Source: a virus. From it: a stretch of 64,000 bases of DNA. This document shows, piece after piece, positions 1 through 64,000 of this stretch. Numbering within the stretch: the first letter of the stretch is position 1; every line of letters begins with the position of its first letter. The translations under genes were made by a program, and so were the position numbers. Under the pieces are notes generated by a model that was given only the letters and a program-made list of their open reading frames with translations, had not been told where the DNA came from and did no database searches. Location of the stretch: IMG/VR virus record IMGVR_UViG_3300044858_003398. One strand, written 5' to 3'.

Positions 1-43
1 CACTACTCTGGGATCAGGTAAAAACTTGCGGTATAAATAATGA

Positions 44-559
44 TTGGGAGGCGTAGCTATGGGTATGTTTACGGGCTTAAGAGCCCATGTTGAAGTTCAT
101 CCAAAATTTAGGGGGCTAATCGCCTCTCTCCACTCAGACGATGAATCAATGCGTTGGGAAAAGTCTATCGAGACTAACCAGCATAATTTCCCCGACGAGG
201 CAGACTCGCTAAAGAAATGGTGCAGGTTTGATCGGTGTGGTTTTATTCCTTTCGGAATGCTAGCCTATATGCCAGACGATTTTGGCGATAGGGTAGAAAA
301 CCCAGATGGTGGCAGTCGTTACGATAAAGAAACTGGTTTTTGGGAGTTCGCTTGCTCTCTTAAGAATTACGAGGGGGAAATTGAATTCTTCGTCGAGAAT
401 GTCTTGAAAAAGATATCTACTCTACACTATTGCGAGAGTCTCTATGAGGAATTCCCCTATCCAGACATGCCCCATCTGTTTGATAATAGGCCCACTCCAT
501 GCCTAAGCCGTGATGAGTATGCCCATTGGAAACAATTTGTTACGGACTGGACCAAATGA
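44..559 (+). CDS. hypothetical phage protein
   Basis: 171-aa ORF whose stop overlaps the next ATG (ATGA); no recognised motif. Confidence 0.6.
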   Translation: MGGVAMGMFTGLRAHVEVHPKFRGLIASLHSDDESMRWEKSIETNQHNFPDEADSLKKWCRFDRCGFIPFGMLAYMPDDFGDRVENPDGGSRYDKETGFWEFACSLKNYEGEIEFFVENVLKKISTLHYCESLYEEFPYPDMPHLFDNRPTPCLSRDEYAHWKQFVTDWTK

Positions 560-798
560 ACGAAGCAGCGAGAAAATTGATCAAAGAGTGGGATGAGGCC
601 AACGGAGAAGGTTGGTCTGATTGTTCTGAGAGCATAGCTCAGATCATGAGGGACTTTGCCAAGGCCCAAATAGTCAAACTCCTAAAAGATCTGAAAGATC
701 TAAGACGACACGAAATGGAATTTCGTTGGACTTCTATGTATTATATAAATCCTGACGAGCTAGATGCTTTGGTACAAAGCTGGGAGGAGAAGCTTTGA
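556..798 (+). CDS. hypothetical protein
   Basis: ATG at 556 coupled to the upstream stop; 80 aa. Confidence 0.55.
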   Translation: MNEAARKLIKEWDEANGEGWSDCSESIAQIMRDFAKAQIVKLLKDLKDLRRHEMEFRWTSMYYINPDELDALVQSWEEKL

Positions 799-1205
799 CT
801 CTATACGAACTCATCAAAGATGGACTTGATAGGAATATAGTAGTCTTCGACCAAGAATCTAATATCCTCTCAAAACGCCTCCTATGTCTAATGATCCAGT
901 CGGCTAGGAAAGCTGGGATAGAGCCAACTACCTTCTATATTGATGATATTGCTACTGCTGATCTTATGAGTGAACTTGCTGGGATCGAAGCATGGCCAGA
1001 TAAAAATCAACAGACTATCTACGGCCTCAATATCTTCTTCGTAGAGGGGCTAGATACAGCCCATGAAGTACATGAATTCCAATCCTTCTATAAAAAAATG
1101 GGTGGCACATTCCCTTCTCCATTTCAGACTCCGTGGTTACGAAAGACTAAAGATAGTCTGATAGTACTGGCCAGTAAAGATAAAGCCATTCTTGGATGCT
1201 ACTAA
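795..1205 (+). CDS. hypothetical protein resembling the C-terminal half of a phage major capsid protein
   Basis: Blocks GLDRNIVVFD..SKRLLCLM, IYGLNI, EFQSFY, KDSLI, AILGCY recall the capsid C-terminal half of uncultured large phages (recall only). Confidence 0.45.
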   Translation: MTLYELIKDGLDRNIVVFDQESNILSKRLLCLMIQSARKAGIEPTTFYIDDIATADLMSELAGIEAWPDKNQQTIYGLNIFFVEGLDTAHEVHEFQSFYKKMGGTFPSPFQTPWLRKTKDSLIVLASKDKAILGCY

Positions 1206-1223
1206 TAGAAAGGCGAAGCCCTC

Positions 1224-1604
1224 ATGGTATACGATACTGGCAGGACCAATCCTATCCCGACAAATACGGCTCGTCCAGCCGGAGAGTTCGGCTGCATAGG
1301 TGAACGAACCTGCAATTCCTGCGGGGCAGTAGTTGGAGATTCAATATGCATGTGTATGGGAATCTTTACGTGTCCTAGGTGTGGCGAAGAAAATAACCAA
1401 TCCTTTTTGGGAAGTTATACCGTGATATCTGATGAAGCATTGGATAACATCTACATCGGATTGGGTATATCAAATCCTCCGCCTACACCGCCGAACAACT
1501 CTGCTATAGCTGAAGACTTCCCAGAAGAGATTGGTGACATCATTGCTAAGCTTAGCAAGGAAGAAGCCACTAAGCTACTCTCCTATATAAGGACTAAGCC
1601 TTGA
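1224..1604 (+). CDS. Zn-ribbon protein with Pro-rich linker and helical C-terminus
   Basis: CNSC...CPRC motifs, then PPPTPP linker. Confidence 0.55.
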   Translation: MVYDTGRTNPIPTNTARPAGEFGCIGERTCNSCGAVVGDSICMCMGIFTCPRCGEENNQSFLGSYTVISDEALDNIYIGLGISNPPPTPPNNSAIAEDFPEEIGDIIAKLSKEEATKLLSYIRTKP

Positions 1605-2068
1605 ACCAACTAACCGCCATCTATCTCGCCGAAAAGGCAAAACAAAGCCTAGCCAAAATCGGCATGTATATTCCCGAGGTTACGGTCTACAATTCCGGTC
1701 TCGACATGATGCAAGGTATTTGGCCCACTGAGTGGGAAGAGATGCTCAAGTACTACAAGGAGTATACCTCTGATAAGAAGTACGTAGCAGCATATTCAGA
1801 CGAGGATGGCGAGCTTCTCTATCACAAGCAGGTATATCGTCAGCCATCCCTGAACAACCAGATGTGCCTACTTGGTCTTGCGACCAACCCGGTATCAGTA
1901 ACTCATGAGGGATGCGGGATGAAAGACTTCACTTTTACCGTGTTCCACGAAATCGCCCACGTTCTTTACGAAACTCGCGACGAAGTCACTTGCAATAGCT
2001 TCGCCCTATTGTATAATAACTTGCTGTGGGCTACGCCTGCAACGAAAGAACAACGATGCCTCATGTAA
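1601..2068 (+). CDS. HExxH metallopeptidase-like protein (ImmA/IrrE-like)
   Basis: FHEIAH...E..CNSFA matches the HExxH...ExxAxxFA pattern. Confidence 0.55.
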   Translation: MNQLTAIYLAEKAKQSLAKIGMYIPEVTVYNSGLDMMQGIWPTEWEEMLKYYKEYTSDKKYVAAYSDEDGELLYHKQVYRQPSLNNQMCLLGLATNPVSVTHEGCGMKDFTFTVFHEIAHVLYETRDEVTCNSFALLYNNLLWATPATKEQRCLM

Positions 2069-2283
2069 GCCCATGCTTCAATTGTAAGCAACCGAGCACA
2101 AAAACTGTGCTAAAAGATCAGATTTGGAAGTGCAAATCTGGTGGGATTGTACATAGAGTTGTGGTGCCGGAACTCATAGTCAACATGTGTCTCGCCTGCG
2201 GCGAGCATACTATTGGTGGTGATGGTGACGAACAAATTACTGTGGCTCTCGAAGCCCATACCTCTCAACCATGTGGATGCTAA
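2056..2283 (+). CDS. YgiT-type / MqsA N-terminal-like zinc finger protein
   Basis: CFNC...VVVPEL...CLACGE. Confidence 0.55.
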   Translation: MPHVSPCFNCKQPSTKTVLKDQIWKCKSGGIVHRVVVPELIVNMCLACGEHTIGGDGDEQITVALEAHTSQPCGC

Positions 2284-2343
2284 GAGGCTACGCCTCACAG
2301 TAAAAGAGAAGGGGTGGCGGGGCTAAACTCTGCCGTTACGACC

Positions 2344-2592
2344 ATGAATGATCAGTGGATTAGTTTTGGAACATCGCTACCAAATGTCGGAGACAGCATC
2401 AGAATCAAATTTGATGATGGGACAGAGTTCCCAAAAGAATATGGAGTAATTACATCTATCCGCCATATCAAAGATCTTGGAGGAAATGATTGTATCTACA
2501 TGCCTGTATATTCTGAGAATGCTTGGACTTTAGATAGCGACAAATACATCGGAAGTATAGTCAAAGATACATATTTCTGGAGACTGACATGA
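2344..2592 (+). CDS. hypothetical protein
   Basis: ORF coupled to the next gene. Confidence 0.5.
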   Translation: MNDQWISFGTSLPNVGDSIRIKFDDGTEFPKEYGVITSIRHIKDLGGNDCIYMPVYSENAWTLDSDKYIGSIVKDTYFWRLT

Positions 2593-2840
2593 GTGAAAAT
2601 CCGCACATGTGGGAATACTGGAAAGACAAGCGTGGATCTCCCTCTGAAGCATTGGAGGCGGATTACCCGAACCATCTAAAATCAAGTATACGGCTTCAGG
2701 TCGCACTTGCTCAAGTTAAAAATGGGCAAGATATGATAGATCAATTGATGAAAGAAGAAGAACAAGCAATAAGAGATGCCTACTCTTATGATGATCTTAG
2801 TGGGATTCTAGGAAAGCCTTTCGGGAGTTGCGGTGGATGA
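2589..2840 (+). CDS. hypothetical protein
   Basis: 83-aa ORF with ATGA overlaps. Confidence 0.5.
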   Translation: MSENPHMWEYWKDKRGSPSEALEADYPNHLKSSIRLQVALAQVKNGQDMIDQLMKEEEQAIRDAYSYDDLSGILGKPFGSCGG

Positions 2841-3199
2841 TCTACAAAATGTGTGATAGAACAGACGGAGTAGCCGGTCACGTCTGTATCGCTAGATCCA
2901 AGGATGGAAAATATTGGGAGTTCTGGAACAGAGGAAGGTGGCTGGCTGTGTGCGATAGGGATAAACAAATAGATTACATCTATGATGTATTTGATAATCT
3001 GATGGATCTAAACCAGTATCATGCCATCAATCTCTTGATGAAGTACATACTAATCGCAGAAGATCCAATCGATATCAATTTGGCCGTTCTGGTGATAACC
3101 TTGCCCATCAAATACAACGCTACTATCATTGAAATTCGGCAAAAATTCCTTGATCGAGTGTCGTATCACGACCGAGATCTGATTGTGGGGCTAGAATGA
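2837..3199 (+). CDS. hypothetical protein
   Basis: ORF with ATGA overlaps on both sides. Confidence 0.5.
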   Translation: MIYKMCDRTDGVAGHVCIARSKDGKYWEFWNRGRWLAVCDRDKQIDYIYDVFDNLMDLNQYHAINLLMKYILIAEDPIDINLAVLVITLPIKYNATIIEIRQKFLDRVSYHDRDLIVGLE

Positions 3200-3432
3200 C
3201 ACTATTTGATATGATCAAAGACTGGCGTAGGGTCTCCATAAACAAAAGGCCAGATAATGAAGTCATACCATTCCATCGTGACATAGTTGAGAGAATGAGA
3301 GAAAAGTTTGGGCCTGACGCAGTCATACTTTCCTTCTCTGGTGCTGAAGGTGGCTTATTTGGTGTCGGAATCATAATTGCCTTAAATCAATCTGGTGATA
3401 TAATCGCCACTGAACAAACTTTTATTTCATAA
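3196..3432 (+). CDS. hypothetical protein
   Basis: 78-aa ORF in the same operon. Confidence 0.5.
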   Translation: MTLFDMIKDWRRVSINKRPDNEVIPFHRDIVERMREKFGPDAVILSFSGAEGGLFGVGIIIALNQSGDIIATEQTFIS

Positions 3433-3442
3433 GGCGAAGCCA

Positions 3443-6169
3443 ATGACCGGACTCTCCCCAGAACAAATTACCTCCCTAGAACGCCACCTAGAAATAGAAG
3501 ATGGTGGAGCCATTTCCTTTTTACTGGAAGAAGAGTCGCTTCGCGACTCGCTACCTGACGGTAAGGCCTATTATGAGCACATCATAAGTTCTGTAGAGTT
3601 AGACCGCTCCAATCCTAAGAACTCCTACATCATGTACATAGCAGGCAAGGTTGATAGAATAGACATGTCAAAGCCATGCCTATTCACGAAGGCATCAACC
3701 GCCCTGCCTGATATTGACGTAGACTTTCCTACGGATTATCGTGAGAAAGCTATCGACTACGTCAGGACTAAGTATGGGGCAGACAAAGTCTGCCAGATTA
3801 CGACCTTCGGTCGGCTATCGGGACGCTCAGCAGTTAAGGCTGTCATGCGAGTCGAGGGCGGATACGACTTTGAGACGATGAATATCGTTACTGAAGGAAT
3901 CCCCGATGAAGCCGCCATCTCCGATCAATTAGAGGAGACTGGCGAAGACAGTATCCTCTCATGGATGCTCCATAATGATGGGGATAAGATTGCCGATTAT
4001 TGTCGTCTTGAGGATGGTATCTTAGTCGGCGACTACGCCGACATCTTCCGTAAGGCTATCGCTCTAGAGGGAACCTTCCAGAATCAGGGCAAACACGCAG
4101 CAGGCGTTATCATTTCCTCTGAGGAAGTGGCCAAAGTTAGCCCAATGTGCCTCGCCAAAGATGGCTCGGCGATAGCCGCCTTTGACATGGCATGGCTGGA
4201 GAAGGCCGGTCTTGTTAAGTTCGACTTTCTCGGGGTAGATATTCTCAATAAGATTCAGGAGGCATGGGGTCCCGACATAGTAAATGTCCCTTTTACTGAT
4301 GAAGAAGCATGGGACGTTATCTGTGGTGGGAATACTAAGGGGTGTTTCCAGATTGAGAACCATCTAGGGAGAGACTGGTCTAAGGAAATCCGCCCACGCA
4401 ATATCGAAGAGCTTTCTGCTGTAATTTCCGTGATCCGCCCCGGCAGCTTGATGGCTCGGGATGAGTCTGGCAGATCCATGACTAAAGTTTATGCCGACAG
4501 GAAGAACGGGTTGGAGCCCGTTGAGGATAACCCAATCAATCGAGTAATTGATACTTATGGTGTCCTCGTATATCAGGAGACACTACAGATCATAGCAAAG
4601 ATCTTGGCTGGATTCAATTGTGCAGATGGTATCAAGCTGATGAAATCGGTCGGTAAAAAAGATGCCAAACTTCTCTTTTCTCTTGAAGATAAGTTCCTGT
4701 CGGGATGTCTTAAGACTGGTACTATACCTAAAGATGATGCAGTTAAATTATTCACTAACATTAAATCTAGTGCCCGCTACCTTTTTAATAAATCTATTTC
4801 TAGTGAATCAATAACTAAATGTCGCGATGGATCTACAAAGACCATAGCACAAATTCAGGCTGGCGACGAGGTGATGACCCCAACAGGCTTCGCGAAAGTA
4901 ATAGCTAAATACGATCATGGGGTTATGGATACTTATTCAGCCACATTCTCAAATGGATCGAATGTTCGGTGTAGTATTAATCACAAGTTCTTATGTGAGA
5001 ATGGTGATATCCTACCCCTTGGACAAATACTTTATGAAGGAAGGCGAGTAATTGCTGAATCAGAAACAGTAGAAATAATATACTTGGACTATGTGGGGAA
5101 AGAGAATCTTTGGGACATAGAGATAGATTCTGAGGATCATATTTACTTCGCCAACGGAGTTGCCACAAGTAACTCCCATGGAGTTTCGTACTCATACCCA
5201 TGCTACTGGTCGGCATATATCAAGGCCCACAAACCACTAAAGTTCTATGAGGTATGGTTAAAATATTCGTCTCATAAGTTAGATCCTCATGCTGAGGTTC
5301 GTAACCTAGTACTTTCGGCGAAGCTTGACAACATTGAGATCCTCCCGCCCTCGTGTGAATACCTAACCGAGGGTTTCTTCATTAAAGACAACTCCGTTGT
5401 CTTCGGATTGTCACATATCAAAGGTGTAGCTAATCGCGAATTAGAGAAGCTATTCGCATTAATGAGGACGCACGGAGTCCGTGCGTCTCTCGTTACTTAC
5501 TTGACTGAGATTCTCCCCCATATCAACAAGAGAACCTGTGAAGCACTGATTAACTGTGGCTGCTTCCATTATCTCGGAGTATCCCGTGCAGCTTTGCTGC
5601 ACTATTACGAGTGCTTCTCAGACCTCTCCGACAAGGAGCTGGTCTTCTTTCAGGACAAGTCCTTCAAGACGCCAGCAGAAGCCTTGGAAGCGGCTTGTCT
5701 GCTTAAGAAGGAAGGCGGGGCTTGTGCCACCAAAGGAAGAGTTGAAAAGCTCAAAATAATACTTGAACGTCTGACAAATCCGGGTAGAATCTTACATGAC
5801 CTGCCGGGGAAGATCGCTGCGTCCGAAGAGGCTGCAATTGGTACGACTTTGTCGTGCAGCTATATGGATGCTTGCTTAGCGGCAGGCGTAGCAGATACTA
5901 CATGTAAAGAAATCATGAGGGGCAAGCCGGGCAAGAGGACTATCGTTGTCAGAATCACAGAAGTTAAGGAACACATAATCAAGTCGTCAGACAAGAAGAT
6001 GGCATTTCTGACCGTATCTGATGACACGGCAGAGATCGATAATGTGGTCTGCTTTGCTGACCAGTATGAGCAGTTTGGCAGATTTATGTTCGATGGGGCG
6101 ATGGTCGCCATCTATGGGGAACTCGGTAAAAAGAAAAGTTTCGTAATTGATCGCTGCACAGAATTATAA
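3443..6169 (+). CDS. dnaE: DNA polymerase III alpha subunit (family C), lacking PHP domain, intein-containing
   Basis: PDIDVDF, GKHAAGVII, KFDFLG, FQIE, IRPG, VYQE, FNK/SH, C-terminal OB fold (MAFLTVSD). Confidence 0.93.
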   Translation: MTGLSPEQITSLERHLEIEDGGAISFLLEEESLRDSLPDGKAYYEHIISSVELDRSNPKNSYIMYIAGKVDRIDMSKPCLFTKASTALPDIDVDFPTDYREKAIDYVRTKYGADKVCQITTFGRLSGRSAVKAVMRVEGGYDFETMNIVTEGIPDEAAISDQLEETGEDSILSWMLHNDGDKIADYCRLEDGILVGDYADIFRKAIALEGTFQNQGKHAAGVIISSEEVAKVSPMCLAKDGSAIAAFDMAWLEKAGLVKFDFLGVDILNKIQEAWGPDIVNVPFTDEEAWDVICGGNTKGCFQIENHLGRDWSKEIRPRNIEELSAVISVIRPGSLMARDESGRSMTKVYADRKNGLEPVEDNPINRVIDTYGVLVYQETLQIIAKILAGFNCADGIKLMKSVGKKDAKLLFSLEDKFLSGCLKTGTIPKDDAVKLFTNIKSSARYLFNKSISSESITKCRDGSTKTIAQIQAGDEVMTPTGFAKVIAKYDHGVMDTYSATFSNGSNVRCSINHKFLCENGDILPLGQILYEGRRVIAESETVEIIYLDYVGKENLWDIEIDSEDHIYFANGVATSNSHGVSYSYPCYWSAYIKAHKPLKFYEVWLKYSSHKLDPHAEVRNLVLSAKLDNIEILPPSCEYLTEGFFIKDNSVVFGLSHIKGVANRELEKLFALMRTHGVRASLVTYLTEILPHINKRTCEALINCGCFHYLGVSRAALLHYYECFSDLSDKELVFFQDKSFKTPAEALEAACLLKKEGGACATKGRVEKLKIILERLTNPGRILHDLPGKIAASEEAAIGTTLSCSYMDACLAAGVADTTCKEIMRGKPGKRTIVVRITEVKEHIIKSSDKKMAFLTVSDDTAEIDNVVCFADQYEQFGRFMFDGAMVAIYGELGKKKSFVIDRCTEL
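4793..5173 (+). mobile_element. mini-intein (127 aa) in DnaE
   Basis: Interrupts FNK|SH; starts SISSES, block B CSINHKF, ends WDIEID..HIYFANGVATSN; no endonuclease domain. Confidence 0.88.
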
Positions 6170-6182
6170 AGGAGCTTTAGTC

Positions 6183-6350
6183 ATGACAATCTCTAAGATC
6201 TTAATCATCATTGGGGTTCTAGGCGAATGCTGGGTCTGGCTCGCCTTCTTCAAGACGCGAGTCCCCCAACGCTTCCTCTCGAAGGTCTCCTTCGTGTCTG
6301 GTTCTGCTGTTTTATTCGGTCTCGTCGGCTATTTAGCTGACCTTTACTAG
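6183..6350 (+). CDS. small membrane protein
   Basis: Two hydrophobic segments; GGAG upstream of the ATG. Confidence 0.5.
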   Translation: MTISKILIIIGVLGECWVWLAFFKTRVPQRFLSKVSFVSGSAVLFGLVGYLADLY

Positions 6351-6358
6351 GCTTCGCC

Positions 6359-7249
6359 ATGAAATTCACATTCCGAGTAGAGCCCAAAAAGCTCGATAAC
6401 TGGATGATAAATAAATTGAACGGTATCAAAAACTCAAATGGGCTCTTCCGCCTATTGGAGGCTGGATACTCTTGGCATTTACCTATCTATATTTCCCCAG
6501 ACGATGTAGCAAATAACATCTGCTGCATCTGGTCGAAGTATGTGTTCCTTAATGCTGAGAAGCTCCGTAGCTTCTTTGTCCAACACGACGGTAAAAAGAA
6601 ATTGACATACTATTCTGGCGGGAACTACCACCCAGATAGAATGCCTGAGTTTATGGATGGCCTGACGCGGCTAATCAGTGCTGATCAGGCCAAAGACAAC
6701 CTGTCATGGATGGACTACTCTTCTACTGTTAGTATGCCTACTGACAAATTGATCAGGACAGTGGCTAAGTTAGCTTCTCAGAAGGCCTACTACGAGTATA
6801 GCTGCGTGCTATGCTGTGGATTCTCGCAGGTTGAACTGGGCGGCACCTTAGAGGACTGGGAGCGTCTCTGGAAGCTAGTAGAAGACATGCCAACTCCGGA
6901 CGACTTCCTGACCATCTGGCGGGCGAAACTCCTACAGACGATCACTGGGATTCTCTCGGGAGAGGAAGACTTCTGGCAGAGATGTCTGACAGCAGAAAGA
7001 TATGGCAGTGGCGGTCAGACCAAAAGAACTGGCTGGATTCTGAATTTCAACCCGATCAACGACAAGGGAGAAATTCTAGCCCTGATCGAGGATAAGGATA
7101 TCCTCGATCTAACTGTTGACTTTGATCTTAGCGTCGATGATAATGGGAACGTGTTCGATCTTAATATCTCAGCCGGTCCTACTCGTGTTGGTGCTGGCGA
7201 TTACCTAGCTGTCCAAAACACTTTTCAGGTAAAGCAAATAAATGTCTGA
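6359..7249 (+). CDS. DUF4419-like protein
   Basis: HLPIYISPDD, NAEKLRSFFVQHDGKK, CGFSQVELGGTLEDW, GWI motifs. Confidence 0.7.
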   Translation: MKFTFRVEPKKLDNWMINKLNGIKNSNGLFRLLEAGYSWHLPIYISPDDVANNICCIWSKYVFLNAEKLRSFFVQHDGKKKLTYYSGGNYHPDRMPEFMDGLTRLISADQAKDNLSWMDYSSTVSMPTDKLIRTVAKLASQKAYYEYSCVLCCGFSQVELGGTLEDWERLWKLVEDMPTPDDFLTIWRAKLLQTITGILSGEEDFWQRCLTAERYGSGGQTKRTGWILNFNPINDKGEILALIEDKDILDLTVDFDLSVDDNGNVFDLNISAGPTRVGAGDYLAVQNTFQVKQINV

Positions 7250-7487
7250 AGAAATTAGAATCAGGGCCGATATTTGGGATTTATGTAATCGAAAACATGC
7301 TTGTGAAGTATCCTCAGCCCCTGATACAGGCGTAGCTACTCAAATCGAGCTTGCTAGACTCATGGGTGAAGCATTTCGGGTGCTATCGCGACACCTAGTC
7401 GCCCCACCAGATGACCATCTTATTTTACAGATTTTTGCTAGTGCTGCTATAGACTCAGACCTCGTCTTTGACGAGGAGACCGACTAA
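7242..7487 (+). CDS. hypothetical protein
   Basis: Last + strand ORF before the convergent operon. Confidence 0.45.
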   Translation: MSEEIRIRADIWDLCNRKHACEVSSAPDTGVATQIELARLMGEAFRVLSRHLVAPPDDHLILQIFASAAIDSDLVFDEETD

Positions 7488-7864
7488 AACGGCGGCAATT
7501 CGTCCGGTGGACCGATCACTACGTCCTTTGGGACGTAGATATCCTTATCAATCATAGAGAAAAGGACCCTATTTGGGTCGGCTGAAGCCGGAGACAAAAT
7601 CTTCGGCTTTTTCTTTTTGGTCTTTGACTTTTTAGGCTTAGTTTTCGGGGACGCGGCCCAGTCGGCGAACTTGTTGACAAGTTCAGTGACGGCCTTAGCC
7701 GTCCCATATCTGCTATAAAGTACTGCAAAGCACTCCCCATGGAGTTCCTCATTATTGAGCCCCTCAGGTCGGTAAGCCCACAGGAGGCCTGCCAAGATAT
7801 TGTCTGACAGGTTATCAATAGCTTTGCCCTTGTGTTTACCACACGGTATGCGATAGGAGGTCAT
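7484..7864 (-). CDS. hypothetical protein with P(F/C)GKHKG motif (DUF3820-like) and basic tail
   Basis: IPCGKHKGKAI; Lys-rich linker; PPF end; ATG overlaps the upstream stop. Confidence 0.5.
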   Translation of the reverse strand: MTSYRIPCGKHKGKAIDNLSDNILAGLLWAYRPEGLNNEELHGECFAVLYSRYGTAKAVTELVNKFADWAASPKTKPKKSKTKKKKPKILSPASADPNRVLFSMIDKDIYVPKDVVIGPPDELPPF

Positions 7865-8292
7865 AATCTCGCTCTGTTTCTCATATTCGTAGATGACTCT
7901 ACTTTTGGCAAATCTAGAAAGACCTGATCGATCCCCAACTCCTGACACACCAATGACTCATTAGAATTCTGGTTGGCTGGATTTCTATCTCCACTATTGA
8001 AAAAAATGATCTGGTTGCCGCCAGACCTAGAGTGGATGAGCCGGAGGCTCTCACAAACACTTGAATCAGTATCAATGGACAATACTACTTCATCGATCCA
8101 CCTAATTGATTCTGCAATTTCTACTCTAGCTAATTCTCCCAATATGGGGACATTACCCTTCAGACGAACCTGAGCATCGTTGTTTACTATAAAAATGAGC
8201 CTATCACATAACCAAGATGCAGCTTTAACATACTGACAATGACCATGATGAATCGGATTTAGATGGCCTGAGGCCACTCCGTATCTAAACAT
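7861..8292 (-). CDS. cytidylyl/adenylyltransferase (HxGH; TagD/RfaE-II-like)
   Basis: SGHLNPIHHGH, VNND, GDR, ESST. Confidence 0.85.
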   Translation of the reverse strand: MFRYGVASGHLNPIHHGHCQYVKAASWLCDRLIFIVNNDAQVRLKGNVPILGELARVEIAESIRWIDEVVLSIDTDSSVCESLRLIHSRSGGNQIIFFNSGDRNPANQNSNESLVCQELGIDQVFLDLPKVESSTNMRNRARL

Positions 8293-8641
8293 GAATACCT
8301 ACCAGCCCTGTATTGCGGACTAGATTGACGGCTATCGCCGTCTGAAGCCCGCTCGGTTTGATATCATTGATCAATACTCTTGGCCCCACAGGAAGCCCCA
8401 TAACGAGTTGATCCCAGAATAGGCCATAAGACGCCAATTGATCCTCTGTAACTCTCCTACAGCCCTCTGGGCGAGCCGTGGTGAGGATGATGTAATAGTC
8501 CTTGGCTCTCCACTCGCAGAACTTCTCTTGAACACCCGGTAAAAGAGATGGGCGTTCTGTCATCATGTGGGGCAGATCAATCAAATGCTCCCATAAGACG
8601 CCATCGATATCTGAGAATATAGTGTGTCTTAATTCCCTCAT
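8285..8641 (-). CDS. small HAD-family phosphatase (capsule-biosynthesis type)
   Basis: DIDGV motif I, TTAR, RVLINDIKP. Confidence 0.8.
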   Translation of the reverse strand: MRELRHTIFSDIDGVLWEHLIDLPHMMTERPSLLPGVQEKFCEWRAKDYYIILTTARPEGCRRVTEDQLASYGLFWDQLVMGLPVGPRVLINDIKPSGLQTAIAVNLVRNTGLVGIHV

Positions 8642-9585
8642 AGTATTTCTGTCCCCACTTTTGAAATCCCCACATCCACAAATCTGGCCTTGTATTTCTC
8701 TTTGATTCGATCCTTAGTGTCCTCTTCCATGATACCAAAGATGAAGCCAGATCCACCAGCACCTAGAAGCTTTCCGCCGATCATACCATCACTTCTGAGA
8801 TCGTCATATATCCTATCGACTTCTGGGCTGGTAATTAGAGGAGATATTTCCTTTTTAGATCTCCAAGAATCATGTAGTAACATAGCTACGAGATCGAGGT
8901 CCTGATCGCAAAAAGCCCTCAAAGCCAGTTTTGCAGTAGAGTGGATCATGCTCTTATCTTTACCGTCATGTGATTTGGCTATCTCGTATGATTTACGAGA
9001 CTTCCCAGTGTAGATGAGAATACTCCTATCCATCATCTTTGACACGAATTCTTCGCTGACAGGGAGCGGGCGAACCTCAAAATCTCCGTGCTTAAATATA
9101 TGAATTGAATTCAGTCCACCATACGCGGCAGCTATAGCATCTTGACAACCTCCTGCCTCCTTTAAGAGAATTCTTTCGATATAGGTGGCCTCATTAGCTA
9201 ACTCTTTCTTGCTCCTAACATCGCCCCTCATCTGATGAATTGCGTTTAGTAGTCCAACAGTAAAAGAGGAAGACGATCCTATACCTGTCTGAGCGGGTAG
9301 ATCGCACATATACGAAATTTCCATTCCGTACTTTATTCCTAAGAACTCCAAGACTCCTCTTACTGCATTATTCTGTATCTGTGAATTGTCCTGTACTGTC
9401 TCAGTTATTGAGTAGGAAACTTTAGTCTCATAGTCCAATATTTCTGGAGTCCTTCTGACGGCAGAATAAGCGTACTTGTCGAGGCCAAAATAAATAAGGA
9501 GGGCTCCATGATCCTTGTAGTATGACAAGTAATCAGTGGACCCTCCGAACAGAGACACTCTAAAGTTGGTTTTAGAGATAATCAT
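8638..9585 (-). CDS. GHMP sugar kinase, HddA-like (heptose-7-phosphate kinase)
   Basis: RVSLFGGSTD, DLPAQTGIGSSSSF, GCQD..AAAYGG, GKLLGAGGSGF. Confidence 0.85.
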   Translation of the reverse strand: MIISKTNFRVSLFGGSTDYLSYYKDHGALLIYFGLDKYAYSAVRRTPEILDYETKVSYSITETVQDNSQIQNNAVRGVLEFLGIKYGMEISYMCDLPAQTGIGSSSSFTVGLLNAIHQMRGDVRSKKELANEATYIERILLKEAGGCQDAIAAAYGGLNSIHIFKHGDFEVRPLPVSEEFVSKMMDRSILIYTGKSRKSYEIAKSHDGKDKSMIHSTAKLALRAFCDQDLDLVAMLLHDSWRSKKEISPLITSPEVDRIYDDLRSDGMIGGKLLGAGGSGFIFGIMEEDTKDRIKEKYKARFVDVGISKVGTEIL

Positions 9586-10508
9586 CAGTAATTTTTACAA
9601 AGTGGCCGATCTTCTTCACTAAGCGTCTTATAGAGATCCATCATCTCTTTGATACCATATTCTAAAGATCGTGTACACCTGTACCCTAGATTGTATAATT
9701 TTTGACTACTGACCTCGTAATCTCTTTTATCTGGGTCAGTCCTGTCATCTACTATAGACCAAGTAGCCCCAGTCACTGCACATATCTTTTTTACCAGTTC
9801 TTCCTTGGTCATATTGATTGAATCATTGCCGAGGTTGTAAATTTCGCCAGCCATATCTCCAATGCGAGACAGCGGCATCTCAAGAGCTGAAACAATATCA
9901 TCAATATGAATGTAGTTTCTACGGAAATGCCCATCAAATACTTCAATATGAGATTTCCCAGCCAAATTATTGACCAGTAAATCTAATCTAGGCCTCAAAG
10001 ACGCCCCGAATACGGTGGCCAATCTGAAACAAACAGATCTGCGATAGGAGTGAATGTGGGCTTCGCCTTCCATCTTGGTCTTGGCATAAAGAGATAGAGG
10101 GTTCATGGGAGTTTCTTCAGTACAAACCCCCGGATTGCTCCCATATGCAGAATTTGAATTACAGTAAACCACTATCTGATTGGTTAGGTGATTAACCAGA
10201 TGGTTCTGCCATTCTGAGTTTAGAAGTCGCGTAATGTCGGGGTCCTGATCGCACAAAGGAGCACCAACTAAAGCGGCTAATGGGTAGACCGCGTCGGCCC
10301 TGTCAATACAATCCTTGAGGTTGCTTGACCAAAAGAGGACATCTTCATTGAAGAAGTGGCACTTCGGGTGCTTGAACAACTGGCTGACGAATTTCTCTTG
10401 CTTGAAGAAGAAATTATCAAAGCAGTATAGCTCATGCCCATAGTTGAGCAATCGTTCTGTCAATTTTGAGCCAATATAGCCTGCGGCTCCAGTAACAACA
10501 ATCTTCAT
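9585..10508 (-). CDS. NAD-dependent epimerase/dehydratase (extended SDR)
   Basis: TGAAGYIG, YAKTK, RLATVFG..RPRLDLLVN. Confidence 0.9.
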   Translation of the reverse strand: MKIVVTGAAGYIGSKLTERLLNYGHELYCFDNFFFKQEKFVSQLFKHPKCHFFNEDVLFWSSNLKDCIDRADAVYPLAALVGAPLCDQDPDITRLLNSEWQNHLVNHLTNQIVVYCNSNSAYGSNPGVCTEETPMNPLSLYAKTKMEGEAHIHSYRRSVCFRLATVFGASLRPRLDLLVNNLAGKSHIEVFDGHFRRNYIHIDDIVSALEMPLSRIGDMAGEIYNLGNDSINMTKEELVKKICAVTGATWSIVDDRTDPDKRDYEVSSQKLYNLGYRCTRSLEYGIKEMMDLYKTLSEEDRPLCKNY

Positions 10509-10509
10509 G

Positions 10510-10896
10510 CTAATCGCCCTTCACAATTCTGTATGAGTCCGAGTCTTCATGATGCGTTGAAAATTCAATGAAAGCACATGGGTTCCAATTCGACCCAGAC
10601 GTAAATCTATGAGCCATCCTAAGCCCTAGATCGAAAGACTGACCGCAATTGAGATTCACTGTCTGTTTGAGCTTCTCGAACAAGGATGGATCAGCCTTGA
10701 TCTCGTCTAGATGCATCGCCGAAGCATACTCCAGCTTAAGCACCCCATACGTTACGTAAAATGTCTCTTCCTTCAATTCATGATAGTGCATTGAGCAGTA
10801 CTTGGATGGTAATACTGTCAACTGCTTCCCGCAATATTTCTCGTGGTTCACGATCCACAACTCATGACCCCACCCCTTGGAGACGACATTAATCAT
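10510..10896 (-). CDS. cupin sugar isomerase-like protein
   Basis: KGWGHELWIVN..YCGK, SMHYH..KEETFYV, EFSTHH.DSDSYR. Confidence 0.8.
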   Translation of the reverse strand: MINVVSKGWGHELWIVNHEKYCGKQLTVLPSKYCSMHYHELKEETFYVTYGVLKLEYASAMHLDEIKADPSLFEKLKQTVNLNCGQSFDLGLRMAHRFTSGSNWNPCAFIEFSTHHEDSDSYRIVKGD

Positions 10897-12028
10897 TAAA
10901 GAACCCCCATAGAACCATTTTGATTCTGACCAAATCTTCCTCAGTAATGAATCTATGACATCCGATATGGATACCATTGTCGCCACACCAATCAGCATTA
11001 GGGAAATACCGATCGTCTCCAAAGCCCTTCATAGCAGGATGATGTCCGCAGAAGCCAAAGTTTCTCTTCCAGTGGATCTGGTTTTCATCGAAGGCATCTT
11101 TGAGTCTGTGAATACGTAATTTCGATTTCTCTTCACCCTTCAAGGTGATACTAAACCCATGCGGCATAGTCTCTACCCCTTCAGGCTCCGAGCTGAACCA
11201 TGCTAGATCTTTCCAGATCTCGGTGTATTCAACTAGCTCTCTCCAGATCTTCTTTCTGGCGGCAATGTTCTCATGAAACTGCTCCGCACCCTCCAGTCCT
11301 ACCGAGGCACAAAGATCAGTCATTTTGAAATTGCTGCCAAATCTGATATGGTCAAAGTAGGCAGAATTATTTGGCCTACCATGAGATCTGATGCTGACAA
11401 TCAGATCTCTAAGGTCTTCATCGTCGGTATACAGGAGCGACCCCTCGCCCGCCACGACCATATGGGCGGTAAAAAGAGAGCTACAACCTCCAATTGCCCT
11501 CTTATGGGAAAACTCCCCATTTATTTTACTGCCGTAGTTCTCACACGCATCCTCGAATAAGATCAGATCATGCTTGTCGGCAATAGCCTTTAGCTTATCC
11601 ATATTAGCGGGAAGCCCCATAGTTCCAATGGCATAAATTGCAACTACATCATCATCAATCGCTTCCTCTACTAGGTCCTCATTGATATTCAAAGTCTCTG
11701 GGCGAATATCGACCCACTTAGGAAGCAATCCACCAGAAACGATTGCAGAGCTGTTTGCAATGAATCCAAGTGCTGGGCAGATCACTTTACTTTTACCGCG
11801 TCTCACGGTTCTAGGAGCTATCTCCGGCAACGCAAGAGTCATAGCCGTCAGAGCTGCAGTCCCACTCGATAGGGCAACAGCATACTTAGTGCCCATAAGC
11901 TTGGCGAATTCCTGCTCAAGCAAGGCCACCTTAGGACCCATACTGATCCAATTCGTGTCCAAGCAATCCTGAATGTGTCTACGTGCCGTAGCCCCAATTT
12001 CGAGATGGCCAAATTCAATCTTTTTCAT
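10889..12028 (-). CDS. DegT/DnrJ-fold PLP enzyme with His at the catalytic Lys position (ColD/RfbH-type 3-dehydratase)
   Basis: SSGTAAL, FEDACE, SSLFTAHMVVAGEG (His189), SHGR, NFKMTD. Confidence 0.8.
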   Translation of the reverse strand: MKKIEFGHLEIGATARRHIQDCLDTNWISMGPKVALLEQEFAKLMGTKYAVALSSGTAALTAMTLALPEIAPRTVRRGKSKVICPALGFIANSSAIVSGGLLPKWVDIRPETLNINEDLVEEAIDDDVVAIYAIGTMGLPANMDKLKAIADKHDLILFEDACENYGSKINGEFSHKRAIGGCSSLFTAHMVVAGEGSLLYTDDEDLRDLIVSIRSHGRPNNSAYFDHIRFGSNFKMTDLCASVGLEGAEQFHENIAARKKIWRELVEYTEIWKDLAWFSSEPEGVETMPHGFSITLKGEEKSKLRIHRLKDAFDENQIHWKRNFGFCGHHPAMKGFGDDRYFPNADWCGDNGIHIGCHRFITEEDLVRIKMVLWGFFND

Positions 12029-12914
12029 AATATGTCCTGATAAAGCTGCAAATTTCTTGTGCGTTTGGCGGGAGATTGTCTTTAGACTTGGAGAATCCAG
12101 CAGTTCTGTCGTCTAGACCCATACTATAGACTATGGAACCAGACGCTGCCGACAATTTATGAGCTATGGTTGAGGCTACTCCATCGGAGTAATCATCGTC
12201 CAAAACTAAGCCAGAATTGCATATCAGTGAGTCAATCCAGCGATCTTCGATCACATACGGTTTTAGATTCACTTGATGATATACGGCGACCTTGCATCCT
12301 TCCAGAAGCATCATTCTAGAAGCTTCCATAGCTGCGAAACGGGTGATGGAAATAGGGAAGAGGACAAAGTCTGGATCGTCGAAATGAATATCGTTCAGGT
12401 CTTCAGTTTGGCCATAGGACCCCCTATGCTCCGAGATATAGGTTGGGTCTCCCGACCTCATGAAGTCGGAGTATACTTTTCGATACTCAGACGGACTCAT
12501 AGGAGATACAATCTTGATCCCCGGCATCCTGTGACAGAGAGAGTGATGCGAACTCCCAGCCACAGGCCCTATTGATCCCTCCATGGCGATAGCCCTGATC
12601 ATAATGGGACATTTCATATCCCAAATTTCTTTGGCCTTACAAGCGTAATTAAGGATATGCACTAGGTTGTACCAGCCGAACCCCTGATAGCGGATAGTGT
12701 AGCAAACTCTCTTGCCGCCAATGGCTAGGCCGGTAACCACACCACCATTACTGAGATCCGAAGTTGGGAGTTCCAATATGCCGACATCATCAGGAGTTTC
12801 CGGGATAGTTCCACCAATTCGACCAACTGCCAATATGTTCTGAGCGGCTATAATTCCACCACGCTCTACGAAATCGAAAAGGCATGAATTGATTACATCT
12901 TTTACTGTTTCCAT
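12015..12914 (-). CDS. TPP-dependent E1 beta / transketolase C-terminal-like subunit
   Basis: ELPTSD, GLAIGG, GPVAGSSH, PGIKIVSPMSP, SEHR. Confidence 0.8.
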   Translation of the reverse strand: METVKDVINSCLFDFVERGGIIAAQNILAVGRIGGTIPETPDDVGILELPTSDLSNGGVVTGLAIGGKRVCYTIRYQGFGWYNLVHILNYACKAKEIWDMKCPIMIRAIAMEGSIGPVAGSSHHSLCHRMPGIKIVSPMSPSEYRKVYSDFMRSGDPTYISEHRGSYGQTEDLNDIHFDDPDFVLFPISITRFAAMEASRMMLLEGCKVAVYHQVNLKPYVIEDRWIDSLICNSGLVLDDDYSDGVASTIAHKLSAASGSIVYSMGLDDRTAGFSKSKDNLPPNAQEICSFIRTYYEKD

Positions 12915-13717
12915 AGGTCAGCTACCTCCTGCTCAATTCTAGTCTGCTCAGACTTCGGTAAAAAGAGAAGCATGTCCTTCAGTGTGTCCCACAAGGGAGG
13001 CCCGTCCGTTCCCGCTCCTGCGTGCCATAGGTGTCTGCAGCACTCTATATCTAGGAGGCATGGCCTATCTGAATCTAAGAACTCACATAGGATTCCAGAT
13101 AAGCTTTCGAACCTGTCTGATACTGATTCATTCTTAAGGCCGAATCCTTTGGCGACATCCCACGTAGACCAGCTTCTTCTTACGCTAGTCTCTGTAAGGA
13201 TTGATAGCCCGTTATTCTCGACCAAGAACATGATGTTAAGTTTGTGGGTGGCAGCATAGCCTAAAGCTGCTAGGACGTCATCCTCTTCACAAGCAGCATC
13301 TCCTAAGATACAAATCACCTTCTTGCCGGTCGCCTGAGCATATCCGCAAGCGATAGAAGCCTGAGAGCCTAGGTGGCCATTATGGCCAATCATTTTGTTC
13401 TTGATATGTAGACTTGCCGAGCCCCACATACCCTTACCGCAGCCAGTGTCTAGGCCGCACAATTCATCTCTCAGAGACGCCATCGCGGCTTCCTTATCCT
13501 CGCTGAAGGTCAAAAAGTATGAGTGACATCTATGTTGCGGGAAAACGACATAATCCTTAACTCCTGCTTCATACAGACTGTTCTTGAGTACTACAGGAAT
13601 ATGCTCTGTTCCAACTGATAGATAGATTGGAGGCCTAGCCAAACCAGACCTGAGTGCTTTAGCTACTTCTAGTTCAAAGCATCTATTCTCATAAGCCTCA
13701 TGAACGATTTTTCTCAT
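12902..13717 (-). CDS. TPP-dependent E1 alpha-like subunit
   Basis: YLSVGTE, QHRCH, GDAACEE...VENN TPP-binding motif. Confidence 0.8.
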   Translation of the reverse strand: MRKIVHEAYENRCFELEVAKALRSGLARPPIYLSVGTEHIPVVLKNSLYEAGVKDYVVFPQHRCHSYFLTFSEDKEAAMASLRDELCGLDTGCGKGMWGSASLHIKNKMIGHNGHLGSQASIACGYAQATGKKVICILGDAACEEDDVLAALGYAATHKLNIMFLVENNGLSILTETSVRRSWSTWDVAKGFGLKNESVSDRFESLSGILCEFLDSDRPCLLDIECCRHLWHAGAGTDGPPLWDTLKDMLLFLPKSEQTRIEQEVADLWKQ

Positions 13718-14315
13718 TAACAACATAAATTGCCTCAGTTTCAAGGGTCTCGAACTTCGTAGAGAGCATAGCGAAAGTGTCTCCTGATACTATGTCTCCG
13801 GGAGCACAAACTAGCGAGCCACCACTTCTAATGCCGCCAGTTAGAATCAAATAATTGCCCTTTCTTATCTGCGATCCCATATTCACCTTTTCAATCTTTA
13901 CATCGCAATAATAGCCCTTGTTGTCCTCCCAAGGACATTTGATATCGACTAAATAGTCGTCCTCATCAGTATACACAGTTCCACGGTCATACTTATCATC
14001 AATCCTAACTAGGTCAGATTTATCTACCGGGGACTCAATCTCATAAAGGTGAAGAGTACTAGATGTCATATTCATAGTGCGATGAAATACTCCCTCTCTA
14101 ATCATAACCTTCTCCCCAGCAAACAACTTCTCCCCGCCAGATAAGAAGCATACTTTCGCCCCTCCCTGAAGGACGATTAGGCCAGTTTTTTTGTTGGGGT
14201 GGCAATGCAGAGAAGTCTCGGCCCATGGGTCTATAAGAAGATGCCAGATAGCTACATTGTCATTTTCGTAGGCTAGGAATTCACATCCCCAAGGTTTTCT
14301 CTTAGCGATTTTCAC
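13698..14315 (-). CDS. cupin domain protein
   Basis: KPWGCE, TSLHCHPNKKT, FH, EIESP..K.DLVRIDDKY. Confidence 0.8.
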   Translation of the reverse strand: MKIAKRKPWGCEFLAYENDNVAIWHLLIDPWAETSLHCHPNKKTGLIVLQGGAKVCFLSGGEKLFAGEKVMIREGVFHRTMNMTSSTLHLYEIESPVDKSDLVRIDDKYDRGTVYTDEDDYLVDIKCPWEDNKGYYCDVKIEKVNMGSQIRKGNYLILTGGIRSGGSLVCAPGDIVSGDTFAMLSTKFETLETEAIYVVNEKNRS

Positions 14316-14857
14316 GTCTTATCCCCGTGGGCTGCGGCCATCTTCAGTCCCTCTCTCATCCATTCACCCATAAAGTCATAGTGGGGGCACGAAACTAGGT
14401 TGCCGTCAATCACTACAGGAGAGCGACTATAGGTGGCACCAGCGTTCTGAATGTCTGGTTCAATTGAGTAATATCCAGAACAGGTCCTGCCTCGAATGAC
14501 ATCGGCGGTAATAAGAAGCTGAGCCCCGTTACAAATAGACATAGTGGGCTTATTTCTATCGAACCAAGCCCTCACAAAACCTACTGCATTCTTCTCAAGT
14601 CTCAGTTTTTCCAGAGCCTTAACTCCTCCGGGTATAACCAATAAATCAAAGTCTTCAGTCCTATATCCACGGTGCGGCAGTAAAAGATCATCAACATGGA
14701 TATCTGAAACTAAGTGAACCCCTAAGCTACCAAATACTCTCTCCTCTCGCTTATTAGCTGCAAGCGTGACCGAATAACCAGCTTGTTGTAGGGCGTAATA
14801 AGGAAACACGGTCTCGTGGTCCTGAAATTTTTCCCAAGTAAGAATGAGTGCCTTCAT
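14312..14857 (-). CDS. DJ-1/PfpI family protein
   Basis: FQDHE, IPGG, ICNG nucleophile elbow, VVIDGNLVS. Confidence 0.85.
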   Translation of the reverse strand: MKALILTWEKFQDHETVFPYYALQQAGYSVTLAANKREERVFGSLGVHLVSDIHVDDLLLPHRGYRTEDFDLLVIPGGVKALEKLRLEKNAVGFVRAWFDRNKPTMSICNGAQLLITADVIRGRTCSGYYSIEPDIQNAGATYSRSPVVIDGNLVSCPHYDFMGEWMREGLKMAAAHGDKT

Positions 14858-14858
14858 T

Positions 14859-16343
14859 TTAATCCTTTAGTAGCTTACGCTTCAACTTAATCTTTGTCAT
14901 TTCTTTGATATTGCTCACAGCTACTTCGCCATAAGCCTCGCCCATTCTCTTTAGTACTGATTCATTCGTGAAATACCGATGGAAGAAATCATCCCTGAAC
15001 CTAAGAACATCTGATGCGGACAGGTACTTAGTGCAATCCGGCACATGATTATAGCTCAGGAAGCCAAATTCAGAGTACTCTTCTGGAACTCTTCTGCCCT
15101 CATTCTTAGCCTGAAGATATAGCGGACTCCCCGGAAGTGCGGTAGCACAGTAAATGTTCATATTGGCGAGAGGTAGATCTACTGCAAGTTGATATGACTC
15201 CTCCATTGAATCGAAATCGTCGGTTGGAAGACCAACTATGAAATTTCCGCCAACCCCAATCCCGTGATCATCTATGCTCTTCACGATATCTCTGATATTA
15301 ACTTCCTTAAATCTCCCCTTATCAATCTCCTGCCTTACCGTCTGCGAAGCAGACTCAATTCCTAGAGCTAGATGATTAACACCAGCCTTCTTCAAAGTCT
15401 CAAGGTATTGAGGCTTCGCCGTATCTACTCGACTATAGGCCCAGATATTAAACTTTAAACCTCTCTCTATGATTAACTCACATAGAGTCATGAAATGCTT
15501 GGGGCGGTATACAAACATTTCGTCAGCAATTTTGAGATTGGTCACACCTTGGCTAGACAAATATTCTAGCTGCTTTATTGTGTATTCTGGGGACCAGTAG
15601 CGAAAAATATTGAATGAGTCTGCCGTCTTAGTAAAATCTATTGATGTTCTATTAATAGAATTAATCATGCAGAAACTACACTTGCTATAACAACCTAAGC
15701 TAGTATAAATACTAGCGAATGGGCTTGTGTTACCTTTAAAGTTGGTGTGCCAAGTACTTGTTCTATAATTATCTAGAGATGGCATCAGATCATACGCCAC
15801 TCCGGGCATATCAAATTCCATCAGGTTCTGAGGAACGATCCCCTCAGCCATATTCATCTTGATGGCGTCGTCGCGATACACAATTCCTTTTACAGAACTA
15901 AGAGCCTCAATAGAAGTACCACGCTCAACTATATTCCTGAGGGCATAAACCCCCTCATTCATAAAGGTGATATCTATAAAATCATGCTTCTGCAATACTT
16001 CGATAGGAAGAGCGTTGACGTGCGGACCAATGAATGCTATCTTACAAAGTCCCCTAATACACTCTGCCGCTTTGGTCGCCCCATGCATCGCAGAGGAGGA
16101 AGCATTTGGATTGCTACCAGTAGCCACGAAGAGGACCAAGTCTGGCGAGATACTTTCAACATCAGAGTAAAATTCAGCAGCAGTAGGTCTATTAACTTCC
16201 ATATCGTATATGGATACATCGCATTTACTCCTAACAGAATTAGCTAAAAGACCGGCCCATAGATTAGGCTCTTTAGCGGAGAGGTCCTTGCTTAAATCCT
16301 GATACAAATCAGCAGAACTAGGAGCGACAATTAATAGCTTCAT
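14859..16343 (-). CDS. cobalamin-binding radical SAM protein
   Basis: N-terminal B12-binding domain (GPH, EG), CYSKCSFC, ADE, LGIES, GLP. Confidence 0.9.
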   Translation of the reverse strand: MKLLIVAPSSADLYQDLSKDLSAKEPNLWAGLLANSVRSKCDVSIYDMEVNRPTAAEFYSDVESISPDLVLFVATGSNPNASSSAMHGATKAAECIRGLCKIAFIGPHVNALPIEVLQKHDFIDITFMNEGVYALRNIVERGTSIEALSSVKGIVYRDDAIKMNMAEGIVPQNLMEFDMPGVAYDLMPSLDNYRTSTWHTNFKGNTSPFASIYTSLGCYSKCSFCMINSINRTSIDFTKTADSFNIFRYWSPEYTIKQLEYLSSQGVTNLKIADEMFVYRPKHFMTLCELIIERGLKFNIWAYSRVDTAKPQYLETLKKAGVNHLALGIESASQTVRQEIDKGRFKEVNIRDIVKSIDDHGIGVGGNFIVGLPTDDFDSMEESYQLAVDLPLANMNIYCATALPGSPLYLQAKNEGRRVPEEYSEFGFLSYNHVPDCTKYLSASDVLRFRDDFFHRYFTNESVLKRMGEAYGEVAVSNIKEMTKIKLKRKLLKD

Positions 16344-16995
16344 TTATTTTCTCAATATCTCTTTTGAGTTGTTGATCTGAATAGATATTATAGTGGGCGT
16401 GGTTCTCTTTAATCTCGCAAACTGAATCATAGATCTCAACTGGAATGTCCACTAATCTGTTTTCGCAAGCGGAAGCAAAGATCCTAGCGAACATAATATC
16501 TGCTCCGGGTCCAGATATCTGCGGAGGCATAAAATACCCAAGAGTGTCAAAAACTTCTCTAGTTAAAATGGGATAGCAGGCATATTTGTATTTGAGCGAC
16601 TCTTCCCAAGGCTCCTTTACATTCGGCCAAGGCCAAACCTCTTGTCCTCTCCCGTAGGCAATCCTATCTGGTTTATCATTCAAAAAGGACTCTATTGTGT
16701 TACTAATGACATCGTCAAAATTCGGAGTCCTAATTTCTGCGTCATCATTTAGCCCCATGATGTAGTCGCCACATGTTTTATACGCTATAGGATTCAGTAA
16801 AGAAGAATGCCTATTTACATTCCTCTCACGTCCGAAAGTGAAGCACCCCAATTCTTCTGCTACAGACTTGGTCTCTTGATCATCAAGATCATACCCCACC
16901 CATAGCTCTACTTTACTGGAATTTTTCTGAACACTTTCAATAGCGTTCCTGAGCAATGTAGGTCGGTTTCGACTCACAATTATAACTGAAAGCAT
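16318..16995 (-). CDS. glycosyltransferase family 2
   Basis: LSVIIVSRNRP start, NDD motif. Confidence 0.75.
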   Translation of the reverse strand: MLSVIIVSRNRPTLLRNAIESVQKNSSKVELWVGYDLDDQETKSVAEELGCFTFGRERNVNRHSSLLNPIAYKTCGDYIMGLNDDAEIRTPNFDDVISNTIESFLNDKPDRIAYGRGQEVWPWPNVKEPWEESLKYKYACYPILTREVFDTLGYFMPPQISGPGADIMFARIFASACENRLVDIPVEIYDSVCEIKENHAHYNIYSDQQLKRDIEKINEAINCRS

Positions 16996-17461
16996 CTTTA
17001 AATTTTCTAGAGACTTCGTCTCTTTCTGAAAGGATAGCCGGTATAGGAGCCCAGTTAGCCCCAATCGTCTCGTCGTTATAGCGGACAGAATACTGACTAC
17101 TTAAATCATATGGAGCGTCCCATTTGTAATGCAAGACACACTCGCTAGATAAGCACTGATGGGCGTTCAGATGCCTAGGAGGAATGAGAATGGAAATATG
17201 TTCCTCTCTATTAGCTGACAGCAAAAACTCTTCTTTAATCCCATTGTCAATATCATAAACAACCAACTTAAAGGTGCCCCATAAACAACTTATTAACTTC
17301 CATGTATGATCATCTCCGTGGAACCCCCTTATTACTCCCAACTTGGACACTGATACTTTATCCAAGATAAAATTATTAGAATGGTAGCTACAATCAAAAA
17401 TCGTGTAGAGGCTACCTCTCTCGTCAGAGAACTTAGAGTATTTCGACACTGACGCGGTCAT
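16937..17461 (-). CDS. rmlC: dTDP-4-dehydrorhamnose 3,5-epimerase-like (RmlC)
   Basis: DERG, GVIRGFH, LIPP..NAH, HYK, ILSERD. Confidence 0.85.
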   Translation of the reverse strand: MTASVSKYSKFSDERGSLYTIFDCSYHSNNFILDKVSVSKLGVIRGFHGDDHTWKLISCLWGTFKLVVYDIDNGIKEEFLLSANREEHISILIPPRHLNAHQCLSSECVLHYKWDAPYDLSSQYSVRYNDETIGANWAPIPAILSERDEVSRKFKDAFSYNCESKPTYIAQERY

Positions 17462-18341
17462 AGTCTAGTTCCTCTCTATTGGAGAAGTAATAACGACGGA
17501 TCATCTCTGCAAGATCTTCTGGGAATTTAGCCTTTCCGTTAAGGTAGGCCTCTTTACTATGAGGCATGATCTTCCCACATTCTTCATAGCCTAAGCCAGC
17601 CGCTATTGCTTTTGGGTCATTAATGAAGACCCTAGCGTCTCTTCCATAGAGCAAATTATTCCACGGGTTCCTATGGACTGGCGACCAATGAGGCTGCGAC
17701 GAAGAAGGCCCATCCACCGCCTTATTGTGATGGGCTTGAATATCCTTCACTATGACCCAGTCCATTCCAACTGCTGCATTCAGAAAGGGGAAGGTGCTCT
17801 CGGTGCAATATGCCGCGAATACATCAGGAATCACAAGCCCAAATTTATCGAAGATAGACCTATGGAAAAGTTGAGCGTGGAGATTAATAGCCATCCCCAG
17901 AGGGAGCTTAAAATCCTGACCTTTTAATTGTACGTTATAACTATTCTGTTTGCCGCCAAATACCTCATACCCAGTATCGGTATCTGTTTGTAGAGATACC
18001 ATGGAAGACTCACCGAGTCGCTCAGACATCTGCGATAGCGAAGTTTTGTCCTTAAGCTTAACTCCAGAATCAACAAAGAACTGAGCAATATGCCCATTGT
18101 CAAAGACTCTGACAGTCTTATTAAAAGTAACATTAACGATATATCTGTCCTCGAATCGACAGATCTTCACAACATCTCCATAACGACTCTTCAGAGACGC
18201 TATACAGTCGTCAGAATTCAGACAGGAAGAAACTACAACCTGCTGAGGGTAGTCCTGCTCAAGTAGTGTATCTATACACTCACTATACCAGTCTGTCTTG
18301 TCGCCGTTAATGCCACAGGTATTATAAACGGTCAAAATCAT
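17433..18341 (-). CDS. putative GT-A fold glycosyltransferase
   Basis: GT-A-like N-terminus, FVDSG, IPDVFAAYCTES; glycan-operon context. Confidence 0.5.
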   Translation of the reverse strand: MILTVYNTCGINGDKTDWYSECIDTLLEQDYPQQVVVSSCLNSDDCIASLKSRYGDVVKICRFEDRYIVNVTFNKTVRVFDNGHIAQFFVDSGVKLKDKTSLSQMSERLGESSMVSLQTDTDTGYEVFGGKQNSYNVQLKGQDFKLPLGMAINLHAQLFHRSIFDKFGLVIPDVFAAYCTESTFPFLNAAVGMDWVIVKDIQAHHNKAVDGPSSSQPHWSPVHRNPWNNLLYGRDARVFINDPKAIAAGLGYEECGKIMPHSKEAYLNGKAKFPEDLAEMIRRYYFSNREELDYDRVSVEIL

Positions 18342-27114: not shown

Positions 27115-28007
27115 TGTATACATACAACATGGCCGGGTGGGTGGACCTACCCGACGCAGTAGACGCTGTAGAATCCCAAGTCGGTGTGTTTGGATCTGCA
27201 GCGTCTTTTCTTACAGATACTGGCAAGGGAAAAATAGTCTGCCTTCATGATAACTACAAGAGAGCTGGCTCCAGCTTTTACTATGTCAATCAAGGCGACG
27301 TTGGTAGCTGTGTGTCTGCTGCTGCCTCTCTAATTACTAATACCCTTATGAGCACAGAAATAGCCTATGGGGAAAGAGAAGAGCTAAGAGGATGGATAGC
27401 GATTGAGCCACTCTATTATGGTGCCCGAGTTGTCATAGGTAAGAATCAAATAAGGGGCGATGGAGCGGTCGTTGCACATCAGATTAAGTATATGGCCGAA
27501 TATGGCACCCTACTTAAGCAGAAGTATGGGGCTATCGACCTAACAGAATATTCAGTTGAGCGATGCCGAAAATGGGGCACTGGATCTGGTTTCCCAAAAA
27601 CCCTTGAAACTATCTCCAAAGATCACACTATATCTGTTTACTCACGAGTTAAGAGCTACGATGAAGTCAGAGATAGTATCGCCAACGGATATCCAGTAGA
27701 AGTTGGATCTTCTTATGGATTCGCTAGCGAGACTGATAATGAAGGATTCTGCTCCCAAAACACAACTTGGCAGCACGCCCTATCGATCATCGCTGTAGAT
27801 GACAACAGTAAAAGAAAAGGTTGCATGATCTCTAATACTTGGCCTCTTAACTGGCTAAAGATCCGCAAACGTAAGCTTAATCAACCAGACGGATGCTTCT
27901 GGGTTGATGCTGAGATCATCAATAAGATGGTTTCGAGGGGCGATGCGTGGTCAATTGGCGGATTCAATGGATACAAGGCAAAGGTAGATACTAGCCTTAG
28001 CTGGTAG
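27114..28007 (+). CDS. papain-like cysteine peptidase (C1-like)
   Basis: QGDVGSCV (Gln/Cys), WQHAL (His), ISNTW (Asn), PDGCFWV. Confidence 0.85.
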   Translation: MYTYNMAGWVDLPDAVDAVESQVGVFGSAASFLTDTGKGKIVCLHDNYKRAGSSFYYVNQGDVGSCVSAAASLITNTLMSTEIAYGEREELRGWIAIEPLYYGARVVIGKNQIRGDGAVVAHQIKYMAEYGTLLKQKYGAIDLTEYSVERCRKWGTGSGFPKTLETISKDHTISVYSRVKSYDEVRDSIANGYPVEVGSSYGFASETDNEGFCSQNTTWQHALSIIAVDDNSKRKGCMISNTWPLNWLKIRKRKLNQPDGCFWVDAEIINKMVSRGDAWSIGGFNGYKAKVDTSLSW

Positions 28008-28016
28008 GAGATAGAG

Positions 28017-28646
28017 ATGAAGAAAACACTGATTCTAGCAATCATACTATTCATGATGTTTATGCCAACTGAGAGTACGCCAGCAGTACTCGATTTTTCG
28101 GCTGAAGATCTTGATGCTTATGGTATTGCTGGTGCGATGATGATGGTAGCACCTATCGGTGCTGATGATCTGGTTCCTATCCCTAAGCCAGAACCGCCAA
28201 AGCCAGTCACTGAATGTAAATGTAAAAATGGCAAAGTCTCATACGATGGTGGGACCTCTCTGACAGACTGCCCATGCAAGGACTCCGATAAAGATTGCGG
28301 CTGCAAGAAGTCGGTAAAAGAGATATTACCAGACACTTTTCCTAGAATCGTGCTAATTACTCAACCATCTGTGTGCCCACCGTGTGTGACTACAGACAAA
28401 AACGTTGTTGCCAAACTCAGGGATGATATTCATAAAAAGGCCGGTTGGGATGTGGGACCAGAAGCCTTCAATGATCTTCAGGTGTTAGATTTAGATGATG
28501 AAGCATCTTATGATGAGATTGACAGATTGAAACTAAAATACACATCAATTCCCTCTTTCTTTTATTTGGAGAAGAGCGGAGTCACTAAAATTTACACTGG
28601 TGCTATATCTTACGACACTTATATTAAGTGGTCTAAAAAAAACTGA
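28017..28646 (+). CDS. exported thioredoxin-fold protein with Cys-rich linker
   Basis: Signal peptide, CKC..CPC..CGC cluster, CPPC, SIPSF cis-Pro loop. Confidence 0.7.
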   Translation: MKKTLILAIILFMMFMPTESTPAVLDFSAEDLDAYGIAGAMMMVAPIGADDLVPIPKPEPPKPVTECKCKNGKVSYDGGTSLTDCPCKDSDKDCGCKKSVKEILPDTFPRIVLITQPSVCPPCVTTDKNVVAKLRDDIHKKAGWDVGPEAFNDLQVLDLDDEASYDEIDRLKLKYTSIPSFFYLEKSGVTKIYTGAISYDTYIKWSKKN

Positions 28647-28843
28647 GTACTACGTATTCTCGTATTAGTTATCGTAGATGGCAACTTAATGGATCGTCTT
28701 TTCCTAGCCGAGATCAACTAGTACAACACCTACAATCACAACATGGAATATCTAGCTTAGACGATTTGTCATATGAAGAACTATTAGCAATTCACGACGA
28801 TGATCACAATGGAGTATACAATGAAGCTAATAGATCTTTTTGA
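28637..28843 (+). other. candidate -1 frameshift extension (66 codons) of the thioredoxin gene
   Basis: A AAA AAC immediately before the TGA; the -1 frame is open to 28843 with no ATG. Confidence 0.55.
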
Positions 28844-29114
28844 GGAATTAATCAAGAATAAGACTGTCGAAGTATCTGATGGCGTAAATATAAAATGTAG
28901 TGATGAGATCAATCTAACGATTTCATCACATAATGACGAAGTCGTAATCAAATTTGGATCACCAGCAGTTCAGGTATTTATTACCAAGATGGGGCCGATG
29001 CGGCTCTTGAATGCAGTTCGGCCCACTATTCAGTCAATTACCATAACAGACAAATCGTTCAAAATCAGTGTAGACAATGCTCCCGATATGGAGGTGGCTC
29101 GTGAACTGGTATGA
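28821..29114 (+). CDS. hypothetical protein
   Basis: GGAG SD, ATG at 28821. Confidence 0.55.
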   Translation: MKLIDLFEELIKNKTVEVSDGVNIKCSDEINLTISSHNDEVVIKFGSPAVQVFITKMGPMRLLNAVRPTIQSITITDKSFKISVDNAPDMEVARELV

Positions 29115-29397
29115 AGAATACTGCAAAGAGTTCGGCTATTCTGCAAAACCGGGCAGAAGAGGCGAGCGAGACGCCGACAGAATGAAGAGACGAGTAGAGA
29201 AGGCCGCTACCTTGTCTAAGGAGGACCTTTCTTCTTTTACCGATAGGGTTTCAGCAGAAGCCCATTTGGAGGATAAAGCCGTAGGCATGTATGGATCTTT
29301 TGGATTCATGCTATTTCAAGCTTTGATATCTTGGGTGATTCGAAGAATTTTAGACAGCTATTTTGGGTCAAAGAATGACAATAACAGTATCGGCTAG
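29101..29397 (+). CDS. hypothetical protein with C-terminal amphipathic/hydrophobic helix
   Basis: GGAGG SD before GTG; YGSFGFMLFQALISWVI. Confidence 0.5.
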   Translation: MNWYEEYCKEFGYSAKPGRRGERDADRMKRRVEKAATLSKEDLSSFTDRVSAEAHLEDKAVGMYGSFGFMLFQALISWVIRRILDSYFGSKNDNNSIG

Positions 29398-29884
29398 TTC
29401 TTTAGTAAAAACATCCTTCAATTTCACAGAGACTCAGTCTGGCACTATCAGATCTGAGAATGAGTCTATTACAGCCAATCGGGCCTACACCTACGGTACT
29501 GGCAATTTTGAGATTGATGCCGCAGTAAAGAACACTGGGGTGATCCCCTCAGGTGGGTCTGTAGTGCTCGACCTTAACGCAATGACTAATGAGTCATTTG
29601 GAATTACTTCCACCATTGCATTTTCTGGGATTAAGACTGTAACGGTCTATAATACGTCCACAGTCCAAAATAGAGATATCAATATCAGAGCTACTGGATC
29701 GAATGCTTTCACGAATTTGTTCAATGGTGGGTCTGGAAACCTCCTTATTAAGCCCTACTCTAGTTTTACCTACAATGACCCATATAAGCTTACGGTAAGC
29801 TCAACCCAGAAGAACATCAGTTTGTTTGACGTGAGTGGCTCTGGGGCCACCTACGAGATCTGTGTGTTAGGAAATCTGAGCTGA
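29375..29884 (+). CDS. putative virion structural protein (beta-rich)
   Basis: T/S/G/N-rich composition, YTYGTG, LFNGGSGNL. Confidence 0.5.
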   Translation: MTITVSASSLVKTSFNFTETQSGTIRSENESITANRAYTYGTGNFEIDAAVKNTGVIPSGGSVVLDLNAMTNESFGITSTIAFSGIKTVTVYNTSTVQNRDINIRATGSNAFTNLFNGGSGNLLIKPYSSFTYNDPYKLTVSSTQKNISLFDVSGSGATYEICVLGNLS

Positions 29885-29943
29885 GTCTGAAAGACTCCTT
29901 GACATTTTGACCTCCGAAGATTATAATCCTCGGAGGTCTTTTC
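29883..29943 (+). promoter_or_regulatory. perfect-consensus sigma70 promoter embedded in two hairpins
   Basis: TTGACA(29899)-N17-TATAAT(29922); GAGTCT/AGACTC hairpin upstream; GACCTCCGA/TCGGAGGTC inverted repeat around the -10 box, then TTTT. Confidence 0.8.
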
Positions 29944-29975
29944 GTTGACTCACATACGTTCGTCGGAGCACAGCC

Positions 29976-30662
29976 TTGAATCACGTTGATGGTATTGTGG
30001 CCTTCATGCAGAAGGCCGGTCAGGCAACCCCAGAGAAGTTGACGGTTCCTTCGGAACAGGACCGAATCCTTCGGGCCAAGCTCATCCTTGAAGAGGCCTT
30101 TGAGCTTATTAACGATGGGCTCGGGATCGGCGTAGCTAACTTTGGCCATTTTTTAAAGCCAGCGGATTTCAATTATGTGATTACTGGAGAGGCTGATGCA
30201 GTAGACGCCCTTGATGGAGCCGCCGACTTGTTTTGGACAGGTGTGGGCGGTGTAGCCATCATCTTTGGAGCTGATCTAGAACCAGTCCTAGATGAAGTTG
30301 ACCGAAGTAACCAGTCTAAGTTCATAGATGGATATAGGGGTCAAGACGGAAAATGGCAAAAAGGTCCCTCGTACAGTCAGGCTAATATTGAGTGTGCTCT
30401 TCGGGATCGTGTTCGTCCTATCGGCGAAGACTATTACGCTTTCCAGCATGATTGTAACGATAATGCTTGGTGGGTAGTTCTACAGGACTACTGGCACTAT
30501 AATCATTGCGTTGATGATTGCCAATTAGGGATCGATATTCCCGGATTCATAGAGTCCATGGAGTCGTGTTTCTATCCAGTAGACGACCGTGTAAACTCAA
30601 TCGAAGCTGAAAACATGCTGAAAGCTTTGGGCTTTACTATTTTGGATGATGAAGATGCTTAG
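29976..30662 (+). CDS. MazG-like/PRA-PH nucleotide pyrophosphohydrolase with extra C-terminal domain
   Basis: LILEEAFEL, DALDGAADL, EVDRSNQSK, DGKWQKGP. Confidence 0.75.
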   Translation: MNHVDGIVAFMQKAGQATPEKLTVPSEQDRILRAKLILEEAFELINDGLGIGVANFGHFLKPADFNYVITGEADAVDALDGAADLFWTGVGGVAIIFGADLEPVLDEVDRSNQSKFIDGYRGQDGKWQKGPSYSQANIECALRDRVRPIGEDYYAFQHDCNDNAWWVVLQDYWHYNHCVDDCQLGIDIPGFIESMESCFYPVDDRVNSIEAENMLKALGFTILDDEDA

Positions 30663-31317
30663 GATAATCGGGGATGTCCATGGGAAGTTCAGCAACTATC
30701 TGCAAATAGCAGAAGTGGCAGAGCATAGCCTCCAGATTGGGGACTTCGGCTTAAGTAGTAGCTGGAACAATCTAACATATTCCGGCCTACATCCGGACAA
30801 TCATAAAGTGCTTGCCGGGAATCATGAGGATTATGACTTCGCTCCGAAATCCCCTTTCTACCTTGGTGATTTCGGCGAAGCCACCATCGGTGGCGTAGCC
30901 ATCTTTTTCATGAGAGGTGGTATTTCCATAGATCGAACCTACCGAGAAGCTGAACGTATCAATAGGGGACCTAGGAGTTGGTGGTCCCAAGAGGAACTGA
31001 GCTTCGCTCAAATGATCGAATGTATGAAGGCCTATCGTAGGGCGAAGCCCTCCATTGTTGTATCACATGTGCCTGCGGCAAGTTTCGCTTCGGTTATGTC
31101 CCCAGACGATAAAATCTTAGTAGATTTTGGCTTCCATAAAGGCTTCAAAGAAGCCACCCAGCTACTCGGGGATGAACTGCTTAAAATTCATCGACCAAAG
31201 GTTTGGCTGTCCGCTCACTTTCATAAGTCCTTTCAGGACGAAATTGGCGGTACAAGGTTTGTAGGCCTTGCTGAGTTAGAGTATGTAGACATTGATTCGA
31301 ACGGAGAAATAGTATGA
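30646..31317 (+). CDS. calcineurin-like metallophosphoesterase
   Basis: GDVHG, GDFG, GNHE, SH, AHFH. Confidence 0.85.
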   Translation: MMKMLRIIGDVHGKFSNYLQIAEVAEHSLQIGDFGLSSSWNNLTYSGLHPDNHKVLAGNHEDYDFAPKSPFYLGDFGEATIGGVAIFFMRGGISIDRTYREAERINRGPRSWWSQEELSFAQMIECMKAYRRAKPSIVVSHVPAASFASVMSPDDKILVDFGFHKGFKEATQLLGDELLKIHRPKVWLSAHFHKSFQDEIGGTRFVGLAELEYVDIDSNGEIV

Positions 31318-31628
31318 AATCTGCAAAAAAGAAGTATATTGAGAGTGTGGTTCCCACACTGGCTCGTGAAGGAAAAACTCTTGACGAGGCAGTAGCTCAT
31401 GCATCAGAGCTTTGGGAGAAAAGTATTGCTCTCGAATCTGAACAGGCTCTTGAGGTTTGCTATGAAAGTAGCCTAGAATTTACAGCCGAAGTAACAAGTA
31501 CTGGATTTAAAACAGTAGTTCAGGAAGGAGATGTTATTGAGGAGATGACTTTTGCTCAAGCGTTCGCGGCATTCAAATGTGAGCCCGGTAAAAGATATGA
31601 GATTGAGATCTGCGTAGAGGAAGCGTAA
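31314..31628 (+). CDS. hypothetical protein
   Basis: Coupled ORF. Confidence 0.5.
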   Translation: MKSAKKKYIESVVPTLAREGKTLDEAVAHASELWEKSIALESEQALEVCYESSLEFTAEVTSTGFKTVVQEGDVIEEMTFAQAFAAFKCEPGKRYEIEICVEEA

Positions 31629-32095
31629 TGTTCAGACAACATGTTCCAAACTATGTATACACAAACTTTAAAAGAGTAGACGATGCTAATACTCTAGAAA
31701 AAGTTCTAGATATTAACTGGGTCAAAAAATGGACTGAGTCTACCGAACATATCTTCTATATGTGGACCTGTGATGGTAGATCTCTCGTAGCCTTATACGA
31801 TAAGGGAGAGTATTGGTGGTTGGTAGGTTTTGCTGATTTTGATCTAGATTTGCCAAAATTTAGAGATCACAGAATCGAAAGACGGAGAGATCCAAATATA
31901 GTCGAAGATGGAATCCATGTAAAATCTGATGGCAGAGCGTGGTATGTGCTCAAGGCAAACGACGCGAAGACTGGATATCTCGGGTATAGGGTGGATGTTG
32001 GTAGGTGGCTCGGGCACAGATACACCGTATTTTTGTCTGAAGCTGAAGCTCAGGCGGTAAAAGATAAACTCTTGGGGGCGAAGCATGCAACGTAG
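31628..32095 (+). CDS. hypothetical protein
   Basis: Coupled ORF. Confidence 0.5.
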   Translation: MFRQHVPNYVYTNFKRVDDANTLEKVLDINWVKKWTESTEHIFYMWTCDGRSLVALYDKGEYWWLVGFADFDLDLPKFRDHRIERRRDPNIVEDGIHVKSDGRAWYVLKANDAKTGYLGYRVDVGRWLGHRYTVFLSEAEAQAVKDKLLGAKHAT

Positions 32096-32666
32096 ATCTT
32101 TCCTAGGAGGGCTTATGGCCCTTCCTATATTCGGCGTATTCAAGAAGGCTCCCCGTGATTTCTCTATGTGGACAAACTACCCTGTAAAATTGACTGAGCC
32201 AGTTAGGCTAGACCCATTCATTGAGGTGAATCTCGACAATGGTCCGGTAACTATCGGAGATATTACATTCTCTACAAGTGATTTAGAGCCAGTAAGACTC
32301 TCGACGGGCTATGGGCCTATACCTAAAGAAACAATCAATCTGACTCCGAACAGAGAGACTGTCGAAAAGCTTAGAAATCTTCTTAAATCAAATGACGGTG
32401 GTACTTTAGACCTAGTATGGGGTCCTGACATATTCTATAATTGGGTCAGGATAGATTGTATGGGAAGTAAACATAGTAATTTGATTCCTCTTTCTAGAGA
32501 GAACCATATTAGGTCCGATTTTTTTGACTCACAAAACAAAGAGTATGGTGGCCTAATGAAGTCATTCTACCATATACGGTATAAGGATACGAGCAACCTT
32601 TGGGCTAGAATTTATGGAACTCCTAAAGAATTAATACCGGGAAAGGGCTTTAGCCATGAAGCGTAG
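32085..32666 (+). CDS. hypothetical protein with twin-arginine-like N-terminus
   Basis: MQRRSFLGGLMALP. Confidence 0.6.
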   Translation: MQRRSFLGGLMALPIFGVFKKAPRDFSMWTNYPVKLTEPVRLDPFIEVNLDNGPVTIGDITFSTSDLEPVRLSTGYGPIPKETINLTPNRETVEKLRNLLKSNDGGTLDLVWGPDIFYNWVRIDCMGSKHSNLIPLSRENHIRSDFFDSQNKEYGGLMKSFYHIRYKDTSNLWARIYGTPKELIPGKGFSHEA

Positions 32667-33057
32667 ATCCTTTCTGTTCGCGACAGCATCCCTACCACTT
32701 CTGGGTAGCGTGCCCCCATATTTCCCGGCTCCTCTTCTTGTTAAGCCCAAGGTAATACTGCTCAGAACTGCAGTTGATTTTGATCTGACCCCAATCTTTA
32801 TGTCCGGCGCGCTAGTCCACTATGAGGCGGCGTCAAATACAATCAGGGTTGATCTAGCGGCAGAATATGATGATGGGTCTGTCAGGAATTTCATCTGCGA
32901 CAACAAAAAATGGCATTATGAGACGATCAATCATGAGCATGAACTAATAATTGATGGGGATACAATCACATATCGTCGCCCTAGTAATATTGCTGGAGAT
33001 CATCTATCTTGTGTTTGCACATTTAAAAACGTGAAGGAAGTATTCGATGGGATTTGA
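32656..33057 (+). CDS. hypothetical protein with twin-arginine-like N-terminus
   Basis: MKRRSFLFATASLPLL. Confidence 0.6.
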   Translation: MKRRSFLFATASLPLLGSVPPYFPAPLLVKPKVILLRTAVDFDLTPIFMSGALVHYEAASNTIRVDLAAEYDDGSVRNFICDNKKWHYETINHEHELIIDGDTITYRRPSNIAGDHLSCVCTFKNVKEVFDGI

Positions 33058-33967
33058 AGTAAAAGTTTTAGCAGATAGCTTGTCGACGACTACCAACAGT
33101 CGTCTCACGACTTTGATGATGACCTATCCGAGAATCATCCATAGCGAACATCTGCGACACCGCATGTTCTCTTTCAACGCGGCTAGTTCTAGGGCTATTC
33201 CAGTTGAAAAGTTCATTAAACAGGTTGAGGAAGATCCATTCATCCCGATCCACTGGGGTGCTGCACAAAAGGGGATGCAGGCATATGGAGAGATACAAGA
33301 TATAAACGAGAAATATAGATTTACTGGAGTCTGCCATCTTCCCAACGATGACAGTAATCATGCCTCTACAGTACAATCATATATGTCTGATAGTAAGTAT
33401 TGCGAAGAGCTATGGTTGTCCGCAAGGACATCTTCTGTGTACTATGCTAAGCAGTTGTTAGCACTTGGTCTCCATAAGCAGATTGCCAATAGAATTCTTG
33501 AACCGTGGATGTGGACTACTGTTATCTGCACTGGCAATAGTGGTGCTTGGAATAACTTCTTTGCTCTGCGTTGCCATCCGGAAGCAGAGCCGCACATTCA
33601 AAAATTAGCCTACATGTCTCGTGACTGCATGAAGGCTTCTTGGCCGAAACTTCTCGAAGCTGGAGACTGGCATCTTCCCCTCACTGGATTCCCCGGAGAT
33701 GAAGTCCTATCAAAGGATGATCTTATTAAAGTTTCTGCTGGTAGGTGTGCCCGTGTGAGCTACCTCACTGCCGAGGGCACCAGAGACGTATCCCAAGATA
33801 TTGCATTGCATGACCGTCTAGTCTCATCAAAGCACTTCAGCCCAACAGAGCATCAGGCCATGTGTGGTGTCGAAGACACCTTCCTATCAAATGGTGGGAA
33901 TTTTGGGCAAGGATGGATACAGTACAGGAAAACACTAATGGGAGAATATCAGTGCTTATCGACGTAA
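33047..33967 (+). CDS. thyX: FAD-dependent thymidylate synthase
   Basis: RHRMFSFNAASSRAIP, HKQIANRILEP, CARVSY, HFSPTEH. Confidence 0.9.
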   Translation: MGFEVKVLADSLSTTTNSRLTTLMMTYPRIIHSEHLRHRMFSFNAASSRAIPVEKFIKQVEEDPFIPIHWGAAQKGMQAYGEIQDINEKYRFTGVCHLPNDDSNHASTVQSYMSDSKYCEELWLSARTSSVYYAKQLLALGLHKQIANRILEPWMWTTVICTGNSGAWNNFFALRCHPEAEPHIQKLAYMSRDCMKASWPKLLEAGDWHLPLTGFPGDEVLSKDDLIKVSAGRCARVSYLTAEGTRDVSQDIALHDRLVSSKHFSPTEHQAMCGVEDTFLSNGGNFGQGWIQYRKTLMGEYQCLST

Positions 33968-34365
33968 TTAAAGCAGACATTACCACAGCCACCAAAATGA
34001 GAAATCAGCTAGCTAGCGATATTCTAAAGGTAGTCCTTGGAGAATGCCAAACCAAGAACAACTTTACGGACGAGTTTATCGTCCGATATTGTAGAGACAT
34101 CGTCAAAGGCAATACTGAAACTATGAGTTTTGGCGAGAGTGTCAAGCTCTCAAGAGAAAACGAGCTACTTCGCAGCTACCTACCAAAAGAGGTTAGCGAG
34201 GCAGATCTCCTAGTCTACGCCAATCAAATCCCAGACGACATCAAAGCCGCCAAAAGCGATGGGCAGGCTGTTGGGGTTCTCGTTAAGTATGTGAAATCAC
34301 TAGACTTATTAGCCAATGGTGAATTAGCCAAGAAAGTAGTGACTTCGTTGAGGAACTCAACATGA
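33952..34365 (+). CDS. GatB/YqeY domain protein
   Basis: IKADITTATK, E.ELLRSYLPK, G..VG. Confidence 0.7.
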   Translation: MLIDVIKADITTATKMRNQLASDILKVVLGECQTKNNFTDEFIVRYCRDIVKGNTETMSFGESVKLSRENELLRSYLPKEVSEADLLVYANQIPDDIKAAKSDGQAVGVLVKYVKSLDLLANGELAKKVVTSLRNST

Positions 34366-34886
34366 TGTTTTTGCTGGATATGGACGGGGTTATCTGCAAC
34401 TTCGTTGATGGTCTCATTAGGTCTGCCAAGTGGAGCCTTGAACATGAAGATTGGGCCTCGTGGAGCCATCATCAGACCTTCGGTCTTACAGACGAGGAAA
34501 TGTGGGCGTTCACTAGGGAAGAAGGTTGGTGGACTAATCTTCCAGAATATGGCTGGGCCAATAGACTATTCACAGAGCTAGAATGTCGTGGAGAGGTTAT
34601 ATTCTGTACATCTCCAAGTTTAGATTGGAAGTGTCCCGGCGAAAAAATCCAATGGTTGAGGAATCATGGATTTATGTCTCATAAGAAGAACAATTTCCAA
34701 ATTGGGCCTAGAAAAGAATTAATGGCTAGATCTGGGGCTATCCTGATCGATGACTATGAGACTAACGTATCAAAATTCAGAGAAAATGGCGGTAGGGCTA
34801 TACTATTCCCTCAACCTTGGAACGAAAATCGATCGGTAAAAGAAGATAGGGTGGACTTCGTACTACAGGAGCTATCTCGTGGATAA
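34362..34886 (+). CDS. 5'(3')-deoxyribonucleotidase (NT5C-type HAD)
   Basis: DMDGV, TSP, K..WL, LIDD, FPQPWN. Confidence 0.85.
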   Translation: MMFLLDMDGVICNFVDGLIRSAKWSLEHEDWASWSHHQTFGLTDEEMWAFTREEGWWTNLPEYGWANRLFTELECRGEVIFCTSPSLDWKCPGEKIQWLRNHGFMSHKKNNFQIGPRKELMARSGAILIDDYETNVSKFRENGGRAILFPQPWNENRSVKEDRVDFVLQELSRG

Positions 34887-35172
34887 GAGTAAAGCAGCAC
34901 AAGCACTACAAGCAGCCTTTGAAGCTGACCCATGTGCTATGCATTCACTAATGGTAAATCGTGTGCCGTGCAATATGGCACTTGCTGATGATCCATTTGT
35001 CGTAGTGGACAAATCTCCAGTTTTAGAAACTGAATGTTTTCAAGTCGGAGCATTGGGCCTGATCAATGCCGTTTTGGTCGCGAATGGATTACCATTAATC
35101 GCTGCAGAATTTAGTGATCCCGACAAGGATGGACGTAGAAAAGTAATAGGGTTTTGTGACTATGTCCAGTAA
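34879..35172 (+). CDS. hypothetical protein
   Basis: DP.A...L...RVPCN..LADDP pattern. Confidence 0.55.
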   Translation: MDKSKAAQALQAAFEADPCAMHSLMVNRVPCNMALADDPFVVVDKSPVLETECFQVGALGLINAVLVANGLPLIAAEFSDPDKDGRRKVIGFCDYVQ

Positions 35173-35887
35173 AAGAGAATGGGTAATAGAAGATGGAGCT
35201 TTTCCAGAGAATGAGCACAAGATTAGGGATATCCTTGGCGACCGACTAATCTGGATGAATTATACTATCGACGGGCCGACTTTCTCCAAGTCTTTTGTTA
35301 CAGACTATATCTTCTACGGTTCTCCAGTCATAGGTCGTCGCCTTCAGAGATCCCAAGGGCCGAAGGCTCTATCTTGGCTCTATGATTATGTGTATGACTG
35401 TAACTATTACCTACCTTATTTTCAGAAATTGGCCCTAAACAATCCTCATATGTTTGTTGAGTCGGGCACTTTACCTTTACTGGCTGAGTTTCTTGAGAAT
35501 CCCGAGTGGTTTATCAAGGAAAACTCCGGCTACAAAACCTTCACAGGAATGGTGGGCTCTGGCGGAATAGAAACTGGCCTATTTTCTCACGAGCTTCTGA
35601 TGCTCGCTCAGAAGAAGCCAATTGAGGCTGAATGGCGATTCGTTATAAAGGACAATTCTGTCTTGACTTACTCGGGTTACGGAGATAATATCCAGTGCGG
35701 CAAGGAAGCCGAGGAATTTGCAAAAACTTGCCTCTCGACTGGATACGATCCGGCCCCAATGTGGACACTTGACATTTGCCGCTCAGAAGGAGCGTATAAA
35801 GTACTGGAGGTCAACAGCTTGCTTAGTGCAGGCTGGTACGACTGCGATGTAAGAGCAATTGTGGAGGCTGTCGATGGGTACAACTAG
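35156..35887 (+). CDS. ATP-grasp domain protein (DUF4343-like)
   Basis: FIK..SGYKTFTG, EWRF, TLDI, LEVN...AGWY. Confidence 0.75.
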   Translation: MTMSSKREWVIEDGAFPENEHKIRDILGDRLIWMNYTIDGPTFSKSFVTDYIFYGSPVIGRRLQRSQGPKALSWLYDYVYDCNYYLPYFQKLALNNPHMFVESGTLPLLAEFLENPEWFIKENSGYKTFTGMVGSGGIETGLFSHELLMLAQKKPIEAEWRFVIKDNSVLTYSGYGDNIQCGKEAEEFAKTCLSTGYDPAPMWTLDICRSEGAYKVLEVNSLLSAGWYDCDVRAIVEAVDGYN

Positions 35888-36095
35888 AATTGTTATGCTG
35901 GCCACTTTTGTGACTTTGGGTATTTATGATGTCTGGGTCTGCTCATCTGGAGATGATTCTGCCTCGATTAGTCAGTTCGTAGTAGATTTCGTGAACATTA
36001 GTCCAGTAGGGTATGGAGTATGTTGCCTCCTGCTAGGACACTTTGGTTTTCCAATGACTTCCAAGTTTAAGACCAGAAAGTCAAAAGATTTGTAG
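35874..36095 (+). CDS. small membrane protein
   Basis: Two hydrophobic segments, YD..SIS..GH. Confidence 0.55.
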   Translation: MGTTRIVMLATFVTLGIYDVWVCSSGDDSASISQFVVDFVNISPVGYGVCCLLLGHFGFPMTSKFKTRKSKDL

Positions 36096-36153
36096 TCGTG
36101 CCCGCCTGTTAGGACGTATTAAATAATGCCCTTCTTTTTTACCGGGAGATAAG

Positions 36154-38514
36154 ATGTCTGAGTTGTTAGTTCGCAAGCGTAATGGGAAGACTGAGTCTTT
36201 TGATGTAAATAAAATTAATATCTTCCTTGAAAGGTGTTGCGAAGGGGTCAGAAATGTTTCAGCTTCTGAGATAGCTATAGACGCTCAGATTACATTCAGG
36301 GATAAGATTCCAACATCAGAGATCGACCAAGCCCTTGAGCTTACTGCGAGAGCCAAGATTTGGAAACACCCAAATTATGGCAAAGTTGCTTCCCGAATCA
36401 TAATGTCCTGCCTGTATAAAGAAATTATTGGCGAATCAGTAGACCATGATACGTTTGAAGCAGACTATCGATCTAAGTTCATCAAGAATATTAAACGTGG
36501 CGTAAAGTCTGGCATTATTGACAAGAGAATGCTGGCATACGACTTGAAATTTTTGGCTGATTGTTTAGTAATCTCTAGAGATGATGAGATTGATTACATT
36601 GGCATTAAGAATTTGGCCGACAGGTATTTTCTTAAGGATACTAGCGGGAAGCTATTGGAGACTCCACAGGCTTTCTATATGCGAATCGCTATGGGTCTGT
36701 GCCTTAATGATCCTACTATGGTACTAGACTTCTACAATATGTATTCACAGCATTTGGCTAGCCCCTCCACGCCGACGCTGTTCAATAGCGGCACTACGCA
36801 CCCGCAGCTAAGCTCTTGCTATTTATCTATGATTGAAGATAGTGTAGATGGGATCTTCGATGGTCTCTGGCAAGAGGCCAGAAAGTCAAAATATGCTGGT
36901 GGGCTCGGATTCCATATGGGAGGAATTAGATCGACCAACTCTAAAATAGTTGGCACTAATGGTAAAAGCTCAGGACTTATCCCTTGGATGAAGATCTACA
37001 ACGACATGCTCGTCGCTGTAAACCAAGGAGGAAAGAGACCCGGATCTGGTTGTGCATATATAGAGCCTTGGCATAAGGACGTCTACGAGTTTGTAGATGT
37101 TCGGAAGAATACTGGCGACGATCGAATTAGGTGTCGTGATCTACAAATAGCTCTATGGATTCCTGATCTATTTATGGAACGAGTTGAAGCCGATGCAGAT
37201 TGGACCTTATTTTGCCCCAGAGACTGCCCAGAACTTAATGAGACATACGGTAGTGAATTTCGTGCTCACTATGAGAAATACGAAACTACCAACCTCGGTA
37301 AAAAGGTAAGGGCTAAAGATCTATGGAAGCATATCTTGCGTGCGTTATTTGAAACTAGCCATCCGTGGATATGCTTTAAAGATAGATCAAATGAACGATA
37401 TACTAATAAGCATATGGGCATTGTTCATGGCAGTAATTTATGCACCGAGATTATACTACGCAACAAAGCCCCTAAGTATAAAGATGGTGTAAAGACAGAG
37501 CATGGTTTAACTGCAGTATGTACTCTGGCCTCTATCTGTCTACCTAACCATATGGAGTTGGTTGATGAGGTTTGGATGATAGACTATCCACAGCTTCAAG
37601 ACACTGTAGAAAAACTCATTAGGTCTCTAGATAATGTTATCGATATTAACTTCTACCCAACAGAGGAAGCGAGGATTGGTGCTACCGCTGATCGTCCACT
37701 CGGGATGGGCACAATTGGGTGGGTTAATGTGTTAGCTAGGCTAGGTATAGCGGCAGACTCTGAAGAGGCTGTACAAGTTGCCTCAGAATTGACAGAGTTC
37801 ATCTCCTATCATGCGATTCTTACCAGTCATAAGCTTTCTCAGGATAGAGGTAGTTATCCGACCTTTAGCGGCTCCTTATGGAGTAATGGGGTCCTACCTA
37901 TAGATTCGGCCAAAGATCAAATGGCCCATCTTGGCATTAAAGCAAAATTTGATTGGGAGCCCCTTAGGGAACTAGTCTCTAAAGGTATGAGAAATTCTAA
38001 CCTGTTAGCGATCGCTCCTAACGCTTCCATCGCATATATATTAGGGTTTTCTCAATCGGTAGAACCCAACCTATCAATAGCTTATGCCTATGAAAATTTG
38101 AGCAGCATAACGTGGTTAGTAGATAAGGACTTTGTAGCAGAAATGGAGAGGGAGGGCTTGTGGTCTACTGAATTCGCAGATAAGTGCAGATTCATCGACG
38201 GGGACACCTCTCTTTTACCGATCTCTGATAAACAAAAGGCTATCTATAAAGGTGCCTTCAAAATGAATCAGTTCGGACTTATCAAAACCAATGCTGCCAG
38301 ACAGGTGTGGATAGATCAGGCGATCTCATTCAATCTTTATAACGCAGGAACCTCCATCAAGCATATTAATGATATGTATTTTGCCGCTTGGAAAGATGGA
38401 TTAAAGACCACTTACTACCTAAGGAACGTCAGAGCTAATAAGGCAGAACAGATTGAATCTGAGCAAAAGACCTGCTCTATCTCTGACCCAACATGTGAAA
38501 GTTGTCATGGCTAA
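36154..38514 (+). CDS. nrdA: ribonucleotide reductase class I alpha subunit with ATP cone
   Basis: VRKRNG ATP cone, TPTLFN, SSCYL, NLCTEI, VCTLAS, KTTYYLR, C-terminal Cys pair. Confidence 0.95.
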   Translation: MSELLVRKRNGKTESFDVNKINIFLERCCEGVRNVSASEIAIDAQITFRDKIPTSEIDQALELTARAKIWKHPNYGKVASRIIMSCLYKEIIGESVDHDTFEADYRSKFIKNIKRGVKSGIIDKRMLAYDLKFLADCLVISRDDEIDYIGIKNLADRYFLKDTSGKLLETPQAFYMRIAMGLCLNDPTMVLDFYNMYSQHLASPSTPTLFNSGTTHPQLSSCYLSMIEDSVDGIFDGLWQEARKSKYAGGLGFHMGGIRSTNSKIVGTNGKSSGLIPWMKIYNDMLVAVNQGGKRPGSGCAYIEPWHKDVYEFVDVRKNTGDDRIRCRDLQIALWIPDLFMERVEADADWTLFCPRDCPELNETYGSEFRAHYEKYETTNLGKKVRAKDLWKHILRALFETSHPWICFKDRSNERYTNKHMGIVHGSNLCTEIILRNKAPKYKDGVKTEHGLTAVCTLASICLPNHMELVDEVWMIDYPQLQDTVEKLIRSLDNVIDINFYPTEEARIGATADRPLGMGTIGWVNVLARLGIAADSEEAVQVASELTEFISYHAILTSHKLSQDRGSYPTFSGSLWSNGVLPIDSAKDQMAHLGIKAKFDWEPLRELVSKGMRNSNLLAIAPNASIAYILGFSQSVEPNLSIAYAYENLSSITWLVDKDFVAEMEREGLWSTEFADKCRFIDGDTSLLPISDKQKAIYKGAFKMNQFGLIKTNAARQVWIDQAISFNLYNAGTSIKHINDMYFAAWKDGLKTTYYLRNVRANKAEQIESEQKTCSISDPTCESCHG

Positions 38515-39508
38515 GTTGTTAGATCAAACAGTGGATCATGGTGTTAGTCAAATAATTCAATCTGGGAATCAATGGGCATGGGATCTTTATAAGAAGAGCC
38601 TGAATGCTCACTGGAGCCCATTTGAAGCCCCTATGAGTGAGGATATTAAACAATGGAAAGATGGGTTCATCTCTGATGATGAAAAATTATTAGTAAAAAG
38701 AATATTAGGCCTCTTTTCTGCTGGAGAGAGCTTAGTGTCAAATTCTATCTTCTCTGTCGAGCGGAAGTATTTGACCGATGGCTGCGTTCGACAGTATTTA
38801 GGAAAGAAAGATTTTGAAGAGCAGCTTCACAATGCCACAGTCGCTGTATGTTGTGAGAGCTATGGTTTCGACGTAAAGGAAGTGGCGGAAGCATACAAGA
38901 GCATTCCAAGTGTCAAGAAGAAAACCAGATTCCTAAAAGAGTCGCTAGACTCATTTGATAAAGATTTTGATATCTCAACAATTGAGGGGAAGACTACTTT
39001 TGTAAGAAACCTATATGTCGTATATATGCTTATGGAGGGCGTGTGGTTCTTTTCTGCATTCTGTGCGATCATGTCTCTTGGTAGACAAAAGAAGCTTCCC
39101 GGCTTGTATTTTCAGATTGATTATACAATTGCTGACGAGACTCGCCATGTAGAGTTTGGGGCCAGAATTATCAACCAGATAAAAGAAGAATATCCTAAGA
39201 TCTGGACAAAAGAACTTAGAGAAGATCTAACTCTCCTGACAGAAGAGGCCATATCTTTAGAAATAGACTTTGTCAAAGATGCCCTCCCTAATGGCCTCCT
39301 TGGTATAAACTCTTATTCGCATGAGCTTTATGCTAAGTTTTTAGCGAGTCGAAGAATGTCTTCGGTAGGACTTGCCCCGCTCTATTCAGAGGTAACAAAT
39401 CCATATGGGTGGATCTCTGAAACGCAGGGGGCGTCTGTCTTAACAAACTTCTTTGAAGCAACGGTCAGGGATTATCAGAGTGCGTCTGCACTAGATGACG
39501 ATTTTTAA
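38507..39508 (+). CDS. nrdB: ribonucleotide reductase beta subunit, class Ic (R2c)-like
   Basis: AGESLV (Glu ligand), EEQLHNATV (no radical Tyr), EGVWF, DETRH, NFFE..VRDY. Confidence 0.88.
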   Translation: MAKLLDQTVDHGVSQIIQSGNQWAWDLYKKSLNAHWSPFEAPMSEDIKQWKDGFISDDEKLLVKRILGLFSAGESLVSNSIFSVERKYLTDGCVRQYLGKKDFEEQLHNATVAVCCESYGFDVKEVAEAYKSIPSVKKKTRFLKESLDSFDKDFDISTIEGKTTFVRNLYVVYMLMEGVWFFSAFCAIMSLGRQKKLPGLYFQIDYTIADETRHVEFGARIINQIKEEYPKIWTKELREDLTLLTEEAISLEIDFVKDALPNGLLGINSYSHELYAKFLASRRMSSVGLAPLYSEVTNPYGWISETQGASVLTNFFEATVRDYQSASALDDDF

Positions 39509-39517
39509 GGGGAAGTT

Positions 39518-39847
39518 ATGATCACAGATCATATTAATGATGAACAGCTTTTAGAGATTCTACTAGAGAATCAGTCTATACAAGACTATCGGATGGAAGG
39601 TCTAAGTGGAGAACTAATAACTCTCTACTGTATGAATAGGGTCGGAGTCGACTCTCCATTCAGTGTAGTATACGAAGAAATCTGTAGTCTCATAAATGGG
39701 TATATCACTTCAAAATTAGTAGAGGATGGCTTGATAGAGCCAGAATTTACTGAGAATGGAATAGAGTATACCTGTACTACAGAAGGTCTTAAGCTTTCAG
39801 AAATGTACGCCAAACTAAGGGGTTCAGATGACACGTCGAAGAGCTAA
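39518..39847 (+). CDS. hypothetical protein (possible winged helix)
   Basis: LVEDGLIE...Y..T.EG pattern. Confidence 0.5.
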   Translation: MITDHINDEQLLEILLENQSIQDYRMEGLSGELITLYCMNRVGVDSPFSVVYEEICSLINGYITSKLVEDGLIEPEFTENGIEYTCTTEGLKLSEMYAKLRGSDDTSKS

Positions 39848-40541
39848 AGCCGAAGAGAATACTCCATACTCCCCATGTCCTAGGTATAGGCTGATTAAGC
39901 CAAAGACTCTCAACCAAAGAGATTATGTTTCTTCGATCGTGGATAATGATGTTACAATTTGTTCTGGTCCGAGCGGGTCGGGGAAATCATTGGTAGCTCT
40001 CTCCACTGCTATCTCCCACATGTCTAATCCCAACATGCCGCATAGTAAGATCTATGTCACTAGGCCAATGATCTCAACATCCACTAAAGACTTCCCTTGG
40101 ATCAAAGGGAGTCTGATCGACAAATTACGCCCATGGTTCGCCCCAATTTTGGCAAACCTTGAAGAGCTTGTAGGGTCAAAAACTGAGCTTGAAAAGCTCC
40201 TAGAGTCTGAGACTATCTGTCTACAAGCCATCGAGCTAATGAGAGGGTTCACCTATAAGAACTGCTTCGTTCTTATCACTGAAGCCCAAAATATGACCGT
40301 GCCTCAGGCCGTCATGGCTATCACAAGAATTGGGGAAAATTGCAAGATGGTCTTTGAGGGCGACACGGACCAGAAAGACTTGCGTGGGGAAGAAGATGGG
40401 CTATCATACCTAAAGAGGAAGCTCATTAGCCGCAGCGACTTGTGCGGCATGGTAAGTTTAGACTCTTCCGACATCTTACGCCATCCTCTCATTGGCCAAA
40501 TTCTAGAACAGCTTGACTATAGAGGTTTGGGCTCTTATTAG
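39828..40541 (+). CDS. phoH: PhoH family ATPase
   Basis: PKTLNQ, GPSGSGKS, TRP, MRG.T, EAQN, TRIG, GD..Q, RHPLI. Confidence 0.92.
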   Translation: MTRRRAKAEENTPYSPCPRYRLIKPKTLNQRDYVSSIVDNDVTICSGPSGSGKSLVALSTAISHMSNPNMPHSKIYVTRPMISTSTKDFPWIKGSLIDKLRPWFAPILANLEELVGSKTELEKLLESETICLQAIELMRGFTYKNCFVLITEAQNMTVPQAVMAITRIGENCKMVFEGDTDQKDLRGEEDGLSYLKRKLISRSDLCGMVSLDSSDILRHPLIGQILEQLDYRGLGSY

Positions 40542-40549
40542 GAGCTACA

Positions 40550-40762
40550 ATGATATTCAGACTTTTTCAGGATGGGAATCCTATAATTACTAGATCGAAT
40601 AAGGACAACATATACATGTCACTAAAGAATGCAAAAATTGCCCTTAAGAACTATCTGTCGTATGTCAACAAAAAGGTGCCGCAGAAGAATCTACAGATAA
40701 AAGCAGAGAACTGCCAAATCATAGGATTTGATCTAGTAGAAAAATCTAGGTATCCACTATGA
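40550..40762 (+). CDS. hypothetical protein
   Basis: GGAG SD, 70 aa. Confidence 0.5.
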   Translation: MIFRLFQDGNPIITRSNKDNIYMSLKNAKIALKNYLSYVNKKVPQKNLQIKAENCQIIGFDLVEKSRYPL

Positions 40763-41091
40763 GATTCATAGTACTGTTCATATGTTTAGTCTGTGTGTAT
40801 GATATTTATCTAACAGTAAAGCATGCTGATAGTATGCATTTATTTGAGAGAAATATGATAGCCAGAATGCTCATATACAAAGAAGACTCACCAGTTCCGC
40901 CACGAACTATTACGTGCCAACAAGATCCGACTATAGATGTGTCTAGGTTGGTCGCATTTAAGTGCCTCGGGCTATTGGCGGCTGCTGACATCCTAGAATG
41001 GATGGTCAAGAAGAACACTAGATGGAGTCGTTTGGTCATCTGGATTATGGCAGCGATTCAAACATGGCTTCTCTTTTACTTGGTGTACTAA
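40759..41091 (+). CDS. membrane protein
   Basis: Three hydrophobic segments, YD.YLT..E.N. Confidence 0.55.
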   Translation: MRFIVLFICLVCVYDIYLTVKHADSMHLFERNMIARMLIYKEDSPVPPRTITCQQDPTIDVSRLVAFKCLGLLAAADILEWMVKKNTRWSRLVIWIMAAIQTWLLFYLVY

Positions 41092-41092
41092 A

Positions 41093-41410
41093 ATGCCGCA
41101 GTACGAATATGCATGCTCTGCATGCCAACATCAGTTTGAAACCTATCAGGGGGTAAAAGACCCGGCAAAAAAGAAGTGTCCTCAGTGTAAGAAGATGGGG
41201 CTGCAGCGGCTAATCTTTCCCGCTATGGGCCAAGTCAAGTCCATCAAAACATTAGGCCAGCTAGCCGAGAAGAACACCAAGAAGGCTGGGTCTTCTCTAC
41301 AGTCCGCAGAGGAAGATAGAAAGATCGCAGCAAAAGCGAAGCTTAAAGAGATCAACCAGATTAACAACATGACCGAAAAACAGAAAATCAAATTCATAGA
41401 AGGTAAGTAA
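41093..41410 (+). CDS. FmdB-family zinc ribbon protein
   Basis: MPQYEYACSAC...CPQC...RLI. Confidence 0.85.
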   Translation: MPQYEYACSACQHQFETYQGVKDPAKKKCPQCKKMGLQRLIFPAMGQVKSIKTLGQLAEKNTKKAGSSLQSAEEDRKIAAKAKLKEINQINNMTEKQKIKFIEGK

Positions 41411-41721
41411 TGACACAGTTCATCAGCGATCCATCCCAAATCAACAAGACGGTTGTCGTGACTAAGTGTTTCGGCCAAGCCGGAAAAGAATGTACCCACG
41501 AAAAGGCCATTCTTATATCTGTAACGTCGGATGGAAGAAGTACTTATAAGGCCCTAGTACATAATGGGTCTCTCTACGATCCAACCTCGATTAAGTTTCC
41601 ACGAGAGAGACTTTATCAGAATGTGACCAAGGCGTGTTTCGACAAGTTCCTACTAGCTCTAACCTCAGGCGATTATCAAGATTATGAAAAAGCAACCCGC
41701 GAATACCGAAAGTCTCAATAA
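41410..41721 (+). CDS. hypothetical protein
   Basis: Coupled ORF, LYDP motif. Confidence 0.55.
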   Translation: MTQFISDPSQINKTVVVTKCFGQAGKECTHEKAILISVTSDGRSTYKALVHNGSLYDPTSIKFPRERLYQNVTKACFDKFLLALTSGDYQDYEKATREYRKSQ

Positions 41722-42052
41722 GATTCAAAAGTTTTACATTGCCCATCATAAGTCGCGAGATATCAAGACTTTGGCTAGTGATGTTGGATCGACTGTGAAG
41801 CTTGTAAGGGCCTTCCTCAAGTCCCTTGAGAAGAGGGAGGCTAAAAAGATAGCAGACGCCGAAAAAGCCGAAGCTAATAAGCCACCAGATCCGGGTATCA
41901 GACCCGTCAAGATCGACGACCTGATGATGAAGAATAAGAAGCGTGGTGCTGTCGTGATGACCCAAGCAGCTTCTGAAATGGGTGATGCTACTCGGACTAC
42001 TCGAATGTCTCCTAGATTGTCTCAAAATGTCCAAAAGATACGACCAGAGTGA
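41684..42052 (+). CDS. hypothetical protein (N-terminal HTH-like)
   Basis: KFYI..LA.DVG; GAVVMTQAASEMGD. Confidence 0.55.
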   Translation: MKKQPANTESLNKIQKFYIAHHKSRDIKTLASDVGSTVKLVRAFLKSLEKREAKKIADAEKAEANKPPDPGIRPVKIDDLMMKNKKRGAVVMTQAASEMGDATRTTRMSPRLSQNVQKIRPE

Positions 42053-42434
42053 TCTAAGACCATTCCCCTCAATGTACAAAGAGGGAAATGTCACAGTCGA
42101 TAATTATATAGCAGAGATGCTATTCAAGAGGAGAGCCGAATTTAGCAAGTCGGCTCTTCCTCAGTCTTTCTGGAACAATCCTAAATTCAAAAAGGATTAC
42201 CAGCTTGAGATAATGCGAATAAACAAGCTCCTTGAGAGGGTTTGCTCGTCATGTATCCTCAAAGCTTTTAAGCAGACCAACGCTTGCTCAGTTAAGAATC
42301 CGCAGTTGGTCGCTCTAGCCGAGAAATTTCAGCAAGAGATGGAAGATAGTCAGAAGATTATCGAGAAGTCGGTAGAAGAAGTGAAGGTTCCCACCAAACC
42401 ATTTGGCAAAATAAATAGATTGAGTGAGCTATGA
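42027..42434 (+). CDS. hypothetical protein
   Basis: YIAEML, LP..FWN blocks. Confidence 0.55.
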   Translation: MSKRYDQSDLRPFPSMYKEGNVTVDNYIAEMLFKRRAEFSKSALPQSFWNNPKFKKDYQLEIMRINKLLERVCSSCILKAFKQTNACSVKNPQLVALAEKFQQEMEDSQKIIEKSVEEVKVPTKPFGKINRLSEL

Positions 42435-42667
42435 GCGTTACACAAGAAGATATCTTCAAGCTACTATTAGAGAACTCCAAGAATGGGCAAGCTCAAATAA
42501 GCAGAGTTGATGTTGACACTAGTGTTTTTGCTGATATATGTGGAGACCATAAAGGAAATCTATTCTCTACTCCGTTTAGATATGACGAAATAAATCTAAA
42601 TATCTCGTTCAAGATGAAGAGAAAAGCGTTTATAGAGGTTAATGAGTTACTTTCTAGGGTAATGTAG
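42431..42667 (+). CDS. hypothetical protein
   Basis: Coupled ORF. Confidence 0.45.
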   Translation: MSVTQEDIFKLLLENSKNGQAQISRVDVDTSVFADICGDHKGNLFSTPFRYDEINLNISFKMKRKAFIEVNELLSRVM

Positions 42668-42671
42668 TAAT

Positions 42672-43715
42672 ATGGCAAAAAAAGCAAAGAATGAGACAGT
42701 TGATGTTGGTGACGTTGGGATGGCCGCAATCAAGAAGAAGTATGGAGATATTATCCGTAGTGGTTCTGACATTTTTGACGAGAAGTCAAACAAGCAATGC
42801 ATCAGTATCAGCCCAGCTTATGACCTAGGGCTAAATGGTGGTATCCTAGAAGGTAGCTGGACAGTTATCTCTGGAGTTCCCAAGTGTGGCAAATCTTCTC
42901 TGTGTCTGCAACTTATTGCGAATGCTCAGGCACAAGGCCGGAGGGGTATTTATGCCGACGCGGAAAGTCGTATCAAGCAATACAATTTGGCGGGTATCCA
43001 TAACCTAGATAAGAAAGAGATCGAGGTTATCAGCGGTAAAGAAGAAGATCTTTCTGCCGAAGATATGCTGAATACAGTCAATGCTATGATCCGACTCCCT
43101 AAGAATAGAGGGGCTGTATGCGTAATTGATTCTACATCATCTCTCTTACCAAGAGACGAGATGGATGCCGAAGTATCCTCTAAGCTTCGAGCACAGCTCC
43201 CTAAGATGCTTTCCCACTGGGTCAAGCAGAATGCTCAGGTTGTCGTCAGGAATGACATCCTAATGGTTCTTATCACCCACTACATTACTAACACGAGTGG
43301 GTATGGTAAGCATAAAGTGGCAGACTGTGGAGTTATGGTCCAATATCAGGCCGACAACAGACTTGACTTTACCCATGTAGAACCATGGGAAGAGAACGGT
43401 AAAAAGATAGGCCAGAAGACCACTTGTGATATCAGTTGTTCCGCTATGGGTGCGAGTGGGAATACTGTCACCTCGTACCTTAGATTTGGCCATGGAATTG
43501 ACTGCACTAAAGAGTTCATCGAACTCGGCGAATCTTTCGGTCTGATCGAAAAGGCTGGAGCTTGGTTTACACTTCCATATCTGGCTGAGCATCCCGATTT
43601 AGCTTCAGTAGCCGAGCAGAAGTTCCAAGGCCAACAAAAGGTCTATGACTTCATCTCTTCTACTCCATCAGCCAGTGAGTTCCTAAAGAAGGAGCTTGGA
43701 TCATTGCTCGCTTAG
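42672..43715 (+). CDS. recA: RecA/UvsX-like recombinase
   Basis: D.GLNGGI, GVPKCGKSS Walker A, DAE, VIDS, IEKAGAWF. Confidence 0.9.
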   Translation: MAKKAKNETVDVGDVGMAAIKKKYGDIIRSGSDIFDEKSNKQCISISPAYDLGLNGGILEGSWTVISGVPKCGKSSLCLQLIANAQAQGRRGIYADAESRIKQYNLAGIHNLDKKEIEVISGKEEDLSAEDMLNTVNAMIRLPKNRGAVCVIDSTSSLLPRDEMDAEVSSKLRAQLPKMLSHWVKQNAQVVVRNDILMVLITHYITNTSGYGKHKVADCGVMVQYQADNRLDFTHVEPWEENGKKIGQKTTCDISCSAMGASGNTVTSYLRFGHGIDCTKEFIELGESFGLIEKAGAWFTLPYLAEHPDLASVAEQKFQGQQKVYDFISSTPSASEFLKKELGSLLA

Positions 43716-43723
43716 TAATAGGA

Positions 43724-44110
43724 TTGGATGGGAAGCAGCACAAACTTATTCTCCAGTCCACCAAACGGAAGACAAGAGCTAAGTCAGCCCCTCACCAAAA
43801 GGCCCTTTCTCTTTTACTGGAGATCCTGCCCGGAGTTGTTATCTTCGAAGAAGTAACGCTACCGGGCTGTGGGCTTTATCTGGACATATTCCTACCATCC
43901 ATATCTCTTGCCATCGAAGTACATGGTAAGCAGCACTATGAATTTGTCCCATTCTTTCATAAGACCAAGGCCGACTTTCTCTTAGCTCGCAAAAGAGATC
44001 GAGATAAATTAGAGTGGTGCAATCTAAATGATGTTACTTTGGTGACTCTGCCACATGACGAGGAGGACAAATGGAAGAACTTGATAAGTTCAGCGATATC
44101 ACAGGGTTAA
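43724..44110 (+). CDS. PD-(D/E)XK / DUF559-like endonuclease
   Basis: EEV..P, LDIFLP, AIEVHGKQH, RDRDK.EWC. Confidence 0.75.
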   Translation: MDGKQHKLILQSTKRKTRAKSAPHQKALSLLLEILPGVVIFEEVTLPGCGLYLDIFLPSISLAIEVHGKQHYEFVPFFHKTKADFLLARKRDRDKLEWCNLNDVTLVTLPHDEEDKWKNLISSAISQG

Positions 44111-44559
44111 AAGAACTCACTTCATTTATAGATAGATACTGTCTTGAGTTTATGACTCCGGATTGTAGTTTTGATCCTGTCGTCCAGACTATTCTGGATA
44201 TGCCGCATGAGGATTTAATCTCTCTTTCCTCGGATGAAGCATATGCTGGGGCATTCAAGCTCCACTCCTATTGCATCTTTGTTCGTAAAGAGACAGACAA
44301 GTGTATCGCTAAGAAGAGCTGGTGCGAAGAGATACTCCATAACATTGTGGCCAGAAACTGGTCTAATCACTCCGAGTACATGAAATATGAAGTGAAAAGA
44401 CAGGCGATTATTGCTGAGGATACCTTTGCCGTGAAGGTAGAGAAAATGAGAATTTATCTTACTTCTGTTATTTGTCAGGCTGACCAGAAGTTAGATTCAG
44501 TAAAAAGAATGGCCGATATCCTCCAAGACATTGGAAAGAAGAGATCTTATGATAGATGA
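44071..44559 (+). CDS. hypothetical coiled-coil protein (possible recombination mediator)
   Basis: All-helical; lies between recA and the helicase. Confidence 0.5.
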   Translation: MEELDKFSDITGLKELTSFIDRYCLEFMTPDCSFDPVVQTILDMPHEDLISLSSDEAYAGAFKLHSYCIFVRKETDKCIAKKSWCEEILHNIVARNWSNHSEYMKYEVKRQAIIAEDTFAVKVEKMRIYLTSVICQADQKLDSVKRMADILQDIGKKRSYDR

Positions 44560-45040
44560 GCTAAAGCTTGCGATTGATAGAAAAGATTGGGGATTGGTTG
44601 TCGATTTTTATCGACGGCTAACCGGAACTCTGGAAGCCCCATCTCTCGAACCGAAGCAGAAACCCCCAGAAGTCAGCAGGAAAAGCGACCCAAATGACTT
44701 TACAATGCGGCCAGTCCAGACCAATCTCAAAAAGGCCACCAAGGCAGCGGCGAAGGTTGTCACTCCCAAAAAACCGAAGCGTGGCGGCAAAAAGAGCCCT
44801 GTAGTGGGTAAGCAGATTGAGTTCATCGACACTGGAGAAGCCCCAGACGAGCCGGGTGCGGATCAGATCAATGATAACGTTGCTTTGACCCCACGAAACC
44901 GTAAACCATTCAAGCCAATAATAATGGAGTGCGTTCGATGTAATCGTAAAGAGACTGTGGCCCCTCTCTTTAAAAGAGACAAAGATACATACAAGTGCAA
45001 TAGCTGCCTGTGTAAAGGGAAAATAAATGGACCTGAGTAA
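44549..45040 (+). CDS. hypothetical protein with C-terminal Zn ribbon
   Basis: CVRC...YKCNSC. Confidence 0.6.
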   Translation: MIDELKLAIDRKDWGLVVDFYRRLTGTLEAPSLEPKQKPPEVSRKSDPNDFTMRPVQTNLKKATKAAAKVVTPKKPKRGGKKSPVVGKQIEFIDTGEAPDEPGADQINDNVALTPRNRKPFKPIIMECVRCNRKETVAPLFKRDKDTYKCNSCLCKGKINGPE

Positions 45041-46475
45041 TGTGGCTAGCGAGAGGGCTGTTTTAGCTGGTATTTGCTCTCACGGGGTTGACTGCTATCT
45101 TGATACAGAGGCATTCTTAGAAGAGGCCACTTTTACCGTAGACTTTAACAAGGTGATGTACAAATGTATAAAGCACATCATCAATAAGTCTGACAGGGTT
45201 GACTTTGTGTCGCTTCTATCAGCCGCAACTGACCTATCTCTTGGGGATTATGTTAACAAACCAGATGTTCTGAAGCATTTCAATGGGGTCTTAGCGACTC
45301 CTGTGGACGTCTCAAGTGTTCTAGGACACGCCAAGAAGATCAGAAGACTACAGTTTGCCCGCCATCTTCAGGATACGATTAAGGAGTCCTACAAGAGCCT
45401 CAACGAGATATCTGGGGAAGAATCCCTATCTGATATCATCGCTGTAGTTGATACTCCACTCTCAAATGCCTCTACTTCTTACATGAAGAAAGATGAGAAT
45501 CGGCCAAAACTTCTCGGCGATGCTGGGATGGACTACTTTGACTATTTGATGTCCGACGAAATTAAGCAGATTGGCATTCCTAGTGGGTTCCCATCCTATG
45601 ATGATGCTATCGGCGGTGGGTTCCTTCGTAAGTGTGTTGACTTGGTCGGGGCAAGGACTAAAGGCGGGAAGAGTATCTTCTGTGAGAATGTGTCTCTGCA
45701 TGTGGCTGGTAAACTAAACATCCCTGTCTTAGTATTAGACACTGAAATGTCCGAGCTAGACCATATGAACAGGTCATGGGCAAACTTATCTGGGATTCCA
45801 ATCAATACAATTAAGAAGGGGGAGTTTAAAACTGATCCTCTGTCTATTGAGTCGGTCAAATCTGCGAGAGACTCCCTTAAGCAGATGCCATATCACTATA
45901 TTAATGTATCCGGCAAGGGATTCGACGAGATTCTATCTATTGCCAGAAGGTGGGTCCTTAAAGAAGTAGGATTTGAGCCGACTGGTAGAACTAAAGATTG
46001 CCTGATAATCTATGACTATTTCAAATTGATGGACTCCTCTGGTCTATCCGAAAACATAGCCGAATTTCAGGCCATGGGATTCCAAGCAACAAAATTGCAT
46101 AATTTCTGCGTAGAACATGACGTTCCCTGTCTCTCCTTCGTTCAGTTGAATAGGGACGGGATAGAGAAAGAATCAGCCGATGTAATCTCACAGTCGGATA
46201 GAATTGGCTGGCTTTGTACCTCATTCACTATTCTGAAACAGAAATCTGTTGACGAGATCGCAGATGACGGCCCCAAAAATGGCAATCGTAAGCTAGTACC
46301 AGTACTTTCAAGACATGGCCCCGGAATGACTGATGACGGTTATATCTGTCTCGAAATGAAGGGCGAATTAGCAAGGATGAGAGAAATTGGCACTGTTAGA
46401 CGACTTTCTAGAAGTAAAGAGTTCCCAGAAAGACCTCCAGAGTCTGAAGGCGAAGCTGAAGGCGAAGATACCTGA
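45027..46475 (+). CDS. dnaB: replicative DNA helicase
   Basis: ERAVL, GIPSGF, ARTKGGKS, DTEM, YDY, QLNR, SRHG. Confidence 0.92.
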   Translation: MDLSNVASERAVLAGICSHGVDCYLDTEAFLEEATFTVDFNKVMYKCIKHIINKSDRVDFVSLLSAATDLSLGDYVNKPDVLKHFNGVLATPVDVSSVLGHAKKIRRLQFARHLQDTIKESYKSLNEISGEESLSDIIAVVDTPLSNASTSYMKKDENRPKLLGDAGMDYFDYLMSDEIKQIGIPSGFPSYDDAIGGGFLRKCVDLVGARTKGGKSIFCENVSLHVAGKLNIPVLVLDTEMSELDHMNRSWANLSGIPINTIKKGEFKTDPLSIESVKSARDSLKQMPYHYINVSGKGFDEILSIARRWVLKEVGFEPTGRTKDCLIIYDYFKLMDSSGLSENIAEFQAMGFQATKLHNFCVEHDVPCLSFVQLNRDGIEKESADVISQSDRIGWLCTSFTILKQKSVDEIADDGPKNGNRKLVPVLSRHGPGMTDDGYICLEMKGELARMREIGTVRRLSRSKEFPERPPESEGEAEGEDT

Positions 46476-47397
46476 GATTCTCAACTATTTCGGGGTTAAG
46501 ACCTATCGTTCAGGACAACTATTAGTCTGTAACTGCCCCATCCACGCGGGTGACAACATAACGGCCTTCAATATCAACTCTGACATCACATCAGAGTACT
46601 GTGGTCGTTGGTTCTGTAATACTGCTGGATGCCATAAGAAGTACGGTGGGGATGTCATAGGGCTCCTGAGGGGGCTCGCCACTATAAATGGCAACTTATC
46701 TTTTACTGAGGTGCTTAAGCTTGCTTCTACGTTCTGTGGGGCAGAACAAGTTGACTATGTCTCTGATGCCTTTAATGATATCGTACTAAGAGACAAAGAC
46801 AGGCCTAGTGGCCCGTCTAGGGAAGAAATTAGAAGTAAGCTAATAAGACCAGTAGACTTCTACATAAAAAGAGGTTTCTCCTCTGAGATTCTTGACATCT
46901 TCGACGTTGGGATATGTAATGATCCTGCGAAAGAGATGCATGGTAGAGTAGTATTTCCAGTTTACGATCCAACTGGAAAAGTCTTTATCGGATGTGTCGG
47001 GCGAACCCTCATAAATGCTCCCGACAAGTGGAAGAACCAAAAGGGATTTAAGAAATCTCACCATCTGTACGGTTTATGGTTAGCTTTTCAGACCATTTGC
47101 CAAGCGGGCCGGATTATACTAGTAGAGGGCCAAGGTGACGTGATCAGATTCCATCAGGCTGGGATAAAGAACGCTGTTGGGATTTTTGGGTCACGCCTAT
47201 CAGATCATCAGGAGCTTCTACTGCAGAAAACTGGGGTTACTAATATAACCACAGTCTTCGACAGGGATGAGGCTGGGGATAAGTGTAGAGAAGACTGTAA
47301 CAAGCTCAGTCGCCTATTCAATGTGAGGCATATAATGCCTCTTGTGGATGATATTGGGGAAATGTCAGTAGAAGAAGTTCAAGGATTAAAACTATGA
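46387..47397 (+). CDS. dnaG: DNA primase (Zn finger + TOPRIM)
   Basis: CPIH...WFCNTAGC, RVVFP, GR, LVEG..D, FDRDEAG, DIGE. Confidence 0.9.
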   Translation: MALLDDFLEVKSSQKDLQSLKAKLKAKIPEILNYFGVKTYRSGQLLVCNCPIHAGDNITAFNINSDITSEYCGRWFCNTAGCHKKYGGDVIGLLRGLATINGNLSFTEVLKLASTFCGAEQVDYVSDAFNDIVLRDKDRPSGPSREEIRSKLIRPVDFYIKRGFSSEILDIFDVGICNDPAKEMHGRVVFPVYDPTGKVFIGCVGRTLINAPDKWKNQKGFKKSHHLYGLWLAFQTICQAGRIILVEGQGDVIRFHQAGIKNAVGIFGSRLSDHQELLLQKTGVTNITTVFDRDEAGDKCREDCNKLSRLFNVRHIMPLVDDIGEMSVEEVQGLKL

Positions 47398-48218
47398 CAC
47401 AAATTATTTGTATGGCCGGAAGCAAAGAGTCTGGCAAGACGACAGCGGCGAACTTCCTGCATGGGCATCTATTGAAGCTCAATGAGGTCATCAGAGAATA
47501 TGAGATCACCAAAGCTGGCGAGCTTAAGGTTAACACCCATTACATGAAGGATGGGGAAGTCAAAGAAGATATGGGGGTGCTGGACCTGTCCCGTAAAGAC
47601 GACTTGTACGTCCAGTACGCCGATCAGAGAATTTGGCCGTATGTGAAGATGTATAACTTTGCAGATGCATTGAAAGAACTCTGCATCACAATGTTCGATA
47701 TTTCCCATGAGCAGGCTTATGGCAGCTATAAGAATAGCTTGACCAAGCTGAAGTGGGAGAATATGCCGGGTGTCGCAAGCTCCACCCAAATCGAAGATTT
47801 GTCCTTATCGACTGAGGACCTAGAGAAGCTAGGTATTCAGTCACATAAACCCGGCTTCATGACCGCTCGTGAAGTCCTCCAATTCGTCGGCACCGACATC
47901 TTCCGCCGCATGTACGAGCCAGTCTGGGTCAAGCTCCTCATGAACAAAATCAAAGAGGATTCTCCATTGGTCGCGGTTATTGCCGACTGTCGCTTTGACA
48001 ATGAAGCACAGGCAGTAAAAGATGAGGGCGGCATTATTGTGCGACTGACACGCCGCCCAACAAGAGACAACCACGCATCTGAAGACGGATTCAAGGAATT
48101 CTCAGATTTCGACCTAGTGTTAGATAATGAGATCCTCGATATCAAGAACGCTAACCAGCAACTGCTAGACTTCTTGGTTCAAAAGGGTCTTAGTGAATTC
48201 GTCAACAAAGCAGAGTGA
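47394..48218 (+). CDS. deoxynucleoside monophosphate kinase (phage type)
   Basis: GSKESGKTT, FADALK, REVLQFVGT, DCRFDNE, HASE. Confidence 0.88.
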   Translation: MTQIICMAGSKESGKTTAANFLHGHLLKLNEVIREYEITKAGELKVNTHYMKDGEVKEDMGVLDLSRKDDLYVQYADQRIWPYVKMYNFADALKELCITMFDISHEQAYGSYKNSLTKLKWENMPGVASSTQIEDLSLSTEDLEKLGIQSHKPGFMTAREVLQFVGTDIFRRMYEPVWVKLLMNKIKEDSPLVAVIADCRFDNEAQAVKDEGGIIVRLTRRPTRDNHASEDGFKEFSDFDLVLDNEILDIKNANQQLLDFLVQKGLSEFVNKAE

Positions 48219-48244
48219 TTCGCTGTGCGACTCTGGGAGATGTT

Positions 48245-49288
48245 ATGATACTAACCTACCTACGCTCTAGTTCCATCGGAACTTATGCTATGTGTCCACA
48301 GAAGTACTTATTCACATACCTTTTAGGCATGAAGGATAAGGATAATGGTAAGGCCATTATGGGCAGTACGATGCATAAAAACCTCGAACTATTAGGTAAG
48401 CAAAAGATAGCACAGCAGAATAAGAAGCGAAGCTTCGTAGACGAAGAGTTTGGCAAGATTAACTTTTCAAAGTGTTCTATCGAATATTTCAATGAGCTTT
48501 CTCACTCTTATTATGAGAAACTCTTTCCGGGAATAATGCCCCACAATTCTAAAAAAATAACTTTAGAATGGACTCATTTAGCCATCACTAAAATGGATGG
48601 CGAGATGAATCCACTTAACCAGAATGTGCATGCCGTAGAGGAGTTCTTTGAAGTTGAGGTTCCCCATGAGTGGGCCAATTATTCCTATAAGGTTGGCGAT
48701 GAAGTGATCGAGGGGAGACTAGGGCTTAAGGGCACAGTGGACCTGATCCTAAAAGAGGACGATGTTTTCTTTCATGTAGTAGATTATAAGAGCGGTAGAA
48801 GATACAACTGGGCCACAGACAAGGTTAAGACCTATGACTGCCTAGCGGAAGATAAACAGCTCTTACTGTATTACTATGCTTTGCGACTTAAGTATCCTGA
48901 CAAACACTTCTACATCTCGATCTACTACACGAACGACTATACAATCGACAAAGTCTTTGTCCCCGGCGGGGTCTTTACCTTCGCCTTTGACGACAAGGAC
49001 TTCAAAAAAGCTGAGAATATGATTCGGGAGCAGTTTGAGACTATCAGAGATGATAAGTTCCCCCGAGTCATTAGTAAGACATGTAATAGTTTCAAATGCA
49101 AGTATCTCTGTGCATTTTCTCAGATCATCCCAGAGATTTCCCCAGACGTGCCAGCCTGCATCTTTATGCGTAGCGAGATTGAGCGGATTGGTATAGATGC
49201 AGTCACAGAGAAGTATGCCGACTTGAGCCGTATGAAGGTTTATAGTGGGGGCGGCAGGCAGGACGTAATTTTAGAACCTAAGGATTAA
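48245..49288 (+). CDS. Cas4/RecB-like PD-(D/E)XK exonuclease with putative Fe-S cysteines
   Basis: SSS..Y..CP, G...H, GTVDL, VDYKSG, QLLLY, C...CKYLC. Confidence 0.8.
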   Translation: MILTYLRSSSIGTYAMCPQKYLFTYLLGMKDKDNGKAIMGSTMHKNLELLGKQKIAQQNKKRSFVDEEFGKINFSKCSIEYFNELSHSYYEKLFPGIMPHNSKKITLEWTHLAITKMDGEMNPLNQNVHAVEEFFEVEVPHEWANYSYKVGDEVIEGRLGLKGTVDLILKEDDVFFHVVDYKSGRRYNWATDKVKTYDCLAEDKQLLLYYYALRLKYPDKHFYISIYYTNDYTIDKVFVPGGVFTFAFDDKDFKKAENMIREQFETIRDDKFPRVISKTCNSFKCKYLCAFSQIIPEISPDVPACIFMRSEIERIGIDAVTEKYADLSRMKVYSGGGRQDVILEPKD

Positions 49289-50342
49289 ATGATGAAACTA
49301 TTTTACACCACCTGATGAAATCTCTATCGTCCATCGCTTGTTTCATTATGTTTATGCTCTTGTGGACCCACTGAACATTAGTTTCTATGTAACCTACGGA
49401 AGAATCTATTCTGTCTAATGATGCTGTAAAATTGCCAGACACGAAATCTGAATAACATGATGGCAGAGATATATCAACACCAGAAAGTTTACATTTTTCG
49501 CCTTGCTCCATATAGAGTTCAAAGAGAAAATCGCGATCTAGTTCAAAACTCAATTCCCTTACATCGGCACTTGCCTTTATCCGTCCGAATTGAGCATTAG
49601 ATATTTTCGAATATCCATCTCCCCGAACGGCCTCTGTATATTTCTCTCTTATTTTTATACCCAACTTTTTCAGCTCAGTCAAAATAGTCGTATGGCTAAA
49701 TCCAAATTTCTTCCCTATCTCTTGGGCCGAAAAACCTCTTTCATACAATTCGATTGCCTCTTTAACGCATGAATCATCCCATGTTTTGGATCTAAATGTT
49801 TTTACCCCTAACTTTATAAGTTTTTTCTTTATGAACGAAGTAGAGACCTTGAAGTGTGCCGCTGTTTTAGATAACGATTTGTGAGAAGAATATATCTCAA
49901 GCAATTCGTCATCACCTATCTTTAATAGGTGGTTATCAATAGTGATCCCCGCCTCTTTTAGCTTTGCTGTTACTGTGCAAGTAGAGCACCCAACTATCCG
50001 AGCAACTTCGGAGGTCAGTAAACCAGAACTATACAGCCCTATGATCGGCTCACTGTCTACCTCATTAGTTCTGGTCTGAATATTATTCACCCGAAGTCTA
50101 TAGGCTATAGTATTCTTACAAAGGCCGACTTCCTTTGAAACTTGTATGGCTGACTTACCTTCATCGACATACTTCCTGATAATCTCTTTATCCTTTTCTC
50201 CTTTGCTAACCCAGACATCGTTTAGTTTCAAGTGTTTCAAAATAGTAGTTCTGCTATATTTCGTCTGATCTTCTATCTCCTTTAGTGAGCAACCAGAAGA
50301 ATACATATCAAGAATTCTCTTTTTATCGACTATTTTAGGCAT
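49278..50342 (-). mobile_element. free-standing HNH-type (homing) endonuclease with tandem HTH repeats
   Basis: About five ~44-aa HTH-like repeats, then CKLSG..SLDRIDSSVGYIETNVQWVHKSINIMK; inserted antisense within the replication operon. Confidence 0.7.
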
Positions 50343-50414
50343 TTTAATCTTTCTAGAAATTAGAGCATTACGTTTCTATATTATATACGTCTACTTTAAA
50401 CAGAATCGAAGAAA

Positions 50415-51068
50415 ATGAACAAATCTTTATTCGTGGTCGCTGATCTGGAGACCGGGGGCCTTTCAACTGAGCGATCTCAAATTGTGCAGATCGGTGCAAT
50501 AGCCGTTGACGCTAGACGACTTGAGATCATAGATGGATCAGAATTCAATATTCTTACTAAGCCTCTTTATGGAGAAGAAGCCAAAGCAAAGGGGCTAGAA
50601 GAAATCACAGAAGGAGCCATAGCCGTACACAAAAAGGGACACGCTCTATTGGCCGAAAAGGGGGTCGATATAGAGACCGGACTGAAAAATTTTGTGACAT
50701 ATGTCCATAGTCATAACTACTCTAAGACAAAATGGCAGGCCCCAATAATCTCGGGCTATAATATTATCAACTACGACTTGCCAATCCTCAATAGAGAGTT
50801 CAATAGGTTTGGCATTGATGACCCATTCCACCCATCAATCAAATTAGATGTGATGCAATTAATGTTTTTGTTCTTCGAAAACGACAAAAATGTCACTCGT
50901 CTCTCTGCCGACTCGCTCATCAGAAAGCACATGGGATGGAAGGACAAAGGAGAATCCCACGACGCACTCGGGGACGTAGTCATGACAGCGGAAGTCCTCA
51001 TTAAATCAATGCGACTAATTCGCAAAGCCGTAGGTACTGTCAAGTTCGAAAATTGTTTCGCCCTCTAG
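50415..51068 (+). CDS. DEDDh 3'-5' exonuclease (DnaQ-like)
   Basis: DLETGG, GYN..YD, HDALGD. Confidence 0.88.
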   Translation: MNKSLFVVADLETGGLSTERSQIVQIGAIAVDARRLEIIDGSEFNILTKPLYGEEAKAKGLEEITEGAIAVHKKGHALLAEKGVDIETGLKNFVTYVHSHNYSKTKWQAPIISGYNIINYDLPILNREFNRFGIDDPFHPSIKLDVMQLMFLFFENDKNVTRLSADSLIRKHMGWKDKGESHDALGDVVMTAEVLIKSMRLIRKAVGTVKFENCFAL

Positions 51069-51085
51069 TACCAGACGGAGTCTAT

Positions 51086-51526
51086 ATGGATATCCTTGAA
51101 AAATATGAAGCCCTTATAGCCGATCTTGCACATTCTCTCTATAGGAAGACCCACCTCTATGATTTTAAAGACCTCTTCCAGATAGGACTCCAGTCGGCTA
51201 TAAGGCTTGAAAAAAAGTTTGACCCAGTCAGGTCGCAGAGGAGCACATTCTTCACTCTATGCGTCCGAAGAGATATGGTCAAATTTGTCAAAAGACATAA
51301 CAAAGCTTTCACTAATACGATCCTACCAAGTGGCCTTGGATCAAGCGATGAGCTTCAGCTCTGGGAATCTCTGCCTGACTTATGTCCCGAGGATGCAGAG
51401 ATGGTCAGGATGCTCTCCGAAGGCCACAGTAAAAGAGAAGTGGCCAAACGCTTACAGCTACCGCTCAAAGAAATAAAAAGTCGGCTAATCAAGGTTGGGG
51501 AGTTAATATGCTCAAAAGAGTGCTAG
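51086..51526 (+). CDS. small sigma70-family factor (regions 2 and 4)
   Basis: DLFQIG..FDP....FFT; C-terminal HTH EGHSKREVAKRL. Confidence 0.75.
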   Translation: MDILEKYEALIADLAHSLYRKTHLYDFKDLFQIGLQSAIRLEKKFDPVRSQRSTFFTLCVRRDMVKFVKRHNKAFTNTILPSGLGSSDELQLWESLPDLCPEDAEMVRMLSEGHSKREVAKRLQLPLKEIKSRLIKVGELICSKEC

Positions 51527-54309
51527 TTGGGTCTGAGGCTTCTTATCTGAATACTGGGTATGCTTCTTACGGTCGTGAGCTTATCAGGCGGCTTATAGCC
51601 ACCGGCAAATATGAAGTAGCCGAGATCTCCTGCTACGGATCTGCCGATGACGAAAGACGTAAAGAGATCCCTTGGAAGAATTATCCAATGGCTCCGTCTA
51701 AGACAGATTCAGACGAGGTAAAGAAAATCTATGCGTCAAATCCAGCCAACCAATTCGGGGCATGGAGATTCGAGAGGGCCTGCCTAGATTTTAAGCCAGA
51801 CTGCCTTATAATGCAGAAGGACCCTTGGATGGATTCTTGGGTGAAGCATTCGCCCTTTAGACCATTCTTCTCTTGGTCTTGGGCTAGTACGGTGGACTCA
51901 GCCCCTCAAAATCCAGAGTGGATTAATCAGTTTGCCGATGCTGACTATTTCTACACCCTATCAGAGTGGGCGGAAGGGGTCATCAAGGAGCAAGCTGGTG
52001 ATTCGGTGAATCTGATAGGCTCTGTCACGATGTGTGCCGCCGACGAGTTCAAGCCCGTCCCCAACAAGGCCGCTCACAGGCTCTCCATGGGCCTAGATCC
52101 CGATTGGAAGATTATTGGGACGGTTATGCGAAATCAAAGACGAAAGCTCTTCCCTGACCTCCTAGAGGCCTTCGCTTTTTATCTGGCCACTACCGGAGAT
52201 GAAAAGACTTATCTCTATTGTCATACGTCATACCCCGACAACGGGTGGGACCTGCCCCAATTAATGATGAAGTATGGGATTTCATCTCGGGTCCTATTTA
52301 GCTATGCCTGCGAAGAATGTGGCAAATTGTCAATCAGCAAATTTAGTGATACGATCAAGCAATGTAAAAATTGTAAGAAGTATGCAGCAAAGCTATCTAG
52401 TGTAAGTAATGGTGCTACGACCGCTGAGTTGGCTAAGATTTATAATCTGTTTGATGTGTATACTCAATACTCTAACTGTTTGACTCCGGGTCAAGAGATT
52501 TGTACGTCAACAGGATGGAAGAATACTGAGGATATTCAGATCGGAGAGTCTGTTCTGACCCATAAAAACAGATGGAGGCCAGTAGTAAGAACGTTTAAGC
52601 ACGAACATGCGGGTGATGTACTAACGTTCACTACTCATTCTGATGACGAGTCACTCACAGTTACGGGCGAGCATCCACTATATGTATTGTCTGCCAAAAA
52701 TTACAAATTTGGCCAGAGTAGAAGTTTTAAAAAGAGACTGAGTGACATTATCAGGCTCGGAGGCAAGATAGAACCAACTTTTGAATTAGCTAGGGACATT
52801 AAGGCTGGCGACTTTGTCGCTTATGCCATCGATCAAGAAGAATTTGATCATACTATTGATCTACAGCCTTGGAATAATAGCCAATATGTAATCGAGGGAG
52901 ATACATATCGACACAAAAATTCTTCTGTAGCTCACAAATTGAAATATGTAGTAGACGCAGATTTGGCTAAATGGATTGGACTATATGTAGCCGATGGTTG
53001 CTCTATGACTACAGATAGCTGCGGATCTGTGACTGTAACATGTCACGAGAAGGATAAGGCCAATATAGAATTATGCGAAAAGGTCATGGCAAGATTCGGG
53101 AATGTGTCAGTACAGCCATATCCTGAGAAACATGCTGTAGCAGTACAAATACACAACAAGGTATTTGCGACGTATTTGCTAGACCATTGTGGTAAGCACG
53201 AGTACAAAAAACTACCAGAATGGGCAAGTAAGCTACCTTTACCTCTGCAGAAAGAGATATTGTCTGGTTTGTTTATGGGGGATGGATGTTACTATGAGAA
53301 GAGAAAGACATCATCGTATGCTACTATTTCAATATCCCTATCCCGGCAGATTAAACATTTGTGCCGAAGATTACGTATCAACTATAATGTTAGCTCTATT
53401 CAAAAAGTTGGAAATAGAAAGCTGCAATATCGTTTTGAGATTTCTGGAGATGTCTCTATAGGAGCCTACAAAACTACTAAGACTTCAAGCAGGGGATTCT
53501 ATCATGGTGGGTATGCCTTCTATCAGATTAAAGATGTATCTACTAAAGAATATACTGGTTTTGTCTACAATTTAGAGGTAGAAGAAGACAATTCATATAC
53601 TGGTAGGATGGGTACTATACACAACTCGGAGGGAATGGGCTTAGGCCAAATAGAAGCCGCCGCATGTGGGATTCCAGTTATGTCTACTGACTATTCCGCA
53701 ATGGAATCCATCGTCCGTAAAGTTGGAGGATTCCCGATTCCGCTCAGGGCAAAAGTCCTAGAGCTTGAAACCGGATGCTATAGGGCCATTCCCGAGATTG
53801 ACGATGTTGTTTCCTACTGGAAGATGTTTTTCTCTTTACCGGAGAGTGATAGGGCGGCGATATCTGAGAAGACTTTGTCTGAGTACTCTCGCAACTTCAA
53901 CTGGGACGATGTTGTAGCCAAGTGGATGATCTCCTTAGACCAGTCTCCGAAGGCGACTTGGGATAAGCCACTAAGACAAATCAAGATGCCCGATGACAAG
54001 ATTCCCAATTTTACCAATAATAAGGATTTTCTTGATTGGGCCATCTCTGCTTATTTGCCCCACTCTAATCTGACTAATTCGTATGAGGCCAACTGCCTAC
54101 TTAGGGACCTGAATTTCAGATCATACAAGCCGAATCCGTGTGGCTTCTTCTATGCTGAAAGCTCCTACTTCAATAGGGTCCCGTTTGTCGATTTTGGCAA
54201 GGAGCATGTGATTAATATGTTTAAGGCCAAGGCCGAAACATTCAATTTCTGGGAAAATGTAAGATGTGGAAAAAGAAAGCTCCAGACGGAGGATTGGCTC
54301 AATGATTAG
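51508..54309 (+). CDS. glycosyltransferase family 4 with intein and Zn-ribbon insert
   Basis: LNTGY, VMRNQRRK, CEEC..CKNC, SN|SEGMGLGQIEAAACG, TDYSAM. Confidence 0.88.
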   Translation: MLKRVLVGSEASYLNTGYASYGRELIRRLIATGKYEVAEISCYGSADDERRKEIPWKNYPMAPSKTDSDEVKKIYASNPANQFGAWRFERACLDFKPDCLIMQKDPWMDSWVKHSPFRPFFSWSWASTVDSAPQNPEWINQFADADYFYTLSEWAEGVIKEQAGDSVNLIGSVTMCAADEFKPVPNKAAHRLSMGLDPDWKIIGTVMRNQRRKLFPDLLEAFAFYLATTGDEKTYLYCHTSYPDNGWDLPQLMMKYGISSRVLFSYACEECGKLSISKFSDTIKQCKNCKKYAAKLSSVSNGATTAELAKIYNLFDVYTQYSNCLTPGQEICTSTGWKNTEDIQIGESVLTHKNRWRPVVRTFKHEHAGDVLTFTTHSDDESLTVTGEHPLYVLSAKNYKFGQSRSFKKRLSDIIRLGGKIEPTFELARDIKAGDFVAYAIDQEEFDHTIDLQPWNNSQYVIEGDTYRHKNSSVAHKLKYVVDADLAKWIGLYVADGCSMTTDSCGSVTVTCHEKDKANIELCEKVMARFGNVSVQPYPEKHAVAVQIHNKVFATYLLDHCGKHEYKKLPEWASKLPLPLQKEILSGLFMGDGCYYEKRKTSSYATISISLSRQIKHLCRRLRINYNVSSIQKVGNRKLQYRFEISGDVSIGAYKTTKTSSRGFYHGGYAFYQIKDVSTKEYTGFVYNLEVEEDNSYTGRMGTIHNSEGMGLGQIEAAACGIPVMSTDYSAMESIVRKVGGFPIPLRAKVLELETGCYRAIPEIDDVVSYWKMFFSLPESDRAAISEKTLSEYSRNFNWDDVVAKWMISLDQSPKATWDKPLRQIKMPDDKIPNFTNNKDFLDWAISAYLPHSNLTNSYEANCLLRDLNFRSYKPNPCGFFYAESSYFNRVPFVDFGKEHVINMFKAKAETFNFWENVRCGKRKLQTEDWLND
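52477..53625 (+). mobile_element. intein with LAGLIDADG homing endonuclease (383 aa)
   Basis: CLTPGQ start, TGEHP block B, IGLYVADG and SGLFMGDG, VYNLEVEEDNSY...HN|S. Confidence 0.92.
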
Positions 54310-55006
54310 TACAACTTGTAGAGACTGCGTGTTTAAAGAAATGCATGGTAAGGTTCAGACTGGATGTAGCCTGAATATTCTAGATAGGTTCAAGGACGCC
54401 GGAGAAGAACTGTCGAGATATCAGGATGAGGATTTTACCTTCTACAAGGTGGATCGCCTCTGTATGTGGCGAAGGTCTGAACCGACTGAAGATATCGAAA
54501 ATGACGTCTATATCAAATCTAACATTGTGGTAATGCATGATGAAGGTGACGATCTTGATCAAACCCTCGAAGATATCTATAATCTTGACACTCCCAAGCC
54601 CCCGAGGGTTATAGTATGTCATACGACCAAAAATCTGCTTGAGATTTATAACAAATGGTCGAAGAAATTCGGCCCACAAAGATTCTCATGTATCATGTTG
54701 GTTGAATCTCTATATGATGGCTCTGGGTGTGATGAGGCATTCAAAAGGTCTAAGAATGGATGGCTATTCTTCATCAAATCTGGAGACAGAGTAGATAGGG
54801 ACATGCTTAATGCCTTGAACTACTCCGTCAATTACAAGATGAGCAAACATCTAGCTACAACCGGAATCATTAGCTATATGGCGGTTGCATATAAGTTACT
54901 CAAAGGACAAATGGGAAATATCCACGAGACATTGCTCGAAATAAATGGTGCTACAAAAGACTGGAAGGAAATAGATGAAGATTACAGGCTACACATTTCG
55001 GGATAA
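54302..55006 (+). CDS. hypothetical protein (Cys-rich N-terminus, GT-A-like remnant)
   Basis: TTCRDCVF..QTGC..LC; glycan-cluster context. Confidence 0.5.
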   Translation: MISTTCRDCVFKEMHGKVQTGCSLNILDRFKDAGEELSRYQDEDFTFYKVDRLCMWRRSEPTEDIENDVYIKSNIVVMHDEGDDLDQTLEDIYNLDTPKPPRVIVCHTTKNLLEIYNKWSKKFGPQRFSCIMLVESLYDGSGCDEAFKRSKNGWLFFIKSGDRVDRDMLNALNYSVNYKMSKHLATTGIISYMAVAYKLLKGQMGNIHETLLEINGATKDWKEIDEDYRLHISG

Positions 55007-55343
55007 TCCGCCAAAAACTAGTCCATTTGTTGATGAAGTAGTCACTATCAAGGACTACAGCGAGCTAAAGTCTGACTATGCTATAGACATAACCCTTGGT
55101 AGATTAACTGAGGACCCAAGACCTTGGCTCAAAGATGGAGCTGCGTATTATGGCGACTATTTTGATCAGCACGGTACTTATTCTCTACATAGTATGTTCC
55201 CATCTATAAGGACGACATATCCCGGAATGCTATATAAGGTATCCCTGTTGGAAGAATGCAAAACTAAAAACCCACTGGAGGAGATCTGCAAGAATAATGT
55301 CATTTCCTATATTCCTCGCCCAATTTTTGAGATTGTAGTATGA
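54975..55343 (+). CDS. hypothetical protein
   Basis: Coupled ORF. Confidence 0.5.
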   Translation: MKITGYTFRDNPPKTSPFVDEVVTIKDYSELKSDYAIDITLGRLTEDPRPWLKDGAAYYGDYFDQHGTYSLHSMFPSIRTTYPGMLYKVSLLEECKTKNPLEEICKNNVISYIPRPIFEIVV

Positions 55344-55987
55344 GCACATATATATTGCTTTCTGCTGGGGCGGGAAGGTCGATGCAGACTAGAGGGGCAA
55401 AGGCCCTATTGGAGTATAATGGCCTGACGGTTTTAGACCATCAGGTCAAAACCATACAGAAGTTCGACAAGAAAGCAGATATACTAGTTGTGACAGGAGT
55501 AGGTCATGAGAAGATCGTCAAACACGTCGGTAAAAAGGAATATGACATCCGGGTTCTGCTTAACTATAATTACAAGCTGACTAGCCAAACCGAGAGTCTC
55601 AGACTGGCCCTAAATGCAATAAGGCATGACGCAGTCTATATTATACACGGCGATATGATCTTTAATGAAGCGAGTCTATGTTGCTCAAGTAAGTCTTCTT
55701 TAGTTCTTTCATCCAATGATGACAAGAAGAGTGTTGGGGTTGCCTATTGTGATGGGGCAGTTATTCATCTCTCTTATGGTTTACCCGAAAAATGGGGCCA
55801 AATAGCCTATATCTGCAAAAAGGACTTCCGAGCGGCCAAAATGGTCATCAACTCATTCAGAAACAACAAGATGACATTTGAGTATATCAACATGCTCTTA
55901 AAAGAGATTAGCATGTCTATCGTTTATGATGGTGTCAAAACAGTAGAGATAAATAAAGACTATGAAAACACTAGTGATAACATCTAG
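55340..55987 (+). CDS. NTP-transferase family nucleotidyltransferase (LicC-like)
   Basis: ILLSAGAGRSM..G.KAL, N..Y..T....SL, HGD, EIN. Confidence 0.8.
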   Translation: MSTYILLSAGAGRSMQTRGAKALLEYNGLTVLDHQVKTIQKFDKKADILVVTGVGHEKIVKHVGKKEYDIRVLLNYNYKLTSQTESLRLALNAIRHDAVYIIHGDMIFNEASLCCSSKSSLVLSSNDDKKSVGVAYCDGAVIHLSYGLPEKWGQIAYICKKDFRAAKMVINSFRNNKMTFEYINMLLKEISMSIVYDGVKTVEINKDYENTSDNI

Positions 55988-56651
55988 GAATGACTTCAGA
56001 ATTCACTCCTTAATGGCTCCGCTTAAGAGCCTAATGGAGGTTGGATTCCTCGTGAAGTATGATCCACAGTCTGTTGCCGACTTTGGTGCCGATCTCATTT
56101 TTACCGATGAGCCCCAAAAGAGCCCTGATGGTTATGACCTAACCAAGGTCGCCTCACTCAAACCATTCATAAATCTTCTATCCTATACCGAGCCCCATAT
56201 TTTGGACAAGTATGAATCAGATGTTTCTTATATCGGCCCAATATCAGATCTGGATTCATCTCTGTTGGACCTATACAGGCTCGGCTATAATGTGAGGAAT
56301 TTCTTTGGGTCACCTTCTCTTTTACCGTGCTATTCTGGCTCTGTCAATATTGGTGAGTGCTGGTCGATCTATAAAACGGCCAAAGTTTCTCCGGTCCCTA
56401 AGTCAGACATAGGTTATCGCGAACTCGACATTATTGCCGCAGACGGCAACCCCCTAAAATTCTCCACAAAAGAAGATTTCTTATCAGAGACGATCAAGGG
56501 GATCAATGGCAAAAAATTTAAGCATATTATGTCCAAGACCAGCATTTTTGCTGGTCACACAAATTTCGACAGGCTGTCCCAGATCGTTAGTGGTTTAGGT
56601 TTCTCTGCTGTGGCCAAAAAGATACTAGAGGACAAAAAATGCTTGGTATAA
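55962..56651 (+). CDS. hypothetical protein (degenerate GT-B-like)
   Basis: DVSYIG, HTNFDR; cluster context. Confidence 0.45.
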   Translation: MKTLVITSRNDFRIHSLMAPLKSLMEVGFLVKYDPQSVADFGADLIFTDEPQKSPDGYDLTKVASLKPFINLLSYTEPHILDKYESDVSYIGPISDLDSSLLDLYRLGYNVRNFFGSPSLLPCYSGSVNIGECWSIYKTAKVSPVPKSDIGYRELDIIAADGNPLKFSTKEDFLSETIKGINGKKFKHIMSKTSIFAGHTNFDRLSQIVSGLGFSAVAKKILEDKKCLV

Positions 56652-57076
56652 TTGTGGCCGATACTAACTTCTCAGAACGATCCATAATAGTGTTCGAAGA
56701 GTTGAACAAGAAGGCTAGAGGACTAGGCGAAGCCTCTCTCTTCTATGTGAACTTGAGTTCTCAAGTACTTCCAGCCGATTTCTCCATCATGAATATTACT
56801 GAGATCGCCAATGCATATGGGTGGACTCTCGTGGCGACTTGCCCGATGTCAGCCGATATACTTAAAATGGCCACTGTAAAAGCCAAAAAAGCGTATTATA
56901 TGATGGATCTGGCCTTTTTGATGAAGCCGTATGACTTCTCAAAGATGTACGAGACGCTCTCTAAGCTGAAGCTTATCGTAAGGTCTGAGCACCACCAAAG
57001 GTTCATCAAGAACCTATTTAATCTTGACTCTATTGTTTTACCGTTTGAGTTGGACAAGATATGCAATACGCCATAG
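56639..57076 (+). CDS. hypothetical protein (GT-B N-domain-like)
   Basis: LVAT, YYMMDL, IVRS; cluster context. Confidence 0.45.
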   Translation: MLGIIVADTNFSERSIIVFEELNKKARGLGEASLFYVNLSSQVLPADFSIMNITEIANAYGWTLVATCPMSADILKMATVKAKKAYYMMDLAFLMKPYDFSKMYETLSKLKLIVRSEHHQRFIKNLFNLDSIVLPFELDKICNTP

Positions 57077-57867
57077 TTAATTCGGAGAAGCTTCGCTTCT
57101 CCTATCTGGATGAAAAGAAGTCTGTTCCCACCATCGCTGTTGAAATGGGCACCAATGAAACCAAGATTAGGCGAGCCCTAAAGTTCTTGGGGGTTCCAAT
57201 CCGCTCTTATGCGGAGGCTCAGAGTGTAGCCATTTCTCAGGGGATCGCTAAGCACCCCACCAAGGGGAAAAAGCTCTCCAAGGAAACCATCAATAACATT
57301 TCAGCCCAAAGATCAAAAGCTTGGCTTGACTTGCCGGAAGATGAGAAGCAGAAGTTCCGCGACCTTAAAAAGGAGCAATGGAACAATATGACCGAGTCAG
57401 CTAAAGAGAATCTCAGATCCGCAGCCTACGCAGCGATCCGAGAATCAGCCGAAATTGGGTCTAAAACTGAGAGGTACGTTTCCGCCGCTCTTGAAGAAGA
57501 GGGCTATGGCGTAATCATTCATGCCAGAAATCTCATACAAAGTCAGGCTCTTGAGGTTGACATGTTCATACCTGACCTTAAAACTGCTGTTGAGATTGAC
57601 GGCCCGTCGCATTTCGAGCCGGTTTGGGGACCTGATCGGCTGAGAAAGCAGCAGTCTGCTGACACCGCTAAGCAGGGTTTGTTGATGAATAATGGGTATG
57701 CCCTGATAAGAGTAAAACAATTGGATAGGTCGATGAGTGTTAAAAGAATGAAGGATGTTTATGAGTTAATCCTGTCTGAACTTAGGAAGATTGAAGTTGA
57801 ATTTCCTCCACTCGGCAAAAGGATGATCGAGTTGGAAATTAAAGATGGTGTTACTAGGAAGATTTAG
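57061..57867 (+). CDS. HTH + DUF559/Vsr-like endonuclease
   Basis: N-terminal HTH, HPTKGK, SKTE, EVDMFIP..AVEIDGPSH, D..K. Confidence 0.7.
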   Translation: MQYAIVNSEKLRFSYLDEKKSVPTIAVEMGTNETKIRRALKFLGVPIRSYAEAQSVAISQGIAKHPTKGKKLSKETINNISAQRSKAWLDLPEDEKQKFRDLKKEQWNNMTESAKENLRSAAYAAIRESAEIGSKTERYVSAALEEEGYGVIIHARNLIQSQALEVDMFIPDLKTAVEIDGPSHFEPVWGPDRLRKQQSADTAKQGLLMNNGYALIRVKQLDRSMSVKRMKDVYELILSELRKIEVEFPPLGKRMIELEIKDGVTRKI

Positions 57868-57890
57868 GCTATAATAGATCGAGGAAACGA

Positions 57891-58553
57891 ATGAGCACTG
57901 AGGAAAAAACAATTCCGGATTATTTATCTCCAGAGTGGGACACCTATGCGATGTCTCAGTTTGCCCCAAATGAACTCCAAGAGGGGCATCCTAACGCTGC
58001 TGGACTTCGTAGGGTAGCAGAACTACTCCTAGGACCAATTCTCAAGAGTGGCCCAACTCAGGTATTTCCATCTGAGGGGAATGGCCCCACTAGAGCTACT
58101 GTCGTTTATTCTGTCACATTCTCGTGGAAAGCGGACGGTACTATCAGAGAATACTCTGAAGTGGCTGACGTTTGGCACGGGAACACCGATTCGCTCTTCT
58201 GCGGATATGCTGTAGCTACCGCCTCCACCCGAGCAGAGGGAAGAGCCCTCCGCAAGGCTTTAAAGCTTAAGAAGTGTTCCGCAGAAGAGCTGAGCAAAAA
58301 TGATGTGGCCAAAATTGTGGCCGAAGAAACTGTGGAGAAAGTCTCCAATGAACAAATTAGTTTCATTGACAGCAAGTGTAAGAAGCTTGATATCAATGTG
58401 GTCGCCTTTATTAACTCTGGGGAGAAGCAATATCGCAGCATTTACGACGTGACGAGAGATACAGCAGCAAAGATGATCAAGAAGTTAACAGAGTTAACGA
58501 ATGACAAGACCAAGATTGATGAATCAATTAAGGTCTATACAGACTGGAGGTAG
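57891..58553 (+). CDS. putative ssDNA-annealing protein (Rad52/Sak-like)
   Basis: GL..VA, ATASTRAEGRALRKAL..CSAEEL; C-terminal 'QI..I' small domain. Confidence 0.55.
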   Translation: MSTEEKTIPDYLSPEWDTYAMSQFAPNELQEGHPNAAGLRRVAELLLGPILKSGPTQVFPSEGNGPTRATVVYSVTFSWKADGTIREYSEVADVWHGNTDSLFCGYAVATASTRAEGRALRKALKLKKCSAEELSKNDVAKIVAEETVEKVSNEQISFIDSKCKKLDINVVAFINSGEKQYRSIYDVTRDTAAKMIKKLTELTNDKTKIDESIKVYTDWR

Positions 58554-58568
58554 CTGTCGCTACCTTTC
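58548..58568 (+). terminator. hairpin after the annealing-protein gene
   Basis: AGGTAGC-TGTC-GCTACCT then TTC. Confidence 0.4.
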
Positions 58569-58593
58569 AATAACGACTTTATAAGGCGAAATC

Positions 58594-59196
58594 ATGAGCA
58601 GAACAGACGTGCCAACATCAAACAGAATCAAATCCCCACTCAAGTACTACATTGAGTTCGGCGGTGCCGAAGGTATCTGGGCCTATTGGGATGGTGAAAA
58701 GAATGTGAGGGTTGACGCCCTCGAATTTGTAGTTATGGATGTCCGATCTTCTATCGGTGGCTGGAGCGATGCGAATAACTGTCGTATCAATTCTAACATC
58801 GTTAAGGCTACAGGGAAGAATCCACTGACTGTCAGGGCTGGCAAGGTGGTCCTCGCTGAAGGGCTCTACGCTGACATTAAGAATGACGTAGTGGCGGCAG
58901 GAGGTAAGTTCGTTACCAATATTTTTGCTATGGCCAAGATTGATGGTGATTGGACCCCAGTAGACATTCAGCTTTCAGGGGCGTGCCTGCGAGACTGGTC
59001 AGCCTTCGTTGAGGCTAGCGGAAGCATCTTCAAGGTATACGAGATGGTCGTTTCTGCGACTCGTGGCGAAGCCCAGAAGAAGGGGGCAGTCAAGTACTTC
59101 ACTCCTACTTTTACTGCTGGGGCCTTGGGTACTGAAGTGGCCGCAGCAGCAGATGAATTCTGTAGAGATAAGCTGATTCCGTACTTGAATCAGTAA
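58594..59196 (+). CDS. conserved phage protein (possible ssDNA-binding)
   Basis: Beta-rich, IGGW..SN, GLYADIK, KKGAVKYFTP. Confidence 0.5.
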   Translation: MSRTDVPTSNRIKSPLKYYIEFGGAEGIWAYWDGEKNVRVDALEFVVMDVRSSIGGWSDANNCRINSNIVKATGKNPLTVRAGKVVLAEGLYADIKNDVVAAGGKFVTNIFAMAKIDGDWTPVDIQLSGACLRDWSAFVEASGSIFKVYEMVVSATRGEAQKKGAVKYFTPTFTAGALGTEVAAAADEFCRDKLIPYLNQ

Positions 59197-59220
59197 GAAG
59201 CATCTGCTGAATCGAAATAG

Positions 59221-59251
59221 AAGAGGTTGGGTTTTCCCAGCCTCTTTTTTT
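59221..59251. terminator. intrinsic terminator between convergent operons (probably bidirectional)
   Basis: AAGAGGTTGGG-TTTT-CCCAGCCTCTT followed by a T run. Confidence 0.75.
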
Positions 59252-59786
59252 ATCCACATCCACATCCGCCAGATTTGCCTACCACTACTTCCTTTGGCAT
59301 AGTCTGTTTTTTAGGAATGACCGAATCTCTTTTACTGGTGGTCTTTTCGACTTTCCATGCTTCGATAGCTTTTGAGATATCTGATCTCAGCCTAAGCCTA
59401 ATTACTGGGTCTCCAATCGCTGGGAACATAGTGGCCCAAGGCATATTCTCCTTAACCCACATTTTAGCTCTTGGGAACATGTCTTCGACTATATGGTCAA
59501 TCCTAGAAGAGCAGCTATCTCCCCAAATATTCATTTGCCTAGCTAATTTAAAACAGTCCTGACATGGTGGCATGCCTTGAGCCGAGTAGATATTTAGAAG
59601 CTCAGATCCCGGACCGTAGCCTATATTGTCGTAGTCTAAAATTACCTCTGGTGGAAGCTCATTAAATAATGGAGACAGACCAAAATTAATCCGGTATTTG
59701 TCTATTTTCCATTTGGGTAGATCCGCAGCCCCCGTGCAAATGTTATACAAATGTTGACTATGTCTAAACTTTTCGCACTCTTGCAT
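59250..59786 (-). CDS. hypothetical Cys-containing protein (GPGSEL..CxxC..MNxWG motif)
   Basis: GPGSELL, PCQDC, MNIWG..C, C-terminal GCGCG. Confidence 0.6.
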   Translation of the reverse strand: MQECEKFRHSQHLYNICTGAADLPKWKIDKYRINFGLSPLFNELPPEVILDYDNIGYGPGSELLNIYSAQGMPPCQDCFKLARQMNIWGDSCSSRIDHIVEDMFPRAKMWVKENMPWATMFPAIGDPVIRLRLRSDISKAIEAWKVEKTTSKRDSVIPKKQTMPKEVVVGKSGGCGCG

Positions 59787-59787
59787 C

Positions 59788-62295
59788 TTAAAGCTCCACT
59801 ATCGTCATTTCCATTCTGCCAGCCCCATCTCCGCAATCTGCAGATCTACCACATCCTCTCAGCCAAAATGGGCACATGCCACCCCCGTCTGGATTTATCA
59901 AACCGTGGAAATAGTATGGATTACAGGATTCAGTATAGGACTCAAAAGAACTTTTAGACTCTGGCGGATCTAAATTGAAGTGACTAGATATCATTGTGCC
60001 AAATTGCATTAATGTATATGCTCCTCCATTCATAGCCACAATCACCTTTATTATGTCGTCACCGCAAGTTGTGTATCCCTCATAATAGCACTCATGAGAA
60101 AACTCAATTGGGTCTGTGCTTGACAGATTATAGATATCTACATATTTTAGGTCAATGCTCAGGCCGAATACTCCAGTCGGAGAAAAGGGACCGCTGATAT
60201 CATCCGCTGGAGATACACTATAGGCCGAAAAGGATACGTTTATTCCCTCTGGATGGCTTCCACATTCTATATAGCACGGAGAGGCCACCTCGCAACGAGA
60301 TCTCGATGAGCAATCTGCAAACATCGGATATGTTTGTGCTCTCATCGTTCCAACAGTAAGTCCACTCTCAACTACTGTATCGGTAAAAGAGTATGACATG
60401 TCTAATGAGCTACATACAGCAGGATATGAGGAATTAAATGAGTAAGCGTATCCAGTTTCAAAAAATCCTCCACCTAAGCTTATTCCGCACAGACCATTGT
60501 AGGTTTCGTGCCCGACAAAGCCGATCTCTGGATTCTGAGTTAGACAAAGCCTAATTTCGCTATCTCCACTTCCTGTTATCCAACAAGAGTCCCCATCCCA
60601 CTCTAGGGTATTCCTGTTGATATTTGTAGCAAGTGTGCTTCTTACTGTTTCTACTGTAAGTAGGCATAGTCTCTTAGGAACACATCGGCATTTATCACTG
60701 CAAAAATATTTCCAGCAGGAGCATCTTCCCGGCCTTATGTATCTATAGTCTATATATTCAGCCGCTTTAGTATAAGATCCGAATGCTTTGGTCTCGCATG
60801 TGCAAGATGATCCATCCCCGTATGAGACAGTACTATTAGTTCTATTCCCGCCCAAGAATAGAGATCTGCTGGTGTTATTGCCCGGCTCGTAGTAGTAATC
60901 TTCATTGTAATTAATGAATGATGCATCGCCAGAATGGCTAAGATAATTTATGGTTGGAGAAGAGTAGAAAGCCCCACCTCTCCATACATGATCAAGTTCA
61001 AGTGGAGTGAACCCACTATCCAGTACGTCCACTGGTATGAAAATGAACTTAGGATCTCCGCTATCCCTTACTAGGTCCATCTGGCCGCTATATCTGGCTA
61101 TCTCATCAACATATGTTTCATACAGATATAGGTATCTTTTATGTTCTCCTGCTGGAACCTGACCAACTCCAGTATCATTGAGTGGAGTATATGTCCATCT
61201 GGCCAAAGCTTGTCCTGTGTAAGCATACTCATATCCTGTATACGATGGGTGGAACTCCATCCTCTGGATTGGGTAGAAGCCAGTGTCGTATGCATATTCT
61301 CGATACCTAATGAGTTCTTCTGTAGCACTAAATGAGCTATAGTCCCTATTGAACTCAACACATAGGTATCTGGGGACTTCAGAGCAGTCAGTAACGAGTG
61401 GAATTATTCCAGTAGGGTATTGCCCATCCGGATGGTCTGGGAATCCAGAATCCCTAACTGGAGGAGATATTATTCCAGATGGGAGCCTTACCATTGTGCC
61501 ACTATTTGGAGGATCTACTGCCTCGAAAGCGTATATCCCGCCATAGTTGGGGAATGGACTCATATCAATTGGGTTTGGCTGTCCGCTAGCATTGTATAGA
61601 TTTCCTTGGCCAGTTATAGGTGATGCAGACAGATTTCTTTTCTCAAAAGCAACTTTTGCCGAATCAAAGTTTTCAAGAGTAACAGTTCCCCCATATCCTC
61701 CAAAAGCGGATACTCCACTAAAAGAGAAATTTGGAGCGTTCAGGCATGTTGTATCTGTATGATTAATGAATTCAGTATCTGAATAGGAGCCATCAGCAAG
61801 CGACACTCCGGTAGCTACATGCATTGTCCATCTACATCCAGAAGAATCAATGCTGATTGCCCCGGTACTGTCAACTGCAAATGGAGACAAATAGATTGCC
61901 ACTGGATGATTTATTATTGTCCCCATGTATCTAACAGATTTAAGGGCATATGTATCCAGATAGTATGGTTCAAAGAATAATTCTTGCTTTTGCTCGTATA
62001 TGTCGCAAGCATCTCCAGAGTTGTCAGGAGTCCACTTAACAACTAAAACCTTTGGATTGCAAGAGCAGCAATGCTCTACGTCTGGATTTCTATCCCCGTC
62101 TACCCACCCAGCGGCAACAGAAAAGTCTACCTTCATATATAGGCATGGATCGCAACAGCAATCGTAGTCCATCAGGGCCTTTTTGCCCGTATCGACTACT
62201 GAAGCATTAAATTCGGTGAAAGATCTAACCCCGTTATGATGAGCATAACAAGCGAAACCATTTTTCAGCTTGTCTGGTCCTTGACTCCTAGGCAT
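59788..62295 (-). CDS. large Cys-rich putative virion/tail protein
   Basis: 835 aa; CCCDPC, CCSC, CSCWKYFC, repeated CxxxPxxLC. Confidence 0.6.
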   Translation of the reverse strand: MPRSQGPDKLKNGFACYAHHNGVRSFTEFNASVVDTGKKALMDYDCCCDPCLYMKVDFSVAAGWVDGDRNPDVEHCCSCNPKVLVVKWTPDNSGDACDIYEQKQELFFEPYYLDTYALKSVRYMGTIINHPVAIYLSPFAVDSTGAISIDSSGCRWTMHVATGVSLADGSYSDTEFINHTDTTCLNAPNFSFSGVSAFGGYGGTVTLENFDSAKVAFEKRNLSASPITGQGNLYNASGQPNPIDMSPFPNYGGIYAFEAVDPPNSGTMVRLPSGIISPPVRDSGFPDHPDGQYPTGIIPLVTDCSEVPRYLCVEFNRDYSSFSATEELIRYREYAYDTGFYPIQRMEFHPSYTGYEYAYTGQALARWTYTPLNDTGVGQVPAGEHKRYLYLYETYVDEIARYSGQMDLVRDSGDPKFIFIPVDVLDSGFTPLELDHVWRGGAFYSSPTINYLSHSGDASFINYNEDYYYEPGNNTSRSLFLGGNRTNSTVSYGDGSSCTCETKAFGSYTKAAEYIDYRYIRPGRCSCWKYFCSDKCRCVPKRLCLLTVETVRSTLATNINRNTLEWDGDSCWITGSGDSEIRLCLTQNPEIGFVGHETYNGLCGISLGGGFFETGYAYSFNSSYPAVCSSLDMSYSFTDTVVESGLTVGTMRAQTYPMFADCSSRSRCEVASPCYIECGSHPEGINVSFSAYSVSPADDISGPFSPTGVFGLSIDLKYVDIYNLSSTDPIEFSHECYYEGYTTCGDDIIKVIVAMNGGAYTLMQFGTMISSHFNLDPPESKSSFESYTESCNPYYFHGLINPDGGGMCPFWLRGCGRSADCGDGAGRMEMTIVEL

Positions 62296-63391
62296 TTATT
62301 TCCTCTCCGCAACACATTCCTGTGACAACCCACCTAAACGGTGCCGATACGATAGATGCACTTATACATCCGGAGGCAGGATTTCCATCATAGATATTCT
62401 TGAAAGCCTGAGCTGTCCCCTTCATGCCAATAAGTACGGAGATGGGCAAATTAAAAAAGCACATTCCTTCATCAAATACTCTGATTCCAGTATCTCCAAC
62501 AGCTACTGATGAAGTGGTTTGTCCTATGTCTGTTACCGTAGTTATGACGTAGTTACATCCAGCAGAGCTTGATCCTATGTCTTCAGATGGGCTATCGATC
62601 GTAAACCTCATCAACTCTGTACTTCCGCCAGTAGCTATCCACACCTTTTTACCGTCATCCCATCTTACATCTAGAGGACCTGTTTTCCAAAGAGATGGAT
62701 CGGAATATGCTTGAGGGTGCATGATCCCGCTTTCTCCAGTTGGGACTGGGTTTCCGCTAATGTCATAGCCGGGGCCACTCAATATCAGAGGGGCTCTGTG
62801 GGCTACTGATCGTATGTCCAGTAACTCTGTCTTCTTGCGGTAGTAGAAGTCAGCATCAAAATAATTAGAGACTGAGTGAACGCCAGACTCTAGCGATTCA
62901 GCACTAGCGATTCTGTTCGCTGTCATAGCAGCCAAGATATTATGTCCACCTTCGGCCCATCCACTTGGGTTATATGTGCCAGTATCTACCAATCCAATAT
63001 TATTAACCCCTGTCCCGTACATGTTAGATGGGTTAAATGGGTTCAATGAATTAACATTGATTACGCCAGCACCAGTCTCGGTTGGTGCCTCAAAATGTGG
63101 GAGAAGACCAGTATAGTAAGGTGATGTGGAGTACCCGACGTACAACCCATCAAGGCTTATAGCTCCAACATTAATAAGATTGTCTGCATTACCAGCTGCT
63201 GATAGCAGTGTTGTATACTGCCTAAAATATTCAGTATCAACTATGTTGTTACAATAGTACGAGAAACTATGCTTCTCCGACGCCGCATCTAGTAGATTAC
63301 CAGTGGACCTTACAAACTGCTTTGCAGCAGAAATAATAAACTGAGGAGACGAAATCATGTCTCTCTTTTTACTGGTTTTATTTTTGCTCAT
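62288..63391 (-). CDS. putative tail/virion protein
   Basis: SLDGL, RAPLILSG.GYD, WKTGPLDVRWD, ends CCGEE. Confidence 0.55.
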   Translation of the reverse strand: MSKNKTSKKRDMISSPQFIISAAKQFVRSTGNLLDAASEKHSFSYYCNNIVDTEYFRQYTTLLSAAGNADNLINVGAISLDGLYVGYSTSPYYTGLLPHFEAPTETGAGVINVNSLNPFNPSNMYGTGVNNIGLVDTGTYNPSGWAEGGHNILAAMTANRIASAESLESGVHSVSNYFDADFYYRKKTELLDIRSVAHRAPLILSGPGYDISGNPVPTGESGIMHPQAYSDPSLWKTGPLDVRWDDGKKVWIATGGSTELMRFTIDSPSEDIGSSSAGCNYVITTVTDIGQTTSSVAVGDTGIRVFDEGMCFFNLPISVLIGMKGTAQAFKNIYDGNPASGCISASIVSAPFRWVVTGMCCGEEINA

Positions 63392-64000
63392 TATTTAGAT
63401 CTTAGCTTATCAGAAAGTTTTCTTAGTCTTCGCACAACATCCCTACTGTCCCTGCCGAATCTCTGACTCAAGCTTCTAAAGTTGTATGTAGTCTGGACTT
63501 CAGAAGAATTAAAGGTAATATTGATATCGGTTATCCTAGGACCATTTGGTATAATCCCGCCTATTCTCTGTATTATAGGCAATCCCGGCAGGGTTAGCGT
63601 ACCCTCTTCCTGAGCAAATAGTGAAAAGTTGTCTATACTATTGGCTATCGCCTGACCTGCTAGATTCATTCCAGCAAAGCCGCTCAGAGATGTCCCTTTT
63701 ACTGTACTGACCACTCTGGAGACCGACCCGTTTGGGTTAACTACCTGCCAATTAGTAGTTATGTCCCCATAGACTGGCATCATAAAGTTTTCTGGGACTA
63801 GATCCTCGTCTCGTTCATACTCAATTTTGCCACAGAATATAGTATTTTCGAAGTTAGTCATCCATGGACCATACACGTACCTATTTGATTTCTGCGGAAT
63901 GCCCACAGCTTTTGGCGAGACAGCGGCTCTCGATGCAGAACTCTTCCCAAATTCTTCTCCGAATTCAGCAAAATCAGCCAGTTGGTCTGGCAAGCTATCT
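63391..64000 (-). CDS. C-terminal part of a putative tail protein (truncated by window)
   Basis: Open to the window edge; YGPW, LVPEN, E.GT.T.PG.P, ITDI..TTYNF. Confidence 0.55.
   Translation of the reverse strand, partial: DSLPDQLADFAEFGEEFGKSSASRAAVSPKAVGIPQKSNRYVYGPWMTNFENTIFCGKIEYERDEDLVPENFMMPVYGDITTNWQVVNPNGSVSRVVSTVKGTSLSGFAGMNLAGQAIANSIDNFSLFAQEEGTLTLPGLPIIQRIGGIIPNGPRITDINITFNSSEVQTTYNFRSLSQRFGRDSRDVVRRLRKLSDKLRSK

Follow-up and report, generated by a model that had tools for sequence, protein, structure and literature searches.

To our knowledge, carbon-branched deoxysugars are rare, and enzymes that introduce the branch are known only from actinomycete antibiotics (E1 type) and a small number of LPS pathways (YerE type). 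Ketone-branching enzymes of keto-sugars known so far are E1-type pairs and YerE-like enzymes (PMC12247030, PMC4425429). YerE and ErwE both use a 3-dehydratase product, CDP-3,6-dideoxy-4-keto-glucose, and AviB1/AviB2, Pau11/Pau12, KbDH-alpha/beta and the aldgamycin enzymes are proposed to attach a unit derived from pyruvate to a sugar ketone (PMC4425429, PMC12247030). Viral orthologues of these branching enzymes were still described as unexplored in a 2025 review (PMC12247030). For heptoses, Cj1427 combined with a C3-dehydratase gives GDP-D-glycero-3-deoxy-4-keto-heptose in vitro (PMC10680097).

Two types of 3-dehydratase have been characterised whose catalytic residue is a His, namely ColD (GDP-4-keto-6-deoxy-D-mannose 3-dehydratase, E. 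coli O55 WbdK, PDB 2gms) and the iron-sulfur enzyme E1/RfbH/DdhC (CDP-6-deoxy-L-threo-D-glycero-4-hexulose 3-dehydrase). Here, we describe a phage locus in which a putative third such enzyme adjoins a thiamine-dependent E1-like pair.

Genomic organization of the locus

The virus is a lake phage known from IMG/VR record IMGVR_UViG_3300044858_003398 (123,595 bases, CheckV completeness of 79%), of which a stretch of 64,000 nucleotides, referred to as the window, was analyzed. All features described below lie on the minus strand. The core of the locus consists of three overlapping ORFs encoding a DegT-fold enzyme (10889..12028), an E1-beta-like subunit (12015..12914) and an E1-alpha-like subunit (12902..13744). 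The longest ORF of the last gene starts at a TTG at position 13744, while the ATG at 13726 is the likely start based on an upstream GAGG and the N-terminal alignment. The first-pass annotation had placed the three genes at 10889-13717; the ORFs are real, and 13717 corresponds to the next ATG after the likely start.

Upstream of the trio are genes for a cupin of the type II PMI C-terminal type (205 amino acids [aa], 13698..14315, Pfam MannoseP_isomer) and a DJ-1/PfpI protein (181 aa, 14312..14857, Pfam 126 bits). These are followed by a B12-binding radical SAM enzyme (14859..16343), which is a frequent neighbor of the His enzyme, present in 28 of 44 loci. On the other side, a small cupin (10510..10896) weakly resembles L-ribose and D-lyxose isomerases.

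The DegT-fold enzyme carries a His at the Schiff-base position

The DegT-fold enzyme (379 aa) matches Pfam DegT_DnrJ_EryC1 (PF01041) with 209 bits over residues 13-369 and contains SSLFTAHMVVAGEG, in which His189 is encoded by a CAT codon (11462..11464). In alignments, this residue falls opposite the Schiff-base Lys of perosamine synthetase (PDB 3bn1), opposite ColD His188, for PDB 2gms as well as for the E. coli O55:H7 gene, and opposite the leading His of the 'HH' pair in RfbH. The alignments agree with the first-pass annotation that His takes the place of the aminotransferase Lys, and no Lys is found at the site. An Ala-His dyad occupies the position in all 120 of the best database homologues, and the DegT copies beside independently seeded E1-beta genes comprise 126 with His, none with Lys and 14 that are unreadable. 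The invariance across 120/120 homologues and 126/126 parsed neighbors indicates that His189 is not a chance substitution.

The cysteines of RfbH (C255, C257, C265 and C267) sit in an insert for which ColD and 39 of 41 family members, the phage protein among them, show a gap. In line with this, the RfbH model hits the phage enzyme in two segments that skip positions 253-286. The RfbH-type model NF011936 is the best NCBIfam match, with 152 bits, well below its cut-off of 423. Given this score and the missing C-X-C-X7-C-X-C insert, the E1/RfbH subtype was rejected, and the earlier remark that no Cys cluster is present holds. As the [2Fe-2S] motif is lacking, no partner reductase should be needed, as in the ColD subtype. 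Unlike the E1/RfbH/DdhC system, with which it shares the catalytic His and the clade, the phage operon has no E3 reductase gene among its annotated genes.

Pairwise scores place the enzyme at similar distances from several relatives. Among PDB entries, E values equal 1e-34 for perosamine synthetase, 4e-34 for ColD and 2e-31 for the E1 dehydrase, and the bit scores are 234 for the Lys-type GDP-sugar aminotransferase 7b0m, 211 for perosamine synthetase and 210 for ColD. Phylogenetic analysis united all His-type enzymes in one clade, with support of 98.1/99 in IQ-TREE (27 sequences) and 0.992 in FastTree (118 sequences). This clade holds ColD and the Campylobacter jejuni HS:5 heptose C3-dehydratase together with the phage enzyme. 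In the IQ-TREE analysis, the phage 'A-H' family is the sister of ColD plus RfbH and falls outside the ColD branch. Based on its sequence, the family is thus a third, deep lineage of His-type PMP dehydratases beside ColD and RfbH.

The position in the 3-dehydratase clade and the missing Fe-S motif make the phage enzyme ColD-like, which bears out the earlier proposal that its His marks a C-3 dehydratase without an Fe-S cluster. It shares fold, His position and cluster-free state with ColD and, by analogy, would be expected to follow the ColD mechanism, in which PMP is regenerated by glutamate and the C3 hydroxyl is then lost from a 4-keto sugar. However, the two enzymes are only ~29% identical, Ala replaces the Ser that precedes the His, and the phage enzyme has a shorter loop past the 'HG' motif. 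Orthology to ColD was rejected on the grounds of the sister position, the Ala-His instead of Ser-His dyad, the C4-dehydrogenase type of the short-chain dehydrogenase/reductase (SDR) partner and the lack of a 4,6-dehydratase. As this partner is of the C4-dehydrogenase and not of the 4,6-dehydratase type, the predicted substrate retains O6, in contrast to that of ColD. We therefore predict that the enzyme is a PMP-dependent NDP-4-keto-heptose C3-dehydratase.

The thiamine E1-like pair differs from pyruvate dehydrogenase

The E1-beta-like subunit (299 aa, Pfam Transket_pyr 30.7 bits) consists of a Pyr domain and a degenerate transketolase-C-like domain, which is reached in the alignment with full-length E1-beta. 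The E1-alpha-like subunit (280 aa as the longest ORF, Pfam E1_dh 67 bits) provides the PP domain. Its diphosphate-Mg motif, GDAA...(27)...ENNG, lies at residues 148-179 in the numbering of the longest ORF (13208..13303), is of the GDG-X(24-27)-NN type and is conserved in both the long and short forms described below. The existence of alpha-beta fusions indicates that the two subunits are partners.

A conserved Glu in the Pyr domain of these enzymes activates thiamine diphosphate. In the phage E1-beta-like subunit, this Glu of E1-beta and transketolase is replaced by Asp53 (codon GAT, 12756..12758). All 68 readable long-form phage copies and 47 of 53 representatives have the Asp; Glu is retained in short forms and deeper branches, and every readable pair member has an acidic residue at the position. 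We know of no precedent for this exchange among E1 enzymes, and it could mean changed chemistry.

Similarity to pyruvate dehydrogenase (PDH) E1 is weak, with PDB E values of 1e-10 for alpha and 1e-5 for beta. The NCBIfam scores for PDH E1 are far below the cut-offs, at 70 bits versus 394 for alpha and 33 versus 321 for beta. Neither PF00198 (E2) nor PF00364 (lipoyl domain) gives a match in the 123,595-base record, in keeping with the earlier observation that E2 is missing. Taken together, these sequence data indicate that the phage pair is not a PDH.

Two forms of the pair can be distinguished. The long form has the Asp and nearly always follows DJ-1 and cupin genes, each found in 42 of 43 long-form loci. 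The short form (~205 plus 175 aa) has the Glu, lacks a cupin partner and takes the place of the long form in other phages. The long family comprises 342 clusters among 1.84 billion representatives.

The phage pair adjoins keto-sugar-making enzymes within a deoxysugar cluster. It shares this setting, the two-subunit E1-like architecture and, as far as the searches for E2 and the lipoyl domain show, the lack of E2/E3 with the AviB1/B2-type alpha-KADH2 pairs, with which it was compared by description. Such alpha-KADH2 pairs, and not YerE, should be the comparison enzymes. The phage pair is very far from characterised branching enzymes. The known pairs are full length (Pau11, 325 aa; Pau12, 345 aa) and reside in actinomycete antibiotic clusters. 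In contrast, and again by description, the phage pair measures 274-280 plus 299 aa, has Asp for Glu and is coupled to DJ-1 and cupin genes in a phage glycan operon, which sets it apart from AviB1/B2, Pau11/12 and KbDH. With YerE, ErwE and JanthE, the phage system would share the pathway logic, in which a thiamine enzyme introduces a branch at C4 of the sugar released by a 3-dehydratase. However, these ThDP lyases belong to another thiamine superfamily, of the single-chain decarboxylase type, and no such gene is present in the window.

The dehydratase and the thiamine enzyme co-occur

A DegT-family gene is present in 75 of 79 E1-beta-seeded phage loci with at least 18 kb of context. Among viral stretches, relatives number at least 564 for the short and at least 95 for the long beta subunit, and the partnership of dehydratase and thiamine pair recurs in well over 100 uncultured phage contigs from lake and marine sources. 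Omnitrophota, Planctomycetes and one Nanoarchaeota locus have it as well. In one related phage-like locus (L032), the E1 pair is replaced by a single-chain enzyme beside a genuine PanB. This enzyme is closest to JanthE (340 bits) and 5ahk, with true acetolactate synthases reaching only 223 bits. Conversely, three loci from DPANN archaea and Saccharibacteria (L005-L007) have the His family without any thiamine enzyme, and branching is therefore not intrinsic to the dehydratase. In phages, the thiamine enzyme is a near-obligate partner of the His-dehydratase family. This partnership and the YerE/JanthE-like substitute in L032 favor the sugar-branching role that the first-pass annotation had assigned to the pair, while YerE, its choice of reference enzyme, is better replaced by the E1-type pairs.

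The neighboring genes point to a heptose substrate

The SDR encoded next to the trio (9585..10508) is predicted to be an NDP-heptose C4-dehydrogenase, and such an SDR is found with the His enzyme in 40 of 44 loci. Among solved structures, it is closest to PDB 6vo6 (205 bits; E value, 1e-59), titled 'putative sugar-nucleotide epimerase/dehydratase', which we take to be Cj1427, the GDP-heptose C4-dehydrogenase. The SDR has NSNSAYG/YAKTK motifs instead of the T-D/S-E dehydratase triad and lacks the acid dyad of 4,6-dehydratases. No second SDR was found in the 123.6-kb record.

The flanking genes amount to a set for activating and epimerising a heptose. The activation module (7861..9585) encodes an HddA-like GHMP kinase (8638-9585), a small HAD phosphatase (8285-8641) and an HxGH nucleotidyltransferase (7861-8292). 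The RmlC-fold protein (16937..17461), of the GDP-4-keto-heptose 3,5-epimerase type, matches GDP-D-glycero-4-keto-heptose epimerases best (PDB 8db5; E value, 1.5e-19), and dTDP-rhamnose epimerases rank below. Modules of related phages hold GmhA-like or PfkB/HldE-like genes, and four of these phages have a GmhA-like SIS isomerase where this phage has the small cupin.

The C. jejuni GDP-heptose set (Cj1427 and Cj1430-type epimerases) thus provides the best solved relatives of both the SDR and the RmlC-fold protein. However, the phage differs from it in having no C4-reductase and in its mixed activation enzymes, which combine a GHMP kinase with an HxGH transferase. A lone 6vo6-like SDR without the dehydratase triad, surrounded by heptose-type genes, argues against the 3,6-dideoxy sugar envisaged earlier. 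The expected sugar is likely a 3-deoxy-4-C-branched heptose that retains O6. The record is 79% complete, a 4,6-dehydratase or a reductase could come from the host, and the SDR could itself re-reduce C4.

Proposed pathway and alternative explanations

We propose that the trio and the SDR remodel a nucleotide-activated heptose into a 3-deoxy, carbon-branched heptose, a reading of the sequence data to which we assign a probability of roughly 0.55. A heptose phosphate, provided by the host or by the small cupin isomerase, would be turned into NDP-heptose by the kinase, phosphatase and nucleotidyltransferase of the activation module, after which the single SDR would oxidise C4 and leave O6 in place. 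By homology, the His189 enzyme would then take PMP from glutamate and form a ketimine at C4. With His189 acting as the base, the C3 hydroxyl would leave, and hydrolysis would release NDP-3-deoxy-4-keto-heptose and ammonia; as in ColD, this should require neither an Fe-S cluster nor a reductase. Judging from its context, the E1 pair may serve as a lipoyl-independent carboligase that decarboxylates a 2-oxo acid, probably pyruvate, and lets the thiamine-bound acyl anion attack the C4 ketone, yielding a tertiary alcohol with a carbon branch. Branching at C4 would account for the lack of a C4 ketoreductase in the phage, and with one SDR and one DegT enzyme in the record, the 4-ketone has no obvious alternative fate. 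The role of DJ-1 and the cupin, which go with the long Asp-type pair, is probably in donor preparation or in modifying the acyloin branch, and the product would pass to the glycosyltransferases of the operon.

Alternatively, the thiamine pair could act upstream of sugar activation in a transketolase- or DXS-like manner. Here, it would join a 2-oxo-acid-derived two-carbon unit to a sugar-phosphate aldehyde, and the cupin(s) would isomerise the resulting higher ketose phosphate to an aldose for the activation module, by the same logic as in lincosamide octose synthesis. The His enzyme would remain a 3-dehydratase, and C4 would be re-reduced by the SDR, so that no C4 reductase is required if the SDR retains NADH. 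Such a route would make sense of the two flanking cupins of the aldose-ketose isomerase type, of which the type II PMI one is so constant in long-form loci, of the bisphosphate route implied by the kinase/phosphatase/transferase module and of the weak matches of the alpha subunit to DXS and transketolase. We nevertheless consider it unlikely. The pair tracks the His dehydratase (75/79) more closely than the kinases, as GHMP or PfkB hits occur in at most 21 of 36 and at most 38 of 43 loci, if none carries both. Moreover, the short form does without a cupin, L005-L007 combine an activation module and the His enzyme without a thiamine enzyme, phages with GmhA (whose substrate is ordinary sedoheptulose 7-phosphate) still have the pair, and the replacement enzyme in L032 is of the ketone-branching YerE/JanthE lineage.

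More doubtful is a different chemistry of the His enzyme, such as PMP-dependent elimination elsewhere or slow transamination to a 4-amino sugar, with the pair acting on another intermediate. The separate deep lineage, the Ala before the His, the scores for 7b0m and perosamine synthetase that are no worse than that of ColD and the frequent B12 radical SAM partner would all be compatible with this. On the other hand, the enzyme belongs to a monophyletic all-His clade with two characterised dehydratase types, its His is invariant, its SDR partner is of the 4-keto-sugar-making type, and the pairing has an in vitro precedent on heptose (PMC10680097). It is highly improbable that the pair is a genuine pyruvate or acetoin dehydrogenase E1, an auxiliary gene working with host E2/E3 and adjacent to the His enzyme by coincidence. 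PDH E1 alpha/beta are indeed its best Pfam, NCBIfam and PDB matches, but the NCBIfam scores fall far short of the cut-offs, the phage alpha subunit is ~90 residues shorter than PDH E1-alpha, the activating Glu is an Asp, and the record has no E2 or lipoyl gene. In addition, the genes overlap with sugar genes, the His dehydratase is present in 95% of loci, and the long family is confined to its 342 clusters.

Implications

The original observation of a His-type DegT enzyme beside an E1 pair is confirmed, and its interpretation is partly supported. The warning that pipelines would mislabel such genes proved justified for the aminotransferase error, as JGI labels the homologues 'dTDP-4-amino-4,6-dideoxygalactose transaminase' and PGAP labels even genuine ColD 'DegT... 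aminotransferase'. The assignment given here corrects a systematic misannotation ('aminotransferase' plus 'pyruvate dehydrogenase AMG') that would otherwise distort metabolic readings of viromes. It also outlines a concrete, testable route to a sugar so far obtained only in vitro from mixtures of Campylobacter enzymes, and the pair is predicted to offer compact new carboligases with which tertiary alcohols could be made.

The partnership of dehydratase and thiamine enzyme is common among uncultured phages from lakes and the sea. More tentatively, and with the odds somewhat against so broad a claim, aquatic phages may possess an unrecognised route to 3-deoxy-4-C-branched heptose that combines a third His-dehydratase lineage with two miniaturised E1-type carboligases. 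The short form would be the smallest known E1, and the long form the first Asp-activated E1, working with DJ-1 and a cupin toward a more elaborate branch. The result would be a surface or virion decoration that the phage specifies and that is new to glycan chemistry.

Operon organization and the catalytic histidine of the DegT-fold protein

Approximately 20 overlapping minus-strand genes form an operon between about 21.7 and 7.5 kb of the window, in an IMG/VR virus record of 123,595 bases that is 79% complete (CheckV). It includes a trio with overlaps of 13 to 14 bases between adjoining stops and starts: an E1-alpha-like gene (12902-13744, minus strand; likely ATG start at 13726, with GAGG before it), an E1-beta-like gene (12015-12914, minus strand; 299 amino acids [aa]), and the DegT-fold gene (10889-12028, minus strand; 379 aa), whose product is referred to below as the His enzyme. 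A database copy of this protein (P0001) has 350 aa and begins at Met30 of the window protein. Since homologs align from residues 1 to 3, this start, set by the gene caller, is probably too late.

The His enzyme contains SSLFTAHMVVAGEG, and its His189 is encoded by CAT at 11462-11464. HMMER aligns this residue with the Schiff-base lysine of perosamine synthetase. The alignment partner in ColD is His188, as seen with PDB 2gms and with the product of the Escherichia coli O55:H7 ColD gene (NC_013941.1, 2553701-2554867, equal to L283:4702-5868 among the fetched loci), which adjoins a GDP-L-fucose synthase family gene. The H188K variant of ColD is reported to be an aminotransferase. RefSeq names this structurally characterized protein just "DegT/DnrJ/EryC1/StrS family aminotransferase," so the pipeline leaves even known His-type dehydratases unnamed. 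When 5.8 billion proteins were searched, Ala-His was found at the His189 site in 120 of the 120 best matches. A bona fide RfbH (L018:2317-3657; 710 bits versus a cutoff of 423) carries its four Fe-S cysteines in an insert that is missing in ColD and in 39 of the 41 members of the Ala-His family, including the window protein. An E1-type Fe-S dehydrase was rejected because this insert is missing. Both the histidine at the lysine position and the missing Cys cluster, as described in the first-pass annotation, are thus borne out by the alignments.

The phylogeny covered 41 distinct members of the family and, from the fetched loci, 73 Lys-type DegT proteins, together with ColD, RfbH, ArnB, and WecE; it was repeated in IQ-TREE (LG+G4) with 27 sequences filtered to <50% identity. 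FastTree placed all His proteins in a single clade (0.992), in which the family (0.99) is the sister of ColD plus RfbH (0.985). IQ-TREE supported the His clade at 98.1/99, ColD plus RfbH at 98.9/100, and the family at 87.6/94. The proposed comparison with ColD, RfbH, and DegT therefore groups the His enzyme with the dehydratases and not with the Lys-type proteins. It belongs to the dehydratase clade as a third, deep lineage and is an ortholog of neither characterized type.

Two forms of a thiamine enzyme pair linked to the His enzyme

Clustering of 44 non-redundant loci distinguished two forms of the E1-like pair. The short form (alpha, ~205 aa; beta, ~175 aa, with a PVAEE motif; for example, L088:6804-7968) is located immediately upstream of either the His enzyme or the radical SAM gene. 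The long form, found in the window, has an alpha subunit of 263 to 294 aa and a beta subunit of 299 to 309 aa that ends in a degenerate transketolase-C-like tail. Both retain the GD...NN motif. At the thiamine diphosphate-activating site, Glu is present in 66 of 66 short copies and is replaced by Asp in all 68 parsable phage copies of the long form; among long-family representatives, Asp occurs in 47 of 53 parsable sequences, with Glu retained in deeper branches. Only 342 clusters among 1.84 billion match the long family at an E value of ≤1e-3, and two of its representatives (metagenome proteins P0130 and P0148) are single-chain alpha-beta fusions of 619 to 628 aa.

The linkage holds from either direction. 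Among the 44 loci seeded from the His enzyme, 34 contain E1-beta and 33 contain E1-alpha, and those without the pair are mostly truncated contigs or DPANN/Saccharibacteria genomes. Two DPANN archaeal loci (L005 and L006) have the His enzyme and no thiamine enzyme; they encode a fused nucleotidyltransferase-GHMP kinase, inositol-monophosphatase-family proteins, and a D-2-hydroxyacid dehydrogenase. Viral contigs contain at least 564 relatives of the short beta subunit and 95 of the long one. With a context of at least 18 kb, a DegT-family gene accompanies E1-beta in 34 of 36 short-form and 41 of 43 long-form loci. Across all E1-beta-seeded loci, the DegT copies comprise 126 with His, none with Lys, and 14 that are unreadable.

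The long pair forms a four-gene module with a DJ-1/PfpI gene (14312-14857 in the window) and a cupin gene of ~200 aa (13698-14315; both on the minus strand), each present in 42 of 43 long-form loci and never found with the short pair. For the cupin, the protein atlas returned viral "PMI C-terminal" clusters only. The DJ-1/PfpI and cupin families act on alpha-hydroxy/oxo carbonyl groups, the kind of product that a carboligase makes. The two forms of the pair are mostly mutually exclusive and occur together in about 7% of long-form loci. One viral locus with both, L104 (IMGVR_UViG_3300014059_000970), carries the complete long module and a short pair in one cluster; therefore, the two forms may not be fully redundant.

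Predicted heptose substrate

The record contains one SDR gene and one DegT gene. The SDR (9585-10508, minus strand) carries NSNSAYG and YAKTK motifs without the Asp/Glu pair of 4,6-dehydratases, and a role as such a dehydratase was rejected because this acid/base dyad is missing. Its closest solved relative is PDB 6vo6 (205 bits; E value, 1e-59), followed by a match of just 73 bits. We take 6vo6 to be Cj1427, a GDP-heptose C4-dehydrogenase. The nearest solved relatives of the RmlC-fold gene product are GDP-D-glycero-4-keto-D-lyxo-heptose 3,5- and 3-epimerases, ahead of dTDP-rhamnose epimerases. Among the activation genes, the kinase is nearest to HddA and the HxGH transferase to the adenylyltransferase domain of HldE; a PfkB kinase substitutes for the GHMP kinase in other related phages. 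The small cupin of the window (10510-10896, minus strand; compare L085:11137-11643) takes the position that a GmhA-like SIS gene has in four related phages. The solved relatives of this cupin are only L-ribose and D-lyxose isomerases, with weak matches (E value, 1e-3). A role as a non-orthologous heptose-phosphate isomerase is possible.

Cj1427 combined with an HS:5 C3-dehydratase yields GDP-D-glycero-3-deoxy-4-keto-heptose in vitro (PMC10680097). Given the relatives of the SDR, epimerase, and activation genes, the window would thus encode the natural counterpart of that mixture. By homology, a heptose would be the substrate and would undergo C4 oxidation and C3 dehydration, and the intermediate is expected to be a 3-deoxy rather than a 3,6-dideoxy sugar. 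The 3,6-dideoxy sugar proposed earlier is not borne out: a single SDR lacking the dehydratase dyad points to a heptose that keeps O6. A further SDR with an STDEVYG or STSEVYG motif is encoded by several relatives, and these could produce the 3,6-dideoxy form.

Role of the thiamine enzyme pair

A two-carbon branch is added to keto-sugars by two routes, through E1-type pairs, such as AviB1/B2, Pau11/12, KbDH, and that of aldgamycin, or through YerE-like enzymes (PMC4425429, PMC4753412, PMC12247030). YerE and ErwE act on CDP-3,6-dideoxy-4-keto-glucose, the product of a 3-dehydratase (PMC12247030, PMC4425429). C4 branching of a keto-sugar is the best-supported candidate role of the pair, with a probability of about 0.5 to 0.55, because the pairing of dehydratase and thiamine enzyme recurs, a YerE-type enzyme is swapped in at one locus (L032), and both a C4 reductase and an E2 are missing. 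Genomic context and parallels in the literature likewise suggest the candidate donor and the putative roles of DJ-1 and the cupin.

L032 is labeled as a Prochlorococcus sp. AG-409-P03 single-cell assembly, yet phage-like genes abound in it (RecA/UvsX-like, DUF932, and dCMP deaminase). Like the other loci, it encodes the His and radical SAM enzymes and contains the RmlC-type gene together with the shared unknown genes; it lacks the E1 pair. In place of this pair, adjoining genes (L032:3929-6646) encode a genuine PanB (337 bits versus a cutoff of 272) and a single-chain thiamine enzyme of 631 aa. The nearest solved relatives of the latter are JanthE (8rph, 340 bits) and 5ahk (261 bits), above true acetolactate synthases (≤223 bits). 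JanthE is a YerE-like lyase that accepts ketones (PMC12188165), and the donors of the erwiniose enzyme ErwE are 4-hydroxy-2-oxo acids (PMC12247030). A PanB-type hydroxymethyltransferase could supply such a compound.

The main rival to C4 branching is that the pair makes a precursor by transketolase- or DXS-like synthesis, a role that the isomerase-type cupins favor and that we nevertheless consider rather unlikely. It is quite improbable that the His enzyme, placed in the dehydratase clade, performs chemistry other than C3 dehydration. That the pair is a true pyruvate dehydrogenase (PDH) is hardly credible: the two subunits match PDH structures in the PDB remotely (E values, 1e-10 and 1e-5), their NCBIfam PDH scores fall far below the cutoffs (70 versus 394 bits and 33 versus 321 bits), and the 123,595-base record contains neither an E2 nor a lipoyl domain, in agreement with the first-pass annotation. 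A phosphonate pathway (PEP mutase, decarboxylase, and aminotransferase) was also rejected, as the record has no PEP mutase and the pair is of the E1 and not the Ppd type. The earlier interpretation as a dehydratase with a branching enzyme, instead of an aminotransferase with a PDH, is therefore retained in part; the sugar is revised to a predicted heptose retaining O6, and the analog to E1-type pairs in place of YerE.

Additional operon genes and occurrence among phages

A B12-binding radical SAM enzyme (14859-16343, minus strand) accompanies the His dehydratase in 28 of 44 loci, some of them in genomes of Omnitrophota and Planctomycetes. In NCBIfam, it matches HpnJ best (118 bits, well short of the cutoff), and it may catalyze a rearrangement or C-methylation of the sugar. 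An Mpo1-like (DUF962) small membrane protein (21366-21686, minus strand), with no obvious role in sugar chemistry, is present in 9 of the 44 sugar-cluster loci.

A nucleotide search of cultured-phage GenBank records gave no match, and a protein search of these records recovered distant DegT genes only (<30% identity), indicating that no isolate among them carries the His-enzyme family. Genome contigs returned nothing when searched with a single protein; an alignment-based search of them succeeded. A literature search on a link between phage E1 and DegT found nothing relevant. The predicted pathway, the underlying logic of which is already known, is widespread among uncultured phages, where it is unannotated.

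Follow-up and report, generated by a model that had tools for sequence, protein, structure and literature searches.

Does a phage gene for a thioredoxin-like protein end at its stop codon, or does a run of adenines directly before that stop give access to a second, start-less reading frame behind it? The stretch analysed, hereafter the window, has 64,000 nt and is part of the virus record IMGVR_UViG_3300044858_003398, a lake-water sequence of 123,595 bp with a CheckV completeness of 79%. Neighbouring genes encode a DNA polymerase, RNR, ThyA, PhoH, UvsX-like and DnaB-like proteins and glycosyltransferases, a set that serves the replication and nucleotide metabolism of a large tailed phage. No tRNA genes were found within the window.

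The 0-frame ORF (28017..28646, + strand) encodes 209 amino acids, the short isoform of the protein, and ends TGG TCT AAA AAA AAC TGA. According to the ORF list, the homologues, alignment A1 and an AF2 model, it has, from the N-terminus on, a hydrophobic signal or anchor, then a Cys-rich region and finally a thioredoxin fold. Its 3' end contains an A8 homopolymer (28635..28642, + strand) and, in the 0 frame, the slippery heptamer A_AAA_AAC (28637..28643, + strand), a sequence of the X_XXY_YYZ class, with the stop TGA (28644..28646, + strand) directly 3' of it. The -1 frame is closed upstream by a TAA (28634..28636, + strand) and is open from 28637 only, so it can be entered from the 0 frame only at the heptamer, which is all that the two frames share between this TAA and the TGA.

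Downstream, the -1 frame holds an ORF of 66 codons and a stop (28643..28843, + strand; TGA at 28841-28843), here called the tail (P0001), which is documented below by translation, dN/dS, library matches, alignment A2, an AF2 model and the conservation of its histidines. The tail frame contains neither ATG nor GTG and reaches its first TTG only at codon 42, and the ORF list has no + strand ORF of at least 30 aa in this region. The tail fills an apparent gap of 174 nt after the thioredoxin ORF and extends into the next gene (28821..29114, + strand, 97 aa), the overlap being 23 nt when ATG 28821 is taken as the start; there are alternative ATGs at 28800 and 28809, and a GGAG at 28811-28814. In the relatives, this next gene is always found downstream of the thioredoxin gene, and its product has no family match in Pfam, PHROGs or NCBIfam. 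Between the ORF and the tail there is no promoter-like or terminator-like site on the + strand, and an Rfam search of 28400-29000 gave only a chance miRNA match (E 0.15). An earlier note on this DNA had described the heptamer directly before the stop, the ATG-less frame of 66 codons missed by the ORF list, and the filled gap with its overlap into the next gene; the sequence and its translation agree with that description.

The 209-aa protein is predicted to be exported and to have a thioredoxin fold with a CPPC motif. The thioredoxin-fold domain, residues 108-209 (28338..28643, + strand), was identified by Foldseek and AF2 and is modelled at pLDDT 90-97; the model also has a helix at residues 3-14. 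The top Foldseek matches are thioredoxins and DsbD-gamma, with a best E of 8e-4 and probabilities of 0.98-1.00. C120-P-P-C123 (28374-28385) is located at the start of helix 121-134 in the AF2 model, and C120, P122 and C123 are invariant in the 27 sequences of alignment A1. In the same alignment, the Cys-rich region (28215..28304, + strand), which is modelled with low confidence, has three invariant CxC pairs (C67/C69, C85/C87, C94/C96) around GKVSYDGGTS. Pfam Thioredoxin_2 scores 17.6 bits (E 0.0051), below its cut-off of 27, and the 209-aa protein has no match in NCBIfam.

To see how the junction is built elsewhere, we searched with the 209-aa protein and obtained 40 homologue clusters at E<=0.001, from 264 candidates. 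The C-terminus reads WSKKN in 22 clusters, WSKKK in 2, another sequence ending in KKK in 5, and QKK in 1. Six clusters are long in-frame forms (P0026, P0027 and P0029 with 272-276 aa, P0039-41 with 298-307 aa) and the remaining four have other endings (P0028, P0030, P0033, P0038). We then compared the DNA of 14 related loci, 6 from 109 viral-contig pattern matches and 8 from 442 metagenome matches. Ten of them are split like the window, with proteins 41-92% identical to that of the window. All ten have the tail in the -1 frame, and the very next codon after the heptamer is the 0-frame stop, be it TGA, TAG or TAA. The junction is TCT AAA AAA AAC TGA in L001, L002, L008 and L010, TCT AAA AAA AAC TAG in L003 and L009, TCT AAA AAA AAA TAA in L007, CCA AAA AAA AAG TAG in L004 and L005, and TCA AAA AAA AAG TAG in L012. 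The last three loci encode the proteins with 41% identity, and their heptamer is A_AAA_AAG. With the window included, the direction is -1 in 11 out of 11 split sequences, a count that represents five junction spellings. The run is A8 in the window and six loci and A9 in four loci, never longer, and an interrupted heptamer such as G_GGA_AAG occurs in none of the eleven. The first two tail residues vary among the relatives (LS, LD, IN, VA, VD); the stop after the heptamer is therefore conserved in its own right, rather than as a consequence of peptide conservation.

The other four loci differ. L011 (36% identity) has no tail and the next gene follows directly, L006 encodes a fusion of 300 aa that is in frame and whose tail has diverged, L013 runs off the contig end, and L014 has an internal stop. 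The same tail is fused in frame to the same protein in P0026, P0027, P0029, P0043, P0044, P0039-41 and L006. The earlier note had proposed to see whether homologues keep the slippery site or are fused in frame. Both forms exist, and the site is kept in 10 out of the 14 loci. A tblastn search with the ORF and with the tail against 50,697 GenBank phage records gave no match, and bacterial and archaeal species genomes gave one 17-residue partial match only.

The run itself is exceptional. No other A or T run reaches eight nucleotides in the 123,595-bp record, for which about 3.9 A-runs of at least eight would be expected with independent bases; nine runs of A7 or longer and four of T7 or longer are present. 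TCT AAA AAA is identical in six out of six distinct relatives. Among the invariant degenerate residues of the upstream ORF, only 23 out of 109 have the same codon throughout the six sequences, while 86 vary, and Lys is encoded by AAA and AAG about equally often. Judged by the rarity of the A8 and the frozen codons, the junction is beyond chance.

These observations bear on whether the split is an artefact or a sign of decay, i.e. a fused gene in which the homopolymer was misread, or a gene that broke recently. Homopolymers are error-prone and fused relatives exist, and the earlier note had kept such an error among its alternatives. However, 10 independent loci share the break in five different spellings, the run is fixed at its synonymous positions, and the tail has a dN/dS of 0.09-0.22. 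Further, contigs of three independent DNA runs (X5 record 9, X10 record 1, X15 record 3) read A8 without any indel, and X10 record 1 is a 96-kb contig with a depth of 104.6. Given the A8 in three DNA assemblies and the conservation of the break, a sequencing error can in practice be dismissed, and we regard artefact or decay in general as scarcely credible.

A run of A9 was found in one 247-nt contig of run X19 (depth 3.79), where the extra A would fuse the frames. As this contig has two other differences, it comes from another strain, and a difference seen in one contig at a depth below 5 may be an error. The X19 library is labelled METAGENOMIC RNA-Seq cDNA, yet it was rated as probably DNA. 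No run on record as RNA is listed as containing this stretch. The comparison of A8 with A9 that the earlier note had asked of the reads was made on contigs, in which minority alleles are invisible; at that level A8 holds in the three DNA runs, and A9 is confined to the one shallow contig.

This contig could be taken as a sign of phase variation at the DNA level, in which the length of the A-run changes during replication so that phage subpopulations are split (A8) or fused (A9). The in-frame fusion P0044 points the same way, since KKKV remains at its junction, as in P0045 and P0047, which are split; this implies that the run length has changed in evolution. However, none of the 40 clusters is fused at the SKK junction, although the length range of the search admits a 275-aa fusion, and 24 of them have the split at this point. 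The three DNA assemblies all have A8, and the split state persists over a synonymous divergence of pS 0.23-0.69. A word-index search for longer proteins close to the tail gave 26 candidates, none of them significant, so tail searches found no close longer protein; this is weak evidence. Altogether, phase variation appears very unlikely.

In the tail frame dN/dS is 0.09-0.22 for 14 pairs, compared with 0.45-5.99 in the other two frames. The set consists of six distinct sequences and the 59 tail codons outside the overlap with the next gene; one of the 15 pairs was dropped for having fewer than 8 differences. By this measure, the tail is under purifying selection and coding.

The tail has the consensus Y.R.S..RW.LNG...PSR..LI.HL..EH....LSY.ELL.IHDDDHNG. 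A phmmer search with it against 1.84 billion representatives gave 21 proteins at E<=0.001. We examined 17 of these and left out P0046, P0051, P0053 and P0062, which have 1396-6310 aa and short partial matches. In P0048, P0049, P0058, P0060 and P0061 the tail is fused to ordinary CGPC thioredoxins, and the thioredoxin parts of the first three exceed the cut-off of Pfam PF00085. P0050, P0054, P0055 and P0059 are small proteins with the tail and a hydrophobic N-terminus that looks signal-like by eye. P0042, P0045 and P0047 are short -1-frame ORFs that still open with the K-run. Among viral loci, L019-22 encode thioredoxin-tail fusions with a lipoprotein signal and L023-26 proteins with a Tat signal (RRNFIK) and the tail at the end. 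Outside this gene, the tail lies at the C-terminal end of thioredoxins or follows a Tat or lipoprotein signal, and it is found only in exported proteins, as far as their hydrophobic, lipoprotein-type or Tat-type N-termini can be judged by eye.

An AF2 model of the tail, based on the 27-row alignment A2, has a pLDDT of 91.8 and a pTM of 0.80, with helices at 23-33 and 44-55. The tail is a genuine two-helix domain, for which no named family was found in the collections searched. In Pfam only DnaD_N is matched (E 0.098), and 18 relatives match nothing there beyond their thioredoxin parts. PHROGs gives a best E of 0.15 and NCBIfam no match. The best Foldseek match in the PDB has E 6.8, and VIA-align against 48,161 chains reaches Z 4.8 at best, with a likeness below the meaningful level to the helix-loop-helix folds of Rho N-terminal, SAP and LEM domains. 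The ESM Atlas has no usable match. A complex prediction of the thioredoxin domain (residues 105-209) with the tail, run without controls, scored 0.00 and speaks neither for nor against a contact between them.

The four-His motif that the earlier note had pointed out in the window turns out to be a feature of the family. His29, His51 and His55 are each present in 24 out of 27 rows, and His34 in 18, with a shift by one position in 6 more. In the His-less rows (P0026, P0027, P0029) all four are gone together, and this joint loss suggests that the histidines act as one unit. A four-His metal site in the tail is a reasonable guess. A literature search for the HDDDH motif returned unrelated papers only.

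A coding tail without a start codon might in principle be translated separately, by termination-reinitiation or from a non-canonical start such as the CUG in C-UGA, and the CUGA overlap does resemble AUGA stop-start overlaps. However, the equivalent codon in relatives is CUA, AUA or GUA, i.e. there is no conserved start, and the A-run offers no Shine-Dalgarno sequence. A free tail would lack a signal peptide, whereas its carriers outside the family open with signal-like sequences by eye. Fused homologues exist, and a word-index search of a 5.8-billion-cluster collection found no free-standing ORF with close similarity to the tail. We therefore consider separate translation highly improbable. 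With neither start codon nor signal peptide of its own, and with exported proteins as its only carriers elsewhere, fusion to the secreted thioredoxin would be the tail's only route to its site of action.

As the tail lacks a start and a signal, is under selection, is exported elsewhere and is fused in relatives, recoding at the junction, whether by the ribosome or by RNA polymerase, is very likely real. The central claim of the earlier note, a programmed -1 shift that adds a His-motif domain, gains support from the conserved site and direction, the purifying selection and the in-frame fused homologues. We infer from the sequences that both isoforms are made. In the ribosomal version, most ribosomes would terminate at TGA 28644-46 and release the 209-residue exported thioredoxin-like protein. 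A fraction would slip back by one base on A_AAA_AAC (28637-43); we favour a slip of the tRNAs along the homopolymer, with help from the slowly decoded stop directly 3' of the heptamer. The shifted ribosomes would read 28643-28840 and produce a long form of 275 residues, extended by the 66-residue two-helix domain with the His motif.

An A8 run of any kind holds an in-frame heptamer in every phase, and for this reason the heptamer alone does not tell a ribosomal from a transcriptional mechanism. In programmed transcriptional slippage, RNA polymerase would add an untemplated A on the A8 run, or on the A9 of relatives, so that part of the mRNAs encode the fusion and the same two isoforms result. 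PMC3711429 places A-runs of n>7 in the class that serves transcriptional realignment, and tssM1 is described as using an A11 ahead of its stop, at about 20-25% (PMC4256274). All eleven split sequences have 8 or 9 uninterrupted A's, where A6 would be enough for the heptamer, and conserved surplus A's are what polymerase slippage would select. There is also no conserved RNA stimulator, and the A9 contig comes from a cDNA-labelled library, although its depth of 3.79, its origin in another strain and the rating of the library as probably DNA weaken this last point. Against the polymerase, the runs never exceed 9.

The direction of the shift favours the ribosome. As described in PMC3711429, orthologues with programmed ribosomal frameshifting (PRF) keep one direction while slippage families show both, and in the admittedly small sample of 11 split sequences all are -1. 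The stop, which transcription would not need, is always kept directly against the heptamer, a context that matters at the level of the ribosome. In the relatives with 41% identity the heptamer is A_AAA_AAG, which shifts more readily than any other in bacteria (PMC5009743), and IS1 is an example in which A_AAA_AAC works without an established stimulator (PMC4066793). It counts against the ribosome that in E. coli both A_AAA_AAC and A_AAA_AAA shift weakly, far less than A_AAA_AAG (PMC5009743). On balance we favour a ribosomal recoding step, to which we give an even chance, and transcriptional slippage is a real possibility to which we assign a clearly smaller one.

The earlier note had reported a small hairpin after the site, and it is indeed present: GAGUAC-UAC-GUAUUC (28645..28659, + strand) forms 6 pairs, one of them G-U. 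A role as a stimulator is not supported, since it begins 1 nt after the heptamer, and in 3 out of 6 sequences the outer pairs 23-37 and 25-35 do not form, with no compensatory change. Stimulators are usually expected as a hairpin or pseudoknot 5-9 nt downstream or as a Shine-Dalgarno-like sequence on the 5' side, a rule that is common and not universal. Alifold gave no conserved consensus structure (-6.47 kcal/mol, 0 covarying pairs), and no Shine-Dalgarno-like 5' stimulator is conserved among the junctions of the relatives. By this comparison, the hairpin is not conserved and is probably no stimulator.

A more specific reading joins the His motif to the position of the stop. The tail may be an extracytoplasmic four-His module for Zn or Cu that serves CxxC thioredoxins, and the run set against the stop a termination-sensitive switch. 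If so, the ratio of plain thioredoxin to thioredoxin with the metal module would follow release-factor activity or translation load and would not be a fixed leak. We regard this combined reading as speculative and rather unlikely.

The locus matters for several reasons. It adds a conserved and very probable recoding site outside the tail assembly chaperones, in a gene for an exported redox protein from uncultured phages of fresh water. In the SEA-PHAGES data as given in PMC10885494, 2397 out of 2476 joined genes are tail assembly chaperones. A literature search on phage programmed ribosomal frameshifting and thioredoxin returned no report of such a site, and within the literature and GenBank-phage searches made, an exported phage redox gene has not been linked to recoding before. 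The tail domain of about 60 residues is missed by gene callers because it has no start codon. It has no counterpart in Pfam, NCBIfam or the PDB, and it recurs on exported thioredoxins and on proteins with Tat and lipoprotein signals. Since fused, split and tail-less variants all exist in nature, they provide a ready-made system for the role of the isoform ratio, and the same set is suited to telling slippage by the ribosome from slippage by the polymerase where a short A-run adjoins a stop.

By analogy, the site would work like those of IS1 insAB', dnaX, T7 gene 10 or tssM1, which are of a known recoding kind. In IS1 insA-insB', a -1 shift on the same A_AAA_AAC joins an upstream ORF to a downstream ORF without a start (PMC4066793, PMC5009743). 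The IS1 product is the transposase of a bacterial insertion sequence, whereas the phage gene encodes an exported thioredoxin and has an A8 run, with the stop abutting the heptamer. The efficiency of the IS1 shift is low.

In dnaX, recoding on an A-run gives two isoforms with a common N-terminus, as proposed here, and ribosomal or polymerase slippage can be used within this one gene family, with a transcriptional A9 in Thermus dnaX (PMC3711429). The tau/gamma site of E. coli dnaX is A_AAA_AAG, exactly as in the relatives with 41% identity. The shifted product of dnaX is the shorter one, and the E. coli gene has strong flanking stimulators. Here, in contrast, the shift would lengthen the protein, and no stimulator is conserved.

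Gene 10A/10B of the phages T7 and T3 is an example from phages, in which a -1 shift gives a minority of the product a C-terminal extension, as we propose for the thioredoxin (for T7 gene 10, see PMC5009743). It encodes a capsid protein and has a heptamer of the G_GU type, and its extension is no widespread independent domain, unlike the tail described here. The T7 shift site is near the end of the ORF.

In tssM1 of Citrobacter rodentium, too, a poly-A run a short way before a stop yields a truncated protein and a full-length one with an extra C-terminal domain, both of them needed (PMC4256274). The slippage in tssM1 is transcriptional, on an A11 with the stop 28 nt downstream, whereas the phage genes have A8 or A9 with the stop adjacent.

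The protein match P0044 to the tail is an in-frame fusion of 295 aa that retains the KKKV junction, as is also found in P0045 and P0047, the forms in which the tail is split off in the -1 frame. Judging from the protein sequence of the P0044 junction, the length of the A-run seems to have toggled back and forth between the split and the fused state during evolution. Nine A instead of eight at window 28635-28642 are found in one contig (247 nt, depth 3.79) of the sequencing run X19, a wastewater library labelled RNA-Seq cDNA, and this contig has two further differences from the window besides the extra A. The A9 run could represent a strain with the fused allele, a product of RNA slippage or an error.

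After the thioredoxin gene follows a gene of 97 aa with no known family (window 28821-29114), whose first codons share their DNA with the end of the tail in two frames. This gene is always the next one in the window and in the related loci L001-L012, regardless of whether they have the tail in split or fused form or, as in L011, lack it. Upstream, a 297-aa protein (window 27114-28007) has a weak Peptidase_C39-like match, E 0.079, and window 26176-29400 is a block of small-protein genes without family.

Within the thioredoxin gene, after the signal helix and before the thioredoxin fold, three invariant CxC pairs (C67/69, C85/87, C94/96) surround GKVSYDGGTS (window 28215-28304). This region, for which the structure model is poor, could act as a metal or disulfide module. 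L013 and L014 are metagenome contigs that come from a distant relative and are almost identical to each other, but inside the Cys-rich region L014 (238-573) has TAA, an in-frame stop, at a codon that is GAA in L013.

Elsewhere in the window, a 933-aa ORF (51508-54306) matches PHROG families of a glycosyltransferase (residues 6-318), of an anaerobic RNR large subunit and of an endonuclease (residues 481-705), and it may represent a fusion or an inserted homing element.

The phage proteins of four further viral loci (L023-L026) carry a twin-arginine-type signal (MERRNFIKVLAAAPFFGAALA) and have the same His-motif domain at their end, with a basic tail after it. Export by the Tat route would suit a domain that binds a cofactor.
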